Source: Promethearchaeota archaeon
Lineage (GTDB): Archaea > Asgardarchaeota > Lokiarchaeia > Sigyniarchaeales > SOKP01
Reading direction: 5' to 3'
Assembly: GCA_016840165.1 (NCBI GenBank)
Contig: JAEOSU010000051.1
Span: forward strand, 223,090 to 287,089
Length of the DNA stretch: 64,000 nt
In this document: in pieces, positions 1 to 64,000 of the stretch
Numbering within the stretch: the first letter of the stretch is position 1
How the letters are laid out: the number at the start of each line of letters is the position of its first letter
Program-made: the position numbers and the translations under genes
Notes under the pieces: model-generated
Seen by the model: only the letters and a program-made list of their open reading frames with translations
What the model was told of the DNA's origin: nothing
Database searches by the model: none

Positions 1-2
1 TC

Positions 3-611
3 CCTAATGAACTTATATCTCTCATTGAGAACTTAGAGTACATGGAATCTGTATTTTTTGTTAATATAGGAATAGATTTTGATCCCTCCTCCCATCAAAG
101 AAAAGCATTATGTTATTATTATGGAACTTACGATATTGAAGGGGCAATAGATAATTGTATTTCAGGAAAATATCATGAAGGGAAAGATGGATTCTTAATA
201 TATATTCCTTCCATGCATTCCCCTGAAATGGCACCTCATGGGAATCATGCTGTAACAATATATACCATTGCACCCCATAAATTAGATGAAGGAGATTGGG
301 CACAAAAAGGAGAAGATTTTGCAGAAAAATTATTAATAGAAGCTGAAAAGTACATTCCTGGATTGAGAGAGCATATTCAGACCAAAATCATCCTCACTCC
401 TGATGATTTTAAATCTAGAATTAACGTAATTCGCCATAGTTTTGGAGGATTAGCGCCAATTATTGGACAAACAGGTCCCTCGCATCGAACTCCGATTGAA
501 AAATTATGGTATATAGGAGCATACAGTGAATCTGGAGGCGGAGTAGCGGGAACAGCTCTTGGAGCTCGAAATGTAGCAAAGATGATTTTAAGAGAGACTC
601 AAAATAAGTAA
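3..611 (+). CDS. Phytoene dehydrogenase-like FAD-dependent oxidoreductase, C-terminal part (5' end outside window)
   Basis: Frame is open from base 3. Motifs PSMHSPEMAPHG, TPDDF and HRTPIEKLWYIGA..GGGVAG..LGA are typical of the CrtI-like C-terminus. Confidence 0.75.
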   Translation, partial: PNELISLIENLEYMESVFFVNIGIDFDPSSHQRKALCYYYGTYDIEGAIDNCISGKYHEGKDGFLIYIPSMHSPEMAPHGNHAVTIYTIAPHKLDEGDWAQKGEDFAEKLLIEAEKYIPGLREHIQTKIILTPDDFKSRINVIRHSFGGLAPIIGQTGPSHRTPIEKLWYIGAYSESGGGVAGTALGARNVAKMILRETQNK

Positions 612-1122
612 GTATAGCTATAAAACAAAAGATTTAACCCAACACATCGATTTATTCATTATTTTTCTTAATAATTTAAGCAAGGGTTTTTCACAAACTA
701 TTTTAAGAAAAATTGTTAAATTTTCAATTCATATCATACATATATTTTAACGAAAGCGAGTTTCAATCAAGAAAAATTGATGATCATTGCTTATTAAGAT
801 CTTAATAAATTCTTACTTGAGGGTGATTTGTAACTATTCTATTCAAAATTTATTCAAAATTTGGGATAATATGCTTCAACAAAATGACAATATGTCCCAT
901 GAATTCTGAGAAAAATTTTTATTTTCAATTAAAATTATGAGCCAACGTAGCTTTTATTTTTTAATACTTGCTTATAATGGAAAATAAAAAAAGAAGGAAC
1001 ATCAAACCAGATATTAGCATTCTAATATATTGAATATTCAAATCAAACGGTTATTAAATTGACGAAACATTTTTATAGGTGGAATAACATATTATGGATT
1101 AGAAAATTTCGATTTTCGTTTT

Positions 1123-1201
1123 GTAGTGGAATGTTTTTTTTTAGCCCATAATTTATTCCTCCACGAATTTTTTGGACTCAAAATCTAATACATTCCATTA
1201 C
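1123..1201. other. Long imperfect inverted repeat / stem-loop in 730-bp intergenic region
   Basis: GTAGTGGAATGT (1123-1134) pairs with ACATTCCATTAC (1190-1201). Inner arms are AGCCCA/TGGACT and ATTC/GAAT. Confidence 0.45.
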
Positions 1202-1339
1202 TTTTTTCTTTTTTCCGCTTTAGGACTTTTTTTTTTGAATAAATTTGTTTTTGAAATAAAGAGGTATTACTGGGAATGAATTAAATATGAGAAGAAGAAT
1301 ATTATTTGGTAAAAGTAAGAGAAATGATTAATAAAAGTT

Positions 1340-2539
1340 CTATTCTTCTTCTTCTTTAACTTTTTTAATTTCATCAATAAGTACGGGAATTACTTTATGA
1401 AGATCGCCAACGATACCATAATGAGCAACACTAAAAATCGGAGCATTTGGATCCTTGTTAATCGCTACTATAATTTCTGAATTTTCCATTCCAACTAAAT
1501 GTTGAATCGCCCCTGAGATGCCACAAGCAACATATAACTTGGGAGTAACGGTCTTTCCAGTTTGTCCTACTTGTCTATCTTGATCTAACCAATTTAACTC
1601 AATAGTAACTCGCGAACCTCCCATTTCAGCTCCTAAGACTTCTGCCAATTCTTCAATAAGCTTAAAATTTTCTTTTGATCCAACCCCTCTTCCTCCTGCT
1701 ACTATAATTTCAGCATCTTCGAGATTAATTTTTTCCTTCTGTTTCTTTACAATCTTTAAGATTTTCGTTACCGAATCTTTCTCTTCGAATTTTTTTATAA
1801 TTGTTGTAATTTTAGGCTTCTTCTTTGCTATCTTATTTGCTTTAAATATTCCTGGACGTACGGTAGCCATCTGGGGTCGACTTGTAGGGGTTCTTATTGT
1901 CGCCATAATATTTCCACCAAACGTAGGACGGGTTTGAAGCAAATTTTTTGTATCTTCTTCAATTTCTAATCCAGTACAATCTGCAGTTAATCCAGCATTC
2001 AGTTTTTTTGCAATTCGGGGTGCAAAATCCCTTCCCGTCGGCGTTGCTCCAATCAGTATAACTTCAGGTTTGCGATCCTCAATTATTTCAGATAGAGCTT
2101 TTACATACAAGTCTGAATAGTAATTCTTTAATAGCTTTGATTTAATATAGATGACTTCATCCACGCCGTAGTCACCAAAAGTCTCTAAAACCTCTTCAAA
2201 GTCATCTCCAAGAATTACTACTGTCAAAGACACATTTAATTCATTAGCAAGCTCTCTACCTTTCGTTAATAACTGATACACCACATTATGGATATTTTCT
2301 TGAAAATGTTCCGCAATAACCCACACTCCTTTGAATAAGGTTTTATCGATCTTGTCAATATACTCTTCCCGTTCTAAAGTGATTGCTTCTACTGGACATG
2401 CATCAACACAAGCTCCACATAATGTACAATCTCCAGTTATAACTGCAACATTTTCTATAAGTTCGATTCCGCCAAAAGGACAACTTGCGACACAACTTCC
2501 ACAACCTGTGCATAACTCATCATCTATGATAATACTCAT
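1340..2539 (-). CDS. etfA: Electron transfer flavoprotein alpha subunit with N-terminal 2x[4Fe-4S] ferredoxin domain
   Basis: CTGCGSCVASCP and CTLCGACVDACP, then ETF motifs GLTADCT, RPTFGGN, QVGQTGK, GISGAIQH, AINKD. Confidence 0.93.
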   Translation of the reverse strand: MSIIIDDELCTGCGSCVASCPFGGIELIENVAVITGDCTLCGACVDACPVEAITLEREEYIDKIDKTLFKGVWVIAEHFQENIHNVVYQLLTKGRELANELNVSLTVVILGDDFEEVLETFGDYGVDEVIYIKSKLLKNYYSDLYVKALSEIIEDRKPEVILIGATPTGRDFAPRIAKKLNAGLTADCTGLEIEEDTKNLLQTRPTFGGNIMATIRTPTSRPQMATVRPGIFKANKIAKKKPKITTIIKKFEEKDSVTKILKIVKKQKEKINLEDAEIIVAGGRGVGSKENFKLIEELAEVLGAEMGGSRVTIELNWLDQDRQVGQTGKTVTPKLYVACGISGAIQHLVGMENSEIIVAINKDPNAPIFSVAHYGIVGDLHKVIPVLIDEIKKVKEEEE

Positions 2540-2552
2540 TCTCTTTAACCTC

Positions 2553-3371
2553 TCATATGATCTTATCTTCCTTCAGGTTATCACATAAGCTCTGAGACAT
2601 CTCTTCTATTGTTCCTTCAAGCTTGATATGTTCTCCTTTACGTTGAGGAACAAAAATCCGCCATACTTCAGTTTGAGAACCGTTTAACCCTAATTCTTTA
2701 CTGTCTACTTCTAAATCTTCTGCAGTTAAGGGAATCACCTTTTTTTTCGAATAAGCATCAACAGTACCTTTCATACTAGGGTTTCTTGGTTTATTTATTT
2801 CCTTAAGTACTGAAATTAAAGCAGGTAATTTCGTTTCGATAATTACAACTTCTTCTGCTCTGAATGCCCGTTCGACTTGGATTTTATCTTTTCCCTTCAT
2901 TTCGAATTTTAATACATAGGTAATTTGGGGAATATTTAATTCTTCTGCAAGTTCTGGTCCCACTTGTGCAGTGTCGCCATCAATGGCTTGAGTACCACAG
3001 ATAACAAGATAATCCTCCTTTTCCTGTGATTCTTCTAACAGTTTTTTTATTCCCAAAGCGAGAGTATGTGAAGTGGCTAAAGTATCAGCTCCCGCAAATG
3101 CTCTATCAGTTAGCAAATATGCGATATCAGCTCCCATTGCTAATGCTTCCCGCAAGGCTTTTTCGGCTTGAGGAGGCCCCATACTCAAAGCAATCACCTC
3201 TCCACCATACTTTTCTCGGAGGGAAACTGCCAATTCAATAGCATGTTTGTCGTGCGGATTTACAATCGAGGGAATTCCTTCTCTCACTAGCGTATTACTT
3301 TTTGGATCGATTTTAACTTCAGAAACCCCGGGAACTTGCTTGATACACACAAAAATTTTCAAATTTACCAC
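2553..3371 (-). CDS. etfB: Electron transfer flavoprotein beta subunit
   Basis: CIKQVP, NPHD, DRAFAGADTLAT, QAIDGDTAQVGP motifs; adjacent to etfA. Confidence 0.93.
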   Translation of the reverse strand: MVNLKIFVCIKQVPGVSEVKIDPKSNTLVREGIPSIVNPHDKHAIELAVSLREKYGGEVIALSMGPPQAEKALREALAMGADIAYLLTDRAFAGADTLATSHTLALGIKKLLEESQEKEDYLVICGTQAIDGDTAQVGPELAEELNIPQITYVLKFEMKGKDKIQVERAFRAEEVVIIETKLPALISVLKEINKPRNPSMKGTVDAYSKKKVIPLTAEDLEVDSKELGLNGSQTEVWRIFVPQRKGEHIKLEGTIEEMSQSLCDNLKEDKII

Positions 3372-3474
3372 ATAGCAGTAATTTTTTATTTGTATAAAAT
3401 ATTAAAACACTTTTAAACAATATATTTTTGTCTTTTGAAAGATTTTACAAAAGAATCAAATTTAAGCAATTGTA

Positions 3475-4626
3475 TTATCTTTTCCTTAACATATGACTAG
3501 CGATGACTAATCGTTGAATCTCGCTTGTACCTTCATAAATCTCTCCTAATTTTGCATCACGAAAATATCTTTCAACAGGATATGCCTTCATCAGCCCGTA
3601 TCCTCCGTGAATCTGTAATGCCTGATGTGCAGCATTCATTGCAGCCTCTGAAGCTACAAGTTTTGCCATTGAACCTGCTAATCCGTATGGCTGTCCTTGA
3701 TCACATAACCATGCTGCTCTATAGGTTAATAATCTTGAAGATTCCACGTCTGTGGCCATATCTGCTATCTTCCATTGAATCCCTTGAAATTTTGCTATCT
3801 TCACTCCAAATTGTTCGCGTTCATTCGCATATTTGATGGCTTCTTCCAAACATCCTTGGGCTAATCCAAGACATTGTGCAGCGATAACAATACGTCCATA
3901 ATCTAGAATCTGAAGTCCTAATTTAAAACCACCACCAATATTTCCTAAAATTTGATCATCGGGTACTCTTACATTATCAAACACTAATTCTGAAGTGTTT
4001 GAAGCTCTACAACCTAATTTATCTTCTTTAACTCCGACAGAATAACCTGGGGTATCACTATTAACAATAAAAACGGTTAGTTCTTTTCGAGAGCCCTTTT
4101 CTCCTGATTTTGCTACAACAAGCATTGTTTCAGCAATTCCACCATTTGTTGCGAATATTTTACTTCCATTCAAAATCCATTCATCTCCATCCTTTTCAGC
4201 TGTCATTTGAACACCACCAGCATCAGAACCTGCATTTGCTTCGGTTAATAAAAAGGCTCCAATCTTTTCACCTTTTGCTACTGGGATAAGGAATTTTTGC
4301 TTTTGTTCCTCTGTTCCATACTTATAAATAGGATAAGCACAGACAGAACAATGAACACCAGTTGTAATAGCCCAAGAAGCATCTATCCTTCCAATTTCTT
4401 CCGTAATTATTGCAAAAGCTATAGTATCATCATGTAAGCCCGCTCCACCGTATTCTTCTGGAATACATGTTCCAAAATAGTTTAATTCTTTCATTTTCTT
4501 CATGACTGTTGGATCTAATTCTTGTATACGATCAGATTCTTCCGCTACTGGAGCAATATATTCTTCAGCAAATTCACGAGTAAGCTTTCTTATCATTTTT
4601 TGTTTTTCTGTTAACTCAAAATCCAT
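3475..4626 (-). CDS. Acyl-CoA dehydrogenase (butyryl/short-branched type)
   Basis: LTEANAGSD, NGSKIFATNG, REQFG, QIHGGYG, EIYEGTSEIQR; likely start at MDFEL. Confidence 0.92.
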   Translation of the reverse strand: MDFELTEKQKMIRKLTREFAEEYIAPVAEESDRIQELDPTVMKKMKELNYFGTCIPEEYGGAGLHDDTIAFAIITEEIGRIDASWAITTGVHCSVCAYPIYKYGTEEQKQKFLIPVAKGEKIGAFLLTEANAGSDAGGVQMTAEKDGDEWILNGSKIFATNGGIAETMLVVAKSGEKGSRKELTVFIVNSDTPGYSVGVKEDKLGCRASNTSELVFDNVRVPDDQILGNIGGGFKLGLQILDYGRIVIAAQCLGLAQGCLEEAIKYANEREQFGVKIAKFQGIQWKIADMATDVESSRLLTYRAAWLCDQGQPYGLAGSMAKLVASEAAMNAAHQALQIHGGYGLMKAYPVERYFRDAKLGEIYEGTSEIQRLVIASHMLRKR

Positions 4627-4772
4627 AATAACCAATTATAGTATATATTAGTTGTTTAGATACAAAATATAATTAAAACTACTTTAAAAGAATAAATGTT
4701 TTCATTTTATTGAATTAAAAATCCTTAAAAATAACTTCTTATATCCGATTCGACAAGAGGAAAAAAAAATAT

Positions 4773-5582
4773 TTAATTAGTTATAACAAAAGGCATTTCA
4801 GAATCCGGTTTGCGAGAGAGTTTATTAGGACCGAAATATATAAGAACAAGAATAAGATAAACACCAATCATTATGCCTCCCCCAATATAGAATATCATCT
4901 GAGGTAATAATCCTAAATATCCAGTAATAAAAGCTCCATTAAAGTTAAAGCAGAAATGGAATAATACGGCGATTATCAGACTTCCTTTAGTGTTATTATA
5001 CCCCCATGTTATTAAAATTGAAATTACAAGATTTAGGAAAATAAATATATAAAAAGGTATGCGGGTTTCAACAAAATATAACGGGATATGCCAACAACCC
5101 CATATCAACCCTAAAACCAAGCTTGAAGCTAAGGCACTAAATTTTGATTCAAGTCTTGGTAAAGCAAATCCTCTCCATCCTGCTTCCTCGCTTAAAGGAC
5201 CGGATAATAGAGTAGTTAACAAGTAAAATAGAAACAAAGGAAAAGTTAATCCAGTTACTGGTCCTGGTGCGCTCCCTCCAAGCAAAAGATAAATCCCTGA
5301 AAAAATAAGTGGAGCAATCATTAAAAGAAATGCGGCTAAATACCATTTATAACCTACTTTCCATTTTAGAAATCCCTTTAAGAGGATTTTTACTTCTGTC
5401 CAACCTCCAATTAACCAAGAAGTAATCAAAGCTGCTATTGTTGGATTCCAAACTGAAAAAAACCAATAAATTATGAAATCTAAACCCCAAAATAATCTAA
5501 GAATAACAGTTACAATCATTATCAGATAAGTTAATACAAAATAGAAAGTAAGCGAATACTTTTTAATAAATTCTGAAGACAT
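4773..5582 (-). CDS. CPBP/Abi (CAAX type II) intramembrane metalloprotease
   Basis: Multi-TM protein with EEAGWRG, WGCWH and HFCFN motifs. Confidence 0.88.
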   Translation of the reverse strand: MSSEFIKKYSLTFYFVLTYLIMIVTVILRLFWGLDFIIYWFFSVWNPTIAALITSWLIGGWTEVKILLKGFLKWKVGYKWYLAAFLLMIAPLIFSGIYLLLGGSAPGPVTGLTFPLFLFYLLTTLLSGPLSEEAGWRGFALPRLESKFSALASSLVLGLIWGCWHIPLYFVETRIPFYIFIFLNLVISILITWGYNNTKGSLIIAVLFHFCFNFNGAFITGYLGLLPQMIFYIGGGIMIGVYLILVLIYFGPNKLSRKPDSEMPFVITN

Positions 5583-5671
5583 AATATATGAAATTTGACT
5601 TTTTTATATAAAAAGATTTCATAGCTCAATATTTAATTAGTATTATATTTTATTATTGCATACTTAAATTT

Positions 5672-6490
5672 ATGGCGAATAGCACTCAACACTTCGAAAT
5701 TTCAAAACTTAAAGAATACCTATACGTGATTAAAGAAAATATCTCTCTTGTTCATCCTATTTATACAAATGATCCCCTAAATATGTATCTGCTTTTAGGA
5801 GAGCATTCGGCTCTACTACTTGATACTGGTTGTGGTCTCTCTCCTATCAAACCAGTTGTTGAAGATTTAATTGCAGATCGTGAGTTAATCGTTTTAAACA
5901 GCCATACTCACTGGGATCATATCTTAGGAAATAATGAATTCGGAGAGGTGTTTGTACACGAAGAAGAAGCCCATATCGTTTCACAATCCTATGATGTTTC
6001 GTATTTTCAAGACTCTCCTAACAAGAAAGTTATTCAAATATATGCAAATCAGAATTTTCTAATTACTCCAGCTCCAGTTATAAAAACATTCAAAGATCAA
6101 GATGAATTTGACTTGGGTGGATTAAAAGTGAAAATTATACATTGCCCAGGACATTCTCCTGGCTCTGTTTGTTTACTTACGAGTAAAAACGAACTTTTCA
6201 CTTCTGATGTGGCTTATTACGGAGATCTTTTTTTACCAAATAGGGTAGAAATTCCCCAGGTCCTTAATTCTCTAAATAAATTGATAAATATATGTAAAAA
6301 AGAAAATATTAAAAAATTATACCCCTCTCACAGAAAAACACCTTGCGAGATAGGTCTGTTGATAGACCTCCGTAATGCGATTAATAATATTGAAAATAGA
6401 TGGGATACTAAAAAGTCGTTTGATTTCTTTCAATCATGGCAAATTGGTGAGATAACAGAGAAATTCAGATTTTTTGTGGCTAAGTACTAA
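5672..6490 (+). CDS. Metallo-beta-lactamase-fold hydrolase
   Basis: LLDTG, SHTHWDH, PGHSPG, SD and PSH motifs. Confidence 0.88.
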   Translation: MANSTQHFEISKLKEYLYVIKENISLVHPIYTNDPLNMYLLLGEHSALLLDTGCGLSPIKPVVEDLIADRELIVLNSHTHWDHILGNNEFGEVFVHEEEAHIVSQSYDVSYFQDSPNKKVIQIYANQNFLITPAPVIKTFKDQDEFDLGGLKVKIIHCPGHSPGSVCLLTSKNELFTSDVAYYGDLFLPNRVEIPQVLNSLNKLINICKKENIKKLYPSHRKTPCEIGLLIDLRNAINNIENRWDTKKSFDFFQSWQIGEITEKFRFFVAKY

Positions 6491-6567
6491 ATTTCTCTTA
6501 ATTGATAATTTATAATCCAAACTAAAAAATAATCAAGCTGTTTGTTTAAATATGAGGTGATAATTGA

Positions 6568-7077
6568 ATGGCGAAAATTGCTATTTTAGCAACTGATGGA
6601 TTTGAAGAAGCAGAATTAATTTACCCCTTTTATCGATTAAAGGAAGCCGGTCATGAAAGTGTGTTGATTAGTCTTGGAAAACGACCAATAGAGGGAAAAT
6701 TTGGTTATCTTATGAAACCAAGTTTTAAAATTGTAGATGTAAATGCCGATGATTATGATGGAGTAATTATTCCCGGTGGAACTAAAAACCCCGATTATTT
6801 AAGAAGAAATCAAGTGATACTCGAGTTTGTGCATAAAATCAACGAGCAAAAAAAATTGGTAGGGGCTATATGTCATGCTGGATGGGTTTTGATATCAGCA
6901 AAAGTCATAAAAGGGCGAAAGGCTACAAGTTATTATGCGATAAAAGATGATATGATTAATGCTGGAGCAGATTTTCATGATAAATCAGTGATAGTGGATG
7001 AAAATTTAATCACTTCCCGAATGCCGGATGATTTACCTGATTTTATGAGAGCTGTCTTAAGATTCTTACAAGAGTAA
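6568..7077 (+). CDS. pfpI: PfpI/DJ-1 family protein (class I glutamine amidotransferase-like protease/deglycase)
   Basis: DGFEEAE, IPGG, AICHAG and TSRMPDDL motifs; RBS GAGGTGA upstream. Confidence 0.9.
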   Translation: MAKIAILATDGFEEAELIYPFYRLKEAGHESVLISLGKRPIEGKFGYLMKPSFKIVDVNADDYDGVIIPGGTKNPDYLRRNQVILEFVHKINEQKKLVGAICHAGWVLISAKVIKGRKATSYYAIKDDMINAGADFHDKSVIVDENLITSRMPDDLPDFMRAVLRFLQE

Positions 7078-7196
7078 CTTATTAATTAATTCTAACTTTT
7101 TTTATCCATTAATATTTTTAATAGAAATTAATACATATTTTTAACATATTAAACCAGATTTTATTTAAGAAATATACTTTGAAAGAGATTATTAGC

Positions 7197-7691
7197 ATGA
7201 AAATTTTGATAATATATTATACAATGGGAGGAAGAACTAAAAAGACCGCTGAAGCGATTGGTAGCACGTTAATCGATCACGAGGTTAATTATTTTGCAAT
7301 AGAACTACGTGGAAAAAGAATTGAAAAAATAAAACAGTTTGACAGGTTTCAAAATGGAGATTACTCTGAGATTGAAAAAAATCTTAATTCCTTGGATATC
7401 AAACCTTTTGAATTAATAATAATTGGAATGCCCACTTATGGAAAGTTCCCCCCCAAAACGTTTGATGAAATCATTAGAAGGATGGGAAATTTAAACAATA
7501 AAAAGGTAATCGTATTCACGACCGCTAGATTCTCGGGAGGAAAAGCCCGTGATTACATGGAATCGAAAGTAGAAAATTCTGGTGGAAGGGTGATAAAAAA
7601 AATGAAATTTAAAAGACTTTTTTGGATTGGAACTAAAAGAGCACTAAAATACGGGAAAGTTCTCAATAAGGCTTTTGACCAAAGACCTTAA
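7197..7691 (+). CDS. Flavodoxin-like protein
   Basis: YYTMGGRTKKTAEAI (flavodoxin P-loop-like), IIGMPTY, VIVFTT; likely start at MKILII. Confidence 0.75.
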   Translation: MKILIIYYTMGGRTKKTAEAIGSTLIDHEVNYFAIELRGKRIEKIKQFDRFQNGDYSEIEKNLNSLDIKPFELIIIGMPTYGKFPPKTFDEIIRRMGNLNNKKVIVFTTARFSGGKARDYMESKVENSGGRVIKKMKFKRLFWIGTKRALKYGKVLNKAFDQRP

Positions 7692-7738
7692 AAGTTTACA
7701 TCTATTTTTTAATTCTAAATTTAATTTTTTTAACAAAG

Positions 7739-8728
7739 ATGAGATTTCATTATATTATCTTAGTATTAATTCTAAATCCTATATTGTTATGTATCACATC
7801 ACAATTTAATGGGATTTCTGATTATAATGCTAATAACAAATTAAATGAAGACTGGCCTACAACCTCCCAATCATATATCGATCATCCTCCTATTCTGATA
7901 ACAAGTGACGGCGTTTTTTCAGGATATTCTTTTACGGGAAATGGAACTTCTGATAAACCCTATATTATTGAAGGATACAATATTACGGCTGTTGGTTCTC
8001 TCACATTTGGAATTGAAATAAGGAACACATATTCTCATTTCATTATAAGAGATTGTATTATTTATACCGAGTTTATGGGAATAGGGTTATCTTATATTCA
8101 AGCAGGAACTTCAAAAATTTCTCATAATATATTGATTTCAACTACTAATGACGGCAGTGGAATTGCATTAAGACATATGAATAACAGTACTGTTGAACGG
8201 AATACATGTAATGGTTTCATTCAAGGAATTCATATTGATGATGTTTATGGATGTAGGATCCATAGTAATATAATAATCAATTCTGAATATCAAGGGATTA
8301 ATATTCGCTATTCTGATTCAAACATTATCACAAATAATATTATTACTAACACAAATCAACATGGAATAGCTATTGTAGGAACCTCAATAAATAATACAAT
8401 TCACCATAATAGATTAGAAAACAATGCATGGGCAGACTCCTATGATATTGATGGAGGTCCATCCCAAGGCCCCCCAAATAGTCAAGCTTATGATGAGGGT
8501 TCTAATAATATTTGGTATGATGAAGAGTCTCAAGAAGGTAACTTTTGGTCAGATTACTTTGGAATCGGACCTTACTCTATAGATGGACCTACTGGTGCCG
8601 TAGATCTTTATCCTTTTCACACGACAGGATTAACTCCCTTTATTATAATAATCACAATAATCCCATCTATTGTAGCGATTTCAGTGCTTCTTATACTTGT
8701 TTTAAGGAAGAGACGAAAAAATAACTAA
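7739..8728 (+). CDS. Surface protein with right-handed beta-helix (NosD/CASH-like) repeats, signal peptide and C-terminal TM anchor
   Basis: GNGT..PYII motif, Asn-rich GI..S..N.I..N repeats, GNFWSDY, C-terminal TM helix followed by RKRRK. Confidence 0.8.
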   Translation: MRFHYIILVLILNPILLCITSQFNGISDYNANNKLNEDWPTTSQSYIDHPPILITSDGVFSGYSFTGNGTSDKPYIIEGYNITAVGSLTFGIEIRNTYSHFIIRDCIIYTEFMGIGLSYIQAGTSKISHNILISTTNDGSGIALRHMNNSTVERNTCNGFIQGIHIDDVYGCRIHSNIIINSEYQGINIRYSDSNIITNNIITNTNQHGIAIVGTSINNTIHHNRLENNAWADSYDIDGGPSQGPPNSQAYDEGSNNIWYDEESQEGNFWSDYFGIGPYSIDGPTGAVDLYPFHTTGLTPFIIIITIIPSIVAISVLLILVLRKRRKNN

Positions 8729-8788
8729 ATTTTATTTACTTCATTTATTTTTGAATTAATCTAACCCAATCTAAGGTCATTTTTAGTA

Positions 8789-9118
8789 CTAATTTTTCTC
8801 CTTCACCAACGTTAAAAGCTTTTTAATTTTTTCCTCGTCAATGTCATAAGTACTTTTAATTTTAATATGACGCATTGTTTTCCCAGTTCCTTCAAGGAGT
8901 TTAATCTCATCTTTACTTAAATTTTTCATCGAAAACCCTAAATTTACATGGGTTTTTAGAGCAACGAAATAATATAAATTTCCATAGTTGGGTACTCCCC
9001 ATTTCATTTCTTCTTTTATAGAAGGAAAAGTCTTCAATATTATCTCTCTGAGCCTTCGACAGATCTCTTTTTGGGGTGAGTTTTGCTCCTCTATATATTG
9101 GCTTACTTTCTCATCCAT
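8789..9118 (-). CDS. DUF1801 (YdhG-like) protein
   Basis: YIE...LREII...EEMKWGVPNY...HVNLGF...LEGTGKTMRHIK pattern. Confidence 0.82.
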   Translation of the reverse strand: MDEKVSQYIEEQNSPQKEICRRLREIILKTFPSIKEEMKWGVPNYGNLYYFVALKTHVNLGFSMKNLSKDEIKLLEGTGKTMRHIKIKSTYDIDEEKIKKLLTLVKEKN

Positions 9119-9240
9119 GATTTTATTCTTCTTATAATTTGAATCAAAAATGTTTATAAATTAGATTAGTGTTTCACAGTATTATATGTTCACTATTTAA
9201 TTAAACTCACAATTTTAAATTATTTGAAAATGCGATTAAT

Positions 9241-9933
9241 ATGACTGAAGAATCTAATCTAACAACAGAAGAGCAGATTAAAAAAGATATTGCTAAAGAG
9301 GAAAAAATATATTTGAGGAATTTTTCTAAAATCATCTTTTTCTATCCACTCTTCCTTACATCTTTTATTTTGTTTCTGATTCAATTTTTTACAGGAATAG
9401 ATGAACCAGGACTTGGAGCAATTTGGGTCACTGTTTTTTTCGCTAATTTATTTGTAATTGCTTTTGATACCTCATCAATTAAATTTTTAATCCTACTCTT
9501 AATTGCTATCATTTTAATCATCATATTTGCTTTTCTATTTCATCCAAGTACAATAATTTCACAAATTTTGTCATTTGAGATTACAATTACAATGAGTTAT
9601 CAATTCTATCTTGTCTCAACAATTATTCTTGGACTGATCTTTTTAATAGCCTGGATTTCAACAAGGTTTGATTACTGGAAAATAGAACGTAACGAAATAA
9701 TCCATAAAAAAGGAATATTTATATCAATTGATAGGTATCCAACAAAAAATCTTAGAATAAAAAAAGAAATTCCTGATATTTTCGAATTTGCATTATTAAG
9801 AGTTGGTAGAATTCAATTTTTTTTCGGAGGACAAGATTTGATTGACCTTAATACTATTATAAATATCAATAAAAAAGCGAAGCAATTAGATTACCTACTC
9901 AGTGATATCGAAGTTGAGGTGGAAAAGCCCTAA
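9241..9933 (+). CDS. Membrane protein (about 4 TM) with soluble C-terminal domain, possibly PH-like
   Basis: Hydrophobic segments followed by YWKI..NEIIHKKGIF; function unknown. Confidence 0.6.
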   Translation: MTEESNLTTEEQIKKDIAKEEKIYLRNFSKIIFFYPLFLTSFILFLIQFFTGIDEPGLGAIWVTVFFANLFVIAFDTSSIKFLILLLIAIILIIIFAFLFHPSTIISQILSFEITITMSYQFYLVSTIILGLIFLIAWISTRFDYWKIERNEIIHKKGIFISIDRYPTKNLRIKKEIPDIFEFALLRVGRIQFFFGGQDLIDLNTIININKKAKQLDYLLSDIEVEVEKP

Positions 9934-10137
9934 TCTTATCTTCTAACTATAGTAAAAATCGTTTTAATTTAATAAATACAATACCCAAATTGGTCTTTTA
10001 AAAATTCCAATTAAGGCATGATCCTTTCCTTATTATGTATAATAAAATTTAACCTAGTTTGAGCGATAAAATAATTTAATAAATTATTATACTTTAAACC
10101 AAATTAGTAATAATAAAATCAACTACGTGATTTTCGA

Positions 10138-11811
10138 GTGTTTGATAAAAATTATTTGTATAAAATTAATCAAGAGAAAGAGAAATGGGAAGAGAAATAT
10201 AAAGATGCGAAAGAACGGGATGTGAAATTTGTCACCGATTCTGAAATACCTATCAAGCGATTATATACTCCTTTAGATGTGAAAGGTGATTATTTAGGAA
10301 AGGTTGGATTTCCGGGCGAACTTCCTTATACTAGAGGGGTATACCCTACAATGTATCGTGGTCGACTATGGACGATGCGTCTCTTTTCAGGTCATGGAAC
10401 TCCTGAGGAGACTAATGAGCGCTGGAAATATTTATACGAAAATGGAGAGACAGGATTTAGCGCTGCTGTTGATGCGCTTACATTTAATGGAATTGATCCT
10501 ACAAATCCTGATGGAGCACCAGAAGTAGGAACTTCAGGAGTACCTTTATATTGCATTGATAGCTTATTTGCGCTCACCGAAGATATACCAATCGATAAAA
10601 TCAGTGTCGCATTAGTAGTAGAGCCTTTTACGAGTGCACCTGTATGTGCGATGTATTTTAATATGGCTAAAATGCGTGGTTATGAAATTAATCAACTAAT
10701 GGGTACTACTCAAAACGATATCTTAACAATGACCGTTGGATATATTCCATATAAAAATTGTCCTCCCAATCACTTGTTACGGATAGCTTGTGATTTTATT
10801 GAATGGACAGTGCCTCAGAAGAACGTTCCAAAATGGCACCCAATTAATTTCACGGGATATAATTATCGTGAAGGAGGTATAGATGCTGTTCAAGAGCTTG
10901 GATTTGTCTTCGCAAGTGCTTGTTCGCATATTGATAATTTAATTGCTCGGGGTTGGAAGATTGATGACTTTGTTAATCGTTTAGCTTTTCATTTGGCCGC
11001 ACATAAAGATTTTTTTGAAGAAATTGCAAAATATCGGGCAGCAAGGAGAATATGGGCTAAATTGATGAAAGATCGTTATAATGCTCAGGATCCTCATTCG
11101 CATCAATTTCGTTTTCACGTACAGACAGCTGGGAGTTCCCTTACAGCGCAATTGCCATTGGTTAATATCGTAAGAACGGCGATTCAAGGGTTAGAGGCAA
11201 CAATAGGAGGTTGCCAATCGCTTCATACCAATAGTTTTGATGAGGCAATATGTTTACCCAGTGAACAAGCAGCTTTAGTAGCATTACGTACTCAACAAGT
11301 TATTTCGGATGAGACTCGTATTGCTAATACTATCGACCCAATGGCAGGTTCCTATTTTGTTGAATGGCTTACTGATGAGATCGAAGAGAGAGTATGGAAA
11401 TATCTTGATAAGATTGAATCGGTAGGAACTATTGATAAAGCTTTATCTTCGGGTTGGTTATATAAAGAAATGCGTGATGCATTCCATAAACGGAGGATGC
11501 GTATTGAAAAAAGAGAGGAGATAATGTTAGGAGTAAATAAATATCCAATCTCTTATGATACGGTAACAGATGTATTTCGAACCAATCAAGAAGCTATAGA
11601 TATTGAAGTAAACCGAATCAATAAATTGAAAGAACGACGGGATAATGCAAAACTTGAAAGGATTTTAGATAAACTCCGTAAAGTCTGTGAAAAAGAAGAA
11701 AATGTTATGCCTGTTGTGATGGAAGCCACTAAGGAAGGTGCAACCGTACAAGAAGTCTGTGATATTTATCGTGAAATATGGGGTACCTGGGATCCACCAT
11801 TAGCAATTTAA
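10138..11811 (+). CDS. B12-dependent acyl-CoA mutase, large (substrate-binding) subunit, methylmalonyl-CoA mutase family
   Basis: PGELPYTRGVYPTMYRGRLWTMR, QND, EEIAKYRAARRIWA, HVQTAG, QSLHTNSFDEA, DPMAGSYFVE. Confidence 0.93.
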   Translation: MFDKNYLYKINQEKEKWEEKYKDAKERDVKFVTDSEIPIKRLYTPLDVKGDYLGKVGFPGELPYTRGVYPTMYRGRLWTMRLFSGHGTPEETNERWKYLYENGETGFSAAVDALTFNGIDPTNPDGAPEVGTSGVPLYCIDSLFALTEDIPIDKISVALVVEPFTSAPVCAMYFNMAKMRGYEINQLMGTTQNDILTMTVGYIPYKNCPPNHLLRIACDFIEWTVPQKNVPKWHPINFTGYNYREGGIDAVQELGFVFASACSHIDNLIARGWKIDDFVNRLAFHLAAHKDFFEEIAKYRAARRIWAKLMKDRYNAQDPHSHQFRFHVQTAGSSLTAQLPLVNIVRTAIQGLEATIGGCQSLHTNSFDEAICLPSEQAALVALRTQQVISDETRIANTIDPMAGSYFVEWLTDEIEERVWKYLDKIESVGTIDKALSSGWLYKEMRDAFHKRRMRIEKREEIMLGVNKYPISYDTVTDVFRTNQEAIDIEVNRINKLKERRDNAKLERILDKLRKVCEKEENVMPVVMEATKEGATVQEVCDIYREIWGTWDPPLAI

Positions 11812-11825
11812 CGGAGGTTTATCAT

Positions 11826-12224
11826 ATGTCACAGAAAAAAATTCGGGTTTTAATGTCTAAACCAGGGATTGATGGTCATTGGAGAGGTGGGATTGTTGTT
11901 TCAAGAGCGATTCGTGATGATGGGATGGAATTAATTTTCGGTGGATTTCAAAATGTTCAACAGATCGCAGAAGCAGCGATTCAAGAGGATGTAGACGTTA
12001 TTGGATTAAGTATTCATAGTGGGGCGCATTTTTCATATACCCAACAACTAATAGATCTTCTAAATGAAAAGGGTGTTTTGGATAATTTTATGATCTTGGT
12101 TGGTGGTGTTATTCCCGCGAAAGATTTTGATAAACTTCGGGAGATGGGTGTTGCTAATGTATACGGTCCAGGGTCAATGACTTCCGATATTGTAGAATTC
12201 ATAAAAGCACACGTCAAAAAATAA
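11826..12224 (+). CDS. Acyl-CoA mutase small (cobalamin-binding) subunit
   Basis: DxHxxG motif (IDGHWRG), QEDVDVIGLS, VGGVIP; start reassigned to ATG 11826 after RBS GGAGG. Confidence 0.92.
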   Translation: MSQKKIRVLMSKPGIDGHWRGGIVVSRAIRDDGMELIFGGFQNVQQIAEAAIQEDVDVIGLSIHSGAHFSYTQQLIDLLNEKGVLDNFMILVGGVIPAKDFDKLREMGVANVYGPGSMTSDIVEFIKAHVKK

Positions 12225-12298
12225 AAAAGAAATAATTTTATACTTTTATTCTATTTTTTAAAAATTTATTTGAAAAAAGGAAAAAACAACGATTTATT

Positions 12299-14038
12299 TT
12301 ATTCATTCATTTCATAAGCATCCTTTAGCGAGTGAACAATCTTCCATACTTTATCAAAACGTTCTGGGTCGACATTGGGTTTTTTAATCATCTTCAAACA
12401 CCATTCCATCTGTTTAGGGGTAGTACTAGATTTATGATATAAATTTAATGCGTATTTAGAGAAGTCTCTTACTAGAAAATCAAATATTTGGTCTATAGTG
12501 TCTTCATCAATATTGTATATTTTTGCATTTTCTATAATTAAATGAGCATATACGATAAGAGAAAAGATCTCTCCGATTCCTGAAAGCATGAAGTCCATAT
12601 CCTTTTGTTGTTTAGCACTAGGCATAGCTTTAACTCCCATAAGATTAAACATCTTAATTTGTTCTAGAAAGATTTTAACATTTGGTAGATCAAATTGCTC
12701 AAACGCTGGTTTCCAGTCATGAAGTCGAATCTTTCCTAACCCACGAGTTGGTCCCTGATTGAAAAGATAGGTGTCGTCTTTTACTTGATCTTGTCTTGGT
12801 ACTTCCTCATATTTCTTATGATTCATGAAGAAATTTAACATGAACTTCAAAATTAACGCAATATTTACGTGAACTGTCCCTTCAAGCTTAGGTAATGCAC
12901 GTATATCCCTTGCAGCACTTTCAAAATACATATCTTTTTCAAAACCTTTCGCAGCGATAACATCCCATAAGAGATTTATAACTTCCTCTCCCTGAGTAGT
13001 AGTTTTCATCTTCATTACTGGTGCATACAGTAAATATCTGCGGTCATCATCGGATGCGATTCTCATATAATCAGCTGTTCTTAAGCCAAATAATTTCATT
13101 GCTACCAGACGGGTGTACGCATCAACAAAGTTCTGTTTTACGTGTTGAAAATCAGTGACATACATCTTATAGAGCCTTCGATGAGCAGCGTGATGAATTG
13201 CTTCATAAAATGCATGTGTACATATCCCTATTGAAGCCCAACCTAAATTATATTTACCTACGTTTACAGTATTAAGAGATGCATTCCAAGCATCCTCTCC
13301 CTTAGAAAGAATATCTTCCTCGGTTATGGGATAATCATGGAGTGCAAAATTTGCAACGTAATTTTGACTATCACAGACATTCTTTATTAACTCATAGTTT
13401 TTGTTTTTATAATTAGCAACAAAAAAAACATATTGATCTTTGTTTTTCATATCATAGGGTGGAATATTTCCTTGCTCATCAGCAAATTTCCCAAAGTTTG
13501 AAACCATTTCTGCCTCATTACCATTGCCAATGTAATATTTTTCTCCATTTGCTCTATAGGTATCATCTTTTTGAGGAGTTAATGACATTTCAGTTCCGTA
13601 AATATCGGCCCCATGCGCTTGCTCGGATAATCCGAAAGCAAAAATAGCGCCTTCTTTTAATAATTTGGCAGCCTTCTCCTTTGCCTTTTCATTTTTACTC
13701 ATCCAAATAGGCCCTAATCCTAAAATTGTCACTTGCCAAGTATACCAATAACTTAATCCATAAAATGCAAGTATTTCATTGAATTCGCAGATTCTCCATG
13801 TATCCCATCGAAAATTTTCATTCTCTCCATATTGAGAAGGAGTCAATAGATTAGCAAAAACATTATAATTTTTTTGGAATTCTAAAAAATCAGAATACCA
13901 GACTCTTTTATGATCGTCTTCCTTTAATTTTGCTTTTCCTTTATTTTCGAAGAATTCAATCGTTTTAAGCATGATTTCCCTTGATCTCGCATCTGGATAA
14001 TACCGTTTATGTTGTTTTGGATTTAATAAAATTGTCAT
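12299..14038 (-). CDS. Acyl-CoA dehydrogenase family protein (long form)
   Basis: FGLSEQAHGAD, GEKYYIGNG, KGFEKD..F, LPKLEGT. Confidence 0.88.
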   Translation of the reverse strand: MTILLNPKQHKRYYPDARSREIMLKTIEFFENKGKAKLKEDDHKRVWYSDFLEFQKNYNVFANLLTPSQYGENENFRWDTWRICEFNEILAFYGLSYWYTWQVTILGLGPIWMSKNEKAKEKAAKLLKEGAIFAFGLSEQAHGADIYGTEMSLTPQKDDTYRANGEKYYIGNGNEAEMVSNFGKFADEQGNIPPYDMKNKDQYVFFVANYKNKNYELIKNVCDSQNYVANFALHDYPITEEDILSKGEDAWNASLNTVNVGKYNLGWASIGICTHAFYEAIHHAAHRRLYKMYVTDFQHVKQNFVDAYTRLVAMKLFGLRTADYMRIASDDDRRYLLYAPVMKMKTTTQGEEVINLLWDVIAAKGFEKDMYFESAARDIRALPKLEGTVHVNIALILKFMLNFFMNHKKYEEVPRQDQVKDDTYLFNQGPTRGLGKIRLHDWKPAFEQFDLPNVKIFLEQIKMFNLMGVKAMPSAKQQKDMDFMLSGIGEIFSLIVYAHLIIENAKIYNIDEDTIDQIFDFLVRDFSKYALNLYHKSSTTPKQMEWCLKMIKKPNVDPERFDKVWKIVHSLKDAYEMNE

Positions 14039-14232
14039 AATTATCTTAAACTTTTTAATTATTAATTATCTTTTAGAATCATTATTTCAAAATTAACTTT
14101 TTTAATGTTTTACTTCTATTGAAATTCACTCTTTAAGGATATCGATTTTTATAGAAAAGATAAAAAAGAAATGATATATTTTCATATCTAAGTTAGAAGT
14201 TATTTTTTTGAAGTTCTGAAGGTCTATTATTC

Positions 14233-15210
14233 ATGAAAACTGAATATGATATTGAATCCTTGATTACGAGGTTTAAACAAAAGGATAAGGTTGCGTTAGC
14301 GAAATTAATTACTATAATTGAAAATGAGCCAGATAAAGCCTCAGAAATTTTTAAGCATTTTGAAGAGCTAAAGCATGATTCCTATATCGTTGGAGTTACG
14401 GGTTCACCCGGTGTTGGAAAAAGTACTCTCACAGGGGCTATATCTCAAAAGATACTTGATGAAGGTAAATATATAGGAATCATCTCAGTTGATCCTACCT
14501 CACCTTTTAGCGGAGGAGCGTTCTTAGGAGATCGAGTGCGTATGACTAACATAACCTTACACCCCAATCTTTTCATGAGAAGTCTTGCATCGCGTGGTTA
14601 TAAAGGAGGAATATCACGAGCCGTATTTGATATCAGTATGCTTTATGAAGCATTTGGTATGGATCTAATTATCATTGAAACCGTTGGAGTGGGACAAGCA
14701 GAATTTGATATCTACAATTTAGCTTATACTATTGTAGTTGTTTTAGTCCCTGGATATGGTGATGCTATTCAAATGCAGAAAGCGGGAATCATTGAAATTG
14801 GAGATATATATGATGTGAATAAAAAGGATCTCGGTGGGGAAGATATTGCGGTACATATCGAAATGATGCTGGATGATACTACTTTTCAGAGTGGTTGGAG
14901 ACCACCGGTTTCAATGACTGACGCAATTACAGGAGAGGGCGTGGATGACCTTATTCAAAATATATGGGACCATAAAGAACATGTAGAATTATCTGATCTT
15001 ATCAATGAAAAGAAAAAGAATCGCTTTAAATATAAGATAAAAGAACTCATTTATTCAAAAGTGGAAGAATTAATCTTTAAAAGCCTTATTAATGAACAAG
15101 AGATTGACAGTATTATAGAAAATGCTCTAAATAATAGCAAATTTAAAATGTATCAAGATATTCATAAGAAGTTCGAATCAGTAGATTTTACGATAAAAAA
15201 GGAAAGCTAG
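14233..15210 (+). CDS. meaB: MeaB/ArgK G-protein chaperone of B12-dependent mutase
   Basis: GVTGSPGVGKST, VDPTSPFSGGAFLGDRVRM, ETVGVGQ, NKKD. Confidence 0.93.
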   Translation: MKTEYDIESLITRFKQKDKVALAKLITIIENEPDKASEIFKHFEELKHDSYIVGVTGSPGVGKSTLTGAISQKILDEGKYIGIISVDPTSPFSGGAFLGDRVRMTNITLHPNLFMRSLASRGYKGGISRAVFDISMLYEAFGMDLIIIETVGVGQAEFDIYNLAYTIVVVLVPGYGDAIQMQKAGIIEIGDIYDVNKKDLGGEDIAVHIEMMLDDTTFQSGWRPPVSMTDAITGEGVDDLIQNIWDHKEHVELSDLINEKKKNRFKYKIKELIYSKVEELIFKSLINEQEIDSIIENALNNSKFKMYQDIHKKFESVDFTIKKES

Positions 15211-15306
15211 GGTAATAATCTAATTATAATTCTCTTTATAATGTATTATTTAGCATTAATCATCTAACTATTAAACTTAAAATGTAATGCTTGAGTTTAT
15301 AAACCT

Positions 15307-16089
15307 ATGTCTGAAGAATTAATTCATTATAATGTAAAACTTCGTATAGCAGAAATTATTATCGATCGTCCTGATAAAGCTCATGCTTTTAATGTAGATA
15401 TGTTAAAGTTGCTCTATAATTACTTAATCGAAGCAGATAAAGATGAGAAAGTGAAATACATCCTAATTAAAAGCACTGGGACAAGATTTTTTTCTGCTGG
15501 ATATGATTTAAAACAAATACAAGGTTCTCCTGAAAATGTTAAACAGGTCACTGAATGGGGAAGAAAAGTAAATGAGACTATGCTCTTCTTAAAAAAACCA
15601 ATTATCACCCAAGTTCAAGGCATTGCTGTTGGATTTGGAGTTCTAATGATTTTGGCATCTGATCTAAGAATCTTTGCCGATCGACCAAAAGAGGAATTAT
15701 ATTTGCGTCTTCCTGAGCTTGCTATTTCAGCTTTTCCCCAAACTGGCGCAACATTGCTTCCATTATTAGCTTTTGGTCTAAGTTATGCCAAATATATGTT
15801 ATTTACAGCTGATAAGGTTGGATTAGATGACTTAAGAAACCTCAATTTTCCAACGCGCGTTTTTCCTCTTGAGAATTTAGATGCTAATACAAAAACTTTC
15901 ATGAGTGATTTGGTGAAATATAAGAATGAGTTTATTTTTTCTACTAAAACCATGCTCTCCATCATGAATAAGACATATATTAAATCCTGTTTTGATTTAG
16001 AAGACGAATGTGGAACAATAGCATACGCCAATAAACCATATGAGGAATTGAGCGAATTTATAGGAAATTTATATAAAAAATATACATAA
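15307..16089 (+). CDS. Enoyl-CoA hydratase/isomerase (crotonase) family protein, divergent
   Basis: DRPDKAHAF, FFSAGYDL, KPIITQVQGIAVGFG, LPE; the first catalytic Glu position is not conserved. Confidence 0.82.
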   Translation: MSEELIHYNVKLRIAEIIIDRPDKAHAFNVDMLKLLYNYLIEADKDEKVKYILIKSTGTRFFSAGYDLKQIQGSPENVKQVTEWGRKVNETMLFLKKPIITQVQGIAVGFGVLMILASDLRIFADRPKEELYLRLPELAISAFPQTGATLLPLLAFGLSYAKYMLFTADKVGLDDLRNLNFPTRVFPLENLDANTKTFMSDLVKYKNEFIFSTKTMLSIMNKTYIKSCFDLEDECGTIAYANKPYEELSEFIGNLYKKYT

Positions 16090-16200
16090 ATCCTTGTTTT
16101 TAATTTCTTTTCATTTTATGTAATTGTTCGATAAGTGCACCAATTTATTTATAAAGGACAGGGAATACTTTTCATCTGAATAGATTTAGGAGTGTAAGAA

Positions 16201-16803
16201 GTGAAAATAGATAAAATTATAACATCAATAAAGGAATTTTTTATAACAATTGGATGGTTGACAATCCCTCTTTTTCAGTATATCCCTTGTGCTTCAGTTT
16301 GGTTTGGTATTATGAGTTTGCCACTGATCGGATATTTGTTCTTCTTTATTTCGACGCCTATGATTGCAAAAAGTGATTTTGAATTCTTTTTAGGATATGG
16401 TTTCCCATGGAGCATCATTGCGATAATTAGTGGATTCATATTTCTATTTTGTCTTGGTTATCAATTAGTTAATCGTAAAAAATTAATTTTAAAGGGACCA
16501 TATAAATATTCTCGCCATCCACAATATTTAGCAATAATTATTATGACGTTTAGTTTATCAATGATTTCATTAAATACAAGTCCAATTAATCCTTTCAGCT
16601 CAAATATCGAATTCAGCCGAGTTTTAATATTTTTTATATGGTTTATAGAAACTATTGCTTATATATTACTAGCAAAATTAGAAGAATTTTGGTTAGAAAA
16701 GAAATATGGAGACATGTACAATCAATATAAGCAATCCGTTAGTTTTATGCTTCCATTTACAAAATTTTTTCGCGAAAAACTAAAAATTGTGGTTACTATT
16801 TAA
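16201..16803 (+). CDS. Isoprenylcysteine carboxyl methyltransferase / PEMT-like membrane methyltransferase
   Basis: TM protein with LILKGPYKYSRHPQY and EE..L..KYG..Y..Y motifs. Confidence 0.8.
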   Translation: MKIDKIITSIKEFFITIGWLTIPLFQYIPCASVWFGIMSLPLIGYLFFFISTPMIAKSDFEFFLGYGFPWSIIAIISGFIFLFCLGYQLVNRKKLILKGPYKYSRHPQYLAIIIMTFSLSMISLNTSPINPFSSNIEFSRVLIFFIWFIETIAYILLAKLEEFWLEKKYGDMYNQYKQSVSFMLPFTKFFREKLKIVVTI

Positions 16804-16872
16804 AATATGTAAATACGAATTCTTCCATTAAAACAATAGGAATGGATAAGAAAGGGAAGAAATTGAATCATT

Positions 16873-17583
16873 ATGAGAGAAATTAAGCCAAAAAATAGCA
16901 AATTGGTAGTAATTCTTCTTATAACAATACCAATATCTCTTTTTTTAGTTATTTTAATTTTAATTCAAATAATTTCATTGTATAATGAGACATTTGGGCA
17001 AATCGAGAGACCTCTTTTAGGGTTTATAATTGTTATATTGTTGCTGTTATTCATTGTGCTATTAGCATTCACAATTGTTTTATCTGTAAACGAATATCAC
17101 AATCGTATGATTCGAAGAGTAGCATCCTATAATAATCATCCAAATTTGACATTGGAGGAGATCTTTGAAAATGAACACCGAAAAAAAATTATTAAGTGCA
17201 TATTGAATGATCCTGGTATTCATCATAATGAATTGTTAAGGCAATGTGATTTACAGAAAGGACAGTTGCAATGGCATCTAAATGTTTTACTAAATAATAA
17301 AATCATCCATAAGGAAAAGTTTGGCCAATATAGCCTATATTTTCCATCGTTAAATGAAATAGAGAAAGCGGAAGGATTCATAAATGGAATAGCAAAATCG
17401 GATAATACCACTAAGATCTATGAAATTATTAAAAAAAAGCCCGGGATTACCTCCTCAGAAATTTCTGATGAGATCCAGATAGCCAGAAATACAGTCAAAT
17501 ACCACATCGATAAATTATCAAATAATAATTTAATAGTATTGAAGAAAAGTGGTAGAAAGAAAAAATTGTATTTAAAACAATAA
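16873..17583 (+). CDS. Membrane-anchored transcriptional regulator with tandem winged HTH domains
   Basis: Two N-terminal TM helices; PGIHHNEL...LQWHL and PGITSSEI...VKYHI HTH motifs. Confidence 0.8.
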   Translation: MREIKPKNSKLVVILLITIPISLFLVILILIQIISLYNETFGQIERPLLGFIIVILLLLFIVLLAFTIVLSVNEYHNRMIRRVASYNNHPNLTLEEIFENEHRKKIIKCILNDPGIHHNELLRQCDLQKGQLQWHLNVLLNNKIIHKEKFGQYSLYFPSLNEIEKAEGFINGIAKSDNTTKIYEIIKKKPGITSSEISDEIQIARNTVKYHIDKLSNNNLIVLKKSGRKKKLYLKQ

Positions 17584-17593
17584 ATTGTTGTTT

Positions 17594-18475
17594 TTAATGT
17601 TTTATAAGTTTCGGAAACCTTATTTCCATTTCAATTTCTTTTTGAATAATCTTATCTAATAATTCTTCTCTCTCGGCACCTGAAAGTACTTCTAGCTTTC
17701 TAATGCTCAAAGGATCCACCTTTTCCCTTAATAGTCTAATTTCCTTAACTGTAGGTGGTTTAGTCTCTGTTAAATTTTTATCAATTAATAAATCAAAGCC
17801 AGTTGATTCCTTTACTTCTTCAACAGTAATTCCTGGGTGTGTCGTTCTTAACTTCATCCTTCTAGTTTTCATGTCGAAATCTAAGTATGCTAAGTTGGTA
17901 ATAACGCATTGAGGTCCTGCTCCTTCACATATAGATTGTCGTCCTCCAGGGAATCCAACACCCGATATGAAGAATAATTTCTCGGTGGGAACAAATGTGC
18001 GATTATCATGTCTTGGTGTGTAGAGAAATGACCCTCGAGTATAAAACATGCTAAAATCAGCTATTCCGGCGCATCCTGGTAAACGTAGTTTTGGTTTACT
18101 CCATTCACCGATACAAATGTTATTTGTATTTCCAAATTGGTCAACTTGGGCGGGTCTAAAAAACTCAATGGTAGTCAACTTTTCAGAAGGCAGCGATTCA
18201 AGAGTGCACTCTCCTGAGTTTTGAAATCGATAAGCTCTTGCAGTATTCATCTCCAAGTAGAGTAATGAAACTTGACGTGCCTGATTCACAAAAGTATTTC
18301 CCATAATATAATGATATATAGCGTCAGGAGCATGTGTTAATTTAGCTAAAGTAAACGCAGACCATACCATTGGGGTTGCTACTCCAACAATCATCACATC
18401 ATCATTTCGTACTTCTCTTGACATTAGCACTGTCATTAACTCATCAATCGAATAATCTTTTGACGTTTCACTCAT
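17594..18475 (-). CDS. Class I CoA-transferase-like beta subunit (GctB/IpdB-like)
   Basis: AQVDQFGNTN, IGEWSKPKLRLPG..G, VITNLAYLDFD, HPG.TVEEV..STGF.L. Confidence 0.85.
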   Translation of the reverse strand: MSETSKDYSIDELMTVLMSREVRNDDVMIVGVATPMVWSAFTLAKLTHAPDAIYHYIMGNTFVNQARQVSLLYLEMNTARAYRFQNSGECTLESLPSEKLTTIEFFRPAQVDQFGNTNNICIGEWSKPKLRLPGCAGIADFSMFYTRGSFLYTPRHDNRTFVPTEKLFFISGVGFPGGRQSICEGAGPQCVITNLAYLDFDMKTRRMKLRTTHPGITVEEVKESTGFDLLIDKNLTETKPPTVKEIRLLREKVDPLSIRKLEVLSGAEREELLDKIIQKEIEMEIRFPKLIKH

Positions 18476-18617
18476 TTATTCTTCACTCGAATTATAATCA
18501 TTATAGAATTTTGACTTAGGTAAGGTAATATCAATTAAAGATTTTATTCATTATATATAAAAGACTTTAGATCTTATTAAAAATCAATCTTTTAATGCAA
18601 ATTTAAAACTAAGAAAT

Positions 18618-19220
18618 ATGTACATTGCCTGTTTTGATTTAGAGGGAGTTTTTACCCCTGAAGTTTGGATTGAAGTAAGTAACTCTACTGGGATTGATGA
18701 GCTTAAGCTAACAACAAGAGACATTTCGGACTATGATGTACTTATGAAAAACCGAATCGATTTATTGAAGAAATATCATGTCACCTTGAAAGAAATTCAA
18801 GAAGTAATTATGAATATGAAATTATTACCAGGAGCAAAAAAGTTTCTTGATGAAATACGCCCTATCGTTCAGGTGGCGATCCTAACAGACAGTTTTATGG
18901 AGTTCGTTGATCCATTCCTAAAAAAATTGGGCTATCCTGTCTGTTTTTGCCATAGTCTTGAAATTGGTAAAAAGGGACTGATCACAAATTATAAGATCCG
19001 CATTGAAGATATGAAACGACAGACCATTTTAGCTCTTAAAAGCTTAAATTATGAAATAATAGCAACTGGAGATTCTTATAATGATGTTCCAATGTTACAT
19101 GAAGCAGACCATGGTATCTTCTTTAGACCTCCTAACAAAGTAATTGATGAATTCCCACAATTTCCGGTAGCTAAAGAATATCCTGAATTAAAACGTTTAA
19201 TCTTCAATTATTTAGGCTAA
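18618..19220 (+). CDS. thrH: Phosphoserine phosphatase / homoserine phosphotransferase (HAD)
   Basis: ACFDLEGVFTPEVW, TTRDISDYDVLM, GDSYND; lies next to thrC/hom. Confidence 0.9.
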   Translation: MYIACFDLEGVFTPEVWIEVSNSTGIDELKLTTRDISDYDVLMKNRIDLLKKYHVTLKEIQEVIMNMKLLPGAKKFLDEIRPIVQVAILTDSFMEFVDPFLKKLGYPVCFCHSLEIGKKGLITNYKIRIEDMKRQTILALKSLNYEIIATGDSYNDVPMLHEADHGIFFRPPNKVIDEFPQFPVAKEYPELKRLIFNYLG

Positions 19221-19237
19221 TCTAATTAATGTCATAT

Positions 19238-20596
19238 TTATAAAGAGAATTTTTCTATTAAATAATTCTTGAAATCTTTATACTCTTTAATTATTTTTTG
19301 GTCAAGGAATTCTTTCCTTTTTGTCATCTTTTTTAAAGAATTTGGCATCTCTGGGGTGACATTAGTCAATGAAATTATCTCATTTGGAAATTTTGATGGA
19401 TGAGCAGTTTCAAATGTTATTGATTTAAGATTATTATGTTCTGGATAAGTTTTGCGAAAAATATTAATAGCAGCCCAGCCTACAGCACCATGGGGCTCGA
19501 TTATTTTCTGATAGTTGTTAAAAAAACTAATGATGGTCTCTCTAGTAGAATTATCGTTTATTGAATATGAAATGATATCTTTACGAATTTCGTCTATATC
19601 TGGTAGATGATGAACTTTTCCAGTCTCATCTATTCTACCTCCGTAAAGATCAAATATTCTTGCCAAATTAGAAGGATGACCCACATTCATAGCATTAGAA
19701 ATACAATTTTTTGAAGGCTCGATTTTTTTATAAATTCCGGTTTTTAAAAATTGAGGAAATTCATCGTTCTCATTGACAGCTGAAATAAATCTCTTAACAG
19801 GGAGCCCCATTCTCTTAGCGATTAAACCTGCTGTAAGATTTCCGAAATTACCAGAAGGTACAGAAAACAATATCTCCTCGTTTTTTCTTTCAATAATACG
19901 CGAATAACTCCAGAAATAATATAGCGTTTGAGGGAATAAACGACCAAAATTTATCGAATTCGCAGAAGATAAGTTAAGTTGCTTTAAGTCTCCATCAGCA
20001 AAGGCATTCTTTACTAATCTTTGACAATCGTCAAATTTCCCATCAATCCCTAAAGTAATGACATTTCTACCTAAGGTAGTCATTTGTTTTCTTTGTAGAG
20101 TAGTGATTTCATTCCGGGGATATAAAACCACCACTTTAATTCTGGGCATTTTATAAAAAGCCTGCGCAACCGCGCCTCCTGTATCTCCTGAGGTCGCAGT
20201 CAAAATAGTTAAATTTTTATTATCATTTTCAAGGAAATATTCCATTATCGTAGCTAGTATTCTAGCTCCAAAATCTTTGAAGCTACAGGTAGGACCATTA
20301 TCTAAATAACATATATAATCATTATTTTCAACTTTTTCTATAGGAATTTTAAAATTTAGAGCTTCATTAATGATCTTTTTGAGATCCGCTTTTTTTATAC
20401 TATTCTCTATGAATCTAGAAATAATATTAAGAGCAATCTCAATAAAATTCATGTTTCTAAAAGAATAAAGAGTCTCTTGATCAATTCTTGGAATTTCATT
20501 TAGCATATATAAACCATTATCGATAGCTTGCCCTTTCAGAATTGCAGTTTTAAAATCTATCTCCCCTGAATTATAATTAGTAGAATGGAATTTCAT
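19238..20596 (-). CDS. thrC: Threonine synthase
   Basis: GPTCSFKDFG (PLP lysine), ATSGDTG, SANSIN, VPSGNFGN, TAHPSKF. Confidence 0.93.
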   Translation of the reverse strand: MKFHSTNYNSGEIDFKTAILKGQAIDNGLYMLNEIPRIDQETLYSFRNMNFIEIALNIISRFIENSIKKADLKKIINEALNFKIPIEKVENNDYICYLDNGPTCSFKDFGARILATIMEYFLENDNKNLTILTATSGDTGGAVAQAFYKMPRIKVVVLYPRNEITTLQRKQMTTLGRNVITLGIDGKFDDCQRLVKNAFADGDLKQLNLSSANSINFGRLFPQTLYYFWSYSRIIERKNEEILFSVPSGNFGNLTAGLIAKRMGLPVKRFISAVNENDEFPQFLKTGIYKKIEPSKNCISNAMNVGHPSNLARIFDLYGGRIDETGKVHHLPDIDEIRKDIISYSINDNSTRETIISFFNNYQKIIEPHGAVGWAAINIFRKTYPEHNNLKSITFETAHPSKFPNEIISLTNVTPEMPNSLKKMTKRKEFLDQKIIKEYKDFKNYLIEKFSL

Positions 20597-20607
20597 TTTA
20601 CATCTCT

Positions 20608-21627
20608 TTAATTACTACCAATTTTTTTCCTTTCTTTAATAATATATATTAAATCATTGAGTATTGCAGAACCTGCTTCGAAACCTCCCGCTCCTTTTCC
20701 TATTAAAATTACAGGACCTGCGTACTGAGTTTGAAGTTCGATTATGTTAAGAGTTCCACTAATATTTAGGGGGGAGCCTTTTTTAATCATCCGTGGTTCT
20801 ACAATTAGATTATCATTTTCAGCAATAGCTAAATGTTTAACTACATAACCGTCTAATTTAGCCAGCTTTATAGCGTTTGGCGTTATCTTTGTGATTCCTT
20901 CAATTTTTGCATCTTTGATAGTTTTAGTCCATCCAAGTAATTCATTTGCCAGTATTACTAATTTACCGGCTGCGTCAAATCCTCCCACATCTAAATTAGG
21001 GTTAGCCTCGGCATAGCCTAACTCTTGCGCTTCTTTAAGTGCTATTTCAAAAGGTATATTCTCAGATGTCATTCGACTTAAAATATAGTTACTTGTACCA
21101 TTTAGGATCGCTTTAATTTGAGTGATCTTATTTCCTATGAGATTTTCCTTAATAGATAAGGCAGGTATACAACTTGCCACTGTGGCTTCATATCTTATGA
21201 AACATTTATTATCATTAGCTAATTCTTTAATTCTTTTATATTCTAAAAAAAATGGAGCTTTATTTGAGGAAATCACATCAATTTTGTTATTTAACGCTTC
21301 TATAATATGTGTAAGTGCAGGTTCTCCTGTATTTGGATTTGTTGGTGTAGCATCTATACAAACATCTAGATTTAATTTAGAGATTAAATCTTTTGCCTTA
21401 AGATTTTTTTTCCAAAATTTATTTTCTCTAAAATCGATACTATCGTTTAACAATTCATCTAAAATTAATCCATCTTCATTAATTAGGGCTCCATCGCGTT
21501 CAAAAATAGCCAATAGTTTACATTCACAATTATAACGTTCTTTTATTATCTCTTTTTTTCTTTTTAATAATTCGAGAAAACTTGTCCCCACAGTGCCCTT
21601 TCCTATCAAACAGATTTTTAATTCCAT
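20608..21627 (-). CDS. hom: Homoserine dehydrogenase
   Basis: GKGTVG, SNKAP, YEATV, ILNGTSNYIL, AQELGYAE, DAAGKL, GKGAGG. Confidence 0.93.
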   Translation of the reverse strand: MELKICLIGKGTVGTSFLELLKRKKEIIKERYNCECKLLAIFERDGALINEDGLILDELLNDSIDFRENKFWKKNLKAKDLISKLNLDVCIDATPTNPNTGEPALTHIIEALNNKIDVISSNKAPFFLEYKRIKELANDNKCFIRYEATVASCIPALSIKENLIGNKITQIKAILNGTSNYILSRMTSENIPFEIALKEAQELGYAEANPNLDVGGFDAAGKLVILANELLGWTKTIKDAKIEGITKITPNAIKLAKLDGYVVKHLAIAENDNLIVEPRMIKKGSPLNISGTLNIIELQTQYAGPVILIGKGAGGFEAGSAILNDLIYIIKERKKIGSN

Positions 21628-21643
21628 CTCAATTCGATTTCAT

Positions 21644-22156
21644 TTAAGATTCTATTAAAAAGAGATCTTTCTCTTTACAAATCTTTTCGATTTCATGAAT
21701 GATACTAATCTTTTCCATCGATTCAGGAAATTCTAACTTCAGTTTAACGTCACTTATTTTATCTAATCCATTAAATTTAGCTTGTAATTCAATAACCTTA
21801 ATATCTTTTGAATCTAACCGATTAATTGTTTCATTTATATCGGTATCAAAAACATGTCCTGACAGAATAATGGTTACAAACTTATTTTTTGAACCTATAG
21901 AAAGTTTTGTGATTTCAATTTTTTTTTCGGTTAGTTCTTTTCGGATATTAAAAATTGATGTATCCATGAGCTCCTTGTTTAACTCAAACCAAACATTTAC
22001 GGGAATCATATTATTTATTTTTTTATCGTGATTGTGTAATATACCATAAATGTTTCCACCATTCTGGGAGATGGGTTTAATCATCTCTATTAAACTTCCC
22101 GGTATATCTGGTAATTTAACTTCGAGATAAATCATAGTAATTATTACATTACTCAC
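21644..22156 (-). CDS. ACT-domain protein (archaeal allosteric regulator of homoserine dehydrogenase)
   Basis: LPDIPGSL...GGNIYGILH and ILSGHVFDTD tandem ACT pattern; directly upstream of hom. Confidence 0.8.
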   Translation of the reverse strand: MSNVIITMIYLEVKLPDIPGSLIEMIKPISQNGGNIYGILHNHDKKINNMIPVNVWFELNKELMDTSIFNIRKELTEKKIEITKLSIGSKNKFVTIILSGHVFDTDINETINRLDSKDIKVIELQAKFNGLDKISDVKLKLEFPESMEKISIIHEIEKICKEKDLFLIES

Positions 22157-22268
22157 TTTTGATGAAGAATATCTTAATAATTTATTTTAATTTATTAATC
22201 TCTTTCTAATTTACAACTAGTCTATCCAAGTCTACTTTTTAATCTTTCGAATTAAAAATTATGAAATC

Positions 22269-23042
22269 TTAAAATAATTTTGAGTTGAATTCAAGTAATT
22301 TGTCTTGTATTTTATTTTTTATTTCTTTTATTAAATTCACTTTAATATCATCAGGTATATATTCCAAATATTCATTTACTTCATGTTGAAGGATGGGATC
22401 AATCTGATCGATAATGAGTTCAAATATATCATGACGCTTTAAATAATATTTTTTGAACGATTCAATATATCTCCAATTCAGTTTTTTTAACCAGATCCTA
22501 CCCTTATTTTCGAGACTAACTATGATTTTCTTAGCTTTAGACTCATTAAAGTGGCTAAATTCATAGTTATGATCAGAAAGGATTTCCTTAAAATGATTTA
22601 ATATTTCACTTTTTTGTTTTGCCTTCAAATCTGTATTAGAATTAAGAAATGTAATGATAATAAAATCTAATAGAAAATAAATTTGAGCTTTAATATTGGA
22701 ACCATAAATTTCAAGGTGGGATAAATTTTGAATATTAGTTTGCCCAGCAAATACTTTAAAAGAACTAAAATACATAGAAATTAAATCAATTTCCAATAAA
22801 TTCTTATCAGTCTCTGAAAGATAGGTTTTAATTGGCTCATAAATCGCTCCATTTTCTGACTCATATTCATAGATCATTATCGCATTACCATATTGATCAG
22901 CAACTATAAAACCTATGATTGGAGGTATTATATTAAAATTAGATGCCCGAAATTTACTATCTAATAGTTGATTTTTTATGAGAGAGAATTTATTTGTATA
23001 AACATGATTGTTTTTTGTCGGATAATATCCTTGATTTACCAT
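22269..23042 (-). CDS. Hypothetical protein with probable longin/roadblock-like domain
   Basis: GFIVADQYGNAI...DLISMYFSSFKVFA...LSHLEI..NIKAQI pattern resembles longin/roadblock folds (inference). Confidence 0.5.
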   Translation of the reverse strand: MVNQGYYPTKNNHVYTNKFSLIKNQLLDSKFRASNFNIIPPIIGFIVADQYGNAIMIYEYESENGAIYEPIKTYLSETDKNLLEIDLISMYFSSFKVFAGQTNIQNLSHLEIYGSNIKAQIYFLLDFIIITFLNSNTDLKAKQKSEILNHFKEILSDHNYEFSHFNESKAKKIIVSLENKGRIWLKKLNWRYIESFKKYYLKRHDIFELIIDQIDPILQHEVNEYLEYIPDDIKVNLIKEIKNKIQDKLLEFNSKLF

Positions 23043-23146
23043 TGCGTTATCTCTGAAAACAATGTGGACATAGTTAATTAAAAGTATATACAGAAATGCA
23101 GATATTGTTATAAAATTACAAGGGAGTGCAAATTTTTATAAAAAAC

Positions 23147-23164
23147 ATATCACTCATGTGATAT
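23147..23164. promoter_or_regulatory. Perfect inverted repeat ATATCAC-N4-GTGATAT next to a TATA-like box
   Basis: Seen directly. It could be an operator for 22269-23042 or a terminator hairpin of the nitroreductase. Confidence 0.3.
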
Positions 23165-23171
23165 ATTGTAA

Positions 23172-23972
23172 TTAGTCTTTTTGATTACCATTGATCCAAT
23201 TTTTAATCGCAACTTTAACAGAGCGACGCATTTCTATAGAAAAATCAGCTCCTAACTTTTCAAAATAAATTTGTTGCCCAAAATTTTCAGCATAATCAAT
23301 TATGCGTTTTCTTTCGACTCCTTCGAACATATTTTTATAATCTTCTCTACTCAGTTGATGGTATATATTTTCATGAACAATATAATCCACAGGAAAACGA
23401 TTTGTAAGCGGAATTTTATCTTTATCTCCTTTTGGATGTCCAAAACAAATTAAAGTTATTGGAAAAACCCATCTTGGTAATTTAAGAAGTTCTTGGTGAG
23501 TTTCATAATTCTCCATAATGTCACCGATATAGCATGACCCAATTCCTAGAGCCTCAGCAGCTATCACGGCATTCTGGGCAGCAATTAAAGCATCACAACA
23601 TGCTAAGAGTAAATCAGATTCTTGAGGTTTCTCAAAATTCACATGCATTTCATTGCATTTTTTTTGAACATCACAAAGTTCAAAATAGTTCCACCACCTC
23701 TGCATATCTGCTAAAAAGATTAAAACTAAAGGCGCTTTTGCTATATGGGGTTGATTATCACAGCTAATTGCCAACTTTTCCTTCAATTTCTGGTCCGTTA
23801 CTTTTAAAATAGAGTATAACATCAAATTTCCCGCAGTAGGAGCTCTTATCGCGGCCCTAATAATGATTTTCTCATCTTCCTGACTTATAGGTTTTGCACT
23901 GTAAGCACGTATAGTCCTTCTTTTATTAAGTAACTCAATAGTCTTATTATCAGGACTTTTTTTTTTCATCAA
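23172..23972 (-). CDS. Nitroreductase / NADPH-flavin oxidoreductase (NfsA/NfrA-like)
   Basis: RRTIRAY, APTAGNL, DALIAAQN, GIGSCYIG. Confidence 0.88.
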   Translation of the reverse strand: MMKKKSPDNKTIELLNKRRTIRAYSAKPISQEDEKIIIRAAIRAPTAGNLMLYSILKVTDQKLKEKLAISCDNQPHIAKAPLVLIFLADMQRWWNYFELCDVQKKCNEMHVNFEKPQESDLLLACCDALIAAQNAVIAAEALGIGSCYIGDIMENYETHQELLKLPRWVFPITLICFGHPKGDKDKIPLTNRFPVDYIVHENIYHQLSREDYKNMFEGVERKRIIDYAENFGQQIYFEKLGADFSIEMRRSVKVAIKNWINGNQKD

Positions 23973-23989
23973 AAGTATAATTCCTTAAT

Positions 23990-24835
23990 TTATAATAGTA
24001 TATTTAATATTGCTTTAGAACCCCCAACCTTATCCAAATATTCAGCATGAGAATCAATGGAAACAAATTTTTGCTTATATTCAGAAAAGTCCATTTTTAG
24101 ATATTTTTGAATGTGCAATGCATCAAAAGTATAACGGTCATAGCAAGAAGTAGGATGAGCTCCAAATGGTAATTTTACGACTGCTTTGGTAGTTTGCATA
24201 GGTAATTGAGCTTTTCCTGGAAGATATCTTATATCTTCAGTTTCCACTAACCTCTCGCAAGTAATAATAGTTCTTTTTGCTGTTTTTGCCATATCATCAT
24301 CCATCCAGACCGCACCAGGAATATTTGCATTACCAAATTCATCAGCATAAGGAACATGGAGTATTGCTACGTCTAGATCTATTTTCGGAAGTGCCATTAA
24401 TTTTGTTCCTGAACCTAAGGGATCTTCAAATTCTTTAATGTCATCTCGAACTTTTGGAAAGTCCGTTCCAATTATTCCTTTAAGCGGCATAAAAGGAACT
24501 TTTAAATATGAACATTTTAAACCTAGTGCAATAGAAGCCTCGCTCTCTTCTGAGATAGTAACATTTCCTGATTCAACGGCTTTTCGGTAATGGGGAGCCA
24601 TACCAAACATTTCCATGCCTACAAAACAAGCTTTCACTTTTGAAATACAACCTCCGGCTATTAGCATATCTACTTCTATTCCCCCTACAAACGTACAGAC
24701 CGTGAGGTTTTTCTTTTCTTGTCTAATGATCTCGCGGACAGCAGCCATAGGTTTTCGCCAAAATGAGAGCCCTCCAAAACCAACTATATTTCCGTCTTCA
24801 ATATTATCAGAAATTGCTTCTTCTAATGACATCAA
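23990..24835 (-). CDS. Class I CoA-transferase-like alpha subunit (GctA/IpdA-like)
   Basis: GFGG...RKPMAAVREI, DVAILH...ADEFGNA, PFGAHPTSC. Confidence 0.87.
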   Translation of the reverse strand: MMSLEEAISDNIEDGNIVGFGGLSFWRKPMAAVREIIRQEKKNLTVCTFVGGIEVDMLIAGGCISKVKACFVGMEMFGMAPHYRKAVESGNVTISEESEASIALGLKCSYLKVPFMPLKGIIGTDFPKVRDDIKEFEDPLGSGTKLMALPKIDLDVAILHVPYADEFGNANIPGAVWMDDDMAKTAKRTIITCERLVETEDIRYLPGKAQLPMQTTKAVVKLPFGAHPTSCYDRYTFDALHIQKYLKMDFSEYKQKFVSIDSHAEYLDKVGGSKAILNILL

Positions 24836-25086
24836 TTTCGACTCTATTTCTAATCCCCTTATCTTATTTTTTTCTTTAGTGTTTTAAAAGAATAATTAGA
24901 AAAAATAGTTATTATGTTAAAAATATTTTTTACAGATTATAATAGATAATGTTAATTCATTTTAGATGAAATAAGTCAAGTTTCTGAAAAATTGATACTT
25001 GAATTGAATAAATACATTTTTATACCATAAACCGATAAAATTATCGTTAAAATAATATTTTTAGAGATGTAATTTCGGAGATTCTC

Positions 25087-28000
25087 TTGATAGTCATTAC
25101 TTTAAGTCATTTAAAACCATTTTTTAGACCATATATCTTTTTAAAAATACCAGATTCGGTTGAGAAGGATAAGCTTAGTCAAATCCCATTCTTAATGCAA
25201 ATGTATGATACTGGTTTTTTTAAGCATCTCTTTGGAACATTTAAAACAGCAAACTTATTATTTGAAATCCCCAGTGAATATTCAAGAACAAATAAAGAAC
25301 AATTATTAATTTCAATAATAATTGATAAAAAAGACAAATTTAATACTGAATTAACGCAGAAGCTTTTAGAAGAGTTTGTTAAAGAATTTAAAAAAATTGA
25401 ATCAGCTTTTAAAGCTTTTTATATCGACTCTCAAGTTTATAAAGGAGATATGGATAAGTATAATAAAGTTAAGAATCTATTAGATACTTTCTATATCACC
25501 TTTCCTAAGAAAGATGTAATATTTGAGCAAAAAGAAGCAAATGTGTTAGTTTTTGGTTTATATCTAGCTGGAAAAACTACACTCATAAGATGTAGACGAA
25601 AATCAATATCAAAAACTATATTTCCGACTATAAGTGTAGATATTTCTAGGATTTTAGTTAACAATGTCTCTTTATTAACATATGATACTCCTGGGCAATC
25701 TAAATTTAAAGAGATATGGAAACCATATCTAAAAAATCAAGATGGGTTAATTTTTGTGCTAGATATTACTGACAAAATTAAATTCCCGGATGCTTTCGCG
25801 CTATTAAATGAGATCGCAGGTCATCCAGAATTAAAAGAACTGCCCTTGCTCATTCTTTTCAATAAAATAGATTTAGAAAAACCGGATACCAATGAGATTA
25901 ATGATCTAATAAACGCAATGGATTTAGAAAAGTTAGGGAAGCGCCCGATAAAATACTTTTTAACAAGTGGGATTAAAAATATAAACGTGGATGAAGCTTT
26001 TAACTGGTTATCTTTAAAACTATCAGAAAGACTTGAGACATATGTTCCAAGGAGTGAGGTCGGAATAATTTTTTGTAGATGGGATGAAAATCTTGGCGTA
26101 AAGATTGAATTTGCATATCCTGAAGATGCATTCGAAGACCCTGAGTTAATCTCAATAAAGAGTTTTTCTGTTTCACAATTCTTTATAGCAGGTGCAGAAT
26201 TAAAACAAAGATCTGTTATTCTTCCCTTTCCTCATTTAAATTCATATGCTGCCGTTTATTTTGATTACATTCCAGATGAGAGTATTAGGGGCGGATTATT
26301 ACCTTTATGCCTTATCGTATATTATAATGAAAACTTTCCAAAAGAAATTATTAGCCATTTTAATAATTATATTTACGAATTGTTTGATAACATAAAGAAT
26401 AATTACCATGATAAAAGTAACATCATTAATTTAATCAAGTCAGCACAAAACGCAATAATAAATCAAATTGAGCAATTTAGACCCTCAATTGAAACTCTAA
26501 AGTTGGCTGAATTACGATATGAAGCTTTATTTAGAGCCGCGCGAGATGCAATCTTAATTATAGATCGACGCTCGGGCATTATAATCGATGCTAACAAACA
26601 AGCAGAAAAGTTATTCCAATTGCCTTTTGAAGATTTTATTGCCCTCCATTCAAGTCAGCTACTTACAGATGATATTAGTGTTGATTTTTACGAAAGAATT
26701 ATTATACAGATTGAAAACCCCGTACCTTTAATTACAAACATTATAAGTATATCCGGTAATCTTGTTCCTGTTGAAATTAGCGTAAATGAGATAAAAGTAG
26801 GTCAGCAATTATTAGTTCAGTGTATAATCAGAGATATTAGTAAGAGAATTGAGACTGAGCGAAAGTTATGGGAATCTGAAAATAAGTATCGACACCTATT
26901 CCAAGATTCTCCTTTTTCAATACTTTTAATCGATTCTAAAGGAGTTGTGGTTGATTGTAATCCCGCATTTGAAATATCCTTAGGATATAAAAAAGGGGAA
27001 TTAATAGGGAAAAAATTTGTTGAACTTTCCCTTATTCAAGAGGATTATTTAATCAATCTACTTAATAGATTTAAAAAAGATAAAAAAGATCGAATTTTTT
27101 CTCCAATCGAAATTCAACTTTATAAAAAAGATGGAAGTCTCATCTGGGCGTTAATGCAGACATCTATCGTCAAAATTGAGAATCAAACATACCATCAAAC
27201 AATCTGTCAAGAAATTACAGAAAAGAAGAAAATAGAACAAGATCTCGCCAAAATTTTGAAGTTCTTAACAATAATCACTCGCATTATATCAAAATTTATT
27301 GGAGTTAAAAATGTCAATAAAGCAATCTATGAATCTCTCAGAGAGATTGGGGACTTCATTAATTCAAATAGAATCTTTCTCTATATCTTCAATGAAAAAT
27401 ATAGTTTTATTGATAGATCCTTTATATGGTATTCAAAAGTGACATATCCGCAGTTAGAACCTCTTAAAAAAATAGACTCTAACAGTTTTCCTTGGTTAAA
27501 TGAGAAACTTAAGACTAATGACTATTTCTATATACAAAATATAGATGATCTTCCAAGTACAGCAAAATCTATAAAGTCATTCCTTCAAGATCAAAATATT
27601 ATGAATTGTCTTGTATATTCAATTAAAATTAATGATGTGCTAGAAGGTTTAATTTTCTTTGGGAATATTTTAGACGATGATTATTGGGGATTTAAACGTT
27701 TCGATACTCTATGTATTTTTCCTGAGATCCTTGTAAATGTCATAGAGCGTGAAGTAATTCAGGAAGGTGTACTTATGAGTGAACAAGAATTTCACCGCCA
27801 ATTTGATCAGGAATATTTCTATCGAGAACTCTTTGTAAATGACATTTATAATATAGTTAACAGTCTTTTAACTCTAATTGAGGAGTTTAGTAAGCAACAA
27901 TCTCAATTTCCAACAACTTTTTCAAAAAATTGGTTAAATAATGTTATTAGTCAATGTACAAATAGTTTACAGTTAATCTCAATTATCCGTACACTAACTC

Positions 28001-28467
28001 TTCTTAATGAATCAAAAATAGTAATAAAACGAGTTGATATCAAGGAAATAATTGAGGATGTCTTAGATTATTTTGTAAAAGTATATATAAATAAAAAGAT
28101 AAACCTAACAATCGAAATCCCAGATGAGAATATTTATCTTTTAGCTGATGATTTCTTATTTGACGTTTTTACAAACATTATATTTAGCTCCATAAAATAT
28201 AATCCAAATCCATTAGTTGATTTTAAAATAATAATTTATCGAACACTTCAAGATAACATAAATTATGTTAAAATTGAATTTGTAGATTATAAGAGTGAAA
28301 TTTCCCATATACAAAAGGAAACTCTGTTAATAAAAGACATTGAGAAAGATAGTAACATTAAGGAACTTCTCATAGGTTTCCTTTTGGTTGAACAAATTTT
28401 AAATAACTATAATGGTAAAATCTGGGTTGAAGGAGGCAATTTTGTGATTATGATTCCTGAAGGGTGA
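25087..28467 (+). CDS. Multidomain signalling protein: longin/uDENN-like - Arf-like small GTPase - longin/uDENN-like - PAS - PAS - GAF - degenerate histidine kinase
   Basis: GTPase motifs G1 GLYLAGKTT, G2 PTI, G3 DTPGQ, G4 NKID, G5 TSG. PAS motifs (ARDAILIID..G.IIDAN...RDIS.R; SPFSILLID..G.VVDCN). Kinase remnants VNDIYN, VFTNII..SIKY, NGKIWVE. Confidence 0.85.
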   Translation: MIVITLSHLKPFFRPYIFLKIPDSVEKDKLSQIPFLMQMYDTGFFKHLFGTFKTANLLFEIPSEYSRTNKEQLLISIIIDKKDKFNTELTQKLLEEFVKEFKKIESAFKAFYIDSQVYKGDMDKYNKVKNLLDTFYITFPKKDVIFEQKEANVLVFGLYLAGKTTLIRCRRKSISKTIFPTISVDISRILVNNVSLLTYDTPGQSKFKEIWKPYLKNQDGLIFVLDITDKIKFPDAFALLNEIAGHPELKELPLLILFNKIDLEKPDTNEINDLINAMDLEKLGKRPIKYFLTSGIKNINVDEAFNWLSLKLSERLETYVPRSEVGIIFCRWDENLGVKIEFAYPEDAFEDPELISIKSFSVSQFFIAGAELKQRSVILPFPHLNSYAAVYFDYIPDESIRGGLLPLCLIVYYNENFPKEIISHFNNYIYELFDNIKNNYHDKSNIINLIKSAQNAIINQIEQFRPSIETLKLAELRYEALFRAARDAILIIDRRSGIIIDANKQAEKLFQLPFEDFIALHSSQLLTDDISVDFYERIIIQIENPVPLITNIISISGNLVPVEISVNEIKVGQQLLVQCIIRDISKRIETERKLWESENKYRHLFQDSPFSILLIDSKGVVVDCNPAFEISLGYKKGELIGKKFVELSLIQEDYLINLLNRFKKDKKDRIFSPIEIQLYKKDGSLIWALMQTSIVKIENQTYHQTICQEITEKKKIEQDLAKILKFLTIITRIISKFIGVKNVNKAIYESLREIGDFINSNRIFLYIFNEKYSFIDRSFIWYSKVTYPQLEPLKKIDSNSFPWLNEKLKTNDYFYIQNIDDLPSTAKSIKSFLQDQNIMNCLVYSIKINDVLEGLIFFGNILDDDYWGFKRFDTLCIFPEILVNVIEREVIQEGVLMSEQEFHRQFDQEYFYRELFVNDIYNIVNSLLTLIEEFSKQQSQFPTTFSKNWLNNVISQCTNSLQLISIIRTLTLLNESKIVIKRVDIKEIIEDVLDYFVKVYINKKINLTIEIPDENIYLLADDFLFDVFTNIIFSSIKYNPNPLVDFKIIIYRTLQDNINYVKIEFVDYKSEISHIQKETLLIKDIEKDSNIKELLIGFLLVEQILNNYNGKIWVEGGNFVIMIPEG

Positions 28468-28482
28468 TATCCACACCAGACA

Positions 28483-29250
28483 TCAATCTTTCTTAACTTT
28501 CTCTAATTGCTTTTTTAATTTTACAAAAAAATCTGGAGTTGAGATTTGGAATGGTATTGGATATCTTGTTCCTGCTTTATGTGTTTTTTCCATTCCAGAT
28601 AAAATCTCATTCACTAGACTAAATGGTATGGATGCAATCAAGTCATTATCGGTTGCATTACCAAATCGACGATCACCTAAACAAGGGAAGGCAATTTGGA
28701 GATCTCGAGTGAGGAGTGTCTTAGTTATCGTATCAGCACATACTCCATCGCAAAAAGTAGACAAATTTACCCTTCCTCCCCTTTTCCAGAGATATCCTTG
28801 AATAATTCGCATCATCTGAGCAGAATTTCCCCAGATTAATATTAAATCCGGTTCATAGTCTACGCGTCCTAATGCTCCGCTAACTATCGCCTTATATTCA
28901 TTCGTAGGTAATCTTGGCATGCTTGCGGTTGTCAATTTTGCAGCTTGTTTAGTTTCGTTATAACGTCCAATAAAAAATGCCCCTTCTTCAAAAAGGTCAT
29001 GAGGCTCTTCAAAACCCAGAGTGATACCTGCTAATGGACATATATTTTCCTCACCAGTACATCCCATTGTCCATCCATAGTAACGAGAATAGCTAAATAG
29101 TTGACAAATAATAATATCTTCTTCTGGTTTTTTAAGGAACTTAATTTCCTTTAATTTTTCTAGATCTTTATATAATTTCACAGCTACAGGGAATGTAGCT
29201 AGCCTTAGATACTTAATTAACTGGGTATCTAAACGTTCCCATTTACTCAT
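28483..29250 (-). CDS. DUF169 family protein
   Basis: L..FPVAVK, ICQ, CPLA..LG, PDLILI.GN..QMMR, GVCAD, PCLGDR.F. Confidence 0.82.
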   Translation of the reverse strand: MSKWERLDTQLIKYLRLATFPVAVKLYKDLEKLKEIKFLKKPEEDIIICQLFSYSRYYGWTMGCTGEENICPLAGITLGFEEPHDLFEEGAFFIGRYNETKQAAKLTTASMPRLPTNEYKAIVSGALGRVDYEPDLILIWGNSAQMMRIIQGYLWKRGGRVNLSTFCDGVCADTITKTLLTRDLQIAFPCLGDRRFGNATDNDLIASIPFSLVNEILSGMEKTHKAGTRYPIPFQISTPDFFVKLKKQLEKVKKD

Positions 29251-29261
29251 TTTAAATTCCT

Positions 29262-30389
29262 TTATATTGTTTTTTGCTCTAATCTCTTTTTTCTTTCACT
29301 GATTTTATCAAATAAATCATCCATTGTAGGGAACGGGGTAAATTGTTTATCCCTTTTCTTTAAACTAATAGCTTCTACCGGACACTTTACCACACAATTA
29401 CCACAACCAATACAACGCTTTTTCTTAATTTTTGAAATGTCATCTTGTAGTTTAATTGCTTCCATAGGACAAATATTTACACAAGTGCCGCATCCATTGC
29501 AAAGTTCGGGATCAATTTCGGCATAATAGTTTGTAATGCTCATACTTCCAGGATTTGGAAATTTAATATAACGAGATAAAGATTCACAGCAACAACTGCA
29601 ACAACTACATATAAATCCTAATTCTTGAGAATTATCAGGTTGAAGCACCAATCCATCTTCTTGATTTTGCCGTAATATCTCGATTGCTTCATCCTTACTT
29701 ATTTCACGTCCCCAACCTTGTTCAATATACATTTTTGCAGCATAACCAAATCCCATACATACCTCTCTCCTTGAAGTTACTTTGCAGGGCTCCCCCTCCA
29801 AATCTTTTAGTTGTTTGCATATACAATTTGTCACCATATATGGTCCTTGTGTACTTTCTATTAAAGATTCAAGGTTATCAAAATCAGCAACATTTTCTTC
29901 AAATTCGATACTTTTCTCTATCGGAATGGTACGCAATTGAGATCCTTTAACTTTAAATGCCTCTGGAAGCCAAGATTCGTCGAAATAATCATGAAAATCC
30001 TTAATGAACTCTTCAGGTAATTGGTCCAATCTATTAACTTGAAATTCAAACATACCCACCATCAATAATGCATTACCATAATACTTTAAGCTATTTTCTT
30101 TTTTGAACATCAGTAAACCCTTCTTGACCATTGAATCCAATTTCTCTTCTAACTCTTCTTTCGTAATATTTTTATCTTTTACTCGTTCATAAATAACATC
30201 TATTGGCTCCAAGTCTCTTTCCCAGCTAAATCTAAGGTAAGTTGCCAACTCTGCCTCTTCTGGAGTAAAAAGATGTTTAAGTAAACGAAGTCCAGAGCCA
30301 GATTTACTTGGTGGAAAGCCAATTGGCATTTTGTCAAGATGTTGCTGCAACTTTTTATATATTTCTATTTCAGATATTTTCTCATTCAT
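29262..30389 (-). CDS. 4Fe-4S binding protein with N-terminal helical domain
   Basis: CICK, C, ICSCCSCCC, and C-terminal CNGCGTCVNICP / CIGCGNCVVKCP. Confidence 0.85.
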   Translation of the reverse strand: MNEKISEIEIYKKLQQHLDKMPIGFPPSKSGSGLRLLKHLFTPEEAELATYLRFSWERDLEPIDVIYERVKDKNITKEELEEKLDSMVKKGLLMFKKENSLKYYGNALLMVGMFEFQVNRLDQLPEEFIKDFHDYFDESWLPEAFKVKGSQLRTIPIEKSIEFEENVADFDNLESLIESTQGPYMVTNCICKQLKDLEGEPCKVTSRREVCMGFGYAAKMYIEQGWGREISKDEAIEILRQNQEDGLVLQPDNSQELGFICSCCSCCCESLSRYIKFPNPGSMSITNYYAEIDPELCNGCGTCVNICPMEAIKLQDDISKIKKKRCIGCGNCVVKCPVEAISLKKRDKQFTPFPTMDDLFDKISERKKRLEQKTI

Positions 30390-30503
30390 AAGATCACAAG
30401 TTTTTATTTATAAGCTAAATATTATTCTAAATTTATTATAGGATATAAAAATTAATTTTATCTTCAAAATTTTCTTGTTAGAAAAAAAAGGAGAGATAAA
30501 AAA

Positions 30504-31043
30504 ATGACACCAGAAAGAATAAGACTTGAACAAGGGATGATTCAATGCTATTTTGGGCGAGGCAAGGGAAAAACCACTGCTGCCTTAGGACAAGGCTTAC
30601 GCGCAACAGGACATGGATTTAAAGTCTATATGATTCAGTTTATGAAAGGTTGGCATTATGGAGAGATTGAAGCTATTAAACTTATTCCGAATTTCAAGTT
30701 AGAACAGTTTGGCACCCCAGATTTAATCGCAGAACCGAAGAAAATAGATATCGAAGAGGGTAGGAAAGCATTGGATTTTGCTAAAAAGGTCATTATGAGT
30801 GATGAGTATGATATTATCATTCTTGATGAAATAGCAGTTGCGGTTGAGTATAATATCATTAAAGTTGAGGAAGTATTGGAGCTTTTAGATAATAAACCGG
30901 AAAAAGTAGAAATCATATTGACGGGAGGTCCAAAAATGCATCCTAAAATTAAGGAACGGGCTGATCTTCTTACTGAAATGCGTCTCATAAAGCATTATTA
31001 TGCATCTAAGGGAATAACTGCGAGAAAAGGAATTGAGTATTGA
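30504..31043 (+). CDS. cobO: Cob(I)alamin adenosyltransferase (CobO/BtuR)
   Basis: GRGKGKTTAALG, QFMKG, ILDE, ADLLTEM...KH...ARKGIEY. Confidence 0.92.
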   Translation: MTPERIRLEQGMIQCYFGRGKGKTTAALGQGLRATGHGFKVYMIQFMKGWHYGEIEAIKLIPNFKLEQFGTPDLIAEPKKIDIEEGRKALDFAKKVIMSDEYDIIILDEIAVAVEYNIIKVEEVLELLDNKPEKVEIILTGGPKMHPKIKERADLLTEMRLIKHYYASKGITARKGIEY

Positions 31044-31045
31044 AT

Positions 31046-33799
31046 TTATTCAAGGATTTTTAATTGATCTTTTAGTTGTTCAATTTTAACTTTTAAATCA
31101 CTGAGATTTTGCTTTTCCTTCTCAACTAATTCTTTTGGTGCTCTTTCTACAAACTGACTTTGGAGTTTCTTTTCGATACTTTTCATTTTCTTTGTTGTTT
31201 TTTCTAATGATGTCGTGACTCGTACTCTTTGCTTATCGAAATCTATCATTCCTTTAAGTGGAATGAAAGCAGGGATACCTCTCAGTACTATTCTTGCAGC
31301 TTGAGGTGGAGGCGTAATCTTAGATTCGATTTTAAATTTCTCCTTATCAATGTACGCCATTTTAATTAGTTCATTTTTGCATAATTCAAATAACTCCTTA
31401 TCTTTTTCTGCCTCAATATAGAGGGGAACTAAAGTTTTTAAGGGTATATCGAAATCATGTTTCATACGTCTTATTTCTCGGACATACTCTTCCATTAATG
31501 AAAAACTCTCTTCGATCTTTAAATCGATAAAATTTTGATCTGACTCTGGCCAAGGAGCATACATTATTGTAGGAACATTCTTAAAGTTTGCTGGAAGAGC
31601 TTGCCATAACTCTTCTGTGACAAATGGCATAACTGGATGAATTAATCTTAAAACTGTTTCTAATACATGAACTAATATTGATTTATGGATATATTGATTC
31701 GTATATTGATCGTTGTAGAGAAAATTTTTGCTCATTTCAATATACCAATCGCAAAACTCACTCCAGAAAAATGATTTAATCTCTCTTGTCATTTGTAAAT
31801 AATCATAATTATCCATATATTCTTGAACAAGTTCAATAACTGAATTTAAACGTGAAAGAATCCATTTATCAGGAAACTTCAATTCGTTTAAATCAAGCTC
31901 GTTTAGTTTGGGAATACTCTTATCTGAACTAATGCTACTTAACACAAATCTAGATGCTTGCCATATTTTGTTGCAATACTTATGGGCTACATCAATATTT
32001 TTTGGATCCAAGTTAGTGTCCAAACCAGGAACACTATTGGAAATAAGAACATACCGAAGAGAATCTGCACCACACTCCTTAATAATTAGCAATGGATCGT
32101 AATCATCAACATTTTTCATGGATTTACTGATTTTTTTACCTTTTGCATCTCTGATTAACCCATGCAGGTAGACCATATGATAAGGAACTTTACCTGTTAG
32201 TTCAATGCTCATCATCATCTCACGTGCAACCCAAAAGAAGAGAATATCATAGCCAGTCTCTCTGGTATCAGTGGGAAAAAATCGTTTAAAATCAGGATTC
32301 TGTATATTTGGCCAACCTAGTGTTGAAAAAGGCCATAATGCGCTAGAAAACCAAGTGTCCAAAACATCATCATCTTGATGCACTTTAGAACTTCCACATT
32401 CAGGACAGTTCTTAAGATCTTCGATATCCGGTTCTGGACAAATTTCTGCAGAACAATCATCGCAATACCATACCGGAATTCTGTGACCCCACCACAATTG
32501 GCGTGAGATACACCAATCATGGATGTTTTCCATCCATTGAAAATATCTTTGCTCCTCTCTTAAGGGAATTATCTTAGTCTGACCATTCTGTACTTTCTCC
32601 ATCGCCGCTTTAGCAAGATTTTTGGTTTTAACAAACCATTGAATAGAAAGGCGAGGCTCAATAATAGCATGACAACGTTGACAATGTGCTATAGAATGAG
32701 TATAAGGTTCAGTTTTTTCTAATAATCCCTCTTTCTTTAGATCTTTGATAATAAGCTCTCGACATTCATATCTATCTAGTCCTGTATAAGATTCAACGAA
32801 ACCAGGAAGAATTTCAGCGTTCTCGTTAAAAATATTTATAAATTCCAGATTATGACGTTTTCCAATTTCAAAATCAGTAGGATCATGAGCTGGGGTAATT
32901 TTTAAAGCACCAGTACCAAATTCGGGGTCAACTAGCTCATCTATGATAATAGGAATTTTTCGGCTAACTCCAGGCAAGACCGCAAACTTACCAATGTATT
33001 TTGAATACTCCGGATGAGATTCTATTGTGGCAACAGCGCTATCTCCTAATAAAGTTTCAGGTCGAGTTGTTGCTACAGTGATAAATTCATTTGCTTCTGC
33101 AGCCCATTTACCACTTGACCAAGGATGGCTAGGACCTTTCCATGAATCAGTAATAATTGGATACTTTATATACCATAATGAACTCTGTTTTTCCTCTGAT
33201 TCAGTTTCAAGATCAGATATAGCTGACTCACATCTTCCAGGACACCAATTTACTAAATATTCTCCTCGATAAATTAAACCCTTATGATATAATCGATAGA
33301 AAGCTTCACGTACGGCTCTTGATAAGTCTGGATCTAATGTAAAGTGCTCGCGAGTCCAATCAGCGCTAATTCCTAAGCTTTTTGATTGTTCTGTGATTCT
33401 AGCATGATAGATATCTTTCCATTCCCAAACTTTTTCAACAAATTTCTCTCGCCCAATTTCCTTGCGTTTAATGCTTTGCTTTAACAATTCGCGCTCAACA
33501 ACGTTTTGAGTAGCTATGCCAGCATGATCTGTTCCCGGAATATAAAGAGTTTCTTTTTGGCGCATTCTCTCATACCTGGTCATCAAATCTTCAATTGAAA
33601 TGACAATGGCATGCCCTAAATGAAGCTGGCCAGTGACGTTTGGTAAAGGAATGGTAATACAAAACCTCTTAGAATTTGAATCTGTTATACCAAGTTCCTT
33701 AGACTTTTCTGGTCTAAAGAAACCTTCTTTTTCCCACCATTCATATAAATCCTTTTCGATCTTACGATGATCGTAAGTTTTGTCTAATTCCTTCATCAT
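31046..33799 (-). CDS. valS: Valyl-tRNA synthetase with C-terminal coiled-coil arm
   Basis: PNVTGQLHLGHA (HIGH), DHAGIATQ, ATTRPET, DWCISRQLWWGHRIP, DVLDTWFSS, KISKS (KMSKS). Confidence 0.96.
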   Translation of the reverse strand: MMKELDKTYDHRKIEKDLYEWWEKEGFFRPEKSKELGITDSNSKRFCITIPLPNVTGQLHLGHAIVISIEDLMTRYERMRQKETLYIPGTDHAGIATQNVVERELLKQSIKRKEIGREKFVEKVWEWKDIYHARITEQSKSLGISADWTREHFTLDPDLSRAVREAFYRLYHKGLIYRGEYLVNWCPGRCESAISDLETESEEKQSSLWYIKYPIITDSWKGPSHPWSSGKWAAEANEFITVATTRPETLLGDSAVATIESHPEYSKYIGKFAVLPGVSRKIPIIIDELVDPEFGTGALKITPAHDPTDFEIGKRHNLEFINIFNENAEILPGFVESYTGLDRYECRELIIKDLKKEGLLEKTEPYTHSIAHCQRCHAIIEPRLSIQWFVKTKNLAKAAMEKVQNGQTKIIPLREEQRYFQWMENIHDWCISRQLWWGHRIPVWYCDDCSAEICPEPDIEDLKNCPECGSSKVHQDDDVLDTWFSSALWPFSTLGWPNIQNPDFKRFFPTDTRETGYDILFFWVAREMMMSIELTGKVPYHMVYLHGLIRDAKGKKISKSMKNVDDYDPLLIIKECGADSLRYVLISNSVPGLDTNLDPKNIDVAHKYCNKIWQASRFVLSSISSDKSIPKLNELDLNELKFPDKWILSRLNSVIELVQEYMDNYDYLQMTREIKSFFWSEFCDWYIEMSKNFLYNDQYTNQYIHKSILVHVLETVLRLIHPVMPFVTEELWQALPANFKNVPTIMYAPWPESDQNFIDLKIEESFSLMEEYVREIRRMKHDFDIPLKTLVPLYIEAEKDKELFELCKNELIKMAYIDKEKFKIESKITPPPQAARIVLRGIPAFIPLKGMIDFDKQRVRVTTSLEKTTKKMKSIEKKLQSQFVERAPKELVEKEKQNLSDLKVKIEQLKDQLKILE

Positions 33800-33907
33800 T
33801 GTTAATCATCGAATAAATATAATAAATTTCATAAATCTCTTAAAATTTGGCATCGCCAATTAATGATTTGAAATAATTGGGCTAATTAATAATAAAAAGA
33901 AAAAAAA

Positions 33908-34339
33908 TTACATAAATACTATCGTTCCCTCTCCAGAGGTCACTACTTCATCTTTCTGATTCTTCACTATCGTATCACATATGATAAATTTTAGTTTACC
34001 TTCCTTTTTAGTAAACTTTTCTTTCACGGTAGCAACTGCAGTAAGAGTATCTCCAAAATAGACTGGTTTGATAAACTTTACCGTTTGTCCTCCATATAAT
34101 ATTCCTGGACCAAAGAGTTTAATACCTAAAACTGCTGAAATCAAACCAGAACTTAAAGCGCCATGGGCAACCTGTTTACCGAACATTTGAGTTTTAGCAT
34201 ACTCGGGGTTAACATGGATTGGATTATAATCTCCAGTCACTTCCGCAAATTTCATTACATCTTCTTCGGTTATGGTCTTTGTAAAGGTAGCGGAATCTCC
34301 AACCTTATAATCTTCATATTTTACGGGTTCTAAAGACAT
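33908..34339 (-). CDS. MaoC-like (R)-enoyl-CoA hydratase
   Basis: FAEVTGDYNPIH...FG..AHG hot-dog hydratase motif. Confidence 0.88.
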   Translation of the reverse strand: MSLEPVKYEDYKVGDSATFTKTITEEDVMKFAEVTGDYNPIHVNPEYAKTQMFGKQVAHGALSSGLISAVLGIKLFGPGILYGGQTVKFIKPVYFGDTLTAVATVKEKFTKKEGKLKFIICDTIVKNQKDEVVTSGEGTIVFM

Positions 34340-34454
34340 AAATTCTATTAATGCACATAGAGATAAAAATATTCACTTATCCATTGCTGAACCATAAGCT
34401 TCTTGAGATATGAAAAATTTTTTTCTTCTTACTTGAAATAATTAATGATTTCTC

Positions 34455-35663
34455 TTGGTTGACATAAAAAAAAAGAATTTAACCGCCATTAGTATAACTA
34501 AAGTAATTCATGGCTTCGGAATTGCGATGTTTAATGTCATTTATCAACCTTTTATTTTAGATATTACAAAATCTCTCTTTTTTACAGGCATAATAGTATC
34601 AATTGGGAGTATTATGCAGTTTTTGCCCATGCCCTTGGTGGGAAGACTATCTGATAAGCTAGGCCATAAGAATACTCTTATTTTGAGCATACCAGTATGG
34701 ATTTTAGGATTATTATCATTAGTTTTTGTGAATTCTAATGTGCTATATTTATTGGTGTTTGGAATTGCGATGTATTTCTTAGGAATTACGTTAAATAATA
34801 TAAACGCTCAATTTTTAGTCTCATTGAATAGTGGGAATTCAAAAGGATTAATGTACGGTTTAGTATTCACAAGTTATTTTATTGGTTCGATAGCCGGTAA
34901 TTCATTTGTGATAGTTGGAACTGGATTAGACACTCAATTCTATTTTATATTATTTATAATAATGCTCGCAATAGAGGGGATTATCATATTTTTTTTTATT
35001 TCAAATGACACTCCACAGATAAAAGCAATATCTCAAGAAAAAATCGAAATGAAAAATGAAGAAGGTAAGATGTGGTTAAAGTTTGTAAAGAATCGAAGGA
35101 TGAGAGCAATATTAATATTCTTTACTTTAGATATATTCATATATGGGATATCTTTATCAATTTATAATGGTGGGTTAAATGATTATTATCATTTAACCAC
35201 AGATCAAATCTCATCCATCGTAATTTGGATGAATATTACGAATATGATCTTTCAAATTCCTGCGGGAAGAATCACCGATAAACTAGGAAAAATGAAATCC
35301 CTCATATTGAGTGAATTTTTTGGTTTTGGCTTTTTTGCATTCAATATAGCCGCAGCAATCCTCTGGGAGAACTTAATCACAGAACCCTTAATTCCCTTAT
35401 TAATTTTTGGGCATATCTTATTTGCATTATCAATAGTTTTATTTATTCCATCTGAACAAATTATCCTTACAGATCTTGGCAAAAATAAGAAAGCAGAATC
35501 ATATGGCGTCGTAGCATTCGTAAGAGGAATAGGATTTATTCCTACGGGGATAATAGGGGGGATTTTGATCGAAAATGTTAGCTACATAGCCCCTTTTATA
35601 CTAACTTCTATTGGTATTATAATTGAAATTTGGTTTTTATTAAAATTTTTCAAGCATGAATAA
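34455..35663 (+). CDS. MFS transporter
   Basis: About 12 TM helices; GRLSDKLG and GRITDKLG motif A copies. Confidence 0.85.
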   Translation: MVDIKKKNLTAISITKVIHGFGIAMFNVIYQPFILDITKSLFFTGIIVSIGSIMQFLPMPLVGRLSDKLGHKNTLILSIPVWILGLLSLVFVNSNVLYLLVFGIAMYFLGITLNNINAQFLVSLNSGNSKGLMYGLVFTSYFIGSIAGNSFVIVGTGLDTQFYFILFIIMLAIEGIIIFFFISNDTPQIKAISQEKIEMKNEEGKMWLKFVKNRRMRAILIFFTLDIFIYGISLSIYNGGLNDYYHLTTDQISSIVIWMNITNMIFQIPAGRITDKLGKMKSLILSEFFGFGFFAFNIAAAILWENLITEPLIPLLIFGHILFALSIVLFIPSEQIILTDLGKNKKAESYGVVAFVRGIGFIPTGIIGGILIENVSYIAPFILTSIGIIIEIWFLLKFFKHE

Positions 35664-35775
35664 CATGAAAAATTCCAACTATACAAAAAATTAGAAAGAA
35701 TAAGAATTAAAAAAATTCAACAATTCTAAGAATTAATTTCAAAAAAATAATTTAAACTAATTATAGGTTAAAAAA

Positions 35776-37035
35776 ATGACAAAACTAGCTAGAAAAGTAG
35801 CTTTAGTGGGAGCTGGAATGTCTAAATTTGGAAATCATTTTCCAGTCAAACGAAATCCCGATCTATGGATTGATGCTTGGCTTAATGCTAGTGAAAGCGT
35901 GGATAATGGAATTGAACCAAAAGATATCGATGCTTGTTATGTTGGGAATTATTCGAGCGATTTATTTAATCATCAAGGACATTTAGGTCCCCAGATGGCT
36001 AATTTAGTTGGATTAACTCCAAAACCTGCACCAAGGTTCGAAGGTGCTTGTGCCAGTAGTGGTATAGCTTTAAGGCAAGCCATAATTGCTATTGCTGCAG
36101 GAATCCATGATGTTGTAGTAGTATGTGGAGTAGAATGTATGACGGAACTACCTACAGCAGGAGTTACAGATGTATTAGCAACCGCATCTGACAGTTTATT
36201 TGAGTTTCCTGCGGGAGCTACCTTTCCAGGATTATATGGAACTTTGGCTTCCGCACATTTCAAGAAGTATGGAACTACTGTAGAAGATTTAATGAGAGTT
36301 GGCATTAAAAATCATGAGAATGGAGCAGAAAATCCTTACGCACAGATGCAGCAATCCATTAAAGATATGATGGCAAGTAAAAAGAAAAGATATGAACAAC
36401 AGGGTAGGGAAGTTCCTGATTGGTCCGATGAATTTGACTTTCTTAAAAGTTCAGCGAACCCAATTATTGCGTATCCATTGAGGCTTTTCGATTGTTCATT
36501 GATTACAGATGGCGCAGCATGTTTATTCTTAACATCAGGCGATAAAGCAAAGCAATTCACAGATACTCCTATATGGATTACTGGAACAGGGCAAGGAAGC
36601 GCTGCTCTTTCATTGCATGACAGAGATAATTTAACTTCATTCGTAGCCGCGAGAGAAGCTTCAAGACAAGCATACGAGATGTCAGGATTGAAACCAAAGG
36701 ACATACAAATAGCGGAGGTCCATGATTGTTTTACTATCGCAGAAATAGTAGCAATGGAGGATTTAGGATTCTATGAAAAAGGGAAAGCTGTTGAGGCTAT
36801 CAGGAATGGAGAAACTAAAAGAGATGGATCCCTTCCAATTAACACATCGGGTGGACTTAAAAGTAAAGGTCATCCAGTTGGAGCAAGTGGAGCGGCAATG
36901 CCCGTTGAAACCTTTAAACAAATGCGGGGTATCGCGGAACGAAATAGACAAGTGAAATTCGATGTTGAGCGTGCTCTTACCCATAATCTGGGAGGAAGTG
37001 GAGGAACCTGCGTAGTAACCATATATGAAAAATAA
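35776..37035 (+). CDS. Thiolase (archaeal/SCP2-type acetyl-CoA acyltransferase)
   Basis: EGACASSG, DCSLITDGAA, EVHDCF, KGHPVGASG, HNLGG. Confidence 0.92.
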   Translation: MTKLARKVALVGAGMSKFGNHFPVKRNPDLWIDAWLNASESVDNGIEPKDIDACYVGNYSSDLFNHQGHLGPQMANLVGLTPKPAPRFEGACASSGIALRQAIIAIAAGIHDVVVVCGVECMTELPTAGVTDVLATASDSLFEFPAGATFPGLYGTLASAHFKKYGTTVEDLMRVGIKNHENGAENPYAQMQQSIKDMMASKKKRYEQQGREVPDWSDEFDFLKSSANPIIAYPLRLFDCSLITDGAACLFLTSGDKAKQFTDTPIWITGTGQGSAALSLHDRDNLTSFVAAREASRQAYEMSGLKPKDIQIAEVHDCFTIAEIVAMEDLGFYEKGKAVEAIRNGETKRDGSLPINTSGGLKSKGHPVGASGAAMPVETFKQMRGIAERNRQVKFDVERALTHNLGGSGGTCVVTIYEK

Positions 37036-37051
37036 AGGTGGTAAAGGAAAA

Positions 37052-37474
37052 ATGTCAGATATAGATAAAGAATTTACAATACAAAATTATTTGGAATTCT
37101 TACAAAATAAGAAATTAATGGGTTCAAAATGTAAGGACTGTGGTACTTTATATACTCCTGTGAGAAAACTATGCCCAAAATGCAATACAGCTAATATGGA
37201 ATGGATGGAAATGTCTGGAGAAGGCGAATTGGCCGCTTTTACAAGCATAACTGTCGGAACACCTTATTTCATTCAAAAAGGATATGACAGAAACAATCCC
37301 TATTGTTTTTCAATAATTAAACTTAAAGAAGGGTCTATGGTATCCGCTCAACTTGTTGGAGTTGATGAGAAAAATCCAGAAACAATTAAAATTGGTATGC
37401 CGGTAAAGGTTAAATTCTTGGAAACTGAAATCAAAGGAGAAACCAAAATAGATTTAGGGTTTGAACCCGCTTAA
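37052..37474 (+). CDS. DUF35 Zn-ribbon/OB-fold thiolase partner
   Basis: CKDCG...CPKC followed by OB fold (IGMPV); start reassigned to MSDID. Confidence 0.88.
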   Translation: MSDIDKEFTIQNYLEFLQNKKLMGSKCKDCGTLYTPVRKLCPKCNTANMEWMEMSGEGELAAFTSITVGTPYFIQKGYDRNNPYCFSIIKLKEGSMVSAQLVGVDEKNPETIKIGMPVKVKFLETEIKGETKIDLGFEPA

Positions 37475-37550
37475 ATTATAAAATCTTATTTTTTATTTTT
37501 CATTTAAACATTTTAGTGATATGTTTTTCGAAGTTTATTGGTGAGTTAAA

Positions 37551-38702
37551 GTTAAACCACGATTTAAAGCGATCATAATTGTATTTATTATCCTTGTAAT
37601 ATCATTACCTCTTACATTTCCACTCTTTTTGTTATTTGGTAATAATCTTCATAATATTGATGTCACACTGCAATTTAATGCTACTAATGCTTATACTTTT
37701 GTTGAAGATCAACTCAATATTAATACAACTCATTATAGGATACCAGGTTCCCAAGGTAGAGAAGAATGCGCAGAATATTTTATTGATAAATTTCAAAATA
37801 TAGCGATTAATTTTACTTATATTGTACATAATTTCACAGTTCAATCAATTGAATGTCAAAATGTATTATTCAAACTTAACGAACACTTAGACAAAATCGT
37901 TATTTTAGGAGCTCATTATGACTCTCGAGCACGAGCAACAAAAGATCCAGATGAACTTAAGAGGGATGATCCTGTACCCGGTGCGAATGATGGTGCTAGT
38001 GGATGTGCTGTATTAATTGATCTAGCAAGAATCTTCTATGCTCTAAGAGAGAATTTAACATGCCAGTTTTGGTTTCTATTTTTTGATGCAGAAGATCAAG
38101 GATATGATTATGGACCTGGGATTAGTGGATGGGATTGGTGTGAAGGCTCTGATAAATTCGTGGAAGATATAGAAGACTTTTACAACTCGTCATCTGAATC
38201 ATTTGATGCGATGATTTTACTGGATATGGTTGGAGGTGTCAATTTACAGTTTATCAATGAACAAGACTCCACATCCTCACTTCTTGACGAGATATTTGAA
38301 ATTGGACGTCAATTAGGCTATACTTCTCAATTTCCCAGCAGTCCCGTAGTAAAATCTATTAGAGATGATCATCTTGCCTTCATCAATTATGGCATTCCCT
38401 CAGCGGATTTGATCATTAACTTTTGGAATAATCCGGCTTGGCCTTACCATCATACGGTTAATGATGACCTTAATGCGATATCAGTAGGTAGTCTTGAAAT
38501 AACCGGTAAGACTATTGAACAATTCGTATATAATAATTATTTAAATAGTAGCAATTTCTATTCTGGAAATTATCCGTGGCTCGATGATATCAATCTTCTT
38601 GACACAGAAATAGTAACTCTTATACTAGTCATAAGTTTAATAATTGCTGGTATTTTTGTCTTCTTTTTCATCAATAGAGCTCGAATCAAAAAGAGAGAAT
38701 AA
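37551..38702 (+). CDS. M28-family peptidase / glutaminyl-cyclase-like, membrane anchored; start uncertain
   Basis: GAHYDSR, PGANDGASG, FDAED, LLDMVG, DDH, HHT..D. Frame is open from 37545 and encodes a signal-peptide-like segment upstream of the TTG at 37629. Confidence 0.82.
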   Translation, partial: VKPRFKAIIIVFIILVISLPLTFPLFLLFGNNLHNIDVTLQFNATNAYTFVEDQLNINTTHYRIPGSQGREECAEYFIDKFQNIAINFTYIVHNFTVQSIECQNVLFKLNEHLDKIVILGAHYDSRARATKDPDELKRDDPVPGANDGASGCAVLIDLARIFYALRENLTCQFWFLFFDAEDQGYDYGPGISGWDWCEGSDKFVEDIEDFYNSSSESFDAMILLDMVGGVNLQFINEQDSTSSLLDEIFEIGRQLGYTSQFPSSPVVKSIRDDHLAFINYGIPSADLIINFWNNPAWPYHHTVNDDLNAISVGSLEITGKTIEQFVYNNYLNSSNFYSGNYPWLDDINLLDTEIVTLILVISLIIAGIFVFFFINRARIKKRE

Positions 38703-38795
38703 ATCAGTCATAATTGTTATTAGGCTTTCTTTTCGGCTAATAATGCTCTGTTTTTTGTATCATGGCATAAGATCTGAAAAAAGGAGAGTTTGAAT

Positions 38796-39758
38796 TTAGT
38801 GGGTACATTCCCACATATAGTGTCCATACTTTTCTTTAAACTCTTCTGCGAATTCATTTATTTTTGGACGTATAAATTCATAACCCGCTTCGATGCATTC
38901 ATAAGTCACAGGAAGTAACCCTAATACTTCACCATCAACTTGGCAATAATATGGATCTTGTTCACTGTTTCTCATTTCTATTCTTACCTTTTTGCTCTGG
39001 TATTCCTTAACATCGGGATGCGGCAGAAGGGAAGCACTATACATTCTTCTAAATTGTCTTGCTAACTTTACCTTATCAATATTTACAATACTGATATCAA
39101 AGAGGCCATCTTCAATACTAGCTCTTTGACAAATAAACATACCGCCCCCATAAGCTCCAGAAAGTCCAACAGCAGCAAGATTTGCCTCACCCTCATAAAT
39201 ATCATTATCCATTTTAACAATAATCTCTTGATTTTCCCATTCTCGTAATAAGTTTAGAATAATCATATTGTAATCCTTTTCTTTATCTTCATTTGATCTG
39301 CGAGCAACTTCACTATCGAATCCTTGAGATCCAATACCTAAAAAGTAACGCTCCGTTTCATCATCTCTTTTGGCATACCCAACATCGCAATTACTAGAAT
39401 AACCCTCAGAAATGATTTCACAGGCCCGTTTGATATCTGCTCTATAACCTATTGCTGCAGGGATATCATTCCCCGATCCCATTGGAACAAACCCTACAAG
39501 GGCATTGCTATTTGAAATAATAGTTCCATGCATTACTTCATTACATGTACCATCACCTCCAGCACCTATAATTCGTCCATATCCCTCTTTCGCTAATTGA
39601 GTTGCAAGTTCAATGGCATGCTGGGCATGTTCTGTTTCAAAGAGCTTATAAGATACCTTTAAATCATCTAAACATTTACACATATATTCTATATCTTTTT
39701 TGGTCTGTTCTGCTTCTCCAGCAGTAGGATTATAAATTATTGCATGATCAGCACTCAT
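38796..39758 (-). CDS. Diacylglycerol kinase family (YegS/DgkB-like) lipid kinase
   Basis: IYNPTAG, GGDGT, PMGSGND, GFDSEV, VDGE. Confidence 0.9.
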   Translation of the reverse strand: MSADHAIIYNPTAGEAEQTKKDIEYMCKCLDDLKVSYKLFETEHAQHAIELATQLAKEGYGRIIGAGGDGTCNEVMHGTIISNSNALVGFVPMGSGNDIPAAIGYRADIKRACEIISEGYSSNCDVGYAKRDDETERYFLGIGSQGFDSEVARRSNEDKEKDYNMIILNLLREWENQEIIVKMDNDIYEGEANLAAVGLSGAYGGGMFICQRASIEDGLFDISIVNIDKVKLARQFRRMYSASLLPHPDVKEYQSKKVRIEMRNSEQDPYYCQVDGEVLGLLPVTYECIEAGYEFIRPKINEFAEEFKEKYGHYMWECTH

Positions 39759-39915
39759 TATTATCACATTTATTTTTTTTTTGCAAAAAGTAGTACTTCT
39801 TATTTTATAATATTTTAAACTATGATCTATTTAAAAGTTAATTAATGAATAGAAATGAGTCCTTAACTTAAATCACAATACATATGGCACAGATGTTAAA
39901 AAAAAATCTTACTTT

Positions 39916-40434
39916 TTAACATTCATGCCAAATACAACCGCAGCTATCGCAACTATATTTCTTTCCATAAATCTTTGGATAATGACTAATAATATAATGT
40001 TTATCTATGGATTCATGGATCTTAAAAAACCTATCATCATTTCCACAAATTGGACAGATCCTTCTGCCTTGTGTTTTCGGAACTGTTAAAATTTCACCAC
40101 TATGCCGAAATAAGCTCTGTTCTGTAATAGTATTGATCATGCTTCTTCTTTTCAAAAAGTTATTGATGACAGGCTTGATTTCATCATCAATAGTTACTTC
40201 GTCAGTTTTCACTGAGTCTTGTTCATCTTCAAATGAATTTTCCTCGAGAATTTTTAAATAACTTTTTGCTATTGGTATTATTTCCATTTTCTTTGGTAAA
40301 CGATGATATTTCTTTTGAAAATTCTCCAAAAAGTCTTCAACAAAAGCCTTTTCAATTGAACAACCTTCTTTCTCAATTTCTTTGACGATATCGCCCACTA
40401 TATATTCTTTCAAAAAAGGATCTTCCATATACAA
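39916..40434 (-). CDS. Hypothetical protein with C-terminal Zn ribbon
   Basis: CPICG ... CDSCG. Confidence 0.65.
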   Translation of the reverse strand: MYMEDPFLKEYIVGDIVKEIEKEGCSIEKAFVEDFLENFQKKYHRLPKKMEIIPIAKSYLKILEENSFEDEQDSVKTDEVTIDDEIKPVINNFLKRRSMINTITEQSLFRHSGEILTVPKTQGRRICPICGNDDRFFKIHESIDKHYIISHYPKIYGKKYSCDSCGCIWHEC

Positions 40435-40522
40435 GAGGTTTCCCTTACCCTAATAATATTAATGAATATGATAATATTTGGTTATCAATAGTTTTTCATT
40501 AAGAATCAATACTATAAAATAC

Positions 40523-40542
40523 TTTCCCAATTTCATGGGAAA
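40523..40542. promoter_or_regulatory. Inverted repeat TTTCCCA-N6-TGGGAAA beside a TATA-like box upstream of 39916-40434
   Basis: Seen directly; regulatory role is inferred. Confidence 0.25.
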
Positions 40543-40890
40543 TATACTTTGAATATTTCTTAAAATACTCGCGTTTATTCTATTAAATCGTAAAAAGTTA
40601 TATCTTATTTAGCAATGATCTCCTCTCTAATTAATCACATTTTAATAAATTCTCATTTATTAATTGCTATAAAAAATTATTCCACGGATTAATTTACTCT
40701 CATTTTGCGAAAGAGAGAATAAAATCCGAATCCTTAAAAATTGAGTAAACCCTCAACCATTGTTTTCTTAGAGAAATTATAATAACTATAGAATATCTAA
40801 CAACTAAATTATTGTCCTTTATTAATATTGGCTAATATTTATATTGATTTTGTTATTTATTTAGTCAAAGTAAAGAAGATTAAACAGATT

Positions 40891-41535
40891 ATGAAAAATA
40901 ATCACAATAACAAAAGTGAAAAGGAAGAGGAGAAGCCTAAAAGTAAAAAGAGAATAATTATTGCTGTAGTAACTATAGCTTTCGCGTTTTTTGGCTCTTT
41001 CTTCGCTTTTTTTATAATGCAAATAACATTAAATACTGAAACGCCTGTTGTAGTTGTTGAAAGTGGTTCGATGGAACCTACTATATATCGAGGAGACTTA
41101 TTAATCGTTAGAGGTATTCCAGCAAGTGAGATACGTAATGGAACAATAGAGGATATGGATGGTGACATCATAGTTTTTGATGCCCAAGGGGTTTGGTCAA
41201 ATCCACCCGCCGAACCAATAGTTCATAGGGTGGTTGATAAAAAGTTTGAAGACGGGATCTGGCAATTTAGGACTAAAGGCGATAACAACTTATTAACAGA
41301 TCAAGGATGGGTTCCTGAAGACAATATCTTTGGTGTTGTGGTTTTTAAAATACCATGGTTAGGTTGGGTTAAGATTTTTTTAACAGAGTCAGGTTTATTG
41401 ATACCTCTATTGATAATAATATCTGCTTTACTTATTATAAGCATTATTTATGATATTTATAAAAAATATGAAAAGGAAGACAAGGATAAAGTTAGTTCTG
41501 AAGCATCCAAGAATCCAAATACTGGTTTAGATTAA
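40891..41535 (+). CDS. sec11: Signal peptidase I, archaeal/ER (Sec11) type
   Basis: PVVVVESGSMEP..YRGDLL, PIVHRV, TKGDNN, IPWLGW; ATG at 40891. Confidence 0.9.
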   Translation: MKNNHNNKSEKEEEKPKSKKRIIIAVVTIAFAFFGSFFAFFIMQITLNTETPVVVVESGSMEPTIYRGDLLIVRGIPASEIRNGTIEDMDGDIIVFDAQGVWSNPPAEPIVHRVVDKKFEDGIWQFRTKGDNNLLTDQGWVPEDNIFGVVVFKIPWLGWVKIFLTESGLLIPLLIIISALLIISIIYDIYKKYEKEDKDKVSSEASKNPNTGLD

Positions 41536-41674
41536 TAATTCTCTATTTCTTTGTTTCAATCATATTTCTAAAACTCCTAATTTTATAATTTAATTACGAT
41601 AACTTTAATAATTAATCCGTTAATCTTCAAATACTATTAACTAAAAAATAATTAAAAAACAAAAGTGAAAAATT

Positions 41675-41899
41675 ATGTCTTGGACTCCACCGTCAAAATT
41701 TACGGTTTTTTTATCATTCCTCTTATTTTTAGGAGGTTTATTTATAATAGTCGAAATAATCTTTGACGTTTTTGGTATATTACCGATAATAGGATTTTTA
41801 GGATTTAGTTATCATCAATCTTGGGTAATAATAGGTCTAGTATTATTTTTTCTATCTTGGATTCTATTTTATCTAGGAGTACAGTTAAAAGGGTTATAG
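41675..41899 (+). CDS. Small two-TM membrane protein
   Basis: 74 aa, two hydrophobic helices, T-rich tract downstream. Confidence 0.65.
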   Translation: MSWTPPSKFTVFLSFLLFLGGLFIIVEIIFDVFGILPIIGFLGFSYHQSWVIIGLVLFFLSWILFYLGVQLKGL

Positions 41900-42082
41900 A
41901 AATTTACATTATATTTTTTTTTATTTTCTAATATTATTAATTTCATAATAAAATTTTTATGAAACAAAAAATTCACAAAAATGGTAATACTCGTAATTTG
42001 TAATTACGATTATACTTTAGTACAGAAATACAAACCTACAAAAAAAACAATAATAAACAAAACAAACTTGGAGGTAATATAC

Positions 42083-42361
42083 ATGTCAAAAGAAGCAAAT
42101 AGTGTTTTTGTTGGTCGACGTCCAACGATGAATTATGTTATGGCGACCATGATGATCCTCAATAAAGGTGAAGACTGCACCGTAAAAGCTCGTGGAAGAG
42201 CAATTTCTCATGCAGTTGATGTATGTGAGATATTAAGAAATCGATTTTTAAAAGGAACTGAATATAAAGATATTAAACTTTCCACAGAGCAACTTGAGGG
42301 TGAAAACGGGCAAAGTAATAATGTATCAAGCATTGAAATTGTACTTGCTCCACCAAAATAA
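42083..42361 (+). CDS. albA: Chromatin protein Alba
   Basis: VFVGRRPTMNYV, VKARGRAISHAVDV, NVSSIEIVL; start reassigned to ATG 42083 after RBS GGAGGT. Confidence 0.95.
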   Translation: MSKEANSVFVGRRPTMNYVMATMMILNKGEDCTVKARGRAISHAVDVCEILRNRFLKGTEYKDIKLSTEQLEGENGQSNNVSSIEIVLAPPK

Positions 42362-42796
42362 ATTAAGAGAAAAATAAAAAAATTCTCTACGCTCAAACAA
42401 ATTAACAAATATTACCCTTTCTTTTTTTTATATCATTATTTTGTTAATAAAACAGGACTATATTATACTGTTTTAGAAACCAACTACTATTTTAAAGAAG
42501 ATTAACTGAATTTCTCTTATATGATATACTTTTTACTAGGATATTATTAATTGGTTGATAGATTTAAATGAATATTCCTTTCCTAGTTGATATGATGAAA
42601 CTCTAAGATCAAGAAAAGAATGTGAAAAACCATAAATTAATTAAAAATTTAAGATTTGGTATCAAATTTTCAATAAGATTTAAAAACTCATATGGTAATA
42701 ATTTATATTAATAATAAATGAAATTCCGGTTTATTAATCAATCAGATAAGAATAAAGGTATAAAAATTAAAAATAACTAAAAGAGGATGATGAATT

Positions 42797-42979
42797 ATGG
42801 CAGAACCCCTATATGTAAAATCAAAGGTAAGAGAATATATCAAGAAAAAGAACTGTAACACTTCAAGTGGAGTTCTTGATGGTAATGCACTAAATAAGAT
42901 AATTATGGAAATGCTAGACCATGCTGTAAGAAGAGCTAAAGCTAATGGTCGTAAGACAGTTAAGGCAAGAGATTTATAA
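42797..42979 (+). CDS. Short histone-fold protein with truncated alpha3 (Bd0055 / face-to-face-like)
   Basis: MAE.LYVKSKVREYIK...NTS...AVRRAKANGRKTVKARDL; RKTV..RD histone signature; RBS GAGGATG and T-tract terminator. Confidence 0.88.
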   Translation: MAEPLYVKSKVREYIKKKNCNTSSGVLDGNALNKIIMEMLDHAVRRAKANGRKTVKARDL

Positions 42980-43104
42980 AACAAAATCTTCCATTTTTCT
43001 TTTTTTATTAATTTTAATCTCTTTAATCAGAAACCACAAGTCCCTAAACATTTATAAAACCTAATTTTATTGAGATCATAGAAAACCTAATTACATCTTA
43101 AAAA

Positions 43105-43632
43105 ATGGAAGACTTATTTGTATTTTTAATCATAGTTAGTATCTTTTTCTTATTAGGTTTTATTTCTGCATATTTTGTTAGTATAAAATATAAAAAACAA
43201 AGAACAAATAAGGAAAAAAAAGTAAAAATCGGGAAATACCGATGCCTTGATGGCCATCTCGTAAGGTCTAAAGGGGAATTAATTATCGACAATTATCTAT
43301 TCTTTTTGGGTATCTCACATGTTTATGAAAAAGTAATTATATTACGGGGAAATAATGTTAAATGTGACTGGTTTCTGCCTAAATTTAATTTATATATAGA
43401 ATATTGGGGTTATTCAGGAGAAAAATATAATAAGCGAAAAGAAGAGAAACTCAAATTATATCACAAAGAAAAAATTCGATTAATATCAATTGAAAATTGG
43501 ATGTTTTACGATATTTATACCAATATAAATCGAAAATTGGAAAAATATATGAAGATTCATCAGGAAAGGTTTTGGAAACCAATAAAAAAGTTTTGTTCTA
43601 ATTGCGGAAGTGAATTAGATGAACGATTTTAG
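43105..43632 (+). CDS. Membrane-anchored PD-(D/E)xK-like nuclease domain protein with C-terminal Zn ribbon
   Basis: N-terminal TM; VRSKGELIIDNYL...YE...DWFLP..YIEYWG...RKEEK; CSNCG. Confidence 0.65.
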   Translation: MEDLFVFLIIVSIFFLLGFISAYFVSIKYKKQRTNKEKKVKIGKYRCLDGHLVRSKGELIIDNYLFFLGISHVYEKVIILRGNNVKCDWFLPKFNLYIEYWGYSGEKYNKRKEEKLKLYHKEKIRLISIENWMFYDIYTNINRKLEKYMKIHQERFWKPIKKFCSNCGSELDERF

Positions 43633-43640
43633 CGCCATTT

Positions 43641-44825
43641 TTATTTTACAAAGTCCTCAATATGATTATAGACCTTCTCTAGGGTGTTTAAATTAGGTAA
43701 AAAAGTTAATCGAATATGATTTTCACCAAACTTTCCAAACCCAGAACCATATACCGTACATACCCCTGTTTTTTTCAGTAGATCAATAGCAAAATCTTTA
43801 TCCGTTTTCCAATTCCTTAATTCTTTCAAATTAATTTTAGGGAATAAGTAAAAGGCTCCACTAGCGTTAACGCAATTTATTCCTTCTATTTGTTTTAATC
43901 GTTTATATGAATAATCACGTCTTTCTCGAAGGGATCTTACCATTTCCACCGTATGATTACTTTTTGTTTTGAAAATTTCAATAGCAGCATATTGCGCTAT
44001 GCAACTTGCAGATAATCTTGCTCGGGCCAACTTTGCAATTCCTTCTTTAAGATCGATTAATTTATTTTCAGGATCATGATAATATAAATATCCTAATCTC
44101 CAACCAGTCATCAAATGGGCTTTTGAAAATCCATTCATTCCAATCACGGGAACATCTTTACTCAGGGAGGCAGGAGAGACATAATCTCGCTCATAAGTAA
44201 TTTGATCATAAATTTCATCTGAAAGTACAGGCAAATTATATTCACCTGCTATATCAATTATCTCCTTTACTTTTTTTTTACTAAATAGGACTCCAGTTGG
44301 GTTATTTGGAGAGCAAATTAAAATAGCTTGAGTTTTGTTTGTAATTTTATTCCTTAAGTCATCGATATTTGGTTCCCAGTCATCTTCTTCATTAAGTTCA
44401 TATTCTATTGGTATACCATCATAGAATTTAGTATTATTGATATATAGTGGATAAGTTGGTCCTGGAATAAGAAGTTCCTGACCTTTCTCAATCATCGCAG
44501 CTAAAAGGAAATATATTGCTTCAGTTACTCCTGTAGTGACTACAATATCGTCACTATTTATATCAAGATTGTCCTTACGCTTTAAAGACTTGCTAATTTC
44601 CTCTCGTAATTCAACTACACCTAGAGAATCTGCATAAAAGTTCTTTCCGTTATAGCTTGCATTAGTTAATGCTTCTGTTATGAATTTAGGGGTTTCAAAA
44701 TCATACTTTAAGGGGTCACCAATGTTTAGATTAAATATTTGTTTTCCCGTTTTTTTCACTTGATCTGCGATTACAGCAATATCTCTAATTGCATATTCAA
44801 TATCTCTTACTCGCCTCGATACCAT
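43641..44825 (-). CDS. Class I/II PLP-dependent aminotransferase (alanine aminotransferase-like)
   Basis: LNIGDP, SPNNPTG, SDEIYD, GFSKAHLMTGWRLG, GSGFG. Confidence 0.9.
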   Translation of the reverse strand: MVSRRVRDIEYAIRDIAVIADQVKKTGKQIFNLNIGDPLKYDFETPKFITEALTNASYNGKNFYADSLGVVELREEISKSLKRKDNLDINSDDIVVTTGVTEAIYFLLAAMIEKGQELLIPGPTYPLYINNTKFYDGIPIEYELNEEDDWEPNIDDLRNKITNKTQAILICSPNNPTGVLFSKKKVKEIIDIAGEYNLPVLSDEIYDQITYERDYVSPASLSKDVPVIGMNGFSKAHLMTGWRLGYLYYHDPENKLIDLKEGIAKLARARLSASCIAQYAAIEIFKTKSNHTVEMVRSLRERRDYSYKRLKQIEGINCVNASGAFYLFPKINLKELRNWKTDKDFAIDLLKKTGVCTVYGSGFGKFGENHIRLTFLPNLNTLEKVYNHIEDFVK

Positions 44826-44983
44826 TAAGAATCACTTGAGTTATGAGTACGTATATTAAGATAAAATATGAATATTATAATTAAGTTTTTCATTTAAAGT
44901 TAAATCTACTTTTGCTACTAAGTATAGAAATTATCTTTAAATTTAATTTCAAAAAGGAATTTAAAAAAAAGGAGTTTAAAATT

Positions 44984-45226
44984 TCAAATTTCAGTGTTTA
45001 GATTCTTAATCAATGACAATAAATATTGAGCATGAAATGATTCTTTATCATCTAATTGATCATAAGAACTAATATACTCAGTTAATTGTTTTTGTTTTTC
45101 CAAAAATTCTATTTCTATATAACCCTTAGAGAAATCTAAAATGAAATCTCTATAACCTTCATAATATTCTTTTTCTTTTACAATGTCCGAAAATTTTACT
45201 AAAGTTTCCATTTTTTTCACATCCAT
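44984..45226 (-). CDS. Small helical protein; stand-alone paralogue of the helical hairpin of 49539-50177
   Basis: Ungapped 50-aa alignment with 19 identities to the 212-aa protein; may start at MET (45211). Confidence 0.75.
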   Translation of the reverse strand: MDVKKMETLVKFSDIVKEKEYYEGYRDFILDFSKGYIEIEFLEKQKQLTEYISSYDQLDDKESFHAQYLLSLIKNLNTEI

Positions 45227-45286
45227 TTATATTAATTTAAAGATATGACTTATCTATGTAAATTACCATCATCAGATAATTTAAAA

Positions 45287-45320
45287 AATTTGATAAGAAA
45301 AATTTTAAGAGATTTGACAA
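45287..45320. promoter_or_regulatory. Copy 1 of shared upstream element AATTTGATAAGAAAAATTT-N8-TTGAYAA
   Basis: Exact 19-bp match to 50236-50254 plus a second TTGAYAA at the same 24-bp spacing. Confidence 0.6.
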
Positions 45321-45425
45321 ATTAATTTTTCAAAAATTTGGCTTAATAATTTTTCTTATTATAGAAATTAAGAATATACAAATTTAGAAAAATGTGGAAA
45401 ATAAAAATAAAAGGAGGATATAATT

Positions 45426-47684
45426 TTATCTGTATATATCTTCAACAATTTTAATCGATTTTTTATAAGATTGTTTTGCTTTATCGGCACCCTTCTTTAC
45501 TTTTTCAATTGCTCTTTCAAACTCTTCTTGGGATATTTTAAATTTCATATAAGAATTTGGGTCTGTTACGTCTACATTAATATCGAAGACTCCCCTTCTA
45601 ATTGCCAATATGGCAGCTTCTTCACAAACTCCTTTGATATCTGCACCTGTATACCCTTCCAATTGCTCTGCTAATGTTTCAATATTTATATTTTTATCAA
45701 TTGGACGATCTTTTAAGTGAATGTTTAATATTTCTATTCGAGAGTTTTTATTTGGTAATGGGATTTCAATATGCCTACCAAATCTACCGGATCGTAATAA
45801 CGCAGGATCTAATAAATCTGGCCGATTAGTAGCTGCAATTAGGATGACATCCCGTAAATCTTCTAATCCATCCATCTCCGTAAGAAGTTGAGCTACAACT
45901 TGCTCAATTACTCTTGAACCAGAAGATTCAGAGCGCCGTGAAGCAATTGCATCTATCTCATCAAAAAAAATAATACATGGTGCTGCGGCTCTCGCCTTCC
46001 GGAAAACTTCCCGTACTGCTTTAGCACTTTCTCCAACCCATTTAGAAAGGAATTCTGGTCCCTTAACTGAAATAAAATTGATTTCGGTTTCATGAGCCAG
46101 TGCTTTTGCTAATAAAGTTTTTCCTGTACCTGGGAGCCCAAACATTAAAATCCCATTTGGTGGTTCAGATTTCATATATCCATAAAAGCCACGGTATTTT
46201 AAAGGCCACTCAATTATTTCTCTTAATTGTTGCTTCGCGTCTTCTAATCCACCAATATCATCCCATGTTTCCCTTGGTTGAGTTATTAAAACCTCTCTTA
46301 ATGCTGACGGTTCAACGCTACTTAATGCATCATTAAAGTGTTCCATTTTTATTTTTAATTGAACTAATACATCTTCGGGGATGGGTTTATCTAAATCAAT
46401 TTCTGGAATGATTTCTCTTATAGCAAGCATCGCTGCTTCTTTACAGAGTGCTTTAATATCCGCTCCGATAAATCCATGCGTTTTTTCCGCAATTTCTTTG
46501 AGGTTTATTTCAGCATCTAATGGGATTCCTCTAGTGTGAATTAATAATATCTCATAGCGACCATTTGTATCAGGAACTTTTATTTCAATTTCTCTATCAA
46601 ACCTACCTGGTCGTCTTAAGGCAATATCAACATTATTTATTTTATTTGTGGCGGCGATAACAATAATTTCTCCACGTGTTTCTAAACCATCCATTAATGA
46701 TAGTAATTGAGCCACGATTCGTGATTCTACTAGACTTTTTCCCTCTTCTCTCTTAGGTGCAATCGAATCTAATTCATCCAAAAATATTATTGAAGGAGCC
46801 TGTTCTTTTGCTTCTTCGAATACTTTACGGAGATTCTCCTCACTCTGTCCAAAAAACTTACTCATTATCTCTGGTCCACTTATACTTATAAAATGAGCGT
46901 CCGTCTCAGATGCAACCGCTTTAGCCAACAAAGTCTTTCCCGTTCCAGGAGGTCCATATAATAATACACCTTTAGGAGGTTCGACTCCTATTCGTTCAAA
47001 AAGTTCAGGATGACGAATTGGAAGTTCAATTATTTCTCGAATTTTTTGAATTGTTCCTTCTAATCCTCCAATATCCTCATATGTTACTTTTTCACGTATC
47101 TTTTGTAGTTTTTTTTCAATATCACTTATTTGTTCATATTTAACGATAGTACTTTTTGAAATATTCGATTTTTGAATTTGATCCGTGAACACAATTTTAG
47201 TATCCAGATTAATGGTTACAGCTTCCGTTTTTGGAGTATAGTCTACTACCGCTAAATCAATTCTATGTGCCATTGCATAGAAACTAAGATTATCACCCAT
47301 CGTTATAACTCGATTTTCCAATTTTCTAGCTAATGCTTGCGGATCTCGAGGGACTAATGAAGAATTTAACCCTGCAAACGTAATACTCTTCGCAGGACTG
47401 GCATCAATCTTTTTAATCTCCACTAAATCATCTATTGAGGCATTTAGGTTCCTTCGTAAACTAGGATCCATTCGAATAACAAAAATTCCTTTATCTTCAC
47501 TCCTTCCTGTCGATAATATTGCAACAGTTTTTTTATTAATTATTGGATGGTTAATTCTAATGATATCACCAACTTTCAAATCTAATTCTAAAATAACATC
47601 GGGATCAATTCTTACTATTCCTCTACCCGCATCTTCTTTAAAGGCATCTTTTACTCTTAACTTATATTTAGGCGCTTCATTCAT
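45426..47684 (-). CDS. cdc48: Cdc48/VAT AAA+ ATPase
   Basis: N-domain (GRGIVRID); D1 GPPGTGKT / IFLDELD / [10 protein letters not shown]; D2 GLPGTGKT / FFDEID / LRSGRF; C-terminal HbYX-type IYR. Confidence 0.95.
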
Positions 47685-47759
47685 AGAATTTCCCTCCTTC
47701 TAATCATAGTTAAATTAATTAAAAAAAATAAAATAATTAAAAATATAAAATTCTATCAT

Positions 47760-48743
47760 CTATTTTTTGAGAAGTTCAGTTGCTACATTGAACGCATGTT
47801 GATAATCAAAGATTTTTAGACCTTTAGTTTTAGCAGCCTCTTTCAATATTTCAGCCTCTGAATTAGCTTTCAATCTTCCCAATGCTAATGCTCCTATCCC
47901 AAAAATTCCAGGATATATCTCATCATTTTTGTGTTTTGGTTTAATCCCCTCAATTCCATATGGTGGGACTAGATTAATATCAACAGCTAACTTTTTTCCT
48001 GTTAATTTTTGCATCCATTCTTCGGATAAAATTTCCACTCCCGCTGCAGCAAGTGACCAAATAATGTCCGCTTCTTGAGCTATCTCAAATCGTTCTTCAA
48101 ATGCTGGAGCAAAAACACCGTTGATCTTTATTGCTTCTTCACCTGCCTCTTCAGTTAATTCCTTAGCTAAATTTTCGATAAATTCTTCACTGGATTTATC
48201 CCATGTTTCTACTATAGAGGTATTACAACCAATTTTTGCCGCTAAAATAGCTGCTATTCTTGCTACTGGACCCGCACCAAAAATGACAACTTTTTTCCCT
48301 TTCAAATCATTTATTCCATGCTTTCTATTTGCGATATCAATTGTCATTGCTACCACCGCAGATGCCGTCGTATGAGATCCACGCGGATCAATGACTATAG
48401 GGCATTCAAATGGAGGTACTAATGACTTCTTTACGGCCTTCGCTATCTTTTCACCCTCTTTAACGTCAGATCCTCCTATAAAGAAAGTAGTGGGAGCGTT
48501 TGGTTTACGGGAAAAGATTGCATCTTGCACAAGTTTTGGAACATAATCCGCTTTCATTTTACTGACAGGTACCACGATATCAAAACCTGCATCATAGGCC
48601 ATATTTATATCAAATGGAGAGGCATTTTCATCAGTATCAAAAAAATAACAAATTTTATCAAAATTATCTTGCTTCTTAATGAAAATGGGGGTTAGCTCAA
48701 TGATAGATTTTCCCAATATACTTTTTGTTTTTCTTTCGACCAT
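47760..48743 (-). CDS. NAD(P)-dependent methylene-tetrahydromethanopterin/THF dehydrogenase (MtdA/MtdB-like)
   Basis: FDTDENASPFDINMAYDAGFD, VQDAIFSR, FIGG, PPF, DPRGSHTTASA, GAGPV, DINLVPPYGIEG, GIGALALG. Confidence 0.82.
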   Translation of the reverse strand: MVERKTKSILGKSIIELTPIFIKKQDNFDKICYFFDTDENASPFDINMAYDAGFDIVVPVSKMKADYVPKLVQDAIFSRKPNAPTTFFIGGSDVKEGEKIAKAVKKSLVPPFECPIVIDPRGSHTTASAVVAMTIDIANRKHGINDLKGKKVVIFGAGPVARIAAILAAKIGCNTSIVETWDKSSEEFIENLAKELTEEAGEEAIKINGVFAPAFEERFEIAQEADIIWSLAAAGVEILSEEWMQKLTGKKLAVDINLVPPYGIEGIKPKHKNDEIYPGIFGIGALALGRLKANSEAEILKEAAKTKGLKIFDYQHAFNVATELLKK

Positions 48744-48785
48744 TATTTTCAACTCTTTTTTGCTATTTTAAATTTAATAATTAAA

Positions 48786-49517
48786 TTATTTAGTAATATC
48801 AATTTCAACTTCCTTTTCCAGTTCTTCTTCCACTTCTTCTGTTTTTATCGTTCGTTTTATTTTCACTTGCTCAGATTCGATTCCTAAGTCCTTTGTTAAC
48901 TTTTCAATTCCATCAAAGTGGCGAGGATCGCATATAAATAAAGCCTTTAGCTTCTTTTCATTTATCTCGCGTGCTAGATTTAGGATATTCATCATCATCC
49001 ATGCTTCTCTTACTTTATAACGAACTTCATCTTCTTGAGTATTATAATCTTTTTGCATATATTCTTTCCATAGTACTAATTGCTGAAAAAATTCATCCTT
49101 TTCAGGATTTTTACCCTGGTTCTTAATTATATCACGAATTCTGTTTTCAAGATTTTGGATCATCGAACGATGTTCATCTAACGCAGAAGATAAATATAAT
49201 TCAGCATTTTCTGAAATATCTGCATGTTTGAAAGGAATCTTATATTTTGCAAACAATGCTTCTAGTGGATCATTTTGATTTAATCCATTATCCCAAGAAT
49301 TTGGTTTCTCTTCAACTGCGAAATTAGGCCTATATTTTTCTATTAACGATTCAATCAGTTGCAAATACTCTTTCGAAATTAAATGGAGATTCCATATAAG
49401 ATCGTCTTTTACTTCTTTCGGTACTTCAAACCACCAGTCGATAGGAAACTCACTTTCGACCATTATTAATTTTAAATACTTATCCTTTAAAGGTTTTAAT
49501 TCTAACACTTCTGGCAT
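48786..49517 (-). CDS. Hypothetical protein, paralogue of 49539-50177 (possibly TraB/Tiki/EreA-ChaN-like fold with helical insert)
   Basis: Shared EVLELKP, IP....DI...A..YL and R..W....L.LA; also KYRPNFAVEE and ALFICDPRH. Confidence 0.65.
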   Translation of the reverse strand: MPEVLELKPLKDKYLKLIMVESEFPIDWWFEVPKEVKDDLIWNLHLISKEYLQLIESLIEKYRPNFAVEEKPNSWDNGLNQNDPLEALFAKYKIPFKHADISENAELYLSSALDEHRSMIQNLENRIRDIIKNQGKNPEKDEFFQQLVLWKEYMQKDYNTQEDEVRYKVREAWMMMNILNLAREINEKKLKALFICDPRHFDGIEKLTKDLGIESEQVKIKRTIKTEEVEEELEKEVEIDITK

Positions 49518-49538
49518 TTATAATCCCCTCATTATATT

Positions 49539-50177
49539 TTAAAAAATTACATTTTGAATAATATGCTTTTTATTATAGGACACAACTTTCACTCCTAATT
49601 CTCTTAAATTTTTTGTTATTTCTGGGCAAATTTCCTCACAAATATCTTCTTGGACAAAATGAACAAATACAATAACATTCTTGTCATAGGATGCTGCTAA
49701 ATCTAACATTTTTTTAACTATCCATTGGGGTCTTAGTTGTAAACTAAGAAAGTTCTCCTTTTCCTGAATCTCGACTCCTAGCATATCTATCCAATTTTTC
49801 AAACTAAGTCCTTTGTATGATTCCTTATCTTTCATGCTTTCATATTCTTCAAATAATTCTGTTTGAAGTTGCTGTTTTTCTATAATTTCTTGATATAAAT
49901 ATCCCATTGCATAATCTGGGATATCTACTTGAAAGTAAGGAATGTTCAGTTTCTCTAATGTTTGTGCAAAAGGAGTTTTACTAAATTCCCTCATGATTAC
50001 TTGAAAGTCAACCGTTACAAAATTAACGCCATTCTTCTTTAAAAATACTATTAATTTTGATGGATCCATATCCTGAAAGTATTTAGCATTCTCTTTTGAG
50101 CTAATAAATGCTGTAATTTTCCTTTTTTTTATTGGTTTTAATTCTAAAACTTCCATTTTTTTATACACCTCATTCAA
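49539..50177 (-). CDS. Hypothetical protein, paralogue of 48786-49517 and 44984-45226
   Basis: Same shared motifs; likely start at MEVLELKP (50156) after a GAGGTG RBS. Confidence 0.65.
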   Translation of the reverse strand: MNEVYKKMEVLELKPIKKRKITAFISSKENAKYFQDMDPSKLIVFLKKNGVNFVTVDFQVIMREFSKTPFAQTLEKLNIPYFQVDIPDYAMGYLYQEIIEKQQLQTELFEEYESMKDKESYKGLSLKNWIDMLGVEIQEKENFLSLQLRPQWIVKKMLDLAASYDKNVIVFVHFVQEDICEEICPEITKNLRELGVKVVSYNKKHIIQNVIF

Positions 50178-50207
50178 ATTGGTTTTTTAAGAGAAAGGTT
50201 ATCTAAG

Positions 50208-50443
50208 TTGATAATCCTCTTGTCAAAATAAAAAGAATTTGATAAGAAAAATTTCTGATATTTTGATAATTCTATTAATCAAAACTTCAAATCGTACAAT
50301 TTTTCTTGTTATATCAAAAATCTACATTCCCTTGCCCAAAGTTGATAATCAATTTTTTGAATTCAAAAAGGTCATGATCAATTTCAGACAAATTTAAATA
50401 GTTGGGTAACAATCATTATCATGGAGAAAAATAAATTTGTCAA
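50208..50443. promoter_or_regulatory. Divergent promoter region with six TTGAYAA half-sites, including copy 2 of the shared 19-bp element (50236-50254)
   Basis: TTGATAA at 50208, 50239, 50263 and 50342; TTGTCAA at 50220 and 50437; palindrome TTTTTGAATTCAAAAA at 50354-50369; TATA-like TTTAAATA at 50393-50400. Confidence 0.55.
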
Positions 50444-50492
50444 AATAATAAACTAACAAAAAAGATAATCAAAAAAAAGGTGGGGGGATTGT

Positions 50493-53036
50493 ATTACGGA
50501 AATTTATTCAATCTTGTCACATCCCTTTCGTAGGAAAATTCTTTTCATATTAGAAAAAGAAGGCTTTATTCCCTATACAGATTTAATGGAGAGGTTAGGG
50601 GTAGATCAAACGGGTCAATTGAACTTTCATTTAAAAAAACTTGGTTCTCTCATCGATAAAGATAAAAAGTCTTATTTCTTGACAGAGGACGGAAAGAGAG
50701 TCCTTAAATTAATCAATGTCAATAAGCGTATCCTTTCTGGGGAAGATCTTGAATATTTAGGAAAGAAGGGAAGTGAAATTAACCGTATTGGAGTAATTAT
50801 ATGCAATTGCAATACAGAAATATCCAATGTAATAAACATTAATGCATTAGAGCATTATATTGAAAAGTTAGATGGGGTAGTTTCTGTTAATGTTTTTGAC
50901 AATTTATGTCAAGAAAAAAACTTAAATAAAATAACTAGCTGGACTAAAGATAATTTTTTAAATAAAATCGTGATAGCCGCATGTTCACCAAAAACCCATC
51001 AGAATATTTTTGAACGAATTTTTAAGGGGATAATTGAACGGGCTAATATTGAAATAGCTAATATTAGAGAGCAATGTTGTTGGGTACATCATTCAAATGA
51101 TCAACAATTTGATCCATTATTAGCATTAAAGAAAGCGCAACTGCTCGTTGAAGCTGCAGTTGAGCGGATCAAAATGCAAAAGAAGATATTAATTAAAACA
51201 GTCGAGGTTGAAAAAAGTTGTGCGATATTGGGTGGTGGTATTGCAGGTATGACTTTAGCATTGAATCTTTCCTCTGCTGGCATTAAAGTATATCTTATTG
51301 AAAATTCACCAACTTTAGGAGGAAAGATAGCTAGATGGTATCGGGTTTCTAATATGGGTGATTGTTCAATTTGCTTTACTTCAGAGCTCATAGGTGAAAT
51401 TGTTAAAGAAAAGAACATTGAAATTTTTACTAATACTGAAGTTGAAATGGTCTCTGGAGATGTAGGAAATTTCACTCTAAATTTACTAAAAAAACCCCGA
51501 TTTGTTGACGAAAAGAAGTGTACAGGATGTAAACAATGTATAAGTGTATGTGCCAAACAAAAAGTGGATGATTATGAATTTGGACTGAATAACTGTAAAA
51601 TTATTCATTTTCCCTTCCAAAACTGCTATCCATATGCTCCGATAATCAATGAAGATGATGTCAAAAGCTGTTTAGATTGTAGAATTTGCGAAAGGGTATG
51701 TATTAATAATGCCATTGATTTAAATCAGAAACCTGAAGAGATACAAATCAAGGTAGGGGCAAAGGTTATAGCTATAGGGGCTGATCTTTATAATAAATTA
51801 GATGAATATCATTATAATCCTAAAAAAGATATTATAACGAATGCTCAATTCGAACGCCTTTTATCCGCTGATGGGATAACAGAAGGTAATTTGATTCGTT
51901 TGTCAGATGGAAAACCTATCAAATCAATCTCAATTATCCAAGAGGTTGGACCGTCATCTTATCTTACAGAATATTCGGAAATTTTGGCAAAGAAGTATAT
52001 TGAAGATATTAAAATAAAAAGTCCCGATTGCGAGGTAAACGTTTTTTATGATTTAAGTAAGTTAAAAGACAAAAATGAAGTTTTGTTGCGAACAACTAAT
52101 CCAAGTTTTATGTATGCCAATAGCTTATCTATTGCATCCAATAAACATCTAAATTATGTAATTGCAGATAATATAGAATTTCCAAGCGATTTGATCGTAT
52201 TAAATGTTAAATATGTGCCAAATAAAGATTTAAAGATTCTTCGTAGATTTATGGACTTTACATTAATGGACGATGGGTTTATGAGTGAAGAAACATTAGC
52301 CTCAGGGATATATGGTATTGGTACGATATTTGGTCCCTTAAGTTATCAATCAACCATCTCAACTACAAATAGGGTTGCCCTAAAAGTAATTTCTTTGCTA
52401 CTTAATGAATATTTAATAGCTGAATTCACTGGAATTGAAATCAATGAAGATAAATGCGGATTATGCGGATTATGCGTTAAATCCTGTCCCTATAATGCTA
52501 TAAGTATCGAATCAGATAAAATTACTATCGATAAATTCAAATGCAAGGGATGCGGGACCTGTGCAAGTGTATGTCCTACTAATGCTATTGAAATGAATAT
52601 CGATACCTCAAAAAAGATTATGAAGACTATTGAAATATATTCAAAATTCAATAAAGGTCCAAAAATTATAGCTTTTTGTTGCCAATCATGTGGTTATGCT
52701 GCAGCTGATGATGCAGGTCTTAAAAAGGAAATCTATCCTCCCCATATTTTTGTTGTACGCATACCATGTACAGGGCGGTTAGATACGGAATTTATCTTTA
52801 AATCATTTGAGATGGGATTTGATGGAGTGATGGTGATAGGCTGTAGAAAAGATGCTTGTAGATATATCGATGGTATAGAAAAAGCAAAGCAGAGAGTTCA
52901 GTTATTAAAAAAGATATTAGAACCAAAATTTAGAAATAGGATTATTTTAATGAATTTAAATGCCGTTGAAGGCCATAAATTCGCTGAAACGGCTAATAAA
53001 TTTTATAATCTTTTAAATGAGGTGGCTAAAAATTAA
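50493..53036 (+). CDS. Winged-HTH - HdrA-like flavoprotein - MvhD fusion (start uncertain: ATT 50493 or TTG 50514)
   Basis: wHTH: SILSHPFRRKIL...TGQLNFHLKKL...YFLTEDG. HdrA: RIGVIICNC, AACSP, NIREQCCWVH, GGGIAG, DCSIC and ferredoxin motifs. MvhD: AFCCQSCGY, RIPCTGR, GCRKDACRY. Confidence 0.88.
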   Translation: MTEIYSILSHPFRRKILFILEKEGFIPYTDLMERLGVDQTGQLNFHLKKLGSLIDKDKKSYFLTEDGKRVLKLINVNKRILSGEDLEYLGKKGSEINRIGVIICNCNTEISNVININALEHYIEKLDGVVSVNVFDNLCQEKNLNKITSWTKDNFLNKIVIAACSPKTHQNIFERIFKGIIERANIEIANIREQCCWVHHSNDQQFDPLLALKKAQLLVEAAVERIKMQKKILIKTVEVEKSCAILGGGIAGMTLALNLSSAGIKVYLIENSPTLGGKIARWYRVSNMGDCSICFTSELIGEIVKEKNIEIFTNTEVEMVSGDVGNFTLNLLKKPRFVDEKKCTGCKQCISVCAKQKVDDYEFGLNNCKIIHFPFQNCYPYAPIINEDDVKSCLDCRICERVCINNAIDLNQKPEEIQIKVGAKVIAIGADLYNKLDEYHYNPKKDIITNAQFERLLSADGITEGNLIRLSDGKPIKSISIIQEVGPSSYLTEYSEILAKKYIEDIKIKSPDCEVNVFYDLSKLKDKNEVLLRTTNPSFMYANSLSIASNKHLNYVIADNIEFPSDLIVLNVKYVPNKDLKILRRFMDFTLMDDGFMSEETLASGIYGIGTIFGPLSYQSTISTTNRVALKVISLLLNEYLIAEFTGIEINEDKCGLCGLCVKSCPYNAISIESDKITIDKFKCKGCGTCASVCPTNAIEMNIDTSKKIMKTIEIYSKFNKGPKIIAFCCQSCGYAAADDAGLKKEIYPPHIFVVRIPCTGRLDTEFIFKSFEMGFDGVMVIGCRKDACRYIDGIEKAKQRVQLLKKILEPKFRNRIILMNLNAVEGHKFAETANKFYNLLNEVAKN

Positions 53037-53796
53037 AGTAAAAGTCATCATCGAATCTTTAACTTCTTGTAGTGGATGTATTTTAACATTGCTTTCATTA
53101 GATGTGTTTCCTCAATTTTTAGAAAGAACTGAAATTACTTATTTTCCATTTATATCAGATAAAAAAGAATTTGTAAAGTCAGACATAGCCCTAGTCGAGG
53201 GATGTGTTTCAGAAGCATCTCAAATAGAAACTTTAAAGACTATACGTAAAAATTCTGTAAAATTGTGTGCACTAGGAACTTGTGCTGCATTTGGAGGTAT
53301 TATGGGGCTTTCGAAAAGAAAAAAATCGGATCCAATTTCAAAATTTGTAGATGTCGATTATGTAATTCCAGGTTGTCCTCCTCCTATTAACTTATTAGGA
53401 AATGCTTTAATGGATCTTGTCGAAAATAAACCTATAAAGTTACCAGAAAAGAATATGTGTTATTCTTGCCCCTTGAAGGGGGAAATGAAAAAAAACCTTA
53501 ATACGCCAATCTTAAGACTTTTCCCTCAGAATTCTAAATTGAACTCAAAAGAAAATGAACAAGAATGTTTTTTAAAAAGAGGAATATTATGTTTAGGTCC
53601 CATAACTCGAGAAGGATGTGATCACAAATGTATTGAACTGGGTATTCCATGTGAAGGATGTTTAGGACCTGTTTCCAAAGATTATACCTCCAATCTAATT
53701 AATTTTTTAAGTCTAGTACCTCTTTCGAATAAATTGAAACGATATTCTGGTATCTTTAATCGATTTTCAAAACCGGTATTAAAGAGGTGTTCATAA
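53017..53796 (+). CDS. mvhG: [NiFe]-hydrogenase small subunit, group 3c (MvhG-like)
   Basis: SCSGC, VEG, GTCA, PGCPP, CYSC, CFL..G.LCLGPITREGC..KC...GIPCEGC.GP. Confidence 0.88.
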   Translation: MRWLKIKVKVIIESLTSCSGCILTLLSLDVFPQFLERTEITYFPFISDKKEFVKSDIALVEGCVSEASQIETLKTIRKNSVKLCALGTCAAFGGIMGLSKRKKSDPISKFVDVDYVIPGCPPPINLLGNALMDLVENKPIKLPEKNMCYSCPLKGEMKKNLNTPILRLFPQNSKLNSKENEQECFLKRGILCLGPITREGCDHKCIELGIPCEGCLGPVSKDYTSNLINFLSLVPLSNKLKRYSGIFNRFSKPVLKRCS

Positions 53797-55098
53797 TTGC
53801 AAAAAGTAATTGAAGTATGTCATCGAGTAGAGGGTCAGGGAAAGATTAACTATTTTGTACAAAATGATAAAATAGATCACGTTAATTTTGTACTATCAGC
53901 CGTGAGGGGATTTGAAAATATTTTAATAGGTAAAAAACTGCAGGATATACCTAGAATTGTCTCAAGAATTTGTGGATTGTGCCAAGCTTCTCAAACAATT
54001 GCAAGTTGTAAAGCGATTGAAGAAATATATGGAATAAAACCTAGCTTTCAATCAATTTTGATTAGGAGACTTCTCATGTCAGCAGAATTAATTAAATCCC
54101 ACATAATTCATTTTTTCTTCCAATGTCTTCCTGATCTTTTAGAGCTCTTTCAAAATGAAGATAAAAATATGGATATTTTTAACTTGATCAAATTAGATCC
54201 TCAATTAACCTCAAGCGTTTATGATTTAATAAAAGCCGCAACAGAAATAAGTCATATTTTTGGTGGAAGAATGATTCATTTGATTACTCCCACCCCTGGT
54301 GGAATGATATATAATCCTTCTAAAAAAAATATTTTACTTGTAAAAAGATATTTACAAAAAGCTTCTACCAATATTGACTATATTCTTCAGAAGTATGTAG
54401 ATCTATTCTCTCAAAAACAACCACCTGAAGATTTTAATTTACATAGCTTAAATATGTTAGGAATGCTTAATGAAGGTCATTATGATCGCTATAATGGAAG
54501 TATACACATAATGCAATCTAATGGAAATGAGATTGAATTTGATGTTTTAGATTATGAGAATTATTTTACCAAAGATGCGAACTTATTTGGGATAAAATTC
54601 TTAATAGATGATCATAAACCAATTTTAACAGGGCCAATTGCGCGATATAGCCTTTGTAGAAATAATAGTCTCAGTATGTACAATTCATTATTGAAGCATT
54701 TTGATATGAGATGGAAAAATAATATATTATTTGTAAATTTTCTACAATTATTAGAGATTTTTAATGAAATTAAGACAAGTGCCGCTATGCTTGAACATAA
54801 TAATTTAGAAAATCATGAATCACTACCTAATCTTAATACTATCGCAAATTATAATGGCATTGGAAATGTAGAAGCTCCCCGTGGGACTCTTGTCCATCAT
54901 TATCATGTAAATAAATCTAATATAGTTGATAAAGTTAAATTATACATACCAACTGAAATAAATTTCCCTTTATTGAATGAAAGCATTAAAGAGTATGCTC
55001 AAAAATTATATGAAAAAGAAGATATTGCGACACTTAATAGAAAAGTTCAGCGCATGGTTAGAGCTTTTGATCCATGCATAGCCTGTGCTACACATTAG
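53797..55098 (+). CDS. mvhA: [NiFe]-hydrogenase large subunit, group 3 (MvhA-like), without C-terminal extension
   Basis: RVEG, RGFE, L1 RICGLC, EAPRGTLVHHY, L2 RAFDPCIACATH directly followed by TAG. Confidence 0.88.
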   Translation: MQKVIEVCHRVEGQGKINYFVQNDKIDHVNFVLSAVRGFENILIGKKLQDIPRIVSRICGLCQASQTIASCKAIEEIYGIKPSFQSILIRRLLMSAELIKSHIIHFFFQCLPDLLELFQNEDKNMDIFNLIKLDPQLTSSVYDLIKAATEISHIFGGRMIHLITPTPGGMIYNPSKKNILLVKRYLQKASTNIDYILQKYVDLFSQKQPPEDFNLHSLNMLGMLNEGHYDRYNGSIHIMQSNGNEIEFDVLDYENYFTKDANLFGIKFLIDDHKPILTGPIARYSLCRNNSLSMYNSLLKHFDMRWKNNILFVNFLQLLEIFNEIKTSAAMLEHNNLENHESLPNLNTIANYNGIGNVEAPRGTLVHHYHVNKSNIVDKVKLYIPTEINFPLLNESIKEYAQKLYEKEDIATLNRKVQRMVRAFDPCIACATH

Positions 55099-55134
55099 GT
55101 ATAGATTAATCAGAATTTAAATGGTGAGAACTAA

Positions 55135-56166
55135 ATTTTCGATTCATTACAAAATACTCCTGAGGAATCTGTAGAACCTGAACAATTATGCGAGGTATTT
55201 TTACTTTATTTTGATGAAGAATTTGGTCACATGCCCCTTCTTATTACTCCAGATGAATCAGTGAGAGATAATGCGGATATTATGCGTTTAGTTAAGATCC
55301 ATTCTATCTGGTTTCTTGATATTAGTGATCAAGCTTCCCCTGATCGTATAGATTTAGAATATCAAGGAAAAATGTATTTTGCAAAAAAATTTATGGTTCC
55401 TTCGAGAAGAGAAAAACGTCGAACTGGTTCTGAAGGCGAACTTTATGAAACTATAGTATTAATTTTATCGTTACCAATTGATATGGATATTTTTGGAGGA
55501 GAACTGTTGAAAAAAATATCTGAGCGGATAATCAAACACTTTAAATTAAAACTATCTTTTTTAATTGAAGCTGAATTGGCTAAAATCAATGTGATAAAAA
55601 CTTCTAAACTAACAGAATCTATTAATATCGGTGAGGCAATAAAAAACCGTATCAAGGTATTAATTAAAAATACTTGTTGTCATTATTTCCAATCTGTTAT
55701 TAAAAAAACTGATGCTACAACCTTCAAACTCCAAAAAGCAATATCCTATTTATCATTAAAAGGGGTTCCAATTAATTATATAGTAAGTGAAAATGAGAGT
55801 TTCGATTTCTCAAATATAAAAATCTTTGAATCAAAAGCTTGTGTGGATGAATTATATCGATTCCAAAAAGACTTCTCAATTATAAGAACAAATTTAGATT
55901 TGAGAACCCAAGAATTAGAAATCCTATTAAAGAATCAAAGCCAAAATATCTATCATCATTTAGAAATTAGAGTTATAGCGATACAAGATTTTTTTGAAAG
56001 TGAAATCTTGCATGAAGAAATTGATGAATGGCTTTCGGAAGAAGAAATCATGATCATTTTACCTGAAGTAACTACTACTCATGAATATTTATTGAGTATT
56101 TTGAATGGAGATTCAAAAAATACCCTCTTTAAACAGAAGATCAATATTTCTATTAAGGATAGTTAA
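55135..56166 (+). CDS. Hypothetical protein with N-terminal longin/uDENN-like domain (start probably upstream of ATG 55231)
   Basis: Frame is open from 55135. VFLLYFDEEFGHMP, mostly upstream of the annotated ATG, matches the uDENN FD...GP beta-hairpin pattern. Confidence 0.6.
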   Translation: MFDSLQNTPEESVEPEQLCEVFLLYFDEEFGHMPLLITPDESVRDNADIMRLVKIHSIWFLDISDQASPDRIDLEYQGKMYFAKKFMVPSRREKRRTGSEGELYETIVLILSLPIDMDIFGGELLKKISERIIKHFKLKLSFLIEAELAKINVIKTSKLTESINIGEAIKNRIKVLIKNTCCHYFQSVIKKTDATTFKLQKAISYLSLKGVPINYIVSENESFDFSNIKIFESKACVDELYRFQKDFSIIRTNLDLRTQELEILLKNQSQNIYHHLEIRVIAIQDFFESEILHEEIDEWLSEEEIMIILPEVTTTHEYLLSILNGDSKNTLFKQKINISIKDS

Positions 56167-56212
56167 AATTTGCCCATCATCATTTAAGAGGGGGTAAATA
56201 AAAATAGGTAAT

Positions 56213-56581
56213 CTAAAATTGTAATTCACGGTTTCTTAATTTTGAAACGAGATGCCCTCGAGAAAGAAGCTGAATCCCAAATTGTGAGGAATAATCTCGT
56301 GAGAAGTCGGTTGCAATGTTACAAATCATTATCCCCCCTTCAATATCCGGTACGTCAATGCATGCTTTATGAAGCTGTCGTAGTTGCGTTATTGAGATCT
56401 CTCTTTTCCAATCACGAATAAAAATCCCGAATTTCCCATATTTCCCATTATTCACTATTGCATTAAATTCCCAAGTCTTTCCGGAATTTCCCCGTAACTT
56501 TTGAGGGCCTTTAATAAATTCATACTTTTCAGAAAGGACTTTTTCTGCTAATTCATTCAAATTTTTATCAGAAAAGTTCAT
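56213..56581 (-). CDS. Mrr-like restriction endonuclease-fold protein, degenerate
   Basis: LRGNSGKTWEF.AIV...GIFIRDWKREISITQL...GIMI..F....GIQL pattern; the acidic and Lys catalytic positions are substituted. Confidence 0.6.
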   Translation of the reverse strand: MNFSDKNLNELAEKVLSEKYEFIKGPQKLRGNSGKTWEFNAIVNNGKYGKFGIFIRDWKREISITQLRQLHKACIDVPDIEGGIMICNIATDFSRDYSSQFGIQLLSRGHLVSKLRNRELQF

Positions 56582-56765
56582 GAAATCACAAATAATTTAT
56601 TTAAATATATTTTCACTCAATTATATAAATGTTAGTTGAATAGTTGTCAAAAAATATCATAAAAATATGTAATACCTAGATAATATCCTCAGATTATCAC
56701 AATAACTCAACCTCTAAAAAGCATACTGGGAATGAGAACCTTCCGACAAAAAGTATTCTATATTT

Positions 56766-57611
56766 TTAAATAATATAATTATTAAATAATTTGAATAAGG
56801 GATATTCGCCCTCAGAATCGGGCCCATTTTTTCTAATGTACTCTATTAGATGAGTATCGAGATATTCAATTAATTTGATGATGATTTGATTACACATCCG
56901 TTCACATTTTAAGAAGTTTGTTTCTATAAGTTCACAGCTAGGATTAAATTTTCTACAGAACTTTTTCATTTGAAGGGAATATCCCTCCGCAGAAAGATAT
57001 TTAATTTCGTTCCAAGAATCTTTAAAACCTCCTAATACACTTGGTGGCATAGACTTTAAAGAGGAAGAGAGATCTATTTCATTACTCCACTTTTCCTTAG
57101 ATAGGCTATATTTCAATCGATTTTTTATCCTACTACGCTCCCTTAAAGCTTCAATTTGACATAAAAACACATATTTCTTCAATAGATTTTCCGCTTCTCT
57201 GGCATAAGCTTCATTTTTAATTTTCCAACCGCCTAATCGTTTGCATGAAATAATTTTTTTTGAGGGGTTAGAAAAGCCAGTAGGATAAATCCAACACTGT
57301 GGAGGCTTTCTATTGGTATTATGAACGCGGCATCCATTTTTCTCTTTATCAAACAAAAAGCATTTTCCTGTATTCTCATCAAAACGAAGATGAAATGAGA
57401 ACACATTGCTCCGAATGAAATCCATTTCTTTAGCATATCCATTCTCGATATACCATTCTGCCAAAACCTTGGGAATATCGATTTTTATAGAACAACAATC
57501 ACCATGACATTTTTTCGGATCTGTACAATCGGGGCCCTCAATAGATTCCTTCATCAGAAAATTATACCGCTCAAGAATCTTCCAAAAATATGTATTTTTT
57601 TTTGCTTCCAC
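56766..57611 (-). CDS. YkgJ/UPF0153-like Cys-rich (Fe-S/Zn) protein
   Basis: C....CHGDCC ... CFLFD...GCRVH..RKPPQCWIYP. Confidence 0.7.
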   Translation of the reverse strand: MEAKKNTYFWKILERYNFLMKESIEGPDCTDPKKCHGDCCSIKIDIPKVLAEWYIENGYAKEMDFIRSNVFSFHLRFDENTGKCFLFDKEKNGCRVHNTNRKPPQCWIYPTGFSNPSKKIISCKRLGGWKIKNEAYAREAENLLKKYVFLCQIEALRERSRIKNRLKYSLSKEKWSNEIDLSSSLKSMPPSVLGGFKDSWNEIKYLSAEGYSLQMKKFCRKFNPSCELIETNFLKCERMCNQIIIKLIEYLDTHLIEYIRKNGPDSEGEYPLFKLFNNYII

Positions 57612-57721
57612 TTTAATTGAGTAATTGTATTTAAATTTATAAACGTCTTTATTTCCTTAAATTTAAATTTCAATCTCATTTGATTATTTTATATAAATAT
57701 CAATAATCTAGGGGTAAAGTT

Positions 57722-58675
57722 ATGACAGATTTGATCATAATTGATATAACAGATACTGAAAAAGCTGAATTGGATGGGGCCTCAAAATTGAAAGAAATTT
57801 CGGGTGAGGGGATAATATCAATTAAGAATCCGACCTTAAAGAGCAGATTATGGAATTTAAATTGTGATTTAAAAGAAATTGTAAATACAACTATACCTTC
57901 AAGAGAACTTAATATTGGTATATTAGAGAGTAATCAACTTCATGAAACCAATTATCAAATTCAAAACATAAAGGGACCCTCATTAAAAGTTGTTGAGGAA
58001 TTTGAGACTAAATTCATTAATAATAATTGCAGATTAACAGTAAATATCGAAAATCCCTTAAAACAAGCAATAACTAACATTAAGTTATCTCGAGAGGTTC
58101 CTCTATCCTTCCAAGAAATAGAAATTCAACCTACTAAAGTAGGAGTTGCTGGTATTGTAGAAGATGGGGAAAATCAATATTTAAACTGGGATATACTTTC
58201 ACTCGAAGCAGAGCAAGGGGCTAAACTTGAGATACTTTGTACACTTCCTATCGAAGATAATCAAGTAAAATCCTTGGGGGCTTTAAATATAAGCTATTTA
58301 ATAAATAATTATAAACTGACATATATTTCCCCCGAGATTCGTGGGTTTACTGACTCTATAAGCGGTATTGATAGAGATCAGACCTCTCAACCAGGATTAT
58401 GGGACTGCAATCTTGAATTTATTAACGATTCTGAATTTCAAGTTCGATTAGAAGAGGTAAAAGTCACCCATACGATAACTACGGGGAATGAGGTAGTAGT
58501 TTCTCAAACTCCGAACCGCCTACTTAATCCTAATCAAAAATGGAACTATTCTTTTCAAATAGAATCTAAAGAATTACCTGAATTAAATCCAATAATTGGA
58601 TTTACTCCATTATTTGTGGTATTAACTAGAGTAAAAGGTGAAATACATAAAGAACCAACAATCTACGCTGCTTAA
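57722..58675 (+). CDS. All-beta hypothetical protein, possible mu-homology-domain (adaptin medium chain C-terminal)-like
   Basis: Strand pattern resembles MHD subdomains (see finding); inference only. Confidence 0.5.
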   Translation: MTDLIIIDITDTEKAELDGASKLKEISGEGIISIKNPTLKSRLWNLNCDLKEIVNTTIPSRELNIGILESNQLHETNYQIQNIKGPSLKVVEEFETKFINNNCRLTVNIENPLKQAITNIKLSREVPLSFQEIEIQPTKVGVAGIVEDGENQYLNWDILSLEAEQGAKLEILCTLPIEDNQVKSLGALNISYLINNYKLTYISPEIRGFTDSISGIDRDQTSQPGLWDCNLEFINDSEFQVRLEEVKVTHTITTGNEVVVSQTPNRLLNPNQKWNYSFQIESKELPELNPIIGFTPLFVVLTRVKGEIHKEPTIYAA

Positions 58676-58735
58676 TAAGTGATATGTCAGAGATTAAGAG
58701 ATTATATACTGAAAAAATTACTAATTGATAATTTA

Positions 58736-59986
58736 TCAATTATCTTTAATGGATTTTATTTCCTTATTAACAATGACTTGTAATTTATCCAATTCGTTTA
58801 ATTGCTTGTCGATTATTTCCTGTAATTCCTCATTTTTTAAGTGTTTATTAAGTGGTTTTTCTTTTTCAATGTCTTCACGTAAAAGATTGTAGGTTTTTAT
58901 TTGATTTAAGGTCATGTCGATTTTCCGCGTGTTTATTTTAATATCTTTTTTCAATTTTTTAATTAAATTTATAATCAATTCAAAATTCTCGACAGAATTA
59001 GACCAATAATGCAGTTCCTTTTTATTTTTTAATGAATCGATTGTATTACTTACATTTTCCAAAAATGCCTTAAATACATTATGAGGTTTGATTTCAAATA
59101 ATTCTTCTCTCTTTTTGGGTTCTAGATTGAGCTCATTCAGGATATCATCAGTATACTTTATAGTAATTGGTTTACTCTTTGATTTATCCTCCTTTATTAA
59201 TTCCTTCGAGCTAATATCAAATTTATTGACCCGTTCTAGTTCTTCCGCATCGGTAATTAATTTTAACTCATCATATTCCACTTGAGTAATTAATGGAGTA
59301 AATCTTACTTGCAGGTGTTTTTTTGCGAAAAAAGAATCCTTTACTCTTATAAATTGGGTATACATAGAAATCATATCCTCTCCAACTGGAGCAAATAATA
59401 CGCCGTAATCATTATCGAGCTGCTTTAATAATTGATTAAGTCTGCTCTCTTTTATCGCACCTGTGACTAAAATCTTTTTCCATGGAGCAAGTTCAGGCAT
59501 CCCTTCAAGTGGATTTTTAACTAGTACTTCTATTTTATCTTGCAATGCAAGTTTTTTAATATTATTTAACGTAATTTTTGCAATATCCGAATTTGCTTCT
59601 AAAAGTATAATTTTTCCTTCGGGCGCAAGATGATGTGCTAATACTGCTATATATCCACTTTTTGCTCCTAAAATCATTAGATCATCATCTTTTTTCAAAA
59701 GCAAATTTTGAATCATAATAGAAATCATATGTTTTGCAGAGATTGTTCTTACTTTTTCTGGATGATTTTCTTGATTATAAAAAAGAATAGGATTATCATT
59801 ATATATTTGTTCTATTTTGAAGTGAGGATATATAGTTTTTATTAATTTTATAGCTTCCTTGGGTATAAATTCTGATAATTCAATATCCAAAAACGCTTTA
59901 AATAAACGGATATCTTTCAAGTATCCTCGTTCATATAATTCAAATAATAATTGGACTTTTGAATAGAATAATTTTTTATCTTCCAC
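58736..59986 (-). CDS. Protein-L-isoaspartate O-methyltransferase-like protein with C-terminal helical extension
   Basis: AFL.I..SEFIP...Y.DNP...TISAKHM, ILGAKSGY, PW..ILVTGA, L..QL...GVLFAPVG, VRFTPL. Confidence 0.72.
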   Translation of the reverse strand: MEDKKLFYSKVQLLFELYERGYLKDIRLFKAFLDIELSEFIPKEAIKLIKTIYPHFKIEQIYNDNPILFYNQENHPEKVRTISAKHMISIMIQNLLLKKDDDLMILGAKSGYIAVLAHHLAPEGKIILLEANSDIAKITLNNIKKLALQDKIEVLVKNPLEGMPELAPWKKILVTGAIKESRLNQLLKQLDNDYGVLFAPVGEDMISMYTQFIRVKDSFFAKKHLQVRFTPLITQVEYDELKLITDAEELERVNKFDISSKELIKEDKSKSKPITIKYTDDILNELNLEPKKREELFEIKPHNVFKAFLENVSNTIDSLKNKKELHYWSNSVENFELIINLIKKLKKDIKINTRKIDMTLNQIKTYNLLREDIEKEKPLNKHLKNEELQEIIDKQLNELDKLQVIVNKEIKSIKDN

Positions 59987-60077
59987 GTGTAATACTATCC
60001 TATTATATTATTATATTTTCTTGTAATAAAATATTATAAACTGCTTCACACTTAAAAATATAAGGTATAAATTTAAT

Positions 60078-60647
60078 ATGATGATTTTAGATTCTGAAAG
60101 TTTCAAGAGAGCAAAAATCACGATTTACCTATCGATTATTAACATAATATTGTATTTAGTATTCCTCTTGAACCAAAATACAGAAATCTATTTACTATTA
60201 GTTCAGATCAATTATAAGATCCTTGAAAGATTAGAATTATGGAGACTTTTTACTTCTATGTTTTTACATGGAGATACTATCCATCTAATATCAAATATTA
60301 TTGGTTTGGTATTATTTGGAACATTTATTGAGAATATAGTATCAAGAAAAGCCTATCTGATAATATATTTCTTATCTGGGGTATTGGGAAATATAATGAC
60401 ATTATTTTTGCTCCCTCCCTATATAATTAGTCTAGGTGCTTCAGGAGCGATATATGGATTAATTGGTGCTAGCGTCATTTATATTATTTTTGAACGCAAT
60501 ATGACACAGTTGATAATTACTTTTGTTTATCTCCTTTATTTTATAGCTACAAGTTTCTCACCAGAAATCAATTATGCTGCTCACATATTTGGATTGATTT
60601 CGGGCTCAGGTTTAGGATACTTTTTTGTTCGGAAATCTCTCTCATAA
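60078..60647 (+). CDS. Rhomboid intramembrane serine protease
   Basis: WRLFTSMFLH..HL..N, GASGA, AHIFGL. Confidence 0.92.
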   Translation: MMILDSESFKRAKITIYLSIINIILYLVFLLNQNTEIYLLLVQINYKILERLELWRLFTSMFLHGDTIHLISNIIGLVLFGTFIENIVSRKAYLIIYFLSGVLGNIMTLFLLPPYIISLGASGAIYGLIGASVIYIIFERNMTQLIITFVYLLYFIATSFSPEINYAAHIFGLISGSGLGYFFVRKSLS

Positions 60648-60656
60648 GTATTCTGA

Positions 60657-61334
60657 TTACTGATTCAAGTTTTTTTTTCTTTTCTTTTCTTTTAAAGCTA
60701 TTTCCATTGAAAAATCTTTAGGACAAACATCATTTAAAGGGCAAATTTTGCATTTAGGATTATTGGGAAGACATATTTCTTGACCAAACCTGACAAATAA
60801 TCTATTTATACGAATCCATTCGCCCTTAGGTACAATCTCCATTAATTTCTTTTCTGTTATTTCGGGAACTTTTGTCTGGACCCATCCTAAGCGATTTGAA
60901 ATTCTATGTACATGAGTATCTACTGGTATTGCGGGTTTTTTAAATGCATAAACTAAAACACAATTAGCCGTTTTGGCCCCTACCCCTGGCAGTGAGAGTA
61001 AATCCTTTTTATCATCGGGTACTATGCCCTGATACTCATTTTCAATAATCTGGGCTACTTCCTTTATTCTTCTTGATTTAACTCTATAAAACCCTGCATT
61101 ATAAATTAATTTTTCTAGCTCAGGGACAGGTGCATTAGCTATTTCATGTGGATCCTTATAACGAGAAAATAATTTTTTAGTAGCCTCTCTGGTATTTGCG
61201 TCTTTAGTTCTTGCAGATAATATAGTAGATATTAAAATTTTAAAAGGATCTTGTCTTTTTCTAGCTAATTCATCTAAGTGAGCCTCTCCTGTTAACTTGG
61301 CTTCTACGTTATCAAGTATTTCTTGAAAATCCAT
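60657..61334 (-). CDS. nth: Endonuclease III (HhH-GPD, 4Fe-4S)
   Basis: [32 protein letters not shown]...C. Confidence 0.93.
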
Positions 61335-61346
61335 TTTATTGATACT

Positions 61347-62750
61347 TCACCCTTTTTTCTCGAATATATATAATTTTCGTTTCACAATTTGACCTTTTTT
61401 CGTATCGATGAAACTTTTTACTTGAGATTTTTGAAATTGAAGCCTTATATCTGATTTATTTACGATTCTATTTACGTCTAACATCGGAATAGATTTAAAA
61501 CCGTAATTTTGAGCGAATTTAGTAATATTTAGTTGCACTTCACTACCATCAAGAGTACTAAAGATGGGAGCGACTATAACTATTCTTGCATTCAACTTAA
61601 GTAAATTTGAGGCCTCGCTAAATATTAGTTCATATCTTTTCTCTAAGGTATTACTGATTAATTCTTTTATTTCTTGATAATACGGTTTTTTTGTGAAAAA
61701 TGGGCCAATATCGGGTTCAGTACAAATCCCGTCGAAATAATTCTTTTCAAAATATTTGGAAATTTCACTAATATCAAGTTCCTTTATTTTTTGATCCAGT
61801 TCTGGAGGAATTATCTCATCTAATTCGGTTGCAAGCCATTTAATATTTTTAATCGTGTTTTTAACTTTAGTATGATCAATATCAGTTCCATATATTTGAA
61901 AATCTTCGATTAATGCGAACATCAGGATTGTTCCGTTTCCCACAAAGGGATCCAAAATCTTCTTATTCTGTCGATCTTCAAATAAGTTCAAAAAATTTAG
62001 CATTATTAATGATAACTTTGGCGATATACTACTTTTAAATTCTTTATGGGGTCTTCCCTCATCAATTTTCTTTTTAAAATTGGGATCATCACAAGTTAGT
62101 GTTCGAGCAATATAAACACCCTCCTCTGTGAAACCAAATATAATTTCTGCTCGATTACGATCAAATAATCCATAAGTTATAAGATGATGAGGAAAAATGG
62201 GATTTAAGTTGCCTGATTCGATATTTTCTTTAGGATATTTATAATATAAAGCTTTTTTTGCTCTTCTTTGTTTTAAGATGTGCATAATTCCCGTATTAAG
62301 GAAGGGTAGAAAATGCTTAACTAGGACTTCTGAGTAATACTTATCGTCATAAAAATTAGGGTAAATTGAAATAGCATAAAATAGGCTTTCATTTCTTATA
62401 CGCATGAAAATTTCTTCAACATCATTATCGATTATAGTCAATATTTCCTTACGGATCCTCTCAATAAGCTTATGTTTCTCTAGTTTGGTCGGGAAAGCTT
62501 CATGAATCGTATGAATATTTATAAAATCTATGATTTTGGCAATCTTTTGACAGCCACCCAACATAAATTGGAGTTCCATCAATTTGTTGATAAAATATTT
62601 CTCTTCATGCAACTTTTCAAATCTTACTACTGCAATATTAGCAGAGTAGTCAACAATCTTTCCTTTAAATTCGGAAAACTTAAGGAAATTGTCTAATTCC
62701 GCTAATGACAGTTTCCAATTAGACCCTAATACAAATAGAAATTTTTCCAT
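61347..62750 (-). CDS. Trm11-like tRNA (guanine-N2) methyltransferase
   Basis: LSLAEL N-terminus, RP....SSISPKLS, ILDPFVGNGTIL, GTDI, ICTEP..G. Confidence 0.72.
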   Translation of the reverse strand: MEKFLFVLGSNWKLSLAELDNFLKFSEFKGKIVDYSANIAVVRFEKLHEEKYFINKLMELQFMLGGCQKIAKIIDFINIHTIHEAFPTKLEKHKLIERIRKEILTIIDNDVEEIFMRIRNESLFYAISIYPNFYDDKYYSEVLVKHFLPFLNTGIMHILKQRRAKKALYYKYPKENIESGNLNPIFPHHLITYGLFDRNRAEIIFGFTEEGVYIARTLTCDDPNFKKKIDEGRPHKEFKSSISPKLSLIMLNFLNLFEDRQNKKILDPFVGNGTILMFALIEDFQIYGTDIDHTKVKNTIKNIKWLATELDEIIPPELDQKIKELDISEISKYFEKNYFDGICTEPDIGPFFTKKPYYQEIKELISNTLEKRYELIFSEASNLLKLNARIVIVAPIFSTLDGSEVQLNITKFAQNYGFKSIPMLDVNRIVNKSDIRLQFQKSQVKSFIDTKKGQIVKRKLYIFEKKG

Positions 62751-62818
62751 AAATTAAAAGAAGTATAAAGATAAATTACTAAGAAAAGAAAGCTCTTTAT
62801 TCTTTTTCTATTTTATTG

Positions 62819-64000
62819 TTAATTTTCATCAATACCTAAAACATATTCAATAACTTTAATGATATCTGCTTTCCTAGCGTTATTTGGTAAATCAATCTCA
62901 TGTTTTTTACAAAATGATTTTAACTCTTTTACAGTAAAATCATTTAAATCATTTGGTAATTCATCAAGCATCTCCTGCTTGTCTTCATCACTTTCAAAAT
63001 CAATAGAAAGTTCATACCTTTCACCTGTTACCTCTTCTATTGCATCCAATATGTCAACTAAATCTTCTTTTTTTCTTTGAGGGACTCTTTCTAATATTTC
63101 TTCTTCTTCTTCACTTTCTAATAGTTTCTCTTCCTCTTCCTTTTTTTTCTGGGCTAATGCTTTTTTCTTTGCTAATCTCTCTTGTTTCAATACTTCAATC
63201 TTATCCATAAACTGTGAATAGTTGTCCTTAAAATATTTTAAACTCACATTGATGATATCAGAAAAGTTATCCCAGTTCTCTTCTTTTATTACCGAATCCA
63301 ACCAATGAAATAGGTCTAATTGAAGGTCAATTGTAATAACTTTTCCCTCAGATTCGATATCCGTTGTTAACCATCTTAAAATGTTTGCAATAATGATGTC
63401 ATTATCAAATGCTGTAAATCCATATTCACGTCCTAATGAAGAAAAAATAGAAGTAGTGCCGAAACTTACAACTTTTCCCTCATAATACTCTATCGCTAAC
63501 ATAAGTGGTATTTTAGGACTATCTTTCTCTACCCATTCTTTTCCATCATATACATTTCTCCAACAATTTATTCCCGCATTAATTAATTGCTCGATTTGAA
63601 CATTTTGCTCATCCTCAAGAACTTCAACCAAATTCAATGAACAGCTACTGGATAACACTACCTTTTTAACTTGTTCTGTAATGAAATGAGGTTTAAAATT
63701 TGTAATTAGAGGTCTTTTTTGCATATTAACATAAGAAACTGAATCAAAAACTTCATCATTTACAAATTCAAATCCGAACTTTCTGGTTAATTCATTTAGG
63801 TTTGTTCGATTCGAGTAATCTCCTCCCCGTGCCCCAATAATAAGCAAACTTCCCCCTTTTCTCACGAACTCTTCTAAAACTTCTACTTCTTTGGCAGTTA
63901 ATCCAATATTTTTTGGAGTAGATATAATTATTGCTGAATAGTGCTTAATATTTTCTAAAGAATTAAAGCCCAATTCAATTTTACCAATTTTATATCCTGA
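62819..64000 (-). CDS. GldG/IFT52-like (GATase1-like) domain + probable ribbon-helix-helix + SAP/Rho-N-like domain protein; 5' end outside window
   Basis: Frame is open to 64000. IIISTP...LT..E...L.EFV.KGGSLL...LNEL...FG, GKVV.FG, DND....NILRWL; C-terminal LNDFTVKELKSFCKKHEI.....RKADII. Confidence 0.65.
   Translation of the reverse strand, partial: SGYKIGKIELGFNSLENIKHYSAIIISTPKNIGLTAKEVEVLEEFVRKGGSLLIIGARGGDYSNRTNLNELTRKFGFEFVNDEVFDSVSYVNMQKRPLITNFKPHFITEQVKKVVLSSSCSLNLVEVLEDEQNVQIEQLINAGINCWRNVYDGKEWVEKDSPKIPLMLAIEYYEGKVVSFGTTSIFSSLGREYGFTAFDNDIIIANILRWLTTDIESEGKVITIDLQLDLFHWLDSVIKEENWDNFSDIINVSLKYFKDNYSQFMDKIEVLKQERLAKKKALAQKKKEEEEKLLESEEEEEILERVPQRKKEDLVDILDAIEEVTGERYELSIDFESDEDKQEMLDELPNDLNDFTVKELKSFCKKHEIDLPNNARKADIIKVIEYVLGIDEN

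Follow-up and report, generated by a model that had tools for sequence, protein, structure and literature searches.

In a window of 64,000 nucleotides from a Lokiarchaeia contig, one gene encodes an Arf-like GTPase that is set between two longin domains and continues into PAS and GAF-like sensors and a dead histidine-kinase module. The favoured reading, to which a probability of about 0.55 was given, is that the longin pair would serve the GTPase of the same chain as an internal GAP-like module controlled by the sensors, and that phosphotransfer would not be the output. The protein seems to connect a bacterial-style sensor with a GTPase switch of the eukaryotic style.

Gene and domain order

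A single ORF of 1126 codons fills positions 25087-28467 of the window (+ strand) exactly, from a TTG start to the stop codon at 28465-28467 (ORF calling and translation). The starts of homologues align with the TTG position. The number of predicted membrane segments was 0 (top 19-residue Kyte-Doolittle mean, 1.44), and the product is shown, by prediction from its sequence, to be a soluble, cytoplasmic multidomain signalling protein of Lokiarchaeia (Promethearchaeia in NCBI). From the N- to the C-terminus, the domains are longin, Arf-family GTPase, longin, PAS, PAS, GAF-like, DHp and CA, located as follows.

25077..25080, + strand: GGAG Shine-Dalgarno-like motif, six bases 5' of the TTG (read from sequence)
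25087..28467, + strand: whole gene, 1126 aa (ORF and translation; full-length homologues in >120 clusters)
25087..25524, + strand: first longin, aa 1-146 (AlphaFold2 pLDDT 92; Pro15 invariant, Arg67 in the beta4-beta5 loop)
25525..26019, + strand: Arf-family small GTPase, aa 147-311 (Pfam Arf at 147-309, E 7e-31; G1-G5 intact; Gln204 at the catalytic position)
26020..26502, + strand: second longin, aa 312-472 (AlphaFold2 pLDDT 84; W332-D333 and G337 (WDxxxG); R401-G402 in the beta4-beta5 loop)
26515..26856, + strand: PAS domain 1, aa 477-590 (Pfam PAS_8/PAS_9 at about 477-580; NCBIfam sensory_box)
26872..27246, + strand: PAS domain 2, aa 596-720 (Pfam PAS_9 at 610-712, E 1.7e-22; TIGR00229 at 596-720)
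27250..27801, + strand: GAF-like domain, aa 722-905, weakly supported in this copy (Pfam matches of relatives and family profile)
27802..28041, + strand: DHp (HisKA-like) helical hairpin, aa 906-985 (Asn918 at the position of the phospho-accepting His)
28042..28464, + strand: degenerate CA (HATPase_c-like) domain, aa 986-1126 (alignment with intact relatives)

Every motif quoted in the sequence-only reading was located by residue in this intact frame. The N-terminal half holds YSRTNKE (65-71), GLYLAGKTT (157-165), PTI (180-182), DTPGQ (200-204) and NKID (259-262); the middle holds TSG (293-295), WDENLGV (332-338) and IRGG (400-403); the kinase part holds LFVNDIYN (915-922), NIIFSSIKYN (1030-1039), VDYKSEI (1066-1072) and LLIGFLL (1094-1100). 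The proposed domain order was borne out, with the GAF domain as its weakly supported member: Pfam GAF or GAF_3 was found in 5 of 30 aligned relatives and not in this copy, and the family profile of residues 722-905 (A7) matched the GAF-containing chains 6oap (E 3.6e-4) and 6bhn (E 3.5e-3). The PAS region was matched by NCBIfam TIGR00229 at E 2.9e-37.

Distribution and conservation

This domain order is common to >120 protein clusters, and the fusion was found in 58 of the 134 sampled genomes of the host's family. An independent soil-metagenome contig spans 24823-27961 at about 96% identity, gapless and across the junctions, so that both a singleton and a misassembly are ruled out. In some genomes the long dead-kinase form occurs together with a form of about 950 aa, and many longin-PAS-HK proteins start with the same type of longin. 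dN/dS was 0.035-0.24 over all domains, and the most constrained were the second longin (0.035), PAS1 (0.044) and the GTPase (0.049).

A relic in decay, or a chimera of the assembly, with no function of its own is a scarcely credible description of the protein. Such a reading could appeal to the fact that each enzymatic module has degenerated somewhere in the family (the kinase in this protein, and the GTPase of a sister clade, which has Lys for Gln204), but the intact ORF, the dN/dS of every domain, the spread over clusters and genomes and the independent contig all stand against it; as far as sequence can show, the conservation data refute it.

The GTPase

Pfam Arf (PF00025) scored 107 bits against a cut-off of 22.3, compared with 54 bits for Ras, and the closest PDB sequences were Sar1, Arf1 and Arl6 (E about 3e-20). 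G157, G162, K163, T181, D200, G203, N259, K260 and T293 were invariant across 30 relatives. The assignment to the Arf/Sar type, made earlier from the G1-G5 motifs, was confirmed by these matches. The short N-terminal amphipathic helix by which Arf proteins bind membranes is absent from this protein, and the 146-residue longin occupies the place before the GTPase core. A large sister clade carries Lys in place of the catalytic Gln204, which argues against fast hydrolysis being essential to the function of the family.

The two longin domains

In AlphaFold2 models analysed with DSSP, both flanking domains have the order beta-beta-alpha-beta-beta-beta-alpha-alpha, without the N-terminal helix of roadblocks, and the second ends in a long helix (about 443-471) that continues into PAS1. 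The top Foldseek matches (E about 1e-4) were GATOR1/SEAC longin chains, Lst4, FLCN-FNIP2 and a Loki longin; the GATOR1 chain 9v0j_A was matched by the first longin at E 1.4e-4 and by the second at E 1.6e-4, the latter also matching 8yqg, 4zy8 and 6ulg. With VIA, the first longin matched 6nzd_H of the FLCN complex (Z 13.4), 8yqg_B (Z 13.2), GATOR1 chains (Z 12.2-12.6) and Lst4 (Z 11.3), and the second matched 8yqg_B, a Lokiarchaeal longin (Z 15.3), Lst4 (Z 13.1), 6nzd_H (Z 12.2) and 7o2w_A (Z 11.1). For comparison, SNARE, TRAPP and adaptor longins stood at Z 9-10, DENND1 longins at only Z 9-10 against the two flanking domains, and roadblocks at Z about 8, a level that roadblock matches to the second longin did not exceed.

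By modelled topology and these matches to solved longins, both flanking domains are longin folds, as their uDENN-like appearance had suggested. The likeness to DENN-type regulators held for the fold only: the domains are nearer to FLCN, NPRL2, Lst4 and C9orf72-SMCR8 than to DENN Rab-GEFs, and DENN and dDENN parts are absent, since the GTPase or PAS1 directly succeeds each longin. The earlier suggestion of kinship between the second longin and a more degenerate N-terminal domain was not supported by hhalign (probability 2%, E 0.025), though the alignment was colinear. No Pfam match was obtained for either flanking domain in this protein, and neither longin matched PDB sequence profiles. Pfam Folliculin (PF11704) was found in 1 of 30 relatives of the second longin (E 0.2) and in 0 of 32 relatives of the first, and the NPR2 model was unmatched. 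The models place the longins in the GAP-class structural type (FLCN, NPRL2, C9orf72), an assignment that, with no Folliculin/NPR2 or PDB profile match, leans on short motifs and on a fold ranking in which the GAP class exceeds generic longins by just 2-3 Z units.

The GP, WD and Arg motifs were taken as defined in PMC12290439. There, the GP motif sits at the start of beta2 in GAP-class longins and is absent from non-GAP longins; C9orf72 carries W33-D34 and G38-P39 (WDxxxGP), and SMCR8 carries GP and the Arg finger R147. In the first longin, P15 was present in 93 of 93 scorable clusters and G14 in 35 of 93, this copy having R14-P15 (RP, not GP). In other families of the class, every two-domain longin-GTPase (L-G) protein retains GP together with the Arg and the Gln of G3, and GP is the apparent ancestral state of the first longin. 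In the second longin, W332 (119/120 clusters), D333 (118/120) and G337 (120/120) are spaced as W33-D34...G38 of C9orf72; position 338 is Pro in just 9 of 120 clusters and Val here (GV). R401, in the beta4-beta5 loop of the second longin, was retained in 117 of 120 clusters. R67, in the beta4-beta5 loop of the first longin, was present in 74 of 120 and is nearly invariant over L-G proteins and paralogues. R67 accompanied Gln204 in 53 of 53 clusters and was missing in 33 of the 40 in which Gln204 was replaced, a pattern in which the independent contrasts number about 2-3 and significance is not reached. R401 and the WD stay invariant in the clade with Lys at position 204.

The kinase module

By cluster, the H-box column reads N 69, H 23 and Q 12. 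In this protein the N-box Asn is replaced by Ser1034, G1 (DNGIG; DxGxG) reads DYKSE, the G2 glycines are lost (LLIGF), and the lid segment (DKVKGDYSKG in intact relatives) is deleted. HATPase_c was detected here at E 0.045, below the Pfam cut-off, and in 24 of 30 relatives at up to E 1.3e-16; HisKA was found in 3 of 30 relatives, and NCBIfam PhoR/PnpS matched partially over 932-1041. The family profile of the module (A8) matched HK853 chains at E 1e-15, and RetS was also among the PDB chains matched. The degeneration described earlier was corroborated, the His, the N-box Asn and DxGxG being lost here and all three retained in relatives. dN/dS of the dead DHp and CA domains was about 0.15 (CA 0.154). 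Judged from these residues and rates, the kinase module is catalytically dead but under purifying selection.

The suggested tie between kinase decay and GTPase fusion was not supported: in P0087, P0098, P0100 and P0106 the longin-GTPase-longin head is joined to apparently intact kinase motifs. This pairing indicates that the fusion preceded the death of the kinase, which followed in one clade.

Proposed mechanism and alternatives

The two longins would pack as a pseudo-heterodimer about the GTPase between them and would govern, within the chain, which nucleotide it carries; a GAP function is the likeliest. The finger of the pocket would be Arg67 (first longin), with Gln204 as its partner, and the rest would be supplied by the WD/G motif and Arg401 (second longin), much as SMCR8 has its pocket completed by the WD of C9orf72. 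Through the long helix that joins the second longin to PAS1, the GTPase module would be coupled to the PAS-PAS-GAF sensors; by this coupling, ligand or redox sensing by PAS/GAF would set the lifetime of the GTP-bound state. The GTP-bound GTPase would engage effectors, the dead DHp/CA would have a dimerisation or scaffold role only, and the output in this clade would be other than phosphotransfer. The rewiring of the output to the GTPase, proposed in the sequence-only reading, stays hypothetical. Complex prediction of residues 1-311 with GTP and Mg against the second longin gave an ipSAE of 0.32 (best control 0.00), which lends weak support and comes with no listed contacts. Of 80 solved complexes, 58 passed the same mark, as did 2 of 110 mismatched pairs; passes at an ipSAE of 0.60 or under comprised just 7 of the 80 solved complexes, plus both passing mismatches. 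Contact agreement between runs was at least 93% and partner pLDDT at least 72. The RP of the first longin and the GV of the second count against the GAP reading, as would Lys at position 204 in the sister clade. A stronger form is tentative and rather improbable: an Arf switch complete in one archaeal chain and gated by ligand, which would be the counterpart of the eukaryotic longin-pair GAP systems and have its Arg-finger pocket controlled by PAS/GAF.

In histidine kinases the modules at the N-terminus usually serve as inputs, and the signal could accordingly run from the GTPase to the C-terminus. The longin-GTPase-longin head occupies this usual position, N-terminal to PAS and kinase, and could itself be an input, with a GTPase that senses either the GTP/GDP state of the cell or an upstream GEF or GAP. 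The output would then be the pseudokinase, which would heterodimerise with, or titrate, active longin-PAS kinase paralogues or their response regulators, as in RetS/GacS. We consider this unlikely. The relatives with intact kinase motifs imply that the same head once fed a working kinase, and the purifying selection on the dead DHp/CA, the RetS match, the coexistence of the long and the shorter form and the many longin-PAS-HK proteins as possible partners are in its favour. However, this genome holds no second full-length paralogue of the longin-GTPase-longin sensor family, the gene neighbourhood comparison gave no response regulator or other conserved partner gene nearby, and constraint on DHp or CA is far weaker than on the GTPase and second longin.

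Somewhat more doubtful is that the longin pair is an exchange factor or a state-stabilising clamp, as in TRAPP, Mon1-Ccz1, DENN or Ragulator, with the Arg, WD and G as structural residues. Of the longin and roadblock modules with a characterised function, the majority serve as GEF or scaffold rather than as GAP (PMC12290439), and longins of DENND1B, Mon1-Ccz1, Fuzzy-Inturned and TRAPP match as well (Z 8-10). The invariance of R401 and WD where Gln204 is Lys also means that these residues are not tied to Gln-dependent hydrolysis. Against an exchange factor or clamp, the best structural matches are GAP-class longins, the GP that non-GAP longins lack (PMC12290439) is ancestral here, and loss of R67 is confined to clusters without Gln204. 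A GAP-like longin pair under sensor control is preferred.

Significance and comparison with known systems

Longin-pair GAPs (GATOR1, folliculin, C9orf72-SMCR8) that act on Rag and Arf GTPases serve growth control and membrane traffic in eukaryotes. Asgard longins that carry these GP and Arg motifs were described in a 2025 survey, which raised the question of their archaeal client GTPases. In the present family, two longins of this kind are joined covalently, in one chain, with an Arf-like GTPase and PAS/GAF sensors. If the reading as an Arf switch is true, the fusion identifies Arf-like GTPases as the client class of Asgard GP-motif longins, and metabolic sensing coupled to a longin GAP predates eukaryotes. 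Residues 1-475 make one small construct for GAP or GEF activity, the roles of Arg, WD and GP, and sensor control. The graded series of longin-GTPase, longin-GTPase-longin, the same with an active kinase, with a dead kinase, and with a GTPase lacking the Gln lays out an evolutionary path by which a two-component sensor loses phosphotransfer and retains a eukaryote-like GTPase module.

As described in the text of these publications, longin-GTPase fusions (Liu et al. 2020 preprint/2021; Tran et al. 2024), an NPRL2-like longin joined to two-component domains (Liu et al.) and the L-G, G-R and L-G-R architectures of MK-D1 (Tran et al. 2024) are known from Asgard archaea, the same organisms with the same building blocks. 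A signalling bridge between prokaryotes and eukaryotes, put forward earlier, was already published in general form by Liu et al. In literature text, neither longin-GTPase-longin-PAS-PAS-GAF-kinase in one chain nor the kinase-dead state or WD/GP/Arg motif pattern of this family was found. With the NPRL2-like longin/two-component theme in print, the value lies in the specific, testable arrangement.

FLCN-FNIP, NPRL2-NPRL3 and C9orf72-SMCR8 form two-longin catalytic pockets and are GAPs on Rag and Arf GTPases. In C9orf72-SMCR8(-WDR41) the longin pair forms one pocket on an Arf-family GTPase, and here an Arf-like GTPase lies between two longins. The (G)P and R67 of the first longin would correspond to GP and R147 of SMCR8, W332-D333...G337 of the second has the identical spacing to the WDxxxGP of C9orf72, and the structures match (second and first longin: 7o2w_A, Z 11.1 and 10.5; 7mge_C, Z 10.6 and 9.2). 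The subunits are separate there, whereas here they are one polypeptide without DENN, dDENN or WDR41; the second longin here has an invariant Arg of its own, homology is undetectable at the sequence level, and GAP activity is predicted. In structure, both longins are matched best by FLCN-FNIP2, Lst7-Lst4 and GATOR1 NPRL2-NPRL3 (6nzd_H, GATOR1, Lst4). These systems have in common with the present family an Arg in the beta4-beta5 loop and a putative family-wide GP motif (RP in this copy), and are likewise tied to sensing, of nutrients in eukaryotes and by PAS/GAF here. Their clients are Rag/Gtr GTPases, whereas the GTPase here is Arf/Sar-like by sequence and without a roadblock C-terminal domain; a DENN or NPRL2 C-terminal domain is also lacking here, and the Pfam Folliculin/NPR2 models are unmatched.

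RetS acts through binding the GacS kinase. Its kinase core resembles the present module in that the DHp/CA fold is retained, catalysis is lost and selection is maintained, but the N-terminal half here is a GTPase module. MglA-MglB likewise combines a prokaryotic small GTPase with a dimer of roadblock/longin-superfamily domains as its controller; MglB, however, is a separate roadblock homodimer without an Arg finger, whereas here longins are fused to both sides of the GTPase.

Gene structure and domain assignment

The gene was read as one uninterrupted frame of 1126 codons (window 25087-28467, plus strand) with a TTG start, which is preceded by GGAG at 25077-25080, 6 bases upstream, and matches the first aligned residue of the homologues. 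All strings quoted in the sequence-only reading were found at their given positions in the 1126-residue protein. The following domains were assigned with Pfam/NCBIfam models:

Residues 147-309, plus strand: Arf-family GTPase (E 7e-31; Ras model weaker, 1.7e-14)
Residues ~477-580, plus strand: PAS domain 1
Residues 596-720, plus strand: PAS domain 2
Residues 1022-1121, plus strand: HATPase_c, sub-threshold (E 0.045)

Residues 1-146, 312-472 and 722-905 had no match in the Pfam scan. No membrane segments were predicted in the protein (top 19-residue hydropathy mean 1.44).

The surrounding genes are metabolic and unrelated. Neither a conserved operon partner nor a response regulator was found, each flanking gene recurring in at most 6 of ~30 loci. 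The sole recurrent ORF was an antisense frame within the GTPase/longin-coding part (window ~25730-26220, minus strand; 3642-4136 of locus L029), present in 21 of ~30 orthologous loci. This frame lies inside the gene itself and is most likely no gene but a by-product of conserved AT-rich coding sequence.

Distribution and integrity of the fusion

Homologue clusters were built at 90% identity from NCBI, JGI, ENA and Logan assemblies. In a word-indexed search with residues 1-475, more than 120 clusters aligned over practically the full query, with identities of 42-87%. Among 400 genomes of the phylum, searched on the basis of GTDB (E <= 1e-30), 68 carried the protein family. Carriers comprised 58 of 134 genomes in the taxonomic family of the window (its genus: 13 of 41), with further carriers in a small number of families elsewhere in its order and class and no match beyond the class. 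The fusion is thus no singleton. Matching NCBI records were mostly titled 'Promethearchaeota/Promethearchaeia archaeon', that is, Lokiarchaeia. Some close homologues are labelled Thor-, Hod-, Hermod- or Odinarchaeota at NCBI; these labels were not read as a sign of wide Asgard spread, and the GTDB-based search placed the family in a single class.

Misassembly was ruled out with a contig of 4178 bases, assembled in a soil-metagenome study unrelated to this genome, which matched window 24823-27961 without gaps at ~96% identity and therefore bridges all domain junctions as far as the DHp domain. Close relatives of the gene with ~96% identity occur in soil, marsh and sediment metagenomes of several studies, and the exact sequence is present in marine-sediment runs. 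Among public runs, no RNA run was listed with the sequence.

Fold of the domains flanking the GTPase

Both flanking domains were modelled with AlphaFold2 fed with family alignments (pLDDT 92 for the N domain, 84 for the second domain). Both models have the order beta-beta-alpha-beta-beta-beta-alpha-alpha, which is that of a longin, and are without the N-terminal helix of roadblock. For both domains, top Foldseek matches were GATOR1/SEAC longin chains (9v0j_A, E 1.4-1.6e-4), the Lst4 longin, FLCN-FNIP2 and the longin of a Lokiarchaeal roadblock-longin protein (8yqg).

VIA Z scores of the two models against solved structures (second domain / N domain)
8yqg_B: 15.3 / 13.2
Lst4: 13.1 / 11.3
6nzd_H, folliculin complex: 12.2 / 13.4
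GATOR1 chains: ~12 / ~12.5
C9orf72-SMCR8, 7o2w_A: 11.1 / 10.5

Ykt6, VAMP7, Sec22, TRAPP and adaptor longins reached Z 9-10, and roadblocks ~8. By model topology and structural matches, the proposal that longin folds flank the GTPase is well supported, and assignment to the GAP class is favoured by a modest margin of Z. Searching PDB sequences with profiles of each longin gave chance matches only, and the Folliculin and NPR2 Pfam models were not recovered from 32 and 30 longin segments. A profile search across 1.84 billion representatives gave 595 matches, of which the best 150 all had archaeal-like architectures. The N domain had also been taken for a degenerate relative of the second domain; hhalign did not bear this out (probability 2%, E 0.025), and a common origin is not evident from sequence.

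The kinase module

A profile built from the last 230 residues matched HK853 and other histidine kinases (E 1e-15), and HATPase_c was found in 24 of 30 relatives. Relatives of 830-970 residues (for example P0087, P0098, P0100 and P0106) retain the whole motif set: F-T-H-D, the N-box 'NA..YN', the G1 box 'DNGIG' and a 'DKVKGDYSKG' segment. Since these relatives keep the full set, the longin-GTPase-longin fusion is older than the catalytic loss. In the window protein, as in 62 clusters of its clade, the H-box His is replaced by Asn, the N-box Asn by Ser and G1 by DYKSE or DYQKE, G2 is degenerate and the 'DKVKGDYSKG' segment is deleted. Judged by these motifs, the module is catalytically dead, as the sequence-only reading had held.

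Against an 83%-identical orthologue, dN/dS was 0.155 for DHp and 0.154 for CA, and lowest, hence most constrained, for the GTPase, second longin and PAS1 (0.035-0.049). The constraint on the dead module (~0.15) implies a non-catalytic role. That the whole protein is a relic is excluded by its conservation. In a rival reading, the longin-GTPase-longin head would serve as input, with the pseudokinase as a modulator of paralogous kinases; we regard this as unlikely.

A motif E-F-H-R at residues 901-904 (window ~27787-27798) places a His ~14 residues N-terminal to the canonical H-box position. Every relative that contains GAF (the long form) has this His, H182 in A7, the alignment of the GAF-like region, regardless of whether the canonical one is present. 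It is read as part of a signalling helix; it may alternatively be a phospho-acceptor.

The GTPase and its pairing with the longins

The G1-G5 residues were invariant in 30 of 30 diverse relatives, and the nearest solved sequences were Sar1, Arf1, Arl6, Arl1 and Arl8 (E 3e-20 to 1e-16). The residue after DxPG is Gln in the window copy (Gln204) and, across the family, Q in 60, K in 51, H in 4 and Y in 4 clusters. Lys at this catalytic position (DIPGK/DVPGK; G3 column at window 25696-25698; relatives P0013-P0072) thus occurs in 51 of 120 clusters, about half of the family.

In the second longin, W332 (119/120 clusters), D333 (118/120) and G337 (120/120) are conserved, as are R401 (117/120) and G402 (118/120) of the beta4-beta5 loop; position 338 is Pro in just 9 of 120. 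The first longin has an invariant P15; its position 14 is Gly in more distant relatives and Arg in the window copy, and R67 of the beta4-beta5 loop occurs in 74 of 120 clusters. R67 was present in all 53 Gln-keeping clusters and lost in 33 of 40 without Gln; the tree offers just two or three independent contrasts for this association, and it was not significant (p 0.25-1 by sign test). Loss of R67 is confined to lineages in which Gln is replaced, where R401, W332 and G337 are invariant.

We propose a sensor-controlled GTPase switch, in which two GAP-class longins would act in cis on the Arf-like GTPase between them. R67 and Gln204 would form a GAP-like pocket, which the second longin would complete with its WD/G/R401 face. 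From this second longin a long helix would run into PAS-PAS-GAF, with a dimerising pseudokinase behind. Such a pocket is the most likely way for the longin pair to work on the fused GTPase. In complex prediction, residues 1-311 with GTP and Mg scored ipSAE 0.32 against the second longin (best of three controls, 0.00; contact agreement between runs at least 93%, partner pLDDT at least 72). The prediction lends the pairing weak support. Of 80 solved complexes, 58 attain the benchmark mark, as do 2 of 110 mismatched pairs; just 7 of the 80 and both passing mismatches do so at 0.60 or below. The prediction reported no contacts, and therefore gives no position for R67 or R401. We regard a role of the longins as GEF or clamp as unlikely too.

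Related longins and comparison with known systems

The longin with GP and ARG motifs also heads ~320-residue two-domain longin-GTPase proteins in other families of the class (longin-Arf-like, loci L009-L024), where GP, Arg and Gln are all conserved together. It also occurs as stand-alone proteins, and many longin-PASn and longin-PASn-kinase proteins carry the same type. So do longin-GTPase-longin proteins without sensors, which have 499 residues, or 652 with a Cys-rich C-terminal extension (L025, L027). In the genome of the window, the N-terminal longin has three paralogues, whose GP and ARG motifs are clear:

C48:19490-22993 (L002 355-2040), minus strand: longin paralogue
C63 (L004 1471-2592), plus strand: longin paralogue
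C67 (L006 636-1316), minus strand: longin paralogue

One is joined directly to PAS-GAF-PAS (561 residues, no GTPase), one has a 220-residue tail of unknown kind and one is nearly stand-alone.

In text searches of the literature, the longin-Arf-longin-PAS-PAS-GAF-pseudokinase family was not found described, and no paper on the LokiRag/Roadblock-Longin structures (PDB 8yqg, 8yl2, 9m28) was found in the literature. We consider the family of moderate interest, chiefly as a compact, testable construct. Liu et al. proposed Asgard growth control via two-component systems with eukaryote-like regulators, and Tran et al. 2024 catalogued MK-D1 architectures L-G, G-R and L-G-R. PMC12290439 points out that Asgard longins (15 covered) carry GP and Arg motifs, and leaves their client GTPase open. 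As features of the three eukaryotic longin GAP complexes it gives a GP motif where beta2 begins, an arginine finger and, for C9orf72, W33-D34 five residues ahead of G38-P39. This W33-D34...G38 spacing exactly equals that of W332-D333-x3-G337 in the second longin.

Follow-up and report, generated by a model that had tools for sequence, protein, structure and literature searches.

A winged-helix HdrA-MvhD fusion with a sensor-type [NiFe] hydrogenase as a candidate hydrogen-responsive regulator in Asgard archaea

Gene content of the divergent locus

The window, a stretch of 64,000 nucleotides from a Promethearchaeota archaeon, contains a divergent gene pair. The initial annotation of its plus arm as a winged helix-turn-helix (wHTH)-HdrA-MvhD fusion, MvhG and a tail-less MvhA was borne out by Pfam and by the sequence, as was its reading of the minus arm as two true paralogues (U212 and U243), an Mtd-like dehydrogenase and Cdc48. 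Genes and promoter elements are as follows, with positions counted along the whole stretch.

50493..53036, plus strand: wHTH-HdrA-MvhD fusion; ArsR-type wHTH (about the first 70 aa), linker, HdrA and fused MvhD (Pfam, PDB alignments)
53017..53796, plus strand: mvhG, hydrogenase small subunit with cysteines for three clusters (Pfam Oxidored_q6, NCBIfam VhuG, sequence)
53797..55098, plus strand: mvhA, group-3 [NiFe] large subunit with a sensor-type signature (Pfam NiFeSe_Hases, NCBIfam, sequence)
55135..56166, plus strand: 343-aa protein of unknown function, probable ATT start, conserved at family level only
49539..50156, minus strand: U212, free paralogue of U243 (hhalign, synteny; start ATG 50156)
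48786..49517, minus strand: U243, alpha/beta domain with a long helical hairpin, weakly TraB/GumN/ChaN-like
47760..48752, minus strand: MtdA-type methylene-H4MPT/H4F dehydrogenase homologue (Pfam Mpt_N, MtdA homology)
45426..47684, minus strand: Cdc48/VCP-type double AAA ATPase (Pfam, synteny)
44984..45226, minus strand: p80, 80-aa protein resembling the U212 helical hairpin, preceded by a promoter of its own that looks regulated
50208..50282: U212 promoter control region; TTGATAA-N5-TTGTCAA (50208-50226), half-site (50239-50245), imperfect palindrome (50263-50282)
50227-50236, minus strand: TATA-like box of the U212 promoter
50393..50443: hdrA promoter; TATA TTTAAATA (50393-50400), imperfect palindrome GgTAA-N6-TTATC (50405-50420), half-site TTGTCAA (50437-50443)
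45287..45333: p80 promoter control region; TATA-adjacent half-site (45290-45296), imperfect palindrome (45314-45333), layout as at U212

The fusion reading frame, first read as 50514-53036, matched Pfam DUF7347/wHTH (E 8e-10), FAD and Fe-S domains, and FlpD/MvhD (E 9e-35). Its start is probably ATT 50493 or ACG 50496; orthologues show ATG, TTG or ATA at the position aligned with ACG 50496, and a non-canonical codon occupies the conserved start in three of eight loci (ATA, ATA and ACG), a pattern compatible with low expression. The DUF7347 score of 39 bits, against a cut-off of 27.6, identifies a winged-helix fold, and a weak PDB alignment to the ArsR-type protein 1Y0U (E 0.05) spans the HLKKL recognition helix, which is kept in all families. 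Across five families, conservation of the winged helix equals or exceeds that of the enzyme core. Fragments of the fusion carry the NCBI names 'ArsR family' or 'wHTH transcriptional regulator', and when relatives of the winged helix outside the fusion were sought, the only hits were pieces of this fusion at contig ends. As initially reported, the window holds neither hdrB/hdrC nor a maturation protease (0 CCG/HdrB and 0 HycI found); the closest CCG genes are some 11 kb ahead of the window, and HycI is on another contig. A housekeeping set elsewhere in the genome comprises a Vhu-type hydrogenase with HdrC and HdrB, plus an ordinary HdrA-MvhD; HdrC and HdrB adjoin this different hydrogenase on contig C19.

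The last gene of the plus arm, first read as 311 aa, probably starts at ATT 55135, giving 343 aa. Its predicted model (pLDDT 65) comprises an N-terminal beta-beta-alpha-beta-beta-beta-alpha domain, helices and an Ig-like C-terminal sandwich. By eye the modelled N-domain may be read as longin-like, with no match to any structure, and the Foldseek matches (FnIII, RhoGDI and FlaF Ig-like sandwich domains; about 90-125 residues aligned) are assigned to the modelled C-terminal beta-sandwich. The label 'uDENN-like' once given to this gene thus found no confirmation from either the model or the matches.

On the minus arm, hhalign related U212 to U243 as paralogues (99.7%, E 2e-25, 199 columns). The description of p80 as a micro-paralogue held as regards its own copy of the upstream element, and its likeness to U212 was weak (38% over 52 aa, E ~1e-4, U212 residues 86-137). 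Pfam and NCBIfam profiles gave no match for U212, U243, p80 or the 311-aa gene, and no cysteine motifs occurred in U212, U243 or MtdA. Structural comparison gave U243 a weak likeness to TraB/GumN (Atlas TM 0.50) and ChaN 2G5G (Z 8.3 over 145 residues), with no Foldseek match in the PDB at E <= 0.001; of the GxxH/E/R/H site of the TraB/GumN/ChaN (Tiki) superfamily, the GxxH motif is not in U243 or U212. U243 is fused to MtdA in most lineages. The MtdA homologue, the only Mpt_N gene of the genome, matched 1LU9/6TLK over its full length (E 1e-29, residues 33-327, Mpt_N and Rossmann domains). We considered whether it supplies a methylene-H4MPT dehydrogenase otherwise missing from the genome, but the genome has an F420-dependent MTD, Mch and FolD, which led us to reject the idea. 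The cdc48 gene lies 76 bp downstream of mtdA, a linkage seen within the family only.

Distribution of the fusion and its candidate operators

The fusion occurred together with MvhG and MvhA in 46 of 201 sampled Asgard genomes, spanning five families. An MtdA-type gene, usually adjacent, was present in 44 of these 46 genomes versus 17 of the 155 others. Co-conservation of the two arms, whose absence would have refuted the initial proposal, held for fusion/MvhG/MvhA with U212/U243/MtdA in five families and fell away for Cdc48 and the 311-aa and 80-aa genes, which are conserved at family level only; judged from these genomes, neither Cdc48 nor the 'uDENN-like' gene is a conserved component of the system. 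No kinase was found in the conserved cluster. In families f7 and f12, a U243-MtdA gene follows mvhA in the same operon, an NfnB/GltD-like gene is also a neighbour in f12, and in f16 a gene for an NAD(P)HX repair enzyme follows mvhA.

All six TTGAYAA half-sites reported between the arms were recovered within 50208-50443, compared with a genome-wide density of 0.85 per kb. Two places, 50236-50269 and 45287-45320, carry an exact 19-bp element accompanied, 24 bp away, by a second half-site; of just three genomic occurrences of this direct-repeat pattern on that strand, two are at this locus. The possibility that TTGAYAA is a general promoter word was rejected because its count in the window (65) is not above that in shuffles (54 ± 8) and the composite patterns are nearly confined to the locus. 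In 28 of 37 loci, which take in families at 36-54% protein identity, the 400 bp upstream of the fusion gene contain an exact palindrome, GAYAA-N6-TTRTC; the background of this palindrome is 23 copies in the whole 3.6-Mb genome, or 0.0026 per 400 bp. Comparison of eight orthologous spacers revealed conserved footprints at the same places, and several genomes show a palindrome-N17-half-site-TATA layout at their U212 and p80 promoters. The window's own operator copies are imperfect, with single scores of 10-15 that fall within the approximately 110 hits of a genome-wide matrix scan; because such sites do not stand out singly, no regulon can be defined beyond the locus.

The operator accompanies the fusion gene even where the rest of the neighbourhood changes from family to family, and a palindrome of this kind suits binding by a dimer. 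These observations, together with the HLKKL helix maintained in every family, count against the reading of the complex as a purely metabolic paralogue, in which the winged helix would be a protein-protein or structural module and the operators would be bound by another transcription factor. That reading draws support from the frequent role of winged helices in protein contacts and from the weakness of the PDB alignment to 1Y0U given above, and no operator was found upstream of the fusion in family f16; on balance, we regard it as improbable.

Active-site and electron-exit features of the hydrogenase complex

MvhG has the expected cluster cysteines, and the Ni-Fe ligand motifs RICGLC and DPCIAC are present in MvhA, leaving all Ni ligands intact. 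The best NCBIfam models for MvhA are group-3 ShyA/VhuA. Its motifs read RICGLCQASQ, EGQ and a C-terminal DPCIACATH followed by the stop codon; hence, the L1 position holds Gln instead of the expected His, and no tail follows the His of DPCxxCxxH. The Gln was found in 119 of the 120 nearest MvhA clusters and the absence of the tail in all 120. The HoxC protein of C. necator, read from pHG1, matches the window's MvhA in both the L1 Gln and the end at DPCxxCxxH, and the MBH large subunit of the same organism differs from it at these features. Tail-less large subunits are known in non-sensor hydrogenases too. The Gln-for-His exchange has been called characteristic of regulatory hydrogenases (PMC5665086).

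The window's HdrA has the FAD motif and five of the six [4Fe-4S] sites. All four cysteines of the remaining motif (CxGxRD...CSxxCC), assigned here to HA4 after Wagner et al. 2017, are replaced, as seen in the PDB alignment and by column comparison. HA4 passes the high-potential electron to HdrB (PMC12350162, PMC13580544). The FAD, the Cys pair, the shuttle cluster and both ferredoxin domains are retained, a predicted cofactor set that exceeds what sensing needs; the Cys pair and the other clusters read are invariant across 24 aligned sequences.

MvhA is the least constrained subunit: it shares 46-65% identity with five relatives, in whose genomes the housekeeping large subunit reaches 84-93%. 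Such rapid divergence, along with the loss of one cluster, might be ascribed to a decaying duplicate, in which a redundant hydrogenase copy under relaxed selection would simply have lost HA4, changed its His residues and evolved fast. Every frame, however, is open, and all four Ni ligands occur in 17 of 20 orthologues read, i.e., in every full-length one (two of the remaining three have a variant L1 motif, KICGFC, and one lacks the N-terminal part). The invariance of the Cys pair and clusters points the same way, and the fixation of the same Gln and C-terminus in 119-120 of 120 clusters indicates directional change rather than decay, making a decaying duplicate very unlikely.

A stronger rival comes from the three distant families f7, f12 and f16, where the same fusion keeps the HA4 cysteines and where MvhA retains the L1 His and the C-terminal tail. 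From this distribution, the fusion is judged to be older than the sensor-type changes, and since it predates them, DNA binding would need no dedicated sensor. The ancestral state looks like an enzyme that also regulates, because these distant families keep enzyme-type features and, in f7 and f12, have U243-MtdA in the same operon. By this account, the complex would be a bifunctional, self-regulating enzyme comparable to PutA or RbkR: a working hydrogenase-flavoprotein, H2:ferredoxin- or NAD(P)-linked, feeding or draining U243-MtdA, with the wHTH tuning its own and partner genes. The intact Ni ligands and electron wire, the enrichment of MtdA-type genes in fusion genomes, the placement of U243-MtdA in the mvhA operon, and the NAD(P)-linked neighbours in f16 and f12 support it. 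Moreover, the MtdA strand after GxGxxA ends in VETWD here, whereas f7 and f12 have TSR(S/K) and MtdA proper has CGRK at this point, and the dinucleotide site is altered in the same families as the HA4 loss; this change and the operon position of MtdA in f7 and f12 fit metabolic coupling, and MtdA may be as much partner as target. Against such an enzyme in the window's family stand the lost HA4 exit, with no Fe-S partner replacing HdrBC, the clade-wide fixation of the sensor-type Gln and tail loss, and the low constraint on MvhA. We consider it a serious contender of lesser probability than a sensor: the latter is favoured in the window's family because the HA4 exit was lost and the signature of bacterial H2 sensors was gained.

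Proposed hydrogen response and comparison with known systems

The initial proposal that the Mvh-HdrA wire had been repurposed for H2 sensing is partly supported, by the synteny of the arms, the candidate operators, the sensor-type and fast-evolving MvhA, and the HA4 loss, and is qualified by the enzyme-type features of the distant families. Our reading of the plus arm as a three-subunit, hydrogen-reactive sensor-regulator predicted to bind DNA at three promoters stands, we estimate, at an even chance. The complex probably switches genes with hydrogen, because operators occur at three promoters and the active site is of the sensor type. H2 would be split by MvhA/MvhG, and the electrons would pass along the MvhG clusters to the [2Fe-2S] centre of the fused MvhD and on to the flavin and Fe-S centres of HdrA. 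In an HdrA dimer, as in solved homologues, two N-terminal winged helices could be presented to GAYAA-N6-TTRTC. The winged helix would be attached to the N-terminal domain, which is part of a redox-driven mobile arm in methanogen Hdr complexes; therefore, reduction by H2 would change DNA affinity. The first predicted target is the complex's own promoter; the operator there, placed after the TATA box and ahead of the start of the fusion, suggests autorepression. The second would be the divergent U212-U243-mtdA(-cdc48) promoter, and the third the p80 promoter; at both, the palindrome and half-site abut the TATA box.

In its fuller form, to which we give slightly less than even credence, the proposal would make this the first H2 sensor of archaea and also the first hydrogenase complex to bind DNA by itself, a sensor-type [NiFe] hydrogenase reducing a DNA-binding HdrA that directly switches a small regulon, and the sampled families would record how a bifurcating enzyme regulating its own genes (f7, f12, f16) became a dedicated sensor (the window's family). 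Our search of the literature on HdrA with helix-turn-helix domains and on Asgard group 3c hydrogenases uncovered no account of this fusion, and we know of none on H2 perception in Asgard archaea. Hydrogen transfer is central to the life of these archaea, the lineage closest to eukaryotes, with their partners, and H2-dependent syntrophy is central to models of eukaryote origin. If the proposal is true, a hydrogenase-flavoprotein binding DNA directly would represent a new and much shorter signalling route and a natural design for H2-responsive gene switches. The system offers a defined candidate operator, three promoters and few target genes (a C1 dehydrogenase plus an unknown accessory domain), and convergence on Gln-for-His and tail loss would sharpen ideas on what makes a [NiFe] site a sensor.

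The MvhAGD-HdrABC complex of methanogens (PDB 5ODC, 8RVU) shares with the window's complex the NiFe site, the MvhG clusters, MvhD, the HdrA FAD and Cys pair, and the N-terminal, inserted and C-terminal ferredoxin clusters. The window differs in the MvhD-HdrA fusion, the added winged helix, the HA4 loss, the tail-less large subunit and the lack of an adjacent HdrBC. The known H2 sensors, to our knowledge, are bacterial group-2 hydrogenases that signal via kinases. Among them, HoxBC/HupUV of C. necator and Rhodobacter capsulatus resemble the window's hydrogenase in the L1 Gln, in the DPCxxCxxH end without a cleavable tail, and in coexisting with separate energy-converting hydrogenases; the EGH His is also missing in the window's MvhA. 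Unlike them, the window's enzyme is archaeal and, by sequence, of the group-3 Mvh type rather than group 2. HoxBC/HupUV signal through a histidine kinase (HoxJ/HupT) and a response regulator, whereas the proposed route here runs from MvhD through HdrA to the fused DNA-binding domain. PutA of E. coli and Salmonella, a bacterial proline dehydrogenase, is a flavoenzyme with an N-terminal DNA-binding domain, in this case a ribbon-helix-helix, that occupies several sites in a divergent promoter region including that of its own gene; flavin reduction controls its DNA binding, and it switches by membrane binding. It differs from the window's complex in having no hydrogenase input. RbkR, an archaeal riboflavin kinase and regulator, is likewise a winged-helix fusion with operators before its own and pathway genes (PMC5397151); it is a single small protein that responds to the ligands CTP and FMN, in contrast to the electrons proposed as the signal here.

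Proteins of the divergent arms

Pfam searches bore out the gene calls of the initial annotation (wHTH-HdrA-MvhD, MvhG, MvhA, MtdA-like, and Cdc48), with the genes for MvhG and then MvhA coming after the wHTH-HdrA-MvhD gene (50514-53036, plus strand; hereafter the fusion). The features are as follows:

Fusion residues 2-67 of 840 aa, DUF7347 winged helix (Pfam)
Fusion residue 237, FAD Rossmann motif (Pfam)
Fusion, two ferredoxin-type dicluster regions (Pfam)
Fusion residues 718-836, MvhD (FlpD) domain (Pfam)
Minus strand, U212, U243, MtdA homologue, Cdc48, and an 80-aa gene (p80)

Solved HdrA chains (8RVU, 5ODC) aligned with the fusion from residue 87 on, and the ArsR-type structure 1Y0U aligned weakly (E 0.05) with its first 66 residues through the HLKKL helix. 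The winged helix was present in none of the approximately 10 HdrA paralogues in the window genome, and our literature search found no published description of a wHTH-HdrA-MvhD fusion. In the N-terminal domain (residues ~186-189), wHTH-type HdrA reads REQCCWVH, with an extra conserved cysteine or cysteine pair, whereas methanogen HdrA has REHDSWVH. MvhA retained both Ni-Fe cysteine pairs and was tail-less as described, its stop codon lying immediately 3' of DPCIACATH. Orthologous spacers placed the fusion start six codons 5' of the TTG, at a position occupied by ATG in four genomes, TTG in one, and ATA in two; the window has ACG preceded by ATT. This ATT/ACG (50493/50496; region 50490-50516) appears to be a non-canonical start following a good Shine-Dalgarno sequence, with ATA or TTG there in orthologues. 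An ATT at 55135 (region 55102-55231), also with a good upstream Shine-Dalgarno sequence, similarly appears to open a gene for a 343-aa protein, first called at 311 aa. Its predicted model (pLDDT 65) comprised a beta-beta-alpha-beta-beta-beta-alpha N-domain, which we read as longin-like and which no structure matched, a helical central part, and an Ig-like sandwich of seven strands that matched RhoGDI, FnIII, and FlaF domains; C103:28414-29451 encodes a paralogue with 37% identity.

On the minus arm, the supposed paralogous unknowns U212 and U243 proved to be paralogues (hhalign 99.7%), and the Mtd-like dehydrogenase showed homology to MtdA (1LU9, E 1e-29), being the sole Mpt_N gene of the genome. 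U243 was confidently predicted (pLDDT 89) to combine an alpha/beta core and a long helical hairpin, and its conserved positions include E70, Y108, R170, and W173. Whole-domain likeness of this model was weak at best, to the N-terminal domain of archaeal U243-MtdA fusions (TM 0.66-0.80), with weak likeness also to TraB/GumN (TM 0.50) and ChaN (Z 8.3). The U243 family is small, with 54 representative clusters in a set of 1.84 billion proteins, many of these clusters being of the ~560-aa length of the U243-MtdA fusion protein found in families f19, f7, f12, and part of the window's own family, f1; the window's split MtdA has an N-terminal remnant of the inter-domain linker. U243-MtdA is an independent C1-linked module, because in one metagenome contig it is encoded divergently from an F420-dependent MTD and no hydrogenase gene is visible there (L067:177-2980), and a second contig carries it without any hydrogenase. 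Following the MtdA Rossmann glycine motif, the strand closes with VETWD/VETWS in f1 and f19 (window 47760-48752) and with TSRS/TSRK, NADP-like as in MtdA, in f7 and f12 (loci L055, L059, and L061 read besides the window). A role for MtdA as a gap-filler of the C1 pathway was ruled out, because F420-dependent MTD, Mch, and FolD are all present in the genome.

Conservation, operator, and genomic setting

Of 201 genomes sampled from the phylum, 46 had full-length matches to fusion residues 1-240, falling into five families (38-82% identity), and MvhG and MvhA lay 3' of the fusion in all 20 fetched loci. Co-conservation of the two arms was supported: homologues of U212, U243, and/or MtdA accompanied the fusion at 14-15 of the 20 loci. 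Cdc48, the 343-aa protein gene, and p80 were linked only within f1. Mpt_N was found in 44 of the 46 fusion genomes versus 17 of 155 others, although related genomes are not independent; of these 44, 30 had it within 6 kb of the fusion, and a further six had it at up to 16 kb on the same contig. Four of the five families show the association. In f7 and f12, a single strand carries the fusion, mvhG, mvhA, and U243-mtdA, in that order, with genes for an NfnB/GltD-like protein and an aldehyde:ferredoxin oxidoreductase flanking the f12 cluster (L061). In f16, a bifunctional NAD(P)HX epimerase/dehydratase (YjeF_N + Carb_kinase) follows mvhA in place of U243-MtdA (L057:3557-5152), and one f16 genome (G050) holds two separate full-length wHTH-HdrA fusion copies, on contigs C88 and C257.

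The six TTGAYAA half-sites reported between the arms were recovered, six in 236 bp versus 0.85 per kb genome-wide, and alignment of eight orthologous spacers revealed two footprints. The first, abutting the U212 TATA-like box, consists of a half-site, 17 bp, and a TTGATAA-N6-TTRTCAA palindrome; the second, just past the hdrA TATA box (TTTAAATA), consists of a GAYAA-N6-TTATC palindrome and then a TTGTCAA half-site. The upstream element said to be shared with the micro-paralogue p80 (44984-45226) is the footprint-1 layout, which recurs at the p80 promoter in the window genome and four others, the palindrome being perfect in three of those. Of 37 loci, 28 had an exact GAYAA-N6-TTRTC palindrome in the 400 bp preceding the fusion gene, against a background of 23 copies in the whole genome (0.0026 per 400 bp), and the bearers included f19, f7, and f12, in which the other neighbours differ; no candidate operator was found upstream of the fusion in f16. 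The window-genome sites are imperfect; four matrix hits lie in the two spacers versus ~0.02 expected, although each hit taken singly is unremarkable. Overlapping TTGTCAA, TTGATAA, and GATAA-N6-TTGTC sites in an intergenic region (C70:15227-15260), ~6 kb from a large HdrA-like gene (C70:4980-8474), possibly mark a further target of the same regulator.

The window is the terminal 64 kb of contig C30 in a 3.6-Mb genome (99.7% complete) whose DNA occurs in marine sediment metagenomes and whose proteins have relatives labelled Promethearchaeota/Lokiarchaeota. Its cluster is an extra copy, the housekeeping Mvh-Hdr being another set, because a second hydrogenase (C19:2231-6399), with MvhG (466 aa, double-length), a Vhu-type large subunit and, immediately after it, HdrC and HdrB, and an ordinary 803-aa HdrA-MvhD on C5 exist elsewhere; HycI is located on C4. 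The C19 large subunit lacks the C-terminal DPCxxC motif, stopping earlier at ...LPDPWIK, and presumably a separate small VhuU-type peptide, possibly selenocysteine-containing, is encoded away from this cluster.

A likely path from autoregulating enzyme to candidate sensor

The HA4 cluster receives the high-potential electron from FAD and hands it on to HdrB (PMC12350162; PMC13580544). Its motif is entirely replaced in the window HdrA, partially lost in other f1 members, lost in f19, and kept in f16, f7, and f12; the MtdA strand-end change falls in the same families as this loss. The DCSxC pair, the shuttle cluster, and the HA5/HA6 sites are retained. We give about even chances to a sensor-regulator, in which an HdrA dimer would bind DNA and have its redox state set by its own hydrogenase. 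A still-metabolic enzyme that regulates itself is a less probable account of the complex, and all remaining explanations are jointly less probable again. Because the winged helix is joined to the N-terminal HdrA domain, which is part of the mobile arm of Hdr complexes (PMC12350162; PMC13580544), reduction could alter DNA affinity. The fusion and its operator predate the sensor-type changes, and the complex therefore likely originated as an autoregulating enzyme that, in f1, lost its high-potential outlet and acquired a sensor-type active site.

MvhA identity between the window genome and five relatives was 46-65%, compared with 70-80% for the fusion and 84-93% for the housekeeping large subunit. 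The L1 motif of MvhA reads RICGLCxxxQ in 12 of 12 f1 orthologues and ends in His in f19, f16, f7, f12, and the C19 enzyme, and the C-terminal tail was lost only in f1, with 8-13 residues kept in the other families. Among the nearest 120 MvhA clusters, Gln occurred in 119 and the tail was absent in all 120. Replacement of the conserved L1 His by Gln is characteristic of regulatory hydrogenases (PMC5665086). HoxC, of the H2 sensor of C. necator (read from pHG1), likewise has Gln (Gln67, RVCGICSVSQ), together with EGD where EGH is expected and a C-terminal end at DPCMVCTVH, whereas the large subunit of the C. necator MBH carries His at that position, an EGH motif, and a tail of 15 aa.

Follow-up and report, generated by a model that had tools for sequence, protein, structure and literature searches.

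A winged helix-HdrA-MvhD fusion protein of Lokiarchaeia as a candidate H2/redox-responsive subunit of an Asgard [NiFe] hydrogenase

Hydrogen-dependent syntrophy is the presumed lifestyle of Asgard archaea, and the usual interpretation of their "MvhADG-HdrABC" genes is that of an electron-bifurcating heterodisulfide reductase system. The stretch of 64,000 nucleotides of a Promethearchaeota archaeon analysed here (the window) contains an hdrA gene that questions this reading, since its product carries a winged helix-turn-helix (wHTH) domain at the N-terminus and has lost the cluster that connects HdrA to HdrBC. Is this protein still part of a metabolic enzyme, has it become a sensor, or is it both? 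On balance, we lean toward the view that the fusion acts as the electron-transfer subunit in a [NiFe] hydrogenase encoded by three genes and specific to Asgard archaea, and is also a putative DNA-binding protein. With the same degree of confidence, we regard the complex as an autoregulating H2/redox-responsive "trigger" hydrogenase that moved toward sensing in Lokiarchaeia.

The gene is a single open frame on the forward strand (50493/50514..53036) encoding the wHTH, a full HdrA and an MvhD domain, with a length of 847 aa from ATT 50493 and of 840 aa from TTG 50514. The start codon is non-canonical (ATT 50493 or ACG 50496, preceded by GGTGGGGGG); at the same position the orthologues have ATG, TTG or GTG, and the nearest ones ATA. 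Residues 1-82 (50493..50738) form the ArsR/SmtB-like wHTH, recognized by Pfam as DUF7347 at residues 3-74 (E 8e-12), and residues 83-97 (50739..50783) form a flexible linker with a pLDDT of 50-64 in the full-length model. The following domains, all on the same strand, are the HdrA N-terminal cluster domain (50784..51197), the thioredoxin-reductase-like FAD-binding domain (51198..52412) with an inserted 2x[4Fe-4S] ferredoxin domain inside it (51498-51722), a C-terminal 2x[4Fe-4S] ferredoxin domain (52413..52637) and the fused MvhD/FlpD [2Fe-2S] domain (52638..53033). Residues 94-714 correspond to the methanogen HdrA of 8rvu and 5odc (phmmer against the PDB, E 1e-101 to 1e-97), with a Foldseek TM of 0.85 to 8rvu_A, and Pfam places an FAD Rossmann motif at 244-283 together with three Fer4 stretches. 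The MvhD part is identified by FlpD/MvhD PF02662 at 725-843 (E 9e-35), by 5odc_D (E 1.6e-24) and by its structural likeness to 8rvu_F (Foldseek TM 0.91).

An earlier note on this DNA had taken the N-terminal region for an ArsR-like wHTH, and the Pfam match and structure prediction bear this out. The AF2 model of the domain (pLDDT 88.6) displays the helices 1-4, beta-hairpin wing, helix 5 and conserved recognition helix of the ArsR/SmtB fold, and its nearest structures found by Foldseek are CadC, YodB, NolR and PagR (TM 0.62-0.72, rmsd 2-3 Å over about 80 residues). In the recognition helix, TGQLNFHLKKL, there is hardly any variation, and T40, G41, N44 and H46 are strictly invariant. When the domain was modelled as a homodimer, an ipSAE of 0.46 was obtained, compared with 0.02 for the best of three controls; of proteins with solved structures, 20 of 30 pairs and 1 of 23 single chains attain the mark applied in this test. 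The runs had at least 69% of their contacts in common, with a partner pLDDT of at least 81, and the predicted interface consists of helices 1 and 5, which is also the arrangement of ArsR dimers. Structures of such dimers have already been solved, so this result may reflect mere likeness to them. No metal- or thiol-sensing site was identified within the wHTH domain.

The cofactor sites were compared among 121 family members. The earlier note had listed as kept the ligands of the N-terminal cluster, the FAD motif, both ferredoxin domains and the MvhD domain, and these are present in 121/121 sequences: C104, C106, C139 and C164 of the N-terminal domain, the C291/C294 pair of the FAD-binding domain, the eight Cys of each ferredoxin domain and C730, C733, C759, C784 and C789 of MvhD are all 100% conserved. 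G247, G249 and G252 of the FAD motif GGGIAG are equally invariant, within the thioredoxin-reductase fold of HdrA. The Cys pair of EQCCWVH, counted among the ligands at that time, has to be taken off the list, as methanogen HdrA has DS at this place and these Cys are not canonical ligands. The first of them, C195, is nevertheless typical of the family (120/121) while C196 is variable, and Cys513, also family-specific, is conserved in 117/121 members.

The degenerate site is that of the HA4 cluster. At residues 481-494 (51933..51974, forward strand), IQEVGPSSYLTEYS stands in place of QCVGSR..YCSxxCC, and the HA4 stretch of the methanogen reference aligns by phmmer to QEVGPSS------YLTEYSEIL, with 0/4 Cys. 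The genome encodes seven further full-length HdrA paralogues, all of which keep CVGSR..YCS..VCC. The disappearance of all four Cys, as originally noticed, is therefore genuine; the reductase domain is indeed shorter, as also claimed, but the HdrA part is merely about 21 residues below the methanogen enzyme. In methanogens, HA4 conducts the high-potential electron from FAD to HdrC/HdrB (PMC12350162, PMC13580544, PMC9012536). A heterodisulfide-reducing bifurcating function is therefore not possible for the Lokiarchaeial form, which lacks HA4. No HdrB or HdrC homologue was found within the conserved gene unit in 24 loci; CCG-domain genes are located elsewhere in the genome and, in some loci, 5-6 kb upstream. 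The idea of an input kept and an output lost is right for the high-potential output and goes too far for the other one: the loss is limited to the high-potential side, and the low-potential output through the clusters of the inserted ferredoxin is intact, so that catalysis towards ferredoxin could still take place.

HA4 Cys are missing in every Lokiarchaeia-class orthologue examined, with 0-2 of the four left in some. All four are present in wHTH-bearing relatives of families f19, f31 and f28 and of three metagenome loci, which contradicts a constant pairing of the wHTH with HA4 loss. On the tree, the wHTH clade (support 100/100) has the HdrA-MvhD fusions without wHTH as its outgroup, and the HA4-null clade (100/99) is nested inside it. 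The HA4 loss is one derived event, on the Lokiarchaeia-type branch, within an HA4-positive wHTH clade.

Hundreds of orthologues, encoded on long contigs and on closed chromosomes, have the same architecture. The relatives collected form more than 120 clusters (63-96% identity, about 849 aa, PF24038 in nearly all), and 178 relatives are counted among species-representative genomes. A search of 400 genomes of the phylum returned wHTH-containing matches in families f1 (about 91/134 genomes), f2, f4, f5, f6, f19, f21, f28 and f31, and paralogue-level matches only in the 4.4-Mb single-contig genome G135 of a sister family. The dN/dS is 0.055 for the whole protein, 0.027 around the lost HA4 site and 0.0125 for the wHTH, the lowest value in the fusion protein. 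The gene is thus under strong purifying selection and, the other ligands being invariant in the 121 relatives, the cluster loss is selective and not random decay, in agreement with the initial proposal. Our literature search on DUF7347, and on HdrA with a helix-turn-helix in Lokiarchaeota, gave no relevant report and no paper on the wHTH-HdrA architecture; a survey of archaeal fusions mentions HdrA-HdrA-MvhD fusions, without wHTH (PMC11237513).

The earlier note had made no use of the gene context, in which we observed an MvhG/MvhA operon, sensor-like changes in MvhA, an upstream palindrome and a linkage with Mtd-like genes. The MvhG-like gene for the [NiFe]-hydrogenase small subunit (53017..53796; 5odc_E, E 1e-35) overlaps the 3' end of the fusion gene and is followed, also on the forward strand, by the MvhA-like gene for the large subunit (53797..55098; 5odc_F, E 4e-55). 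This three-gene unit, with the fusion first, is found in 24/24 complete loci from several Asgard families. Both subunits are nearest to MvhA and MvhG and the Ni-Fe Cys motifs RICGLC and DPCIAC are present, as in group 3c; the L1 His and the cleavable C-terminal extension of that group are absent from the window MvhA. Its L0 motif is RVEGQ, its L1 motif RICGLCQASQ, and its end DPCIACATH without tail: where the reference MvhA has CGICQVAH and 25 more residues, it has CGLCQASQ and a stop directly after CATH. The same holds for every HA4-null Lokiarchaeia-class locus, in which MvhA has Gln for the L1 His and an absent or short tail, and every HA4-positive locus keeps the His and a tail of 7-12 aa. 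In family f21, the decay of HA4 preceded the His-to-Gln exchange. All three changes, HA4 loss, His-to-Gln exchange and disappearance of the tail, fall on essentially one lineage, so that their joint occurrence represents one or two events and provides no statistical evidence of coupling.

Gln for His and the lack of a C-terminal extension are features that the window MvhA shares with group 2b, from which it differs by its group 3c relatives, without group 2 affiliation, and by the lack of HoxJ-type kinase signalling. A histidine kinase is downstream or adjacent in only about 5/80 loci and none is encoded in the window. The downstream gene of 311/343 aa at 55135/55231-56166 was considered as a histidine kinase and rejected. 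The Gln-for-His exchange is characteristic of regulatory hydrogenases, in which the Gln seems uninvolved in H2 sensing itself (PMC5665086); H2 sensors have no large-subunit extension, and this extension is also absent from the catalytic groups 4c, 4e and 4g (PMC7294309).

Upstream of the operon, the divergent intergenic region contains a palindrome TGATAA-N5-TTGTCA (50209..50225), which is a candidate operator, and a direct repeat TTGATAA-N17-TTGATAA (50239..50269), a distal element nearer to the divergent gene. A proximal TTGTCAAA element on the forward strand (50437..50444) is situated 49-56 nt upstream of ATT 50493 (-59 from the extraction end), a position conserved within the genus. In the family, TTTGACAA is present in 17/26 upstream regions for 0.7 expected. 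The 18-bp pattern TGAYAA-N6-TTRTCA, which was set after inspection of the data, occurs in 34/86 non-redundant upstream regions for 0.14 expected (maximum 2 in 300 shuffles) and is missing from 52/86 at the stringency used. An unbiased inverted-repeat scan leads to the same conclusion (GACAA-N6-TTGTC, 10 versus 0.01; GATAA-N6-TTATC, 10 versus 0.12), and the palindrome is also found in the distant f19, f21 and L013 loci, at -52 to -97. Genome-wide its count is at the chance level (13 versus about 14), which rules it out as a general promoter word. The heptamer TTGWYAA is not enriched over the whole window (104 versus 95 expected), the enrichment being confined to the local cluster, the octamer and the palindrome.

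The genes divergent from the fusion operon (47760..50177, reverse strand) encode two paralogues of 212 and 243 aa (u212 and u243) and an Mtd-like (Mpt_N) dehydrogenase. At least five deep lineages show a linkage of the Mtd-like gene and its partner u243 with the hydrogenase unit, as a co-transcribed u243-Mtd fusion gene directly after mvhA in f31 (5/5 loci), f19 (4/4) and L013, and as separate genes divergently upstream in f1, f4 and f21. Such a linkage could reflect a metabolic complex instead of a regulon. The upstream neighbourhoods vary, with Hdr-like, FrhB-like or CCG-domain gene clusters just upstream in 38/80 loci.

In the explanation that we favor, H2 would be split or formed at MvhA, and electrons would travel via the clusters of MvhG and the [2Fe-2S] cluster of the fused MvhD to the HdrA flavin and the five remaining [4Fe-4S] clusters, the latter exchanging electrons with ferredoxin. 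The wHTH, hanging by its flexible linker from the HdrA N-terminal domain, would dimerise and bind TGAYAA-N6-TTRTCA near the operon promoter. The redox state of the complex, set by H2 and/or the ferredoxin pool, could in this way control how the operon of the complex is transcribed, and the linked u212-u243-mtd genes would probably be under the same redox control. The ancestral form, with HA4, the L1 His and the C-terminal tail, was probably a "trigger enzyme", in which catalysis is combined with regulation; on the Lokiarchaeia branch, HA4 and the tail would then have been lost and the L1 His replaced by Gln, in a shift towards a dedicated H2/redox sensor. The sensor role suggested in the earlier note is plausible, for reasons partly other than those given there: the operon, the MvhA changes, the palindrome and the Mtd linkage.

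The HdrA N-terminal domain belongs to the redox-driven mobile arm of methanogen Hdr (PMC12350162, PMC13580544, PMC9012536). On reduction of the flavin and clusters of the HA4-less HdrA by H2, a swing of this arm might reposition the two wHTH domains, in which case the hydrogenase/flavoprotein complex would itself be the transcription factor, a one-component H2 sensor switching its own operon and the Mtd-like Wood-Ljungdahl genes through the TGAYAA-N6-TTRTCA operators and letting Lokiarchaeia read the H2 partial pressure directly; we propose this only tentatively. Nothing is missing from the low-potential path, the [NiFe] ligands or the FAD site, so that the complex may have full enzyme activity, and the abundant [NiFe] hydrogenase of Lokiarchaeum ossiferum, if it were a member of the wHTH-HdrA family, would count against a pure sensor.

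The near invariance of the recognition helix, in the domain with the lowest dN/dS, and the palindrome that accompanies the operon in deep lineages whatever the neighbour genes both speak against the alternative that survives best, a purely metabolic one. It supposes an HdrBC-independent, non-bifurcating H2:ferredoxin oxidoreductase that evolves or consumes H2, with a wHTH that has no part in transcriptional control and is used only for dimerisation, scaffolding or nucleoid tethering, and which maybe acts with the u243 and Mtd-like proteins in an H4MPT-type Wood-Ljungdahl pathway. The conservation of the [NiFe] ligands, the MvhG and MvhD clusters, the FAD motif and the ferredoxin-branch clusters is in line with such an enzyme, and the u243-Mtd gene arrangement across lineages is typical of subunits or pathway partners. 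However, the u243 part is poor in Cys and, to our knowledge, Mtd-like proteins (MtdA/B) have no one-electron cofactor able to take electrons from Fe-S clusters. High expression of group 3c hydrogenases has been described for Asgard archaea both in culture and in situ (PMC11216029, PMC11291895), whereas the near-cognate starts ATT, ACG and ATA in the genus suggest low expression. Taking these points together, we consider a purely metabolic role unlikely.

It is even less probable, and in our opinion doubtful, that the complex still bifurcates by another high-potential route, with the wHTH providing simple autoregulation. The electrons would then leave through a partner cluster, through Cys195/Cys513 or as an FAD hydride transferred to a bound NAD(P)- or C1-carrier enzyme, for example the Mtd-like protein. 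The two Cys are family-specific, but a cubane cluster cannot be ligated by two Cys. The Hdr-like, FrhB-like or CCG-domain clusters upstream speak for this route, but they belong to variable neighbourhoods and hdrB/hdrC are found in the conserved unit of 0/24 loci. The example of the MetFV-HdrABC-MvhD complexes shows that Hdr modules can serve C1 enzymes (PMC9012536, citing Mock et al.); our reading of the sequence, however, gives no GxGxxG-type dinucleotide motif in the second Rossmann subdomain. A reversion of this subdomain to NAD(P) binding was rejected for want of a GxGxxG-like loop. Finally, nothing more than the missing HA4 motif and the non-canonical start codon could point to a pseudogene in decay, a fusion formed by chance or a chimeric assembly. 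Such an origin is refuted by the dN/dS of 0.055, by the recurrence of the architecture in more than 120 clusters and many genomes and by the invariance of the other ligands, and its probability is negligible.

Whatever the role of the complex, the bifurcating-Hdr reading cannot hold for the Lokiarchaeial locus because its HdrA is without the HdrBC-connecting cluster and no hdrBC genes are linked to it. We know of no H2 sensor from any archaeon. If the trigger hydrogenase proposed here is real, a hydrogenase with its own DNA-binding domain would represent a new way of H2 sensing, and the protein, the 18-bp site and the candidate targets would offer a testable handle on the H2 response of the closest prokaryotic relatives of eukaryotes. 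Should the complex prove mainly catalytic, it would still be a conserved case of an Fe-S flavoenzyme fused to a repressor-type domain, and the HA4-positive, partial and HA4-null forms constitute a natural series for the rebuilding of a bifurcating module.

Compared with known systems, the window proteins are related to MvhAGD-HdrABC of methanogens (5ODC, 8RVU, 7BKB, 9SW2) by the HdrA domain order, the FAD site, the N-terminal cluster, the Cys197-type pair, the ferredoxin domains and MvhD, and the MvhG and MvhA of this complex are the best PDB matches of the window subunits. They differ from it by the N-terminal wHTH, the fusion of MvhD to HdrA, the lack of HA4 and of hdrBC in the unit, the Gln in place of the L1 His and the absence of the MvhA tail. 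HdrA-MvhD fusions without wHTH (HdrA2 of Methanosarcina; P0127 and P0129) have the same C-terminal MvhD, about 780-800 aa and 33-35% identity, but they keep CVGSR..YCS..CC. The group 2b H2-sensing hydrogenases (HoxBC-HoxJ, HupUV) resemble the window proteins by the Gln for His, the absence of a large-subunit extension and an output on transcription, which is a predicted one in the window proteins (PMC5665086, PMC7294309). In contrast to them, the nearest relatives of the window proteins are in group 3c, a flavoprotein with five [4Fe-4S] clusters is interposed, and the signal is predicted to pass through a fused DNA-binding domain, not through a histidine kinase. PutA is a proline dehydrogenase with an N-terminal ribbon-helix-helix DNA-binding domain and has neither a hydrogenase nor an Fe-S chain. 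Trigger enzymes of this type also combine a redox flavoenzyme with a DNA-binding domain and have candidate operators in their own divergent promoter, the window protein using a wHTH where PutA uses a ribbon-helix-helix. Lastly, the ArsR/SmtB, HxlR and MarR repressors (CadC 1u2w, NolR 4omy, YodB 5hs9, PagR 2zkz) share the fold and the predicted helix 1/5 dimer with the window wHTH which, unlike theirs, is fused to a redox enzyme of 750 aa.

The fusion gene lies on contig C30 of a 3.6 Mb host genome (99.7% complete), in a window of about 30% G+C, and forms a single open frame from 50493 or 50514 to 53036 on the plus strand. Judged by its homologues, the genome belongs with the Lokiarchaeia-type Asgard archaea ("Promethearchaeota" at NCBI). 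Pfam assigns residues 3-74 of the protein to a DUF7347 winged helix and further recognizes an FAD Rossmann motif, three ferredoxin stretches (4Fe-4S) and a C-terminal FlpD/MvhD domain. In alignments to solved structures, residues 94-714 match the methanogen HdrA from end to end (E 1e-101) and residues 723-842 match MvhD; the AlphaFold model (mean pLDDT 88.3) gives a TM of 0.85 to HdrA and 0.91 to MvhD. The MvhG-like small-subunit and MvhA-like large-subunit genes come next downstream, overlapping or abutting the fusion gene; the Mvh-Hdr complex, with its MvhG and MvhA, supplies the best solved relatives of these subunits. At 50478-50516, a canonical start is absent where orthologues use ATG, TTG or GTG: comparison with the homologous site of related loci (L017-L019, L066) places ATT/ACG after a strong GGTGGGGGG site in the window and in L066, and ATA occupies the start position in the three nearest species. 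Since the EIYSIL residues of winged-helix helix 1, upstream of the first TTG, are conserved, translation likely begins at a near-cognate codon.

The methanogen motif CVGSR...YCSRVCC is aligned opposite EVGPSS...YLTEYSE at 51933-51974, all four cysteines of the reductase-domain [4Fe-4S] cluster (HA4) being gone. Pfam and the alignment to solved HdrA thus confirm the earlier note, which had described a winged-helix HdrA lacking this cluster. According to solved structures, HA4 is the high-potential electron route from the bifurcating FAD to HdrC/HdrB (PMC12350162, PMC13580544, PMC9012536). Its motif is kept in the seven other full-length HdrA paralogues of the same genome (7/7). All other ligands of the fusion protein (N-terminal cluster, both ferredoxin domains, MvhD) are invariant among 121 family members, as is the cysteine pair equivalent to Cys197/202/205. 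Four of the seven paralogues (C105:7151-9142, C29:61271-63250, C79:12667-14640 and C9:36527-38503) are selenoproteins; because two or three in-frame TGA codons in each coincide precisely with positions of cluster-ligating cysteines, they are assigned as multi-selenocysteine HdrA, in line with the Asgard selenoproteome already published (PMC11227280). The winged-helix HdrA has cysteine at all those sites.

When residues 1-95 were modelled separately (pLDDT 88.6), an ArsR topology was obtained, whose nearest solved structures are all DNA-binding repressors (CadC, YodB, NolR, archaeal ArsR, PagR, BigR); together with the Pfam assignment, the model bears out the proposed ArsR-like domain as a predicted fold. 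Even in relatives of 32-37% identity, the recognition helix keeps T40, G41, N44 and H46 without exception. In the two-copy model, helices 1 and 5 pair in the ArsR dimer mode, scoring 0.46 where the best of 3 controls scores 0.02; the runs agree on at least 69% of contacts, and partner pLDDT is 81 or more. Among proteins of solved structure, 20 of the 30 pairs attain this mark, and 1 of the 23 single chains does; as ArsR dimers have already been solved, passing it indicates likeness, not proof. Between the winged helix and the HdrA N-terminal domain, which is part of a mobile arm in methanogen complexes (PMC12350162), runs a linker modelled at low confidence (residues 83-97).

The fusion is widespread, with over 120 clusters (63-96% identity) and 178 relatives in species-representative genomes, and a literature search found no publication on it. 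Among the 400 genomes of the phylum searched, matches containing the winged helix come from nine families, the window's own included; a deep profile-free search recovers such relatives at 36-41% identity, and the same three-gene unit is present in 24 of 24 complete loci examined. The expectation that winged-helix proteins always lack the HA4 cysteines fails, since all four are kept in distant relatives (families f19, f31 and f28, metagenome loci L012, L013 and L015); one remains in family f21 and none to two in every Lokiarchaeia-class member. In a maximum-likelihood tree computed with the winged helix cut from the alignment and rooted on HdrA and HdrA-MvhD proteins without it, the winged-helix proteins form one clade (support 100/100), within which a single HA4-null clade is nested (100/99), f21 being its sister (98/93), followed by f28. 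Therefore, fusion to the winged helix preceded the loss of the cluster. A complete Asgard-type locus (Cdc48, Mtd, u243, u212, wHTH-HdrA, MvhG, MvhA) is also found on a contig labelled 'Candidatus Nanopelagicaceae bacterium' (L158, DATKTW010000111.1), which is probably mis-binned.

The L1 motif of the hydrogenase large subunit ends in Gln (CGLCxxxQ) in every HA4-null locus, and the protein terminates at CATH or a few residues beyond; every HA4-positive locus combines the L1 His with a 7-12-residue tail, and f21 has His. Such a Gln, where a His is otherwise conserved, has been described as typical of H2-sensing regulatory hydrogenases (PMC5665086), and the C-terminal extension is absent in H2 sensors but also in some catalytic groups (PMC7294309). 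Being confined to one lineage, these changes amount to one or two events and not to a correlation. By their motifs, the active-site surroundings are also odd in distant HA4-positive families: L0 reads RVGGP/RGGGP in f31 (L054-L058), with loss of the proton-relay Glu, and RIEGE/RIEGD in f19 (L059-L062), and the C-terminal motif of f28 (L049-L053) is DPCISCSSV, without the terminal His. The sole other [NiFe] hydrogenase of the genome (C19:2213-6396) has a large subunit of 22% identity, which carries the standard RLEGH motif; its 472-aa small subunit is directly followed by HdrC-like and HdrB-like genes, forming a hydrogenase-HdrCB cluster with no HdrA adjacent.

Upstream of the operon, TTTGACAA occurs at conserved positions in 17 of 26 non-redundant family regions (0.7 expected) and is under-represented genome-wide (189 versus 288 expected). 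The fuller element is a palindrome, TGAYAA-N5-8-TTRTCA, with a spacer mostly of 6 nt. Of 86 non-redundant upstream regions, 34 carry it (0.14 expected); f19, f21 and L013 are among them, with the site 52-97 nt ahead of the start codon, and the same element is recovered when all 5-mer inverted repeats are scanned without bias. Its 13 genomic copies, one of them at 50209-50225, are about the chance expectation. The palindrome resembles the operator of a dimeric winged helix and may be bound by the fusion protein. A second TTGATAA...TTGACAA copy (45287-45320), upstream of an 80-aa paralogue gene (44984-45226, minus strand), suggests that the same type of site could serve several genes of the neighbourhood.

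Divergently upstream lie two paralogous genes, u212 (212 aa) and u243 (243 aa), an Mtd-like dehydrogenase gene and Cdc48, u243 and the Mtd-like gene being separate in the window, with u212 nearby (47760-50177, minus strand). Of 53 family loci whose flank is long enough, 28 show this arrangement and 6 others have it within 6 kb; f4 and f21 share it. A single u243-Mtd fusion gene directly follows mvhA in f31 (5/5 loci), f19 (4/4) and L013, matching both domains (E 1e-32 for the 243-aa type, 2e-63 for the Mtd-like); the product has about 580 aa (L058:676-2427, minus; L060:731-2458, minus; L013:9511-10845, plus). Because it recurs in these groups, the linkage to the hydrogenase is old; a regulon would explain it, and so would a metabolic partnership. 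Pfam matches nothing in the 243-aa protein (48786-49517, minus strand), whose domain has a weaker paralogue in the 212-aa neighbour; among named ESM Atlas clusters, the TraB/GumN family comes closest to the 243-aa protein (weak score, 0.82), a lead only. In 38 of 80 family loci, an Hdr-like/FrhB-like cluster is upstream instead.

Very likely, the fusion protein is a redox-active subunit of the hydrogenase with a predicted DNA-binding role, unable to pass electrons to HdrBC. The earlier reading of a redox sensor stands as regards a redox-active winged-helix subunit deprived of the HdrBC output, but the winged helix predates the cluster loss, the ferredoxin branch survives, and the complex may still have a catalytic role. 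We lean towards an autoregulating trigger or sensor hydrogenase. A purely metabolic enzyme, for which the intact ferredoxin branch speaks, appears unlikely, and an enzyme still bifurcating with another acceptor even less probable. Decay or chimerism of the gene can be discarded given the invariant ligands, the widespread orthologues and a dN/dS versus the closest orthologue (95.7% identical) of 0.055 overall, 0.0125 in the winged helix and 0.027 around the lost HA4 site.

A conserved gene of 311-343 aa without Pfam match follows mvhA in the window (55135/55231-56166, plus strand), as it does in some 30 of the 80 related loci; it was rejected as a histidine kinase, being unrelated to the kinase found at that position elsewhere. 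Such a histidine kinase, a membrane protein, is encoded after mvhA in about 5 of 80 family loci (L009:12685-14659, L118, L124, L129), with a response regulator carrying an AsnC-type HTH after it in L009, and its position in these few loci recalls the RH-HoxJ pairing.

Follow-up and report, generated by a model that had tools for sequence, protein, structure and literature searches.

What does it mean for a [NiFe] hydrogenase when its large subunit stops at the last cysteine motif of the active site and carries no C-terminal tail for a protease to remove? The question is raised by a gene in contig JAEOSU010000051.1 from a Promethearchaeota archaeon of the Lokiarchaeia, of which a stretch of 64,000 nucleotides (the window) was analysed, and it touches on a wider subject, as H2 exchange is central to ideas on the lifestyle of Asgard archaea and on the origin of the eukaryotic cell. 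A preliminary description of the locus had assigned the subunit to group 3c and had read the missing tail as independent evidence for a sensory or low-activity enzyme.

The large subunit and its C-terminal end

The gene opens with a TTG codon and encodes 433 residues, the last of which (...RAFDPCIACATH) are followed by TAG GTA TAG (Table 1). The protein matches the Pfam family NiFeSe_Hases (PF00374) with 111.7 bits, above the cut-off of 25.8, and both CxxC ligand pairs, the N-terminal Cys59/Cys62 and the C-terminal Cys427/Cys430, are seen in the reading frame and in a HMMER alignment to solved MvhA (5odc_F). The same alignment places Gln14 under the histidine of RVEGHG and Gln66 under that of RICGICQVAH; Gln63 aligns with a glutamine of MvhA and is therefore no deviation. 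Thus the four Ni-Fe cysteines are intact, conserved histidines are altered and the stop codon follows the terminal histidine immediately, all as first described.

Table 1. Features of the hydrogenase locus, in positions of the window
Feature	Position	Strand	Remarks
212-aa protein, no known family, divergent	49539..50177	-	conserved operon neighbour; no Pfam match
Palindrome GGTAACAATCATTATC, type GAYAAY-N4-RTTRTC	50405..50420	.	candidate operator
wHTH-HdrA-MvhD fusion, 840 aa	50514..53036	+	profile matches, structure model
MvhG-type small subunit, 259 aa	53017..53796	+	Cys motifs align with solved MvhG
[NiFe] hydrogenase large subunit, no C-terminal extension	53797..55098	+	stop 55096-55098 abuts His433
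RVEGQG, residues 10-15	53824..53841	+	Glu12 retained; Gln14 instead of RxEGH His
L1 motif RICGLCQASQ, residues 57-66	53965..53994	+	Cys59, Cys62; Gln66 instead of L1 His
L2 motif DPCIACATH, residues 425-433	55069..55095	+	Cys427, Cys430, terminal His433
311-aa protein, no known family, downstream	55231..56166	+	conserved neighbour; no Pfam match

The L1 glutamine is present in 119 of the 120 best homologues, and the histidine of RxEGH is retained in 98 of the 116 in which the motif was found; the 18 with another residue include the closest relatives of the window's subunit. The sequence has the glutamate of RxEG, the arginine of EAPRG and the aspartate of FDPC, which we take to have catalytic roles, and Gln66 presumably occupies the position of Gln67 in HoxC of the regulatory hydrogenase. 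In the passages of PMC5665086 used here, a histidine-to-glutamine exchange at L1 is characteristic of H2-sensing regulatory hydrogenases, and the same glutamine 'seems not to be involved in H2 sensing'. The HoxC variant D15H is, in the excerpt of PMC10073562 used, an exchange near the active site. Asp15 may be the counterpart of the RxEGH histidine.

A comparison of homologous C-termini, which had been suggested earlier, demonstrates that the ending is not peculiar to this genome. The best 120 homologues all end at the same histidine, and in 30 out of 30 genome loci of the family the stop codon comes straight after it (TAA in 25, TAG in 4 and TGA in 1). Since the same end is found in all orthologues of the family, ending at His433 is the inherited state. 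The sole ground for suspecting a truncation of recent date, a pseudogene, a faulty assembly or a recoded stop is the GTA TAG after the TAG, and the probability of such an accident is negligible. The use of all three stop codons across the 30 loci excludes recoding, and a recoded TAG in the window was rejected for this reason. Contigs of three other studies also agree with the window: the contig of run X5, which spans the whole stretch, and that of run X9, over 54993-55300, have positions 55069-55098 unchanged, and the sole difference in run X12 is a GT insertion after the stop, so that an assembly artefact at the stop is excluded. The recent truncation that the preliminary description had itself raised is thereby excluded, and orthologues throughout the clade have inherited the tail-less end, which is not a chance event.

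Canonical 3c enzymes have tails of 20-34 aa overall, against 0-11 aa in the Asgard-only lineage to which this family belongs. The solved MvhA chains extend 24-25 aa beyond the histidine, and of the 12 Asgard loci fetched at 26-30% identity, 11 have a tail of 20-30 aa, which bears out the claim that MvhA normally carries an extension. The idea that housekeeping Asgard MvhA proteins generally lack it does not hold as written, since canonical Asgard 3c enzymes, and the VhuU of this very genome, retain their tails. Sister families of the lineage have tails of 7-8 aa, or of 8-10 aa following a motif without the histidine, and tails of 5-11 aa are found in the named relatives (Hel-, Sigyn- and Jord/Freyarchaeota). 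Tail-less large subunits were also found in other group-3 clades, in 27 of 150 representatives. Names of Korarchaeota and Desulfobacterales occur for tail-less subunits outside the lineage. Furthermore, the portion of PMC7294309 consulted lists groups 2b, 2d, 4c, 4e and 4g as tail-less, of which 4c, 4e and 4g are catalytic. The loss of the tail is therefore weak evidence for sensing, being inherited clade-wide and present in catalytic groups as well, and it does not constitute the independent evidence for which it had been taken.

Position within the group 3 hydrogenases

Judged from its sequence, the large subunit belongs to a separate Asgard-only lineage of group 3, outside canonical group 3c. 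This placement, made without HydDB reference labels, is based on a FastTree phylogeny of 178 rows, with a 40-row clade of support 99, and on an IQ-TREE phylogeny of 66 rows, in which a branch with SH-aLRT 99 sets 28 rows against 38. The 7 rows with an upstream wHTH-HdrA gene all lie on one side of the latter split and the 11 rows with another context all on the opposite side. The best solved matches of the subunit (MvhA, HoxH, FrhA and sulfhydrogenase) are group 3 proteins, with MvhA at the top (190.6 bits over residues 5-433). Its score with the NCBIfam model VhuA is 155.9 bits, far under the cut-off of 800, and slightly higher with ShyA, 161.3 bits for a cut-off of 700. A related Lokiarchaeota sequence has been typed 3c (PMC11216029, supplement file 2, row 93), and the identity of the window's subunit to it is only 29.7%; the part of Liu et al. 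(bioRxiv 10.1101/2020.10.19.343400) available to us describes Asgard group-3 clades as standing apart from characterised enzymes. The original assignment is thus preserved as far as group 3 is concerned but not in its subdivision: MvhG, MvhD and HdrA are encoded alongside as in group 3c, whereas the position in the tree, the VhuA score, the missing 20-30 aa extension and the missing L1 histidine set the subunit apart from it.

The same features bear on whether the complex could be a dedicated low-turnover H2 sensor like HoxBC/HupUV, in which the absent tail and the histidine-to-glutamine exchanges would all be adaptations to sensing. The subunit shares with group 2b the lack of an extension and the glutamine instead of a conserved histidine, as in the regulatory hydrogenases; the RxEGH histidine is also gone in the closest relatives, and a predicted DNA-binding partner is present. 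Its kinship is nevertheless with group 3 and not with group 2, and no histidine kinase partner was found among the genes of the operon. A full 840-aa flavoprotein of the bifurcation type would be costly for a pure sensor. Nor do the tail state and the L1 glutamine follow the distribution of the wHTH fusion in the lineage: the L1 histidine is retained by two sister families that have this wHTH operon, and on the 66-row tree the tail-less state arose at least five times. We consider a dedicated sensor of this type improbable.

The operon and the second hydrogenase of the genome

The order of the operon is conserved, with the wHTH-HdrA-MvhD fusion followed by the MvhG-type small subunit and the large subunit. 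The fusion is formed by a winged helix at residues 2-67 (DUF7347), an HdrA part at about 87-707 and an MvhD part at 716-836; as orthologues carry an ATG at the site of the window's ACG (50496), translation may in fact begin 6-7 codons further upstream. Pfam DUF7347 matches the N-terminus with 39.3 bits (cut-off 27.6), and the structure model, with a pLDDT of 84-95 across residues 1-70, contains helices at 4-16, 21-28 and 33-46, a wing at 47-56 and a further helix at 58-74. All the Foldseek matches listed are DNA-binding winged-helix proteins (MarR, ArsR, PadR-like and centromere-binding wHTH) with a probability of 1.00 and weak E-values, the best being 1.3e-3 and none reaching 0.001 or less. 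Profile and model point to an ArsR/MarR-like winged helix at the N-terminus, predicted to bind DNA. In 26 of 41 family genomes the alignment to an orthologue of the fusion starts at residue 1, whereas with the HdrA paralogues there it starts only near residue 85-91, and these lack the wHTH. The gene upstream of the hydrogenase is the wHTH-HdrA-MvhD fusion in 8/8 loci with a readable start, namely the window's own locus and seven of the eight fetched from two other families, the eighth being truncated at the end of its contig. Both scans covered 23 further genomes, of which 16 have the hydrogenase as well as the fusion and 7 have neither, with no discordant case.

The HdrA part is full-length, its residues 87-707 aligning to 9-650 of the 659 residues of 8rvu_a with 344 bits, and retains complete ferredoxin domains; the small subunit retains all cluster motifs, and the best NCBIfam match of the fusion is HdrA2 (564 bits, below the cut-off of 1100). 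The complex could for this reason be an ordinary bifurcating or confurcating hydrogenase of the MvhADG-HdrA type, with its acceptor module elsewhere, a tail lost neutrally and a wHTH of autoregulatory or structural function. The complete cofactor-binding architecture in all three proteins, the retained residues of RxEG, EAPRG and FDPC and the many HdrA paralogues of the genome (15 scored matches) agree with this explanation, as do the naturally tail-less catalytic groups (PMC7294309, in part) and the bifurcating role in which Asgard group 3c and Hdr are read in sections of PMC11291895 and PMC11216029. We regard it as quite possible, though short of probable. It is opposed by the replaced L1 histidine and by the absence of HdrB and HdrC from the operon of the tail-less subunit, as both adjoin the other hydrogenase of the genome.

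The relative conservation of the parts likewise argues against an ordinary metabolic enzyme. Across seven genomes the identity to the window's proteins is 69-85% for the wHTH, 66-81% for HdrA, 68-83% for MvhD, 59-68% for the small subunit and 49-65% for the large subunit. Compared with the other hydrogenase, the tail-less large subunit has 45-65% identity overall, against 80-93% for the VhuA-like one. The wHTH is the most conserved part of the operon in 5/7 genomes and the catalytic large subunit the least conserved in 7/7. Of 40 other family genomes, 11 have no orthologue of the tail-less enzyme, while the Vhu type is found in 36/40 of a different sample. The higher rate of change in the large subunit may have causes other than a regulatory role.

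This other hydrogenase is encoded on contig C19 by the genes VhuG/VhuA/HdrC/HdrB/VhuU, which specify a split [NiFeSe] enzyme of the Vhu type with canonical histidine residues. VhuU is a separate gene with selenocysteine and a 21-aa tail; a selenocysteine read-through of the VhuA-like gene was considered and rejected, its stop being TAA. HypA, HypC and HypD are encoded in the genome together with a single HycI-type protease located elsewhere. No further DPCxxCxxH motif occurs in the genome, and neither group 4 (PF00346) nor [FeFe] hydrogenases were found in it, at a completeness of 99.7%. Substrates of HycI/HybD-type endopeptidases have a peptide extension after the His/Arg of DPCxxCxx[HR]; the tail-less subunit has none, and the VhuU-like peptide has one of 21 aa. 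Across 41 genomes HycI and the VhuA-like protein occur together in 33, VhuA-like alone in 4, HycI alone in 2 and neither in 2. One abundant MvhA-type large subunit of L. ossiferum (protein rank 13; PMC11216029, Table S4, which gives no sequence) may be of either the tail-less or the Vhu type.

Upstream of the fusion, a TATA-like TTTAAATA at 50393-50400 precedes the palindrome of Table 1 by 4 nt. Inspection by eye shows a matching palindrome at this position in 9/10 family loci; in a k-mer conservation test TTGTCAAA was likewise present in 9/10 loci, not clearly above the shuffles, whose maximum reached 10. A scan of the genome with a position-weight matrix derived from the palindromes of nine promoters returned 27 sites (8 per Mb, vs 11 in shuffled sequence), and with no genome-wide excess over this control no regulon is defined. 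Within the window TTGATAAT is not enriched, with 17 matches vs 13.8 expected. Two neighbours of the operon are conserved: the 212-aa protein recurs in 7/9 other family loci (59-81% identity), with weak matches in three loci of another family, and the 311-aa protein in 12 family loci, where identity is 30-66%. Both are candidates for partners of the complex or for genes under its control. Atlas look-ups of both returned only hypothetical clusters of Promethearchaeota. A TraB/GumN hint from these look-ups was discarded as too weak (0.81).

A possible hydrogen-responsive regulator and its relation to known systems

Instead of being the main hydrogenase of the cell, the complex may signal the presence of hydrogen to the genome. 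We tentatively propose an H2- or redox-responsive regulator, or 'trigger enzyme', in which the absence of the tail is inherited and Vhu-HdrBC serves as the main hydrogenase, and we give this proposal a chance not far below even. By analogy with known tail-less enzymes, the Hyp proteins would insert the NiFe(CN)2CO centre into the subunit with no endoproteolytic step, and the single HycI-type protease would serve the VhuA/VhuU enzyme through the VhuU precursor and its 21-aa tail. H2 would then be split at the Ni-Fe site, the electrons passing through three clusters of the small subunit and through the MvhD domain to the FAD in HdrA, and the redox state of the flavoprotein would alter the binding of the winged helix to the palindromic operator at the shared promoter. 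PutA follows a comparable trigger-enzyme logic.

We infer support for a regulator from the conserved fusion to a predicted DNA-binding domain, from the sensor-type glutamine in 119/120 homologues and from the large subunit being the fastest-evolving part of the operon. The complete ferredoxin domains and cluster motifs, as in a working bifurcating enzyme, count against it, and so do the lack of palindrome enrichment, the L1 histidine in the sister wHTH families, the imperfect co-occurrence of HycI and VhuA-like proteins, the weak Foldseek E-values and the statement on the glutamine in the cited passage of PMC5665086. Thus, the sensory or low-activity enzyme suggested at the outset remains an inference, favoured by the wHTH fusion, the relative rates and the second, better-conserved hydrogenase, but deprived of the argument from the tail.

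A bolder form of the proposal, which we think unlikely, is that the product of the operon is an H2-responsive transcription factor, the first in archaea, which arose within group 3 independently of group 2b and resembles it by convergence in the missing tail and the glutamine. As the hydrogenase would reduce the DNA-binding flavoprotein directly, the partial pressure of H2 would set promoter occupancy, and Loki-type Asgard archaea could in this way tune their syntrophic metabolism to H2.

What usually goes under the name 'group 3c MvhA' in Loki-type genomes comprises two things: a well-conserved [NiFeSe] Vhu-HdrBC enzyme that has a classical tail and shares its genome with a HycI-type protease, and a faster-evolving, tail-less, glutamine-bearing enzyme tied to an HdrA with a predicted DNA-binding domain. 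With the second, a group-3 lineage joins the naturally tail-less [NiFe] hydrogenases listed in the cited portion of PMC7294309 (2b, 2d, 4c, 4e and 4g). The operon is a concrete candidate for archaeal H2 sensing. Our literature search, of incomplete coverage, returned no paper on the tail-less state, the glutamine or the wHTH-HdrA fusion in Asgard hydrogenases.

Among known systems, the methanogen enzymes MvhA/VhuA (5odc, 9sw2) share with the window's subunit the four Ni-Fe cysteines and the adjoining partners of the MvhG, MvhD and HdrA types. The window's subunit differs from them in having no tail of 24-25 aa, in the L1 glutamine for histidine and in its position outside the 3c clade; moreover, its HdrA and MvhD are fused and joined to a wHTH, in an operon without HdrBC. 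In the HdrA2-type fusions, such as HdrA2 of Methanosarcina, HdrA is likewise followed by a C-terminal MvhD, and HdrA-MvhD fusions are reported in Loki- and Thorarchaeota (PMC11237513, in part); the window's protein differs by an additional N-terminal ArsR/MarR-like wHTH, which goes unmentioned in the part of that paper considered. Groups 4c (CooH), 4e (Ech) and 4g resemble the window's enzyme in ending at or near the last ligand motif with canonical Hyp maturation (excerpt of PMC7294309), but are membrane-associated. HoxBC/HupUV of group 2b have a tail-less large subunit, the glutamine for histidine and a link to a regulator, and according to parts of PMC7294309 and PMC10073562 their large subunit is matured by Hyp proteins without a protease. 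The window's complex differs from them in being an archaeal member of group 3, as far as its sequence tells, whose output would use a fused wHTH-flavoprotein and not a histidine kinase.

C-terminal end of the large subunit and its relatives

The [NiFe] large subunit matches Pfam NiFeSe_Hases with 111.7 bits (cut-off 25.8), shows the motifs HRVEGQGK and SRICGLCQASQ (the latter carrying L1, the N-terminal Ni-Fe ligand motif) and terminates in RAFDPCIACATH, followed by TAG GTA TAG. The preliminary description proposed that the protein ends at DPCIACATH without a tail, the segment past the terminal His which in canonical maturation is removed by a HycI-type protease. The ORF read-out and contigs from independent sequencing runs agree with it, no difference being found at 55069-55098 either in the X5 contig, which covers the whole stretch, or in the X9 contig (54993-55300). 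A contig of the X12 run has a 2-base GT insertion directly 3' of the stop (55098/55099) which leaves the protein unaffected; the three runs belong to three other studies, one run each. That the end is an artefact seems to us extremely improbable. Conserved His residues had also been described as altered. A HMMER alignment pairs Gln14 with the RVEGHG His of solved MvhA (5odc_F) and Gln66 with its L1-closing His, as claimed; Gln63, however, faces a Gln of MvhA, and the real deviations are therefore only two.

Among 1535 homologues (E ≤ 1e-5) we examined the best 120 (48-99% identity), all of which have the DPCxxCxxH His as their last residue, and 119 of which have Gln closing L1 (CGLC[H/Y/S/Q/C]xSQ). 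RxEGH retains its His in 98 of the 116 in which the motif was located; in the other 18, the closest relatives of our protein among them, Q, R, N, C, S or Y takes its place. In genomic DNA the stop codon directly follows the His in 30/30 loci of the window genome's own GTDB family (TAA 25, TAG 4, TGA 1). Thus, both a recoded stop and the recent truncation considered in the preliminary description are ruled out. Tail lengths among 150 representatives at 50% identity were 0 aa in 27, 1-12 aa in 56, 13-34 aa in 45 and longer than 34 aa in one, with 21 showing no recognisable C-terminal motif (fragments or variants). Asgard archaea are not alone in having tail-less group-3 subunits, clusters under Korarchaeota and Desulfobacterales names being examples, and solved methanogen MvhA chains extend 24-25 aa past the His, in line with the earlier statement that MvhA carries an extension.

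Twenty loci were fetched from other Asgard families, 8 with large subunits at 33-35% identity and 12 at 26-30%. In 7 of the 8 a fusion of a winged helix-turn-helix (wHTH, DUF7347) with HdrA and MvhD is followed by the small and the large subunit, the eighth ending at a contig edge. One of the two families at 33-35% has CSSAH in L1 and a tail of 7-8 aa; in the other (loci L056-L059) L1 reads K[VI]CGFCSAAH, with Lys replacing Arg, and the end is DPCISC(S/T)SV plus 8-10 residues, so that no His stands where cleavage normally occurs. The related representatives P0128, P0148 and P0159 end in DPCI(P/S)C plus three residues, none of them His. The wHTH is found in 0/12 loci at 26-30%; where Hdr genes are close by, HdrA and MvhD are usually encoded by two genes, not one. 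The tail measures 20-30 aa in 11 of these loci and 6 aa in the remaining one, which is 3b-like. Sister clusters carry Hel-, Sigyn- and Jord/Freyarchaeota names.

For the trees we subsampled the sequences, taking 23 of the 120 near homologues, those representatives that measure 395-520 aa, and the 20 locus ORFs. With FastTree (178 rows) a clade of 40 rows, support 99, contains all wHTH-linked and all Gln-type sequences, and its tails measure 0-11 aa against 20-34 aa in canonical 3c-like rows, a name to be read in the light of unrooted trees and rows free of HydDB reference labels. When 66 selected rows were run through a quick IQ-TREE search under a mixture model, a branch (SH-aLRT 99) divided 28 rows from 38, with 7/7 rows having an upstream wHTH-HdrA on one side and 11/11 rows of other context opposite. 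On this tree at least 5 changes are needed for a tail of zero after His and 2 for an L1 ending in Gln. The tail-less end is genuine, has been inherited, and characterises an Asgard lineage of its own.

The wHTH-HdrA-MvhD fusion and its operon

In 200 sampled genomes of the phylum, large-subunit orthologues (≥ 45% identity) turned up in the window genome's own family alone, where 29 of the 40 other genomes have one. The fusion, first gene of the operon, aligns from residue 1 and adjoins the hydrogenase in 26/41 family genomes, the many other HdrA paralogues aligning only from about residue 85-91. In the 23 other genomes common to both samples, hydrogenase and fusion are both present in 16 and both absent in 7, with no discordant case; the lineage is tied to the fusion. 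The recognition-helix stretch G-x-LNFH-xx-K is invariant among 17 aligned wHTH sequences. The structure model (pLDDT 84-95, residues 1-70) gave Foldseek probabilities of 1.00 with weak E-values (best 1.3e-3), and all matches listed are winged-helix DNA-binding proteins (MarR, ArsR/CadC, YodB, NolR-DNA, AspA-DNA).

Features of the operon region and of the second hydrogenase locus
Feature	Position	Strand	Remarks
Divergent gene, no known family	49539-50177	-	212 aa; conserved neighbour in related genomes
TATA-like TTTAAATA	50393-50400		in 337-bp region between operon and divergent gene
GGTAACAATCATTATC	50405-50420		3' of TATA-like box; GAYAAY-N4-RTTRTC type
wHTH (DUF7347, residues 2-67) + full-length HdrA + MvhD	50514-53036		840 aa; upstream of large subunit
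MvhG-type small subunit	53017-53796		upstream of large subunit
[NiFe] large subunit	53797-55098	+	433 aa; TTG start overlapping preceding gene's stop
Downstream gene, no known family	55231-56166	+	311 aa; conserved neighbour in related genomes
VhuG-like small subunit	contig C19, L078:2231-6629		466 aa; C-terminal Fe-S part present twice
VhuA-like large subunit	contig C19, L078:2231-6629		434 aa
HdrC-like protein	contig C19, L078:2231-6629		
HdrB-like protein with CCG domains	contig C19, L078:2231-6629		
VhuU-like ORF	contig C19, L078:2231-6629		50 codons; RCYDC-U(TGA)-LSCAAH + 21-residue tail

The start of the fusion gene is ambiguous (50480-50516): orthologues begin ATG GAT ATA TAT TCA six codons 5' of the TTG at 50514, and at their ATG the window has ACG (50496), with ATT immediately 5'; a ribosome-binding-like run GGTGGGGGG lies at 50480-50488. 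HdrA-like matches number 15 in the window's genome and up to 27 per family genome, and because many carry 2-6 in-frame TGA codons they suggest selenocysteine-containing HdrA paralogues.

Compared with the window in 7 genomes, identities are 69-85% for the wHTH, 66-81% for the HdrA part, 68-83% for the MvhD part, 59-68% for the small subunit and 49-65% for the large subunit; conservation is lowest in the catalytic subunit in 7/7 and highest in the wHTH in 5/7. The promoter element recurs by eye at the same place in 9/10 family loci, and a genome-wide matrix scan returned 27 sites, not above the shuffled control; it is a candidate offering a lead only. The two neighbouring genes, for which an Atlas look-up returned only Promethearchaeota hypothetical clusters, may encode partners or be targets of the complex.

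A second hydrogenase and the maturation genes

DPCxxCxxH occurs only once in the assembly (99.7% complete, 105 contigs), in our large subunit. Contig C19, outside the window, encodes another large subunit, which has RLEGHG and RICGICPIPHH and no C-terminal motif; its locus is predicted to encode a split [NiFeSe] hydrogenase, and the VhuU ORF was present in 3/3 loci examined. The VhuA-like protein of genome G008 (L073/L079) shares 93% identity with the copy in the window's genome, the best VhuG-like match only 46%, and the small subunit may have been replaced or rearranged there. Across the family VhuA-like proteins share 80-93% identity and the orthologues of our subunit 45-65%.

HypA, HypC, part of HypD and a HycI-family protease (contig C4, 190 aa, 47.3 bits) were found; group-4 and [FeFe] hydrogenases were not found in this 99.7% complete genome. 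Among 41 family genomes HycI is present in 35 and VhuA-like in 37; since both occur together in 33 (VhuA-like alone 4, HycI alone 2, neither 2), it is plausible, the pairing being imperfect, that the protease has a client other than our subunit. Besides a HycI-type protease, the genome holds a further hydrogenase that bears a tail and is better conserved.

Function of the complex and comparison with known hydrogenases

The preliminary description took the missing tail as a sign of a sensor; alone it is a weak one, since the whole clade lacks the tail and some catalytic enzymes lack it too. The putative sensory role is now better supported, by features other than the tail. We tentatively regard the complex as a regulator or trigger enzyme, to which we give close to an even chance: the large subunit would be matured without proteolysis, electrons from H2 would pass to the flavin of HdrA, and DNA binding would come under redox control. 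A plain metabolic enzyme is a serious possibility, only a little less likely, and a dedicated sensor like the regulatory hydrogenase is unlikely. A non-exhaustive literature search found no publication that deals with wHTH-HdrA or with an Asgard [NiFe] hydrogenase that is tail-less or sensory.

Groups 2b, 2d, 4c, 4e and 4g are naturally tail-less, and the Hyp machinery loads the regulatory hydrogenase with no processing step (PMC7294309). The turnover of the regulatory hydrogenase is low (PMC10073562), and the Gln that marks these enzymes seems uninvolved in sensing (PMC5665086). Asgard group-3 clades are placed apart from characterised enzymes (Liu et al.). A related Lokiarchaeota protein with CGLCHASQ, 29.7% identical, was typed 3c (PMC11216029, supplement file 2, row 93), and in L. 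ossiferum one MvhA-type enzyme, given without sequence, is reported as very abundant (PMC11216029, supplement file 4). HdrA-MvhD fusions are described in Loki/Thor (PMC11237513).
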